Positions 1 through 15,577 of a stretch of DNA of 15,577 bases are shown piece after piece. The notes below the pieces were generated by a model. That model was not told the origin of the DNA. It saw only the letters and a program-made list of their open reading frames with translations, and did no database searches. Each line of letters starts with the position of its first letter. Positions within the stretch are counted from its first letter, which is position 1. A program made the position numbers and the translations under genes. The DNA comes from an uncultured Bacilli bacterium (GTDB lineage Bacteria > Bacillota_I > Bacilli_A > RF39 > UBA660), in the NCBI GenBank assembly GCA_947631035.1, contig CANRJW010000030.1:1-15577 (forward strand), in the 5' to 3' direction.

Positions 1-96
1 TTATTATCACATCATCGGTTCCTGAAATTTTGATGGTAAATTGGAATAACTGTCACATTTGTATTATAATTGCACATCAAAAAAGAAGATGTTAAA

Positions 97-116
97 AAAG
101 AAGATTACTCTTCTTT
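97..116 (-). terminator. Weak AT-rich hairpin overlapping the stop codon of the Rpn gene, followed by a T-run on the minus strand
   Basis: AAAGAAGA (97-104) and TCTTCTTT (109-116) are perfect 8-bp complements around a 4-nt loop. The minus strand reads AAAGAAGA-GTAA-TCTTCTTT-TTTAAC. Confidence 0.35.
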
Positions 117-968
117 CAACTTTTGTATTTCTTCTAGAGTCAATCCTGTTGCTTCTGAGATTTGTTCTGCTGTAATAACTCCTAATTGAAGTAACTTCTT
201 AGCTGTAGAAATATAAGCTTGCTTTTCGCCCTCTTCTTTACCTTCTCGTATTCCAGTATTTTTTGCATCTACTAATTCTTGTCTATGCTTTTCTTCTATA
301 TCATAATATCCTGAAAATTCTGGATCAGTACTCAATTCTTTTACTGTTCTTACAACTGCCATATATATTTCGTCTCCTTTATATTTGCTTTCTAATTCTT
401 CTATTTTTCTTTTTTCATAAATAAATTCTGCAAATTTCTTTATCTCTTTAGATATATTATAGGAACTATTGATACAATTTTCAAGAATTAAATGAATGCT
501 TTTATATAGTTCATTTTCTATATGTCCTTCTTCATCTCTTATTAGAAATGTAAGTAATGGCTTTTTTGTTTTAAAGGCATTAAAATTATCTATATTAATT
601 AAAATAAACTTTTGATACAGTGTATCTCCAGCATTTGTATTTTCTACAATTCTACTCATTACATACATACTATTTTTCGGAAATATGACATCAGTCTTAT
701 ATTGATTCATTTCTACGATAATTTGTTGTTCATCATTTACTTTTACTGTAACATCGGTTGATTGCTTCTTTTCGTTTATATTTTTTTTATTGATTTCTTC
801 TCCTCCGATATAGGTAGCATTTTCTAAATATTCCTTTTTTATTCCTGTTAATGCATTTAATATACCAACAGCAAATTTTCTCGTTTTCGGACTTGTCATA
901 ATGACTTTAAATAAAGCATCATTTTTAAAATTTGGATTGTCAAAATATACCTTTCGTTTTTTAACCAA
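105..968 (-). CDS. Rpn family recombination-promoting nuclease / PD-(D/E)XK putative transposase (YhgA-like)
   Basis: N-terminal NDALFKVIM...ILNALTG motif, a D...VEMNQ PD-(D/E)XK-like core, and the typical C-terminal helical tail (AKKLLQLGVITAEQISEATGLTLEEIQKL). I place the start at TTG 968..966, 10 nt after AGGAGG (984..979). The tracked longer start at 1061 overlaps the predicted promoter. Confidence 0.85.
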   Translation of the reverse strand: MVKKRKVYFDNPNFKNDALFKVIMTSPKTRKFAVGILNALTGIKKEYLENATYIGGEEINKKNINEKKQSTDVTVKVNDEQQIIVEMNQYKTDVIFPKNSMYVMSRIVENTNAGDTLYQKFILINIDNFNAFKTKKPLLTFLIRDEEGHIENELYKSIHLILENCINSSYNISKEIKKFAEFIYEKRKIEELESKYKGDEIYMAVVRTVKELSTDPEFSGYYDIEEKHRQELVDAKNTGIREGKEEGEKQAYISTAKKLLQLGVITAEQISEATGLTLEEIQKLKEE

Positions 969-995
969 AACTTTTTTACCTCCTTTCCGAAAGGC

Positions 996-1024
996 ACTAT
1001 AGCAAAGAAAAAAATAACTTGCAA
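996..1024 (-). promoter_or_regulatory. Sigma-70/SigA-type promoter for the Rpn gene
   Basis: On the minus strand: TTGCAA (1024..1019), a 17-nt spacer, then TGcTATAGT (extended -10; hexamer 1001..996). This sits about 20 nt upstream of the SD. Confidence 0.6.
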
Positions 1025-1025
1025 A

Positions 1026-1039
1026 TAACAAATTTGTTA
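1026..1039. promoter_or_regulatory. Perfect 14-bp palindrome TAACAAATTTGTTA abutting the -35 box; candidate operator
   Basis: The sequence is self-complementary as read directly. It lies 1 nt upstream of the -35 of the Rpn promoter. Two 9-bp direct repeats (AATTTTCAA at 1049-1057 and 1061-1069) follow it. Confidence 0.4.
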
Positions 1040-1096
1040 AATTGAAACAATTTTCAAGCAAATTTTCAATAGAAAAAGATAAATTGTTGCCACAAT

Positions 1097-1276
1097 TTAC
1101 CTTTTTTGAGCTAATTTCGATAAAATTAGTATATTTTTAAAAATTTTTACTTTTTTTTCTAATTTTATTTTATTAACTCCTACTTCATATCTAAAATATT
1201 GTTGTTGGGTCATACCTATTTTGGCTAATTCCTTTTGTGATAATCCACAAGAGTTTTTTATTTCTAAGGATTGCAT
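1097..1276 (-). CDS. Small XRE/Cro-C1-type helix-turn-helix protein (59 aa), not in the supplied ORF track
   Basis: Hand translation gives MQSLEIKNSCGLSQKELAKIGMTQQQYFRYEVGVNKIKLEKKVKIFKNILILSKLAQKR*. The GLSQKELAK-IGMTQQQYFRYEVG segment fits the HTH_3 pattern. The ATG at 1276 lies 3 nt after the TAA (1282..1280) of the upstream gene, and no SD is visible. Confidence 0.6.
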   Translation of the reverse strand: MQSLEIKNSCGLSQKELAKIGMTQQQYFRYEVGVNKIKLEKKVKIFKNILILSKLAQKR

Positions 1277-1279
1277 AGG

Positions 1280-2776
1280 TTATTCTACGGCAAGGACAAC
1301 ACGAAAACCATCCCAGACATTCGCTGAACCTTTGTAAAACTCGAAATTAAACACTCCAGCACCTGTTCCCTCTCCATTCCAACCACCACGGAGTACCCAA
1401 GGGCCAGTCGAACTATAAAAGTCGGCGTAATCTCCCCACATCGAACTTATATAATGACTATTAGATAACACAAATGGACCAACTTCGCCGGTAGCATCTC
1501 CAAGTATCCTTCTATCCCAATGTGTTTGATCGGTATAATAAGAATATACATCATAATATCTTAAATCATCGAAATCAGTAGTTGATAATTCACTTGACTC
1601 CCACATTGGCATTCTATTTTGACTATCTAACATAACACTGGCGGTCTGTTCCCAAGATCCTCCACTCATATCATAAACACCACCATAATTTCCGGTTGTA
1701 CTTGCTGATTGAGCATTATCTAATCCTCCATAGGCTGTATTCCCTGTGTATCCTGTCATAAATCCACTATGAGTATTAAGAGACACTTCAGTACATTGAT
1801 TTGTTTTCTTATCGCATCTACCATATATACTTTGTGTTAAATAAGCTACTGCTCCCCATTCCGTATTTTTGATTAAATGACTTTGTAAGTCTGGTTTATA
1901 GTTTTTGGAATTTCTAAAAGAATATGCTATTGTAATAGTTCTCAAACTTGTTACATTTGGTTTTATTCGAATCCCATTATCGTTACTCGCTTCAAACTTG
2001 CCGACCCATAAACCATTTCCTCTAAAGGCTAAAAACGCTGGATGCGTCATCCACTCTTGATAATCACAATTTCCACTTCCTCCAGACTCACCTTGGACTT
2101 CATTATTTAACATCGGCGTTTTGCAAGTTGATTCTCCATTTATTTCTCCATCATCGGTTGTATTATCTAGTCCAAATTTTATTTCTATTGCTAAATTATC
2201 TTTGCTTTCTATTTGAGTCGCTTCTGCATACTTTCCTAATTCTTTATCAAATAACTTATAACTATATTTCGGTATCCATACAAAATAACTTTCTATCCAA
2301 CCCTCTTCTATCTGATTACCTGGTTCAATAGTTTGAGCTTTTCCTGTTGCATTTAATATGACTGCATTTGCCCATCTTTGTTCCTCATAACTATACCATG
2401 CATCGTATAAATTGGCTTTCGTTACTTTTCCATTCTCTCCAATTTCTACTGGTACTAATTCTTCATTTTCATCGAATGCAGGATAGGCTCCATGTAACAT
2501 ATCTTCTGTATACAATTTTGTAAAATCTATATTACATTTTATTTTACTTGCGTTTTTAGGATTTTTTATATGTTCTAAATTCCATTCATAATTGTTCCAT
2601 TCCGCTGTAACATCTTCTTCACATTGTACATCTTGTACGAGATAACCACTATTTCGATTTGGAAAACTTCCACTTACTTTTTCTTTATTTACTGTAAAAG
2701 CTAAGGTTATATCTCCACTCGAAAAATCCGGTACCGTTCCTTTTAATACATCAAATGTTTTTCTTTCTTCATACAT
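1280..2776 (-). CDS. Surface protein with a C-terminal divergent FGE-sulfatase/SUMF1-like (C-type-lectin-fold) domain. It is the 3' part of a gene whose real start is ATG 2969 and which is frameshifted at the G10 tract.
   Basis: FGE-like motifs: TEWGAVAYL, NYGGVYDMSGGSWEQ, VLRGGWNG and a terminal DGFRVVL. There is no SD before ATG 2776. The same frame stays open upstream to 2965 and encodes a TM helix (IIIGSIITIVLIIGGISLY). Confidence 0.7.
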   Translation of the reverse strand: MYEERKTFDVLKGTVPDFSSGDITLAFTVNKEKVSGSFPNRNSGYLVQDVQCEEDVTAEWNNYEWNLEHIKNPKNASKIKCNIDFTKLYTEDMLHGAYPAFDENEELVPVEIGENGKVTKANLYDAWYSYEEQRWANAVILNATGKAQTIEPGNQIEEGWIESYFVWIPKYSYKLFDKELGKYAEATQIESKDNLAIEIKFGLDNTTDDGEINGESTCKTPMLNNEVQGESGGSGNCDYQEWMTHPAFLAFRGNGLWVGKFEASNDNGIRIKPNVTSLRTITIAYSFRNSKNYKPDLQSHLIKNTEWGAVAYLTQSIYGRCDKKTNQCTEVSLNTHSGFMTGYTGNTAYGGLDNAQSASTTGNYGGVYDMSGGSWEQTASVMLDSQNRMPMWESSELSTTDFDDLRYYDVYSYYTDQTHWDRRILGDATGEVGPFVLSNSHYISSMWGDYADFYSSTGPWVLRGGWNGEGTGAGVFNFEFYKGSANVWDGFRVVLAVE

Positions 2777-2900
2777 AGCAAAACTTCGGTATAAACTTAT
2801 ACCTCCGATTATTAATACAATTGTTATTATACTTCCGATTATAATATTTTTTTGTTTTTTATTTTTATTAAATCGCTTTAAGTCCTCTGGTTTCTTATTA

Positions 2901-2969
2901 TTATCTAATATACCCCCCCCCCAGACGACTATTTCGCTTGGTTGGGAGGTTCTTTTTGAAATTATTCAT
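2901..2969 (-). pseudogene. 5' fragment of the surface-protein gene (22 codons), terminated by frameshift after the G10 tract
   Basis: GGAGGAG (2984..2978), 8 nt, then ATG 2969. It reads MNNFKKNLPTKRNSRLGGGYIR followed by TAA TAA TAA. Removing one G fuses it in frame to the 498-aa ORF. Confidence 0.7.
2913..2922 (-). repeat. Homopolymer C10 on plus (G10 on the coding strand); candidate slipped-strand contingency tract
   Basis: Ten consecutive C at 2913-2922 in AT-rich sequence, starting at nt 48 of the CDS that begins at 2969. Confidence 0.9.
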
Positions 2970-2997
2970 TTCTCTTTCTCCTCCATATCTTAATCTA

Positions 2998-3026
2998 ATT
3001 CTACACTTTTTTTGAAGTTTTGACAA
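2998..3026 (-). promoter_or_regulatory. Promoter of the frameshifted surface-protein gene
   Basis: On the minus strand: TTGTCA (3026..3021), a 17-nt spacer, then TAGAAT (3003..2998). This sits about 6 nt upstream of the SD. Confidence 0.5.
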
Positions 3027-3032
3027 GATAGC

Positions 3033-3064
3033 AAAAAAAGAAATCTATGGTCATATAGATTCTG
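3033..3064 (-). terminator. Rho-independent terminator after ttcA
   Basis: AATCTAT (3042-3048) pairs with ATAGATT (3055-3061) around a 6-nt loop and is extendable with a bulge. On the minus strand it is followed by a T7 run (complement of 3033-3039). Confidence 0.6.
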
Positions 3065-3077
3065 TTTTTAAGTATTT

Positions 3078-3905
3078 CTATTTATCATATTCTTCTAAAA
3101 AAGAATGTTTTTCATCATCTTTTCGATAACCTAAAATGCAATTCATATTGATATTATGCATGCTCTTAAAAATGTTATCGTCAATATCCTTTTCTTCTTT
3201 ACGTAGTGTATTAATTAATTTTTTCATTTCAAGGCGTTTGCTTGTTCCATCATCATTAATACTGCAACTTTCTGTAAAACGACAAGCGCAATTAATAAAA
3301 TGTAAATCATTATACTTTGCCCAGGATAAAATAGAATTTTCTTTCACTAAATAAAGTGGTCTTATTAACTCTAATCCGGGAAAATTATCACTATAAAGTT
3401 TTGGCATCATGGTCTTAATTTCAGCACCATAAAACATGGATAATAAAGTAGTTTCAATTACATCATCAAAATGATGCCCCAAAGCAATTTTATTACAACC
3501 TAGTTCTTGTGCCTTATTATAAAGGTGTCCTCTGCGCATTCTAGCACATAAGTAGCAAGGATTTCCTTCTGTTAAAGAACTTACAACATCAAAAATATCG
3601 GTTTCAAACATTTCAATCGGAACATTTAGTATTTTGGCATTTTCTAAGATTTTCTTTTTATTTTCTTCATTATAACCAGGGTTCATAACAACAAAAGAAG
3701 CATCAAAATGAATCTTTCCATGCTTTTTTAATTCTTGAATGCATTTGGCTAGTAAAAAGGAATCCTTTCCTCCACTAATGCAGACCATAATCTTGTCATT
3801 TTCTTTGATAAGTTCATAATCTTTAACTGCTTTGATAAAACGACTCCAAATTTCTTTACGATATGTTTTAATAATACTTCTTTCTACTTCTTGATACTTT
3901 TCCAC
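3078..3905 (-). CDS. ttcA: PP-loop ATPase of the TtcA family (tRNA 2-thiocytidine-type thiolase)
   Basis: SGGKDS PP-loop, the CYLCARMRRGHLY motif and a further Cys cluster (NCACRFTESC). GTG start at 3905 with GAAGG upstream. Confidence 0.8.
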   Translation of the reverse strand: MEKYQEVERSIIKTYRKEIWSRFIKAVKDYELIKENDKIMVCISGGKDSFLLAKCIQELKKHGKIHFDASFVVMNPGYNEENKKKILENAKILNVPIEMFETDIFDVVSSLTEGNPCYLCARMRRGHLYNKAQELGCNKIALGHHFDDVIETTLLSMFYGAEIKTMMPKLYSDNFPGLELIRPLYLVKENSILSWAKYNDLHFINCACRFTESCSINDDGTSKRLEMKKLINTLRKEEKDIDDNIFKSMHNINMNCILGYRKDDEKHSFLEEYDK

Positions 3906-3919
3906 AAAAACTACCTTCT

Positions 3920-4255
3920 TTATTTAAAATACTCTTCTTCGATTAAGGGTGTAATCATAATAACTGGTTCTTCATAAGGATGAACTTCACGAATTTTAGT
4001 TAGTAACCTTTTTACAATAGAAACTGGACAAATCACTTCTATTTTTTCTTCTTCTACTGTTTTAAACACATTTTTTTCTCCAATAAAAGGAGTTGCATTT
4101 TCATTCGGTTTAAAAGTTCCACTACATTTTGTTATTACACTACAACAATTATAATTGCCAATCTTTCCTGCTCCAATTTCAAATAAAGCATCACGAACTT
4201 TTTCTGTGTACTCTAATGGAACATTAATGGCAATTTTTACTTTTGAAAAAGTCAT
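3920..4255 (-). CDS. Small alpha/beta protein resembling the stand-alone Nif3/YqfO insert (PII/CutA-like) domain; function unknown
   Basis: The pattern VKIAINVP...V..ALFEIGAGKIGNY..CS....G.F.P...A.PFIGE......VEE.KIEV.C, recognised from memory. GAGGTGA SD before ATG 4255. Confidence 0.45.
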   Translation of the reverse strand: MTFSKVKIAINVPLEYTEKVRDALFEIGAGKIGNYNCCSVITKCSGTFKPNENATPFIGEKNVFKTVEEEKIEVICPVSIVKRLLTKIREVHPYEEPVIMITPLIEEEYFK

Positions 4256-4315
4256 ATTTTTTCACCTCTTCTTATTCTAGCACAAGTTTCAAAATTTTTT
4301 GCTACTTTTTGTAAT

Positions 4316-4660
4316 TTATGAAAATAAATCTAGTTTTATTCCTACAACGCCATATTGTTCTTGTTTTTCTTTGGGATAAAATTGTTCTAAAGTATTCTTT
4401 AATTCTTCTTTGGTCATCCTTTCATCGGCGAGTAAAGAAATGGGAAAATCGTTCAATAGTTCTTCAAAAGTATTATACTTTAATAAGTCTATCACTTTGG
4501 CTTGAAAAGATTCTTGTAATTCAGGTTCTTTTAAAAATGTAATGGTATCTCCTATTTTAATTTTTTGTCTTTTTTCATCCAAAAGACGAAGTTCGATTCT
4601 TTTGGTACCAAAACGAATAAAATCATAGTATTTTGGTTGTAATTTCATTTCATGTGTCAT
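4316..4660 (-). CDS. ASCH (PUA-like) domain protein
   Basis: MKLQPKYYDFIRFGTKRIELRLLDEKRQKIKIGDTITF is typical of ASCH. ATG 4660 is preceded by GGAAAGGA. The alternative start at 4699 overlaps the nrdG stop (ATGA). Confidence 0.75.
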   Translation of the reverse strand: MTHEMKLQPKYYDFIRFGTKRIELRLLDEKRQKIKIGDTITFLKEPELQESFQAKVIDLLKYNTFEELLNDFPISLLADERMTKEELKNTLEQFYPKEKQEQYGVVGIKLDLFS

Positions 4661-4695
4661 ATATTTTTTTCCTTTCCTTTTATATGAAAAAAACT

Positions 4696-5205
4696 TCATA
4701 CCGTTTGAAGTTCATTTTCATATAATATAATTTTTTTAGTTTTTAATGACTTTTGGACATCAATTACTCTTTGATTGGAAGAACCTCGCCATGCAAGCAT
4801 AGGATTATGAAGTTCATCCATATATTGACCATCCACTAACACATCAATATATTTTAAAACTTCTTTTTCTTTCAAGTCTCGATCAAAGAGAAATCCACTC
4901 CAAACCCATAAAGTTTTTTGGGGGAATTTTTCTTTAAAAGCACGAGCAAGTTTTAAAGTTCCTTCGATATTATTGGGATGCATCGGTTCTCCTCCTAATA
5001 TTGATAAACCAGCAATATACTCTTTTCCACATAAATCTAAGATATGCTCTATTGTTTCGTCGGTAAATTCACGTCCCCCATTAAAATCATGGGTTTCGGG
5101 ATTAAAGCAATTCTTGCAATGAAAAGCACATCCTTGCATAAAAATAGATATACGAACCCCCGGACCATTAGCAATATCCATTTTTCTTATTTTATTGTAA
5201 CGCAT
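4696..5205 (-). CDS. nrdG: Anaerobic ribonucleoside-triphosphate reductase activating protein (radical SAM)
   Basis: The GCAFHCKNCFNPETH cluster, its size, and its position 2 nt downstream of nrdD. Confidence 0.95.
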   Translation of the reverse strand: MRYNKIRKMDIANGPGVRISIFMQGCAFHCKNCFNPETHDFNGGREFTDETIEHILDLCGKEYIAGLSILGGEPMHPNNIEGTLKLARAFKEKFPQKTLWVWSGFLFDRDLKEKEVLKYIDVLVDGQYMDELHNPMLAWRGSSNQRVIDVQKSLKTKKIILYENELQTV

Positions 5206-5207
5206 AT

Positions 5208-7367
5208 TTATTCCTCGTCATCTTTGTTATCAATGTGAATAACTCTTTCTTTAATTTCTTGGGTTCTTCCTTTATTCCAGAAGTTTGCTCCAATATAACC
5301 ACATGTACGTCTTGCTACATTCATTTTGTCATGGTCTCTATTTCCACAATTTGGGCAATACCACTCAAGGTTATCGTCGATTAAAATTTCTCCGGTGTAA
5401 CCACATTCATGGCAATAATCCAATTTGGTATTTAATTCCGCATACATAATATTATCATAAATAAACTTAATAACTTCTATAACTGCATTCAAGTTGTTGC
5501 TTAAATTTGGGGTTTCAATATAAGAAATAGCACCACCTGGACTTAAGTTTTGGAATTCAGCTTCTAATTTTAATTTGGTAAAAGCATCAATTTCTTCAAA
5601 AACTGGAACATGATAACTATTGGTAATATAGTCTCGGTCTGTAATGCCTTTAATAACACCAAAACGTTCTCTTAAAGCTTTCGCAAATTTATAAGTTGTG
5701 GATTCAATTGGGGTACCATAAACACTATAATCGATATCCTCTTCTTCTTTCCATTTTTTACAAGCATCATTTAAGTGTCTCATGACTTCTAGACCAAATT
5801 CCTTACCTACACCATTATCCGTATGACTATGTCCAGTCATAAATTTAACGCATTCATATAGACCGGCATATCCTAAAGAAATCGTTGAGTAACCATGGTG
5901 CAATAATTCGTGAATAGACTCTCCTTTTTTTAGTCTGGCAAGAGCTCCGTATTGCCAAAGAATTGGGGCAACATCACTTGTTGCTTTACTAAGTCTTTTA
6001 TGACGAATTTGTAAAGCACGGTGGCAAAGTTCTAGTCTTTCGTCAAAGACTTTCCAGAACAAATCCATATCTTTATCACTTGTTAAGGCAACATCTACTA
6101 AGTTAATCGTCACAACTCCTTGATTGAAACGTCCATAATATTTTGGTTTTCCATTTTCATCAACATACGGAGTCAAGAAGCTTCGACATCCCATACAAGG
6201 ATAGCAGTTTCCATTACCATTTTTATCAATTTTTAATTGTTTCATAATTTTTTCAGAAATATAGTCTGGTACCATACGTTTTGCAGTACATTCTGCGGCA
6301 AGTTTTGTTAAATACCAGTATTTGCTATTTTCATGAATATTGTCTTCTTCTAGAACGTATAAAAGTTTTGGGAAAGCTGGTGTAATATAAACGCCTTTTT
6401 CGTTTTTCATTCCTTCAATTCTTTGTTTTAAAACTTCTTCAATAATCATGGCAAGTTCTTCTTTGTATTCTTCTGTTTCTCCTAAATACATGCAAACACT
6501 TAAAAAAGGAGCTTGACCATTTGTTGTCGTCATCGAATTAATTTGATATTGGAATGTTTGAACACCATCTGTAATTTCTTTTGCTAAATCTTCTTTAGCA
6601 TATTTTTCACAATCTTCTTTAGAAAATTTACGTTTTTTGTACTTTTCTAAATATTTTTTATAACTATCTCTTACGAAAGGGGCTAAATGCGTAAGGGTGA
6701 TTGTGCATCCGCCATATTGGCTCGAATTGACTGCGGTGATTAATTGGGTTGCAATGGTCATGGCAGTCAAAAAGCGATGCGGTTTTTCAATCATAACACC
6801 ATTAATGTTGGTTCCATTTTGAAGCATATCTTCTAAGTTAATTAAATCACAATTGTGTAGGGCATTTTGGGCAAAATAATCGGCATCATGAAAATGAATA
6901 ATTCCTTCATCATGAGCACGAACAATATCTTCTGGAAGTAAAAATCTTCTGGTAATATCGGTACTCGTAATACCTGCTAAATAATCTCTTTGGGTTGTAA
7001 CAACTTTAGCATTTTTATTGGAATTTTCAGTATTCCAATACTCGTTTTCTCCATCGATTAATTCCTTTATGGCTAAATCAGTGGTATTGCTTTTTCTTAC
7101 CAATTCTCTTGTATAACGATAGGTAATATATTTTTTGGCAAGTTCATATTTTCCAATTGCCATTAACTTTTTTTCAATAATATCTTGAATGTCTTCCACA
7201 AGCATTCTTTTCTTACCTAAATTTTCAATATACTTAATAATATTTTTAATTTGCGTACTACTTGCTTGCTCTTCTTCCTCAACTTCTTTGTTTGCTTTCA
7301 TAATTGCATTCTCGATTTTTTCTGGGCTATAATCAACCATATGGCCATCTCTTTTAATAATTTTCAT
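5208..7367 (-). CDS. nrdD: Anaerobic ribonucleoside-triphosphate reductase (class III)
   Basis: N-terminal ATP-cone (MKIIKRDGHMVDYSPEKI), a C-terminal Zn ribbon (CHECGY...CPNCG) and the glycyl-radical motif RRTCGYIG. I place the start at ATG 7367 after AAGGAG. The tracked start at 7448 runs through the promoter region. Confidence 0.96.
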   Translation of the reverse strand: MKIIKRDGHMVDYSPEKIENAIMKANKEVEEEEQASSTQIKNIIKYIENLGKKRMLVEDIQDIIEKKLMAIGKYELAKKYITYRYTRELVRKSNTTDLAIKELIDGENEYWNTENSNKNAKVVTTQRDYLAGITSTDITRRFLLPEDIVRAHDEGIIHFHDADYFAQNALHNCDLINLEDMLQNGTNINGVMIEKPHRFLTAMTIATQLITAVNSSQYGGCTITLTHLAPFVRDSYKKYLEKYKKRKFSKEDCEKYAKEDLAKEITDGVQTFQYQINSMTTTNGQAPFLSVCMYLGETEEYKEELAMIIEEVLKQRIEGMKNEKGVYITPAFPKLLYVLEEDNIHENSKYWYLTKLAAECTAKRMVPDYISEKIMKQLKIDKNGNGNCYPCMGCRSFLTPYVDENGKPKYYGRFNQGVVTINLVDVALTSDKDMDLFWKVFDERLELCHRALQIRHKRLSKATSDVAPILWQYGALARLKKGESIHELLHHGYSTISLGYAGLYECVKFMTGHSHTDNGVGKEFGLEVMRHLNDACKKWKEEEDIDYSVYGTPIESTTYKFAKALRERFGVIKGITDRDYITNSYHVPVFEEIDAFTKLKLEAEFQNLSPGGAISYIETPNLSNNLNAVIEVIKFIYDNIMYAELNTKLDYCHECGYTGEILIDDNLEWYCPNCGNRDHDKMNVARRTCGYIGANFWNKGRTQEIKERVIHIDNKDDEE

Positions 7368-7396
7368 ACTACTTACACTCCTTCTACCATACCCAA

Positions 7397-7405
7397 AGTA
7401 TAGCA
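7397..7405 (-). promoter_or_regulatory. Extended -10 element (TGcTATACT) of the predicted nrdDG promoter
   Basis: The minus strand reads TGCTATACT at 7405..7397. There is no good -35, consistent with an activator-dependent promoter. Confidence 0.45.
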
Positions 7406-7423
7406 CCACCCAAATCTTTTTAA

Positions 7424-7441
7424 ATGTTGCATTTGCAACAT
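7424..7441. promoter_or_regulatory. Perfect inverted repeat ATGTTGCA-TT-TGCAACAT (CRP-format TGTTG-N6-CAACA); candidate Crp/Fnr operator shared by divergent promoters
   Basis: The 8-bp arms are exact complements. The repeat is centred about 42.5 nt upstream of the predicted nrdD TSS. Its right arm overlaps the -35 (TTGCAA, 7433-7438) of the regulator promoter. Confidence 0.5.
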
Positions 7442-7461
7442 TTTGCATTTTTTTGTATAAT
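7433..7461 (+). promoter_or_regulatory. Promoter of the Crp/Fnr regulator gene
   Basis: TTGCAA (7433-7438), a 17-nt spacer, then TATAAT (7456-7461). The SD GAGGTGG follows at 7470-7476. Confidence 0.5.
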
Positions 7462-7479
7462 TATTTTGTGAGGTGGAAA

Positions 7480-8145
7480 ATGGTAAAACTTTTTGACGGC
7501 ATAAATCCTAGAAATCGTGAAAAATTAGAAAAAATTTTTGAGACACAAACTTTACATGTCAAAAAAAATACATCTATTTTAAAATCGATTCACGGGGATA
7601 ATTTAATTGGCTATGTTTTAAATGGTTACTTAGAAATAATCAAAAACGATTCCAATGGAAATAAAACTATTTTTGAAGAAATTTATGATGAAGACACTTT
7701 TAATACTTCTCTTTTAACTTTCAATCGTGGTGAATATGACATTCTAGCTAAAGAAGATTCTTCTATTTTATTAATTGACTATGAAAGTATTATCGAAGAA
7801 AAAGAAATTACCAAAGATTATTATTTGCAATTTATCAAAAATTTACTGGAAATTACCATTGCCAAAGGAAAAGAAAAAAATGAACGCATTGAAATACTAA
7901 CGAAGAAAACGATTCGCAATCGGCTTTTGGAGTATTTTAGTATTGCCTCTAATAAGCATGGTTCAAAATTTATTTATCTTCCTTTTAATTTTACCGATTT
8001 GGCAGATTATTTAGCCATTGATCGTTGTGCTATGACTCGTGAACTTAAAAATTTAAAGGAAGAAGGTTTTATTGAAATCAAAGGAAAAAGAATAACTCTT
8101 CTTTATGAAAAATATTCTTCTTCTGACCCTTTAATCAACATTTAA
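7480..8145 (+). CDS. Crp/Fnr family transcriptional regulator
   Basis: An N-terminal cNMP-binding-like beta-barrel and a C-terminal HTH (FTDLADYLAIDRCAMTRELKNLKEEGFI). ATG 7480 follows GAGGTGG. The tracked TTG start at 7453 lies inside the promoter. Confidence 0.88.
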   Translation: MVKLFDGINPRNREKLEKIFETQTLHVKKNTSILKSIHGDNLIGYVLNGYLEIIKNDSNGNKTIFEEIYDEDTFNTSLLTFNRGEYDILAKEDSSILLIDYESIIEEKEITKDYYLQFIKNLLEITIAKGKEKNERIEILTKKTIRNRLLEYFSIASNKHGSKFIYLPFNFTDLADYLAIDRCAMTRELKNLKEEGFIEIKGKRITLLYEKYSSSDPLINI

Positions 8146-8320
8146 TTTTTTCTTAACGAACGGACCAATTGCTCTACATTTTTATATTCTAAAAGCATCT
8201 TTGAAAAAGCATAAGCAATCGAAGCATTACGACTACCACTTAAACAAAAGGAAAAAAATCGAAATAAAAAATAATTCTTAAAATATCAAACAAGAGTAAT
8301 TTTGAGAGTAAAAATATTAA

Positions 8321-8343
8321 AATCCCTTCATTTAAAAGGGATT
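8321..8343 (-). terminator. Hairpin terminator downstream of tRNA-Glu
   Basis: AATCCCTT (8321-8328) pairs with AAGGGATT (8336-8343) around a 7-nt loop. On the minus strand it is followed by TTAATATTTTT. Confidence 0.5.
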
Positions 8344-8355
8344 CATAAACATAAT

Positions 8356-8432
8356 TGGTAGCCTGTACGGGTTTCGAACCCGTGAATACCACCTTGAGAG
8401 GGTGGCGTGTTAAACCCCTTCACCAACAGGCC
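8356..8432 (-). tRNA. tRNA-Glu, anticodon CUC, CCA encoded
   Basis: A 77-nt cloverleaf folded by hand: acceptor GGCCTGT/ACAGGCT (G1-U72 wobble), anticodon stem CCACC/GGTGG with loop CTCTCAA, and T-arm ACGGG-TTCGAAA-CCCGT. The overall sequence closely resembles Firmicutes tRNA-Glu. Confidence 0.88.
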
Positions 8433-8462
8433 AAGAAAAAGTGTTCCATTTTTTGGTAACAC
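8433..8462 (-). terminator. Terminator after the phosphodiester glycosidase gene, directly abutting the tRNA 5' end
   Basis: The minus strand reads GTGTTACCA-AAAAA-TGGAACAC (8 bp with one bulge) followed by TTTTTCTT. That T-run ends at 8433, one nt before tRNA position 1. Confidence 0.5.
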
Positions 8463-8484
8463 TATTAGTCTATCATAAAATTTT

Positions 8485-9780
8485 TTATTTGACAATAAAA
8501 GAACTTACAATCGGTCTTGTCACATGAGACCCGCTTCCATTTACAATGTCATTGATATAGCAATACTCTTTCAGACAATGACTTTTCATCTCTTTTTCCG
8601 TAATGTATTTGCTAGCTTCACTTTTAGGCAAAACTAAAACCGTAGAAGTTCCACCATCTAAATTGGCAGCATTGATAGCACCATAATTTTCTAAAACATT
8701 CGTTAAATCAAGCATAGTTGCTCCTGGAACTGTTACTTTTCTACCATCAAGAACTAAAAGCAAAACAATTCCATCTTCTCTTTGACCAATGGCAGTTCTA
8801 GGGGCATTTCCCCAACCTCCATTTCCTTTAATAATACTTCTTTTTCCGTTCACGATTAAAAATGGTCCAAAAGTAACAGCATCGCGAACCTTTTTTTCTT
8901 TGGCTTCTTTAGCACTCATCTTACCTAAAATCAACTTGTTATCTTCTGTAAAACCAATAAGTCCACCTGAACGATCATAGCCTTTATCAGATAGAACTTC
9001 GCCGTTTTGAATTAAAACCCCTTCAGGAGTTCCCCCACTTCCTTTTTTATTTGGGTCCGAAAATCCTCCTCCATTTACTGCTATTAATGCTTGATAATTT
9101 GCAGCCATTTCTGTGACATATTCTCCGCGGTTTCCTAAATACTTGGTGGTAGCAACCGCTATTCTAGATGGGTCATAAACGACCGCCATATATCCTTCAT
9201 AATTTTTACCAGAAATCGGAATAATTTTATAATCTGCATGAATGTCGTCTACTGTAAAAATTTCTTTTTCGTATTCATTTTCATAATGATCTTTATTAAA
9301 ATTTTTTCGTATTTCAATTAAATCCAAGTTGGTTTCTTCATCGATTTCAAATATTTGATTCTCCTCTAATACTTTTTTTATTTCTTCTTTACTATAAAAC
9401 CAAGTTGCAAGATAGCGATGGTTCATTGTAGTCATAGCAGAAGGTATCAAAAAAGAACGAAAACCTCCCCAAGGGCCATATAGGAAAAATAAAAATGTAC
9501 TGGCTCCCAATATTTCGAACCCCACAATGATTGAAAATACGATTTTTTTCTTTTTTGATATTTTTTTATCCTTTTCTTCTTTTTTGCTTTTAAACAAAAG
9601 AACAATTCCTAAAATTAAAAAAGAAAGTGCTATAAAACTCATTAAAAATAAAATATAATGTACCCACTTCACAACCAGTTCATGACTATGAAAACCAATC
9701 ATTAAAAATACCAATAAAACTGGTATTAAAATACTTGTAATGGTTACCAAAATACACCCTTTTTTATATTTTTCTTTCAT
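8485..9780 (-). CDS. Membrane-anchored phosphodiester glycosidase family protein (DUF2233/NAGPA-like)
   Basis: N-terminal TM helices, then GGGF, PRTAIGQREDG..LLLVLDGR and NLDGGTSTVL motifs. ATG 9780 follows AAGGA. The tracked start at 9789 is a TTG. Confidence 0.8.
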   Translation of the reverse strand: MKEKYKKGCILVTITSILIPVLLVFLMIGFHSHELVVKWVHYILFLMSFIALSFLILGIVLLFKSKKEEKDKKISKKKKIVFSIIVGFEILGASTFLFFLYGPWGGFRSFLIPSAMTTMNHRYLATWFYSKEEIKKVLEENQIFEIDEETNLDLIEIRKNFNKDHYENEYEKEIFTVDDIHADYKIIPISGKNYEGYMAVVYDPSRIAVATTKYLGNRGEYVTEMAANYQALIAVNGGGFSDPNKKGSGGTPEGVLIQNGEVLSDKGYDRSGGLIGFTEDNKLILGKMSAKEAKEKKVRDAVTFGPFLIVNGKRSIIKGNGGWGNAPRTAIGQREDGIVLLLVLDGRKVTVPGATMLDLTNVLENYGAINAANLDGGTSTVLVLPKSEASKYITEKEMKSHCLKEYCYINDIVNGSGSHVTRPIVSSFIVK

Positions 9781-9854
9781 AAATTTCAATCCTTTACATT
9801 CTTATTAATTTCATCATACCATATTCCATTTTAAAAGAAAATAAATATAGAGTC

Positions 9855-11243
9855 TTACGCAATATCAAACAAATAGTAAGTTTCATAAGGTTTATTATTA
9901 TAAATATCTATTTTATCCCCATTATAAGCGTATAGTTTATGATCATAAACCATTAAATGTTCAAATTTATAAGCCACTATACCTTTATTATTTTTGGTAG
10001 TATCTCTTGTTCCATCATAAGAAACAAGAAACTTTCTTTCTTTCGTATATTCTAAGTCTGTAATTAAAACATTTCCTAATTCATTTGTCTTTACAATACG
10101 TAAGGTACTCGCACGCCCACTCCCTACATTTTCCATAAAACGGTCATAAGCACTCGCATTATATACTTTGTTTTCGGTAATAACATAATTACCATCTTTT
10201 TTGGCATCTTCTAAAGAAAAATCATTGGGAAGTAAATCCAGTTTTTTAAATTTTGTATCAATATCACAAGAATTACCATTACCATATTGTAGTGTCATTT
10301 CATTAAATAAAATGCCTCTTTTTACACTATATTCTGTTATCGTATAGTTTTCACTAGAATTGTAGTAAAAAGTCTTTCCATCGCAATTCAGAACTTCATA
10401 ATTTTTAAGAATGGCTTGCATATCCTTTTTTAAGGACCATACACTTCTTGGAGAACTAAAAATGGCTGTATAGCTACAACATTCTTCTTGTAACTTTAAA
10501 AATTTAGGCATCTCTAATTTCTTATTCGAAGCTCCTGATAAATAAGTGCTCTTTCCATAAGGAATCATAAGAAGAATCGCCAAAACCAAACATAGGATAG
10601 AGAAAAAAATTAGTCTTCGTCTTTTTACATTAAACTCTTTGATTTTTGCTTTTTCGATTTTTAAATTTTCTTGATTCTTTTTAGGGGGATTTGGTGTTTT
10701 CTTTGGCGTTTTCTTTGTATTTTTCTTGAGAATATTCTTTCCAAAGGCCATCACTTTTTCTTTCCATGTTGTTGTTTTTTTGGTGATTTTCTTTTTTCCG
10801 GTTTTCGTTCCCGTAATAATTTTAATTGGCTCTTCTTTTTTGAAAATTTCTTTGTTTAGCGTTGTTGCAATTTCTTTTTTAGGAGTAATTTTTACATTTT
10901 GGGTCTTGTTTTTCGTGGTGTTTTTTTTGGCGTTAGAGGATTTAGATGGTGTATGGGTGGCACTTTTTAGGTTAGATGATGTCTTTTTTTTCGTTTGCGT
11001 ACTTGTTTTAGGTACTGTTTTTTGGGAATTGGATGTGGTTTTCTTTTTAGAAGTTACTTCTTGTTTTTTAGAAGTCGTATTTGTTTTTTTTGCTTTTAAG
11101 GCATCTTCTTTTTTTACAGGAGAAACCATTTTTTTGTTTGTGGTTGATTGACTTACCTTTTTTGTTTTCCCATTTGTTTTTGCGGTTGTTGTCTTTTTTG
11201 GTGCACTTGTTTTTCTCGTCGTCGTTTTCTTCTTTTCTGCCAT
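9855..11243 (-). CDS. Single-pass membrane protein: a ~210-aa Lys/Thr-rich polycationic N-terminal tail, a TM helix, and an extracytoplasmic DUF4362-like domain
   Basis: Tail MAEKKKTTTRKTSAPKKTTT..., then KRRR-LIFFSILCLVLAILLMIPY (about residues 211-229). The C-terminal segment NYVITENKVYNASAYDRFMENVGSGRASTLRIVKTNELGNVLITDLEY resembles DUF4362. AGAGGG SD. Confidence 0.7.
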   Translation of the reverse strand: MAEKKKTTTRKTSAPKKTTTAKTNGKTKKVSQSTTNKKMVSPVKKEDALKAKKTNTTSKKQEVTSKKKTTSNSQKTVPKTSTQTKKKTSSNLKSATHTPSKSSNAKKNTTKNKTQNVKITPKKEIATTLNKEIFKKEEPIKIITGTKTGKKKITKKTTTWKEKVMAFGKNILKKNTKKTPKKTPNPPKKNQENLKIEKAKIKEFNVKRRRLIFFSILCLVLAILLMIPYGKSTYLSGASNKKLEMPKFLKLQEECCSYTAIFSSPRSVWSLKKDMQAILKNYEVLNCDGKTFYYNSSENYTITEYSVKRGILFNEMTLQYGNGNSCDIDTKFKKLDLLPNDFSLEDAKKDGNYVITENKVYNASAYDRFMENVGSGRASTLRIVKTNELGNVLITDLEYTKERKFLVSYDGTRDTTKNNKGIVAYKFEHLMVYDHKLYAYNGDKIDIYNNKPYETYYLFDIA

Positions 11244-11288
11244 CTTTTAAACCCTCTTTTCTTACAAGTTATTATAAAAAAAAGAAGC

Positions 11289-12941
11289 TTATTTTGCAAT
11301 CATTTTGTCGAATCTTGTCAAAACTTTTTCGCTTCCTAAAATTTGCATGATACTGTATAAATCTGGTGTAGTTGTAAGAGAGGTTAAAGTAAGACGAATG
11401 ATGTTGGTGACATCCACAATGCTTCCTTTATAAGGGGTTGGGTCTTCCTTATATTCTTTCATGTTTGTCGCATAGCCTAAGTTTTCACACATCTCTTTTA
11501 TTTTATTAAACCACTCTTCTTGAGTATCCTTCTCGTTATAAAGACTCTTGTACGTTGTTAAAATCTTTTTTACTTCTTCTACATCATATTCTAAAAAATC
11601 AATTTTAGAACTATCAAAGTATTCGTCATACATATACCAAGTTTTTTCTTTGATTTCCCCAAAATATGTATAGTCTTTACGAGGTTTCTTTTGTTCTCTT
11701 TCAATATTATAGATAGCCATAGAATATTCTTTGTATTTGGTTAAGAGTTCGTAAAATTCTGAATCGTATTTTTGACTCCAAGAAAGAACGCCTTCATAAA
11801 CTTCTTCTTTGGTTAAACGACTGATATAGTTTTTAGAAATATTGTCTAGTTTATCTAAATCGAATAAAGCTCCACTTGCACTCATCTTTTTGGGCGAAAA
11901 AGGAAATTCGGTGAAACTAGAGGTAGGATGTCCTTCTCTCCAGGCTTCGTAATTAGAGTTGGCAATCGTCATAATGGCTTCAATTAAAGCATAAGCAGGA
12001 TACCCTTTTTCTTCATAGTAACTCATTCGGGCTTCCGGATCCAAACGTTTGGAAATTTTACGAACGCTATCCCCGTCCTTTTTTAGAATTAAAGGAATAT
12101 GAATGTATTTAGGCATTGGAAAGCCAAAGGTTTTAAATAATTCATAGTGAATTGGTACGGAACTTATCCACTCTTGACCACGAACAACATGGGTTGTGTG
12201 CATTAAATGATCATCTACCAAATGAGCAAAATGATAGGTTGGAAGTCCATCTTTACTTTTCATAATTGGAATGTCCAAATCATTTTCCGGTAGTTCCATT
12301 TCACCAAAGGCTAAATCATTAAATTTAAACTTACGATTAAAGTCTCCACTACTTTTTAAACGGATGGTGTAAGCTTCCCCATTTTTAATACGTTCTATGG
12401 CTTCTTCAACTGGTAAATCACGATATTTCGCGTATCTTCCATAAATACCAATTCTTCTTTTATCTCTAGCTTGCCCCTCACGAATAACATCTATTTCTTC
12501 TTGAGTTAGAAAACAAGGATAGGCTTTTCCTTCTTTAATCAAATGTTTAATGAAGGCTTGATAAATTTCTTTTCTTTCCGATTGAATGTAAGGAGCATAA
12601 ATACCTTTTGTCTCATTGGTATCGCGATATTCGTATTCGTCTGGTTCCATATGATAATGTTCTAAAATATGACGAATAAATTCCATCGCTCCTTCCACTT
12701 CCCGAGCGGTATCCGTATCTTCATTTCTTAAGTAAAAAATACCATTACTATTTTTCGCAAGTACATAAGAAATCGTAACTGCTAGGAAATTCCCAATATG
12801 CATAAATCCTGTAGGACTTGGGGCATATCTGGTTACTCTTGCATTCTCTTCTAAATTTCTTGCTGGATAGAGTTTTTCATAGTCTTCTACTGTTTTCGTT
12901 ATATTAGGAAATAAAAATTCTGCTAGGTCTTCTCTATTCAT
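11289..12941 (-). CDS. gltX: Glutamate--tRNA ligase, long (550 aa) form
   Basis: Bacterial GluRS signatures: RYAPSPTGFMHIGN (HIGH-type), LRNEDTD and KISKR (KMSKS-type). Confidence 0.88.
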   Translation of the reverse strand: MNREDLAEFLFPNITKTVEDYEKLYPARNLEENARVTRYAPSPTGFMHIGNFLAVTISYVLAKNSNGIFYLRNEDTDTAREVEGAMEFIRHILEHYHMEPDEYEYRDTNETKGIYAPYIQSERKEIYQAFIKHLIKEGKAYPCFLTQEEIDVIREGQARDKRRIGIYGRYAKYRDLPVEEAIERIKNGEAYTIRLKSSGDFNRKFKFNDLAFGEMELPENDLDIPIMKSKDGLPTYHFAHLVDDHLMHTTHVVRGQEWISSVPIHYELFKTFGFPMPKYIHIPLILKKDGDSVRKISKRLDPEARMSYYEEKGYPAYALIEAIMTIANSNYEAWREGHPTSSFTEFPFSPKKMSASGALFDLDKLDNISKNYISRLTKEEVYEGVLSWSQKYDSEFYELLTKYKEYSMAIYNIEREQKKPRKDYTYFGEIKEKTWYMYDEYFDSSKIDFLEYDVEEVKKILTTYKSLYNEKDTQEEWFNKIKEMCENLGYATNMKEYKEDPTPYKGSIVDVTNIIRLTLTSLTTTPDLYSIMQILGSEKVLTRFDKMIAK

Positions 12942-13560
12942 GTTTATCCACCACCTTTATAAATTCCATACTCACCATTTTTATATCTTTTAAGGGTTTG
13001 TCATTGTTATCTGTTACTACCGATGCAATTTCATCAACTACATCCATACCTGCTAAAACTTTGCCAAAAGCCGCGTAGGAACCATCCAAATTGGCGGTAT
13101 TTTGATTATTTTCAAGAACAATGAAAAATTGACTACTGGCACTATCCATACTAATCCCATTTCTGGCCATGGATACAATGCCACGTTCATGTTTTAAAGA
13201 ATTTTCCACACCATTTTCTTGAAATTCACCTTTGATTGTACTGGCATTTCTTCCTAAATCAGTACCATCTCCACCTTGAATCACGAAATTTCTTACTACG
13301 CGATGAAAAATCGTATCGTTATAAAAATCACTTGCAACTAATTTTTGAAAGTTGGCCACTGTAATTGGAGCCACATCTGGATATAGTTCCATAATGATTT
13401 TTTTCTCTTGCTCTAGGTTAATCACTACAGTATTGGTTTTCTTATTCGTCTCTTGGTACGTGATATTTTCGTAAGTCTTTTCTTCACTTAAAATGGTTTT
13501 TCCACAACCGGTTAGAAATAAGAAACTACCTAAAATAATCAAAATCTTCCACTTTTTCAT
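12934..13560 (-). CDS. Cyclophilin-type peptidyl-prolyl cis-trans isomerase, lipoprotein
   Basis: Signal peptide with lipobox (FLFLTGC) and cyclophilin motifs (FHRVVRNFVIQGGD, SMARNG, SQFFI). Overlaps gltX by 8 nt. Confidence 0.92.
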   Translation of the reverse strand: MKKWKILIILGSFLFLTGCGKTILSEEKTYENITYQETNKKTNTVVINLEQEKKIIMELYPDVAPITVANFQKLVASDFYNDTIFHRVVRNFVIQGGDGTDLGRNASTIKGEFQENGVENSLKHERGIVSMARNGISMDSASSQFFIVLENNQNTANLDGSYAAFGKVLAGMDVVDEIASVVTDNNDKPLKDIKMVSMEFIKVVDKHE

Positions 13561-14270
13561 TTTACTTTCCTCCTTAAGCTTTCTAAATATTTTTTATCTT
13601 CTTCGTTTACGCGAAAACTCTCTTTTATTTTACTAATCGTTTTGTTAAAAGTAAATGTATTTATATGACTTTTTACTAAATAAGTTAAAGTTTCTTCCCT
13701 AAATTGAATAAAACATTCACATAAAAGCCAAGCAATTGCCATGTTGACATAGTAAGAATCTATGGTAATTTCCTCTATTAAAGAAAAAATTTCTTCTAAA
13801 TATTCTGGACTAATAAAATAATTTAAAAACATTACCAAGCCAACTCTTATTTTAAAGACTTCGTTTGAACTCACATATTCTTTAAAATAGGAAAACCAAA
13901 ATGATTTTTCTTTTTCTACAATTTTTAAACTCGCACAAAATCCATCACAAATGGCCCAGTTATCAATCTTTTCTATATACTGTGGCAAATACTTTAGTAA
14001 AGTTTCTTTTTCCTTCATACTTGCTAACACAAAACCCTCTATTAGAACTTCTTCGTAATATTTATTCTTTGTAACTTTTAAAAAAGAGGCAATATCCCTT
14101 TTTGCAATTTCTTTCGATATTCGTCTTACGATAGGAACCCGAATGCCAATGATTTCATATTTGGTTTGAATACATTTCTTTTGAAATTCTTGGTAGGTTC
14201 TATCTTGCTTACTTTTTAAAACATGACGATATTTGCTATAACTTTCTGTTGTCCAATTTTTCATATTCAC
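13557..14270 (-). CDS. DNA alkylation repair protein family (AlkD/YhaZ-like HEAT-repeat)
   Basis: The pattern ...YQEFQKK.I.TKYEIIGIRVP..R.ISKEI... with NWAICDGFC. The tracked start is GTG 14270; ATG 14264 is an alternative. ATGA overlap with the downstream PPIase gene. Confidence 0.78.
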   Translation of the reverse strand: MNMKNWTTESYSKYRHVLKSKQDRTYQEFQKKCIQTKYEIIGIRVPIVRRISKEIAKRDIASFLKVTKNKYYEEVLIEGFVLASMKEKETLLKYLPQYIEKIDNWAICDGFCASLKIVEKEKSFWFSYFKEYVSSNEVFKIRVGLVMFLNYFISPEYLEEIFSLIEEITIDSYYVNMAIAWLLCECFIQFREETLTYLVKSHINTFTFNKTISKIKESFRVNEEDKKYLESLRRKVK

Positions 14271-14301
14271 CGACTCATTAACATTTCTTTTTATTATAGT
14301 T

Positions 14302-14331
14302 ATTATAACATACTCTAAATGAAACCTGCAA
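14302..14331 (-). promoter_or_regulatory. Promoter of the AlkD-like/PPIase/gltX operon
   Basis: On the minus strand: TTGCAG (14331..14326), an 18-nt spacer, then TGtTATAAT (14310..14302). Confidence 0.45.
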
Positions 14332-15577
14332 GAATTCTAGAAAATGTATATGGCAATCGCATAAAAAAAATAATGTAAAATTTGGTATAATTACTTTTTT
14401 AAATAAAAAAAATTATGTATTCTTATAATATAGGACGGTGTAAGAATATATGAAATCATTAATAAATCATTTTGAAATATTAGAAGACCCAAGGGATATA
14501 AGAGGGAAAAAACATGATTTAGCAAATATCTTAGTAATGACAGTATATGGTATCTTATGTGGATATACTGACTTTGAAAATATGGCAGATTTTTTGGAAG
14601 TTCATGAAGATTATTTTACTAATCTTTTATCATTAGAAAATGGTATTCCTTCTCATGATACTTTTTCTCGAGTTTTTTCTTTAATAGATACTAAAAATTT
14701 TTTAAATATATTTATCGATTGGATAAAAGAAATTGTTGACAAAAAAGGACAACATTTATGTATTGATGGTAAAGCAATAAAAAGTGCTAGAGATGCTATT
14801 AATAGTGGTAATACTCCTTATATAGTTTCAGGCTTTCTTGCTGATATAGGTATATCTATTGGTCAAGTTAAAGTAGATGATAAATCCAATGAAATCACAG
14901 CTATACCAGATTTAATCAAGCTTTTAGATATCGAGGGTAAAATTATTACAATTGATGCCATCGGTACTCAAGAAGAAATTTGCAACTTAATTACTAATAA
15001 GGATAAAAAGGGTAACTATATCTTAAAAGTTAAAGATAATCAAAAAGACTTAAAAGATGATATTAAAACTTATTTTGATTTAGGCCTTAAAAGAGATGAT
15101 ACAGATATTATTATTTGGGATACTGATTATGAAAAAAATCATGGAAGAATAGAAAAAAGAATATATTATTTATCGTATAATATAGATTGTATAACTGACA
15201 AAAATAAATGGAAATCTGTAAAAGCTATCGGTAGAATTGATGTTTATCGTGAAGAAAATGGTCAAGTTAAAACTACTAAACATTATTATATTTTAAGTAA
15301 TACTTTCGATATTAATTCATTTATTAAAATATCTAGAGAGCATTGGAATATAGAATGTTCCCTACATTGGCGATTAGATGTCATCATGGATGAAGACCAT
15401 TCTAGAAATAGAGTTGGCAACTCCATTGATAATTTATCTTTGATTCGTAAACTTGTTTTCAATCTTGCTAGACTTGATGATTCTATGGGAAAACTTACCT
15501 TAAAGAAAAAAATGACTCGATATATAAGTGATTTTTCTAATATTGAAAATCTTATATTCAATGTCATTCCTTCTTTA
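14332..15577 (+). mobile_element. ISAs1-family insertion sequence, right part outside the window; left end only bracketed
   Basis: The transposase ORF, plus the fact that the neighbouring operon promoter ends at 14331, places the left IS terminus somewhere in 14332-14449. The inverted repeat cannot be defined without the other end. Confidence 0.5.
14450..15577 (+). CDS. ISAs1 family transposase (H-repeat-associated type), 376 codons open to the window edge with no stop
   Basis: Hand translation begins MKSLINHFEILEDPRDIRGKKHDLANILVMTVYGILCGYTDFENMADF... (DDE_Tnp_1-associated N-domain). It continues through IDGKAIKSA, ITIDAIGTQ and HWNIECSLHWRLDVIMDEDHSRNR. The ORF is missing from the track because it is not stop-bounded. 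Confidence 0.9.
   Translation, partial: MKSLINHFEILEDPRDIRGKKHDLANILVMTVYGILCGYTDFENMADFLEVHEDYFTNLLSLENGIPSHDTFSRVFSLIDTKNFLNIFIDWIKEIVDKKGQHLCIDGKAIKSARDAINSGNTPYIVSGFLADIGISIGQVKVDDKSNEITAIPDLIKLLDIEGKIITIDAIGTQEEICNLITNKDKKGNYILKVKDNQKDLKDDIKTYFDLGLKRDDTDIIIWDTDYEKNHGRIEKRIYYLSYNIDCITDKNKWKSVKAIGRIDVYREENGQVKTTKHYYILSNTFDINSFIKISREHWNIECSLHWRLDVIMDEDHSRNRVGNSIDNLSLIRKLVFNLARLDDSMGKLTLKKKMTRYISDFSNIENLIFNVIPSL

What the first reader, a model, noticed from the sequence alone, without database searches (positions are those of the whole stretch)
2901..2969. G10 homopolymer at nt 48 of a surface-protein gene breaks the frame: candidate phase-variation switch, currently OFF
A complete expression signal is visible on the minus strand: TTGTCA-17-TAGAAT, GGAGGAG, 8 nt, then ATG 2969. 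After 16 codons a run of ten G (2922..2913) is read. With 10 G the frame hits TAA TAA TAA at 2903..2895. With 11 G it hits TAG at 2907..2905. With 9 (or 12) G it reads MNNFKKNLPTKRNSRLGGGILDNNKKPEDLKRFNKNKKQKN-IIIGSIITIVLIIGGISLY-RSFA and runs straight into the tracked 498-aa ORF. That restores a cytoplasmic basic stub and a signal-anchor helix, which the tracked ORF lacks. The tracked ATG 2776 has no SD. A 10-nt G/C homopolymer is very unusual in sequence this AT-rich. Its placement early in a surface-protein CDS is the classic contingency-locus architecture.
Basis: partly seen in the sequence, partly recalled or inferred. Interest (0 to 1): 0.8.

Follow-up and report, generated by a model that had tools for sequence, protein, structure and literature searches.

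The report
Poly-G on/off switch in surface-protein gene
A run of ten G's just after the start codon of a membrane-anchored surface-protein gene puts the gene out of frame, and the same switch cassette recurs, mostly OFF and occasionally ON, in front of many surface-protein genes in this group of uncultured gut Bacilli, so it is a classic slippage-based phase-variation switch in a lineage where none has been described.

Summary
A G10 tract on the minus strand (2922..2913) sits 16 codons after an ATG with its own promoter and Shine-Dalgarno site. G10 and G11 stop within 3-4 codons. G9 or G12 fuse the ATG to a 543-codon frame, giving a 562-aa N-in membrane-anchored protein.

The same 5' cassette (promoter, SD, ATG, AACCTCCCAAC, Gn, stops in both wrong frames) was found 25 more times in relatives' contigs (26 counting the window). 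Several copies come from the same strain population as the window. Lengths run G8-G11, with G10 the mode. The frame requirement differs between copies, and about one copy in 6-8 per genome is in frame, for example L067 (G9), L147 (G9) and L016 (G10). The segment between the tract and the annotated Met is under purifying selection.

The protein has a C-type-lectin/FGE-like fold closest to a DGR variable protein. One homolog (L074) is a real DGR target.

Main caveat: three other assemblies of this very strain break at the cassette or inside the tract, at about 4x coverage. So G10 here, and any length heterogeneity at this locus, remain unconfirmed.

It is a new member of a well-known kind.

The parts
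2998..3026 (-). Sigma-70-type promoter: TTGTCA (3026..3021), 17-nt spacer, TAGAAT (3003..2998).
   Evidence: scores it 10 of 12. The stretch TAGAATTAGATTAAGATATGGAGGAG is nearly identical in paralog cassettes L141, L142, L145 and L147.
2978..2984 (-). Shine-Dalgarno GGAGGAG, 8 nt upstream of ATG 2969.
   Evidence: Read directly. GGAGG is present at the same place in all 22 cassettes tabulated.
2901..2969 (-). Leader reading frame as assembled (G10, OFF): 22 codons MNNFKKNLPTKRNSRLGGGYIR plus stop TAA at 2903..2901.
2941..2951 (-). Conserved AACCTCCCAAC (codons N-L-P-T). Its CCUCCC is complementary to the G tract.
   Evidence: It is present in 21 of 22 cassettes; L001 has ATCCTCTCAAC. All 22 use Leu codon CTC, which makes up only 2.2% of Leu codons in the window's ORFs.
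2912..2950 (-). Predicted stem-loop: ACCUCCC paired with the 3' part of the G tract, with a variable inner stem.
   Evidence: One search gives dG -26.2 kcal/mol and z -4.5. The same fold is predicted in all 20 distinct cassette sequences. No compensatory pairs could be scored, so its function is not established.
2913..2922 (-). G10 homopolymer (C10 on the + strand): the proposed slippage tract. Lengths with n = 0 mod 3 (G9, G12) are ON.
   Evidence: The chance expectation is 0.0004 per window.
2895..2907 (-). Stop codons that close both OFF frames straight after the tract: TAG 2907..2905 (G11 frame) and TAA x3 2903..2895 (G10 frame).
   Evidence: The same arrangement is seen in the 22 cassettes tabulated, with stops within 1-4 codons in 21 and at 8 codons in one.
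2777..2911 (-). 45 codons (ILDNNKKPEDLKRFNKNKKQKN-IIIGSIITIVLIIGGISLY-RSFA). They encode the basic cytoplasmic stub and the signal-anchor helix (coding 2860..2783) and are translated only in the ON state.
   Evidence: The frame is open. AlphaFold predicts a helix at residues 37-62. dN/dS is 0.12-0.57 against L141, L142 and L144.
1280..2776 (-). Annotated 498-aa ORF: the extracellular body of the protein, with beta-rich N-terminal domains and a C-terminal C-type-lectin/FGE-like domain.
   Evidence: The model has pLDDT 87.4. The best PDB match is 5vf4 TaqVP, a DGR variable protein, at E 9e-9. PF03781 matches below threshold in 9 of 17 members. The family has more than 6800 relatives.
1097..1276 (-). 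59-aa Xre-type HTH gene that starts 4 nt after the surface gene's stop. It may be co-transcribed.
   Evidence: One search gives PF01381 at E 2e-6. Xre HTH genes also neighbour paralogs in L141, L142, L146 and L147.

Best explanation
The G10 tract is a simple-sequence contingency switch. Slipped-strand mispairing at replication changes the tract by one G at a time.

Only lengths divisible by three (G9, G12) join the promoter- and SD-equipped ATG 2969 to the 543 codons that follow. That yields a 562-aa type II (N-in) membrane protein. It has a basic cytoplasmic stub, one signal-anchor helix and an extracellular C-type-lectin/FGE-like ligand-binding domain of the kind used by DGR variable proteins. 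With G10 or G11 the ribosome stops 3-4 codons past the tract and no anchored protein is made.

The tract is part of a portable 5' cassette shared by many surface-protein genes in this lineage. Each copy switches independently, so a population displays different subsets of these proteins. The assembled state here is OFF.

Shown: the anatomy, the recurrence of the cassette, the differences in length and frame state between copies, the existence of in-frame alleles, selection on the ON-only segment, and the fold.

Inferred: that switching really happens at this locus, how fast, and what the protein binds.
For: - Anatomy was verified.
- The tract is far beyond chance. In the window, 0.0004 runs of 10 or more are expected. 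In 85 related loci (840 kb), 33 such runs were seen against 0.024 expected.
- The same cassette is present 25 more times in relatives' contigs, 26 counting the window. Lengths are G8 x1, G9 x2, G10 x22 and G11 x1.
- The length needed for ON differs between copies (n mod 3 = 0, 1 or 2) although most copies are G10.
- Per genome or sample, about one copy is in frame:
  - Lapin-026__bin87: 1 of 8 (L067, G9).
  - Lapin-028__bin53: 1 of 6 (L016).
  - Sample ERZ27249325, which also holds a contig 100% identical to the window: of 6 cassettes besides the window locus, 1 is ON (L147:4812, G9), 4 are OFF and 1 is cut by the contig end.
- One locus is OFF in one sample and ON in another, through a 7-nt indel next to the tract (L142 vs L143).
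- Among the 120 best protein hits, 4 read through the tract in frame. Another 19 are truncated or were called in the wrong frame.
- Both OFF frames are closed within 1-4 codons in 21 of 22 cassettes.
- dN/dS of the ON-only segment is 0.12-0.57.
- In other lineages the same protein family carries poly-G between the -35 and -10 promoter elements instead. This is independent evidence that the family is under selection for switchable expression.
- A narrow modal tract length has precedent. In AT-rich Campylobacter jejuni the mode is G9, and it is attributed to length-dependent insertion and deletion bias (PMC3401435).
Against: - No reads were available, so length heterogeneity at this locus is not demonstrated.
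- Three other assemblies of the same strain end 28-62 nt before the tract or start inside it, at about 4x coverage. G10 in this window therefore rests on one assembly.
- The exact G9 and G12 products are absent from a 15-billion-protein collection.
- G10 accounts for 22 of 26 intragenic cassettes, a narrower spread than isolate genomes of known phase-variable species show. I attribute this to consensus calling of a modal length, but that is an inference.
- The two samples that cover paralog tract L142/L143:427 both show G10.
Confidence: 0.77

Rival explanations
1. Homopolymer miscall: the true tract at this locus is G9 (or G12) and the gene is simply in frame. G10 would then be an assembly or sequencing error at low coverage.
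For: Other assemblies of the same strain have about 4x coverage. They break at the cassette or inside the tract, which shows this spot is hard to assemble.
Against: G10 recurs in 22 of 26 cassettes, from SPAdes, MEGAHIT and other assemblies of different hosts. These include copies where G10 is the in-frame length (L016, L021), while G8, G9 and G11 are also called. A systematic +1 error does not fit that pattern. Even if this locus were G9, it would still be a G9 tract in a switch cassette, so only the 'currently OFF' part would fall.
Confidence: 0.1
2. Programmed recoding rather than DNA-level switching: G10 is a fixed element. The full-length protein is made from a fraction of messages through RNA-polymerase slippage on the G/C run, or through ribosomal frameshifting helped by the CCUCCC:G-tract hairpin.
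For: G10 is strikingly dominant. A conserved stem-loop pairs CCUCCC with the tract (z -4.5). The rare CTC codon is kept in all 22 cassettes. Transcriptional slippage on long homopolymers is established biology (my own knowledge: IS elements, endosymbiont poly-A tracts).
Against: Cassettes with the same G10 need three different corrections (0, +1 and -1 nt), which no single frameshift signal can provide. G9 in-frame alleles and G8 and G11 alleles exist. No A-site stop or rare codon, or slippery heptamer with a downstream structure, is present. The hairpin shows no compensatory changes that could be scored. Slippage by RNA polymerase could still add leaky expression on top of DNA-level switching.
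Confidence: 0.1
3. Fixed pseudogene: a dead surface-protein gene inactivated by a frameshift, with no switching.
For: As assembled, the gene is out of frame, and the annotated start ATG 2776 lacks an SD.
Against: The frame is intact for 543 codons after the tract. dN/dS is 0.30-0.42 over the body and 0.12-0.57 over the segment upstream of the annotated Met. The promoter, SD and ATG are intact. The identical architecture is conserved across many genes and species, with in-frame alleles.
Confidence: 0.03

Closest known systems
Campylobacter jejuni poly-G/C contingency loci (Bayliss et al. 2012, PMC3401435)
   Same: Both have intragenic G8-G11 tracts in a genome of about 30% G+C. ON/OFF works by frameshift. 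There is a narrow modal tract length (G9 there, G10 here), many independently switching loci per genome, and targets that are surface determinants.
   Different: Here the tract is part of a conserved, shared 5' cassette (promoter, SD, short leader, CCTCCC, tract, stops). The cassette is placed in front of a family of membrane-anchored proteins. In Campylobacter the tracts are scattered inside glycosyltransferase, flagellar-modification and similar genes. The host here is an uncultured gut lineage of Bacilli. Switching has not been measured here.
Neisseria opa genes (CTCTT repeats in the leader-peptide coding region of 11-12 paralogs; my own knowledge)
   Same: Both are multigene families of surface proteins. 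Each copy carries its own repeat in the N-terminal leader coding region. Each switches independently, and only a few copies are in frame at any time.
   Different: The repeat is a pentamer there and a homopolymer here. The product is an outer-membrane beta-barrel adhesin there and a single-pass CLec-fold protein here. The bacterial phyla differ.
Mycoplasma variable surface protein systems (M. hyorhinis vlp promoter poly-A; M. hominis vaa and M. fermentans p78 intragenic poly-A; my own knowledge)
   Same: These are AT-rich relatives within the Bacilli/Mollicutes radiation. Surface-protein families have conserved 5' regions. Homopolymer tracts sit either in the promoter spacer or early in the coding sequence, and both placements are seen for the present family.
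   Different: The tracts are poly-A there and poly-G here. The proteins are lipoproteins with signal peptidase II sites there and signal-anchor proteins here. No CCUCCC partner element is known in those systems.
DGR variable proteins with C-type-lectin fold (TaqVP 5vf4, TvpA, Mtd)
   Same: 5vf4 is the best structural match, at E 9e-9. It is also the only PDB sequence match, and a weak one. A homolog 40% identical to the window protein (L074) is a real DGR target. It has a VR/TR pair with 15 of 15 mismatches at TR adenines, and an adjacent Avd-like gene and RT.
   Different: The window copy has no TR, no RT and no repeat of its 3' end within 15.6 kb. Here diversity comes from paralogs plus ON/OFF switching, not from retrohoming.

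Membership tests
Simple-sequence-repeat contingency locus (phase-variable gene) | A repeat tract long enough to be hypermutable (homopolymer of about 8 or more). | tested here: met
   The tract is G10 at 2922..2913. The chance expectation is 0.0004.
Simple-sequence-repeat contingency locus (phase-variable gene) | The tract is placed so that a one-unit change switches expression, by reading frame or promoter spacing. | tested here: met
   G9 and G12 are in frame. G10 and G11 stop within 3-4 codons. Signals for independent expression are present.
Simple-sequence-repeat contingency locus (phase-variable gene) | Tract length differs between strains, clones or paralogs, with both ON and OFF alleles. 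| tested here: inconclusive
   The feature is met among paralogs and relatives: lengths G8-G11, with ON alleles L067, L147:4812, L016, L021, L143:5824, P0018, P0068 and P0099. It was not testable at this exact locus. Other assemblies of the strain break at the tract, and the G9 and G12 products are not on record.
Simple-sequence-repeat contingency locus (phase-variable gene) | High-frequency, reversible switching measured within a clonal population. | not testable with these tools
   This needs raw reads, amplicon sequencing or culture. The organism is known only from metagenome assemblies.
DGR variable (target) protein | A C-type-lectin-fold C-terminal domain that carries the variable region. 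| tested here: met
   The model has pLDDT 87.4. The top PDB match is 5vf4 TaqVP at E 9e-9. The homolog L074 carries its VR at the equivalent C-terminal position.
DGR variable (target) protein | A cognate template repeat with adenine-specific mismatches, and a DGR reverse transcriptase nearby. | tested here: not met
   There is no repeat of the gene's 3' end and no RT ORF in the window. The feature is met in L074 (15 of 15 A-site mismatches, RT with IGNYTSQ and YMDD). A trans-acting DGR elsewhere in the genome cannot be excluded.
Pfam PF03781 FGE-sulfatase (SUMF1-like) domain | A sequence match above the Pfam gathering score. | tested here: not met
   The score is 15.7 bits against a cut-off of 23.3 (E 0.012). 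Sub-threshold matches occur in 9 of 17 members. Structural matches to EgtB and FGE are weak (E 0.008-0.08). This is a distant fold relative, not a member by sequence.

The most novel reading that the evidence does not exclude
G10 may be more than a mutational mode. The conserved pairing of the tract with an upstream CCUCCC (kept through a rare codon in all 22 cassettes tabulated) could be a functional hairpin. The cassette would then be a self-contained, recombination-spread switch module. The hairpin might tune slippage rate or direction. It might give programmed RNA-level slippage and so leaky expression. It might mask the SD-like poly-G from the ribosome. Together with DGR mutagenesis in sister lineages, this would be a two-tier diversification system for one receptor family, with one-of-many expression.
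Probability: 0.12. Interest if true: 0.75.

Novelty: new member of a known kind. Interest (0 to 1): 0.5.

Why it matters
Phase variation by homopolymer slippage is textbook biology for a handful of cultured pathogens such as Campylobacter, Neisseria, Helicobacter, Haemophilus and Mycoplasma. Here the same logic appears, in highly regular form, in uncultured AT-rich gut Bacilli from rabbit, mouse, chicken and human MAGs.

The features that stand out:
- A shared switch cassette is used by several surface-protein families.
- About one copy per genome is in frame.
- The main cargo is a C-type-lectin-fold protein family that in sister lineages is diversified by DGRs.

This suggests these poorly known commensals vary their surface ligand-binding repertoire under phage or host immune pressure.

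There is also a practical annotation lesson. Gene callers truncate these genes or invent starts in the wrong frame, so the family's membrane anchor is routinely missed.

Tried and rejected
1. DNA of the closest NCBI homologs P0002-P0004 could not be fetched.
2. A metagenome scan for the window's own tract flanks found nothing.
3. A broader scan, AACCTCCCAACN{12,22}GGGGGGG, gave 60 hits. All were chance matches in unrelated, mostly higher-GC environmental contigs.
4. An exact look-up of the G9 and G12 full-length products found neither in the collection.
5. Neighbour-gene look-ups did find the same strain in other samples, but every contig ends at the cassette or in the tract. There is therefore no independent tract length.
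6. Rfam gave no match on the leader region, and no terminator-like site was found. The hairpin is not a known RNA family or a canonical attenuator.
7. RNAalifold on 18 cassettes gave no compensatory pairs, because the outer stem is invariant. The hairpin remains a conserved complementarity, not a proven structure.
8. Internal initiation with poly-G acting as an SD was considered. It was rejected because no conserved start codon follows the tract in the ORF frame across cassettes.
9. A single programmed frameshift was rejected because cassettes with G10 need three different corrections.
10. A DGR in the window was looked for and not found: no VR/TR repeat and no RT.
11. An invertible-promoter switch was considered. 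No inverted repeats flank the promoter.
12. Pfam and NCBIfam gave no family above threshold for the protein.
13. Literature searches found no report of this system in these Bacilli.

Full report
**1. The observation**

- The promoter match TTGTCA-17-TAGAAT lies at 3026..2998 (10 of 12).
- GGAGGAG lies at 2984..2978, followed by 8 nt and then ATG 2969.
- After 16 codons comes a run of ten G (2922..2913).
- With G10 the frame reads MNNFKKNLPTKRNSRLGGGYIR and meets TAA TAA TAA (2903..2895).
- With G11 it meets TAG (2907..2905).
- With G9 or G12 it reads ...RLGGG(G)ILDNNKKPEDLKRFNKNKKQKNIIIGSIITIVLIIGGISLYRSFA-MYEERK... and continues into the 498-aa ORF 1280..2776.
- ATG 2776 has no usable SD.

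This is the only G/C run of 6 or more in the window. From base composition, 0.0004 runs of 10 or more are expected.

One addition: with G10 the long ORF's own frame stays open upstream through the tract to TGA 2968..2966, but it has no canonical start there. That is why gene callers give 498 aa here. In relatives they pick chance starts in that frame: 'MKIVVWGGG...' in P0003 and P0004, and a TTG in P0122.

**2. The protein**

The G9 product (562 aa) has no Pfam or NCBIfam match above threshold. It belongs to a very large family, with more than 6800 hits.

An AlphaFold model built on 120 homologs is confident (pLDDT 87.4).
- Residues 1-36 form a disordered basic stub.
- Residues 37-62 form one long helix, the signal anchor.
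- The rest is a beta-rich ectodomain.

Foldseek's best PDB match is 5vf4, the Thermus aquaticus DGR variable protein TaqVP (E 9e-9). Weak matches to EgtB, FGE and OvoA follow. Sequence profiles agree faintly: 5vf4 at E 0.2, and PF03781 below threshold in 9 of 17 members.

The family link to DGRs is real. In locus L074 a homolog 40% identical to the window protein (E 5e-89) ends in a 142-nt variable region. Its template repeat lies 352 nt downstream, and all 15 mismatches are at template adenines. An Avd-like ORF and a reverse transcriptase (IGNYTSQ, YMDD) follow.

The window itself has no template repeat and no RT. The gene therefore encodes an N-in, membrane-anchored, surface-exposed C-type-lectin-fold protein of the kind bacteria diversify.

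**3. The tract is part of a recurrent cassette**

A profile scan of one genome per species found 577 or more relatives. All of the 80 best are in gut MAGs labelled uncultured Bacilli, Tenericutes or 'Ca. Scybalousia', from rabbit, mouse, chicken and human. Many MAGs hold many paralogs.

In those 80 loci plus five more fetched through ENA (840 kb in all), 33 G/C runs of 10 or more occur where 0.024 are expected. They fall into two architectures.

(a) The intragenic cassette, as in the window:
- It reads, in order: promoter, GGAGG, ATG, 13-16 codons containing AACCTCCCAAC (N-L-P-T), the Gn tract, then TATATTAGA-like sequence.
- That last sequence puts stops in both wrong frames within 1-4 codons in 21 of 22 copies.
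- The basic stub and transmembrane helix follow.

(b) The promoter version, in other lineages of the same protein family:
- Poly-G (G9-G13) lies between a TTGAC -35 element and a TG-n-TAAAAT -10 element.
- It sits 55-110 nt upstream of the gene.

The intragenic cassette also precedes other surface-protein families. These include a DUF285 protein (L142:5831), a PF12810 glycine-rich protein (L147:4812) and a 'YLDSRKKPRLEKRLITS...' family (L005, L006, L065). Some paralogs have no tract and use their own promoter (P0005, P0008, P0011).

**4. Length and frame states**

Across the 26 intragenic cassettes the lengths are G8 x1, G9 x2, G10 x22 and G11 x1.

The length needed for the ON state is not the same everywhere. 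Most copies need n = 0 mod 3, so G10 is OFF. L016 and L021 need n = 1 mod 3, so G10 is ON. The two L020 copies need n = 2 mod 3.

In-frame copies are a minority in each genome.
- Lapin-026__bin87: 1 of 8 is in frame (L067, G9).
- Lapin-028__bin53: 1 of 6 is in frame (L016).
- Sample ERZ27249325: of 6 cassettes besides the window locus, 1 is ON (L147:4812, G9, gene called from the cassette ATG), 4 are OFF and 1 is cut by the contig end.

That last sample also contains a contig 100% identical to window 2918..23. Those cassettes are therefore paralogs from the window's own strain population.

One locus is OFF in one sample and ON in another, through a 7-nt indel next to the tract (L142 vs L143).

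Among the 120 best protein hits, four read through the tract in frame. One is P0018, whose leader MNSFKKNLPTKRNSRLGGG is almost the window's. Nineteen others start at the internal Met, inside the transmembrane helix, or in the wrong frame through the tract.

**5. The gene is not decaying**

The frame after the tract is intact for 543 codons.

dN/dS against four paralogs is 0.30-0.42 over the body. Over the 45 codons between the tract and Met65 it is 0.12-0.57 against three of them. Those 45 codons can only be translated when the tract is in the ON length.

Against L145 the 45-codon segment is nearly identical (dS 0.06), while the body has dS 1.06. The cassette is therefore being homogenised between paralogs, presumably by recombination.

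**6. Why G10 so often?**

I considered whether G10 is a fixed functional element read by programmed slippage.

Against that:
- The same G10 needs three different corrections in different copies.
- G9 in-frame, G8 and G11 alleles exist.
- There is no recognisable frameshift site.

The simpler reading is that MAG consensus sequences report the modal tract length of a mixed population, and that the mode is set by length-dependent insertion and deletion bias. Exactly this was proposed for C. jejuni, which is also about 30% G+C and has a mode of G9 (PMC3401435). RNA-polymerase slippage could add leaky expression; I cannot exclude that.

**7. A conserved partner of the tract**

The leader folds so that ACCUCCC (2950..2944) pairs with the 3' part of the G tract around a variable inner stem.
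- dG is -26.2 kcal/mol with z -4.5.
- The same fold is predicted for all 20 distinct cassette sequences.
- The Leu codon in AAC-CTC-CCA is CTC in 22 of 22 cassettes, although CTC is only 2.2% of Leu codons in the window's genes. The constraint is therefore at nucleotide level.
- Because the outer stem never varies, RNAalifold finds no compensatory pairs.
- Rfam has no match, and the site does not look like a terminator.

Its role is open. It might tune slippage, mask an SD-like G run, or do something else.

**8. Caveats**

I had no reads. The strain in the window occurs in at least three other assemblies, and none of them crosses the tract.
- L148 is 100% identical to window 7905..2950 and ends 28 nt before the tract.
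- L149 and L150 end at about 2984.
- L151 starts with six G inside the tract.
- Coverage in those assemblies is about 4x.

The breaks fit a repeated cassette, tract heterogeneity, or both, and they do not tell these apart. The call of G10 rather than G9 at this locus, and hence 'currently OFF', rests on one assembly. The exact G9 and G12 products are not in the protein collection.

**9. Verdict**

This is a homopolymer contingency switch in the 5' coding region of a surface-protein gene.

The mechanism is a well-known kind, also seen in Campylobacter poly-G loci, Neisseria opa and Mycoplasma surface-protein families. I therefore rate it a new member of a known kind.

It gains interest from three things:
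- the lineage, which is uncultured gut Bacilli with no prior report found;
- the modular cassette shared by several protein families, with roughly one-of-many copies ON;
- the cargo, a DGR-type lectin-fold protein.

Interest is 0.5. Confidence that it is a genuine phase-variation switch is about 0.77.

Noticed in passing
L074:5410-9712: A complete diversity-generating retroelement sits next to a family member. VR 7272-7413 forms the 3' end of the gene, and TR lies at 7624-7765 with 15 of 15 mismatches at TR adenines. Then come a 128-aa ORF resembling MutS domain I (7970..8356), an Avd-like ORF (8343..8699) and an RT (8684..9712). L018 has the same RT.
   Followed up: partly
L029:5943, L031:4579, L041:383, L043:95, L045:971, L049:5625, L058:5774, L061:3681 and 5943, L079:3378, L030:4587, L076:5934: In other MAG lineages the same protein family carries poly-G (G9-G13) between a TTGAC -35 element and a TG-n-TAAAAT-type -10 element. 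The resulting spacers are 19-22 nt, longer than the usual 17 nt optimum. The ON length and the logic of this promoter version are unresolved.
   Followed up: partly
L011:7879: A G8 tract lies inside a homolog of the small MutS-domain-I-like ORF that sits in the L074 DGR cassette (...LYLFRCGGGFYIFLADDAKK...). It is in frame as assembled. This may be a switchable DGR accessory gene.
   Followed up: no
L142:5815-5840 vs L143:5815-5833: The same locus differs between two samples by a 7-nt indel (GCCGTCT) directly 5' of a G10 tract. The downstream DUF285 surface-protein gene is out of frame in L142 and in frame in L143. This could be real variation or a low-coverage assembly difference.
   Followed up: partly
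window 2950 and 2918; L148, L149, L150, L151: Independent assemblies of the same strain (100% identity) end 28-62 nt 5' of the tract or begin inside it. The cassette is a repeat of roughly 150 nt that is nearly identical between paralogs and breaks short-read assemblies.
   Followed up: yes
window 1097-1276 (-); L141:3856-4137 and 11558-11782; L146:2452-2892; L147:2666-2896: Small Xre-type HTH genes recur next to family genes. They lie divergently upstream of the paralogs without a tract, and directly downstream of the window gene. They may be conventional regulators of the non-switching copies.
   Followed up: no
window 2777-2969 vs L145:3162-3350: The 5' cassette and the stub/TM segment are nearly identical between paralogs (dS 0.06), while the gene bodies are highly diverged (dS about 1.06). 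This points to gene conversion or recombination of the switch module.
   Followed up: partly
window 105-1061 (-): This ORF is a PD-(D/E)XK family transposase/Rpn-like nuclease gene (PF12784, E 1.4e-11). It lies just downstream of the surface gene and the HTH gene, and the same arrangement is seen in L151.
   Followed up: no
L077:5742: A G11 tract follows MENKYTNKHSS and precedes a prepilin-like leader (HFTKLESFTL...). L074's family member has a type IV pilin-like N-terminus (GFTLIELL) instead of the basic stub and TM helix, so the family uses at least two kinds of membrane anchor or export signal.
   Followed up: no
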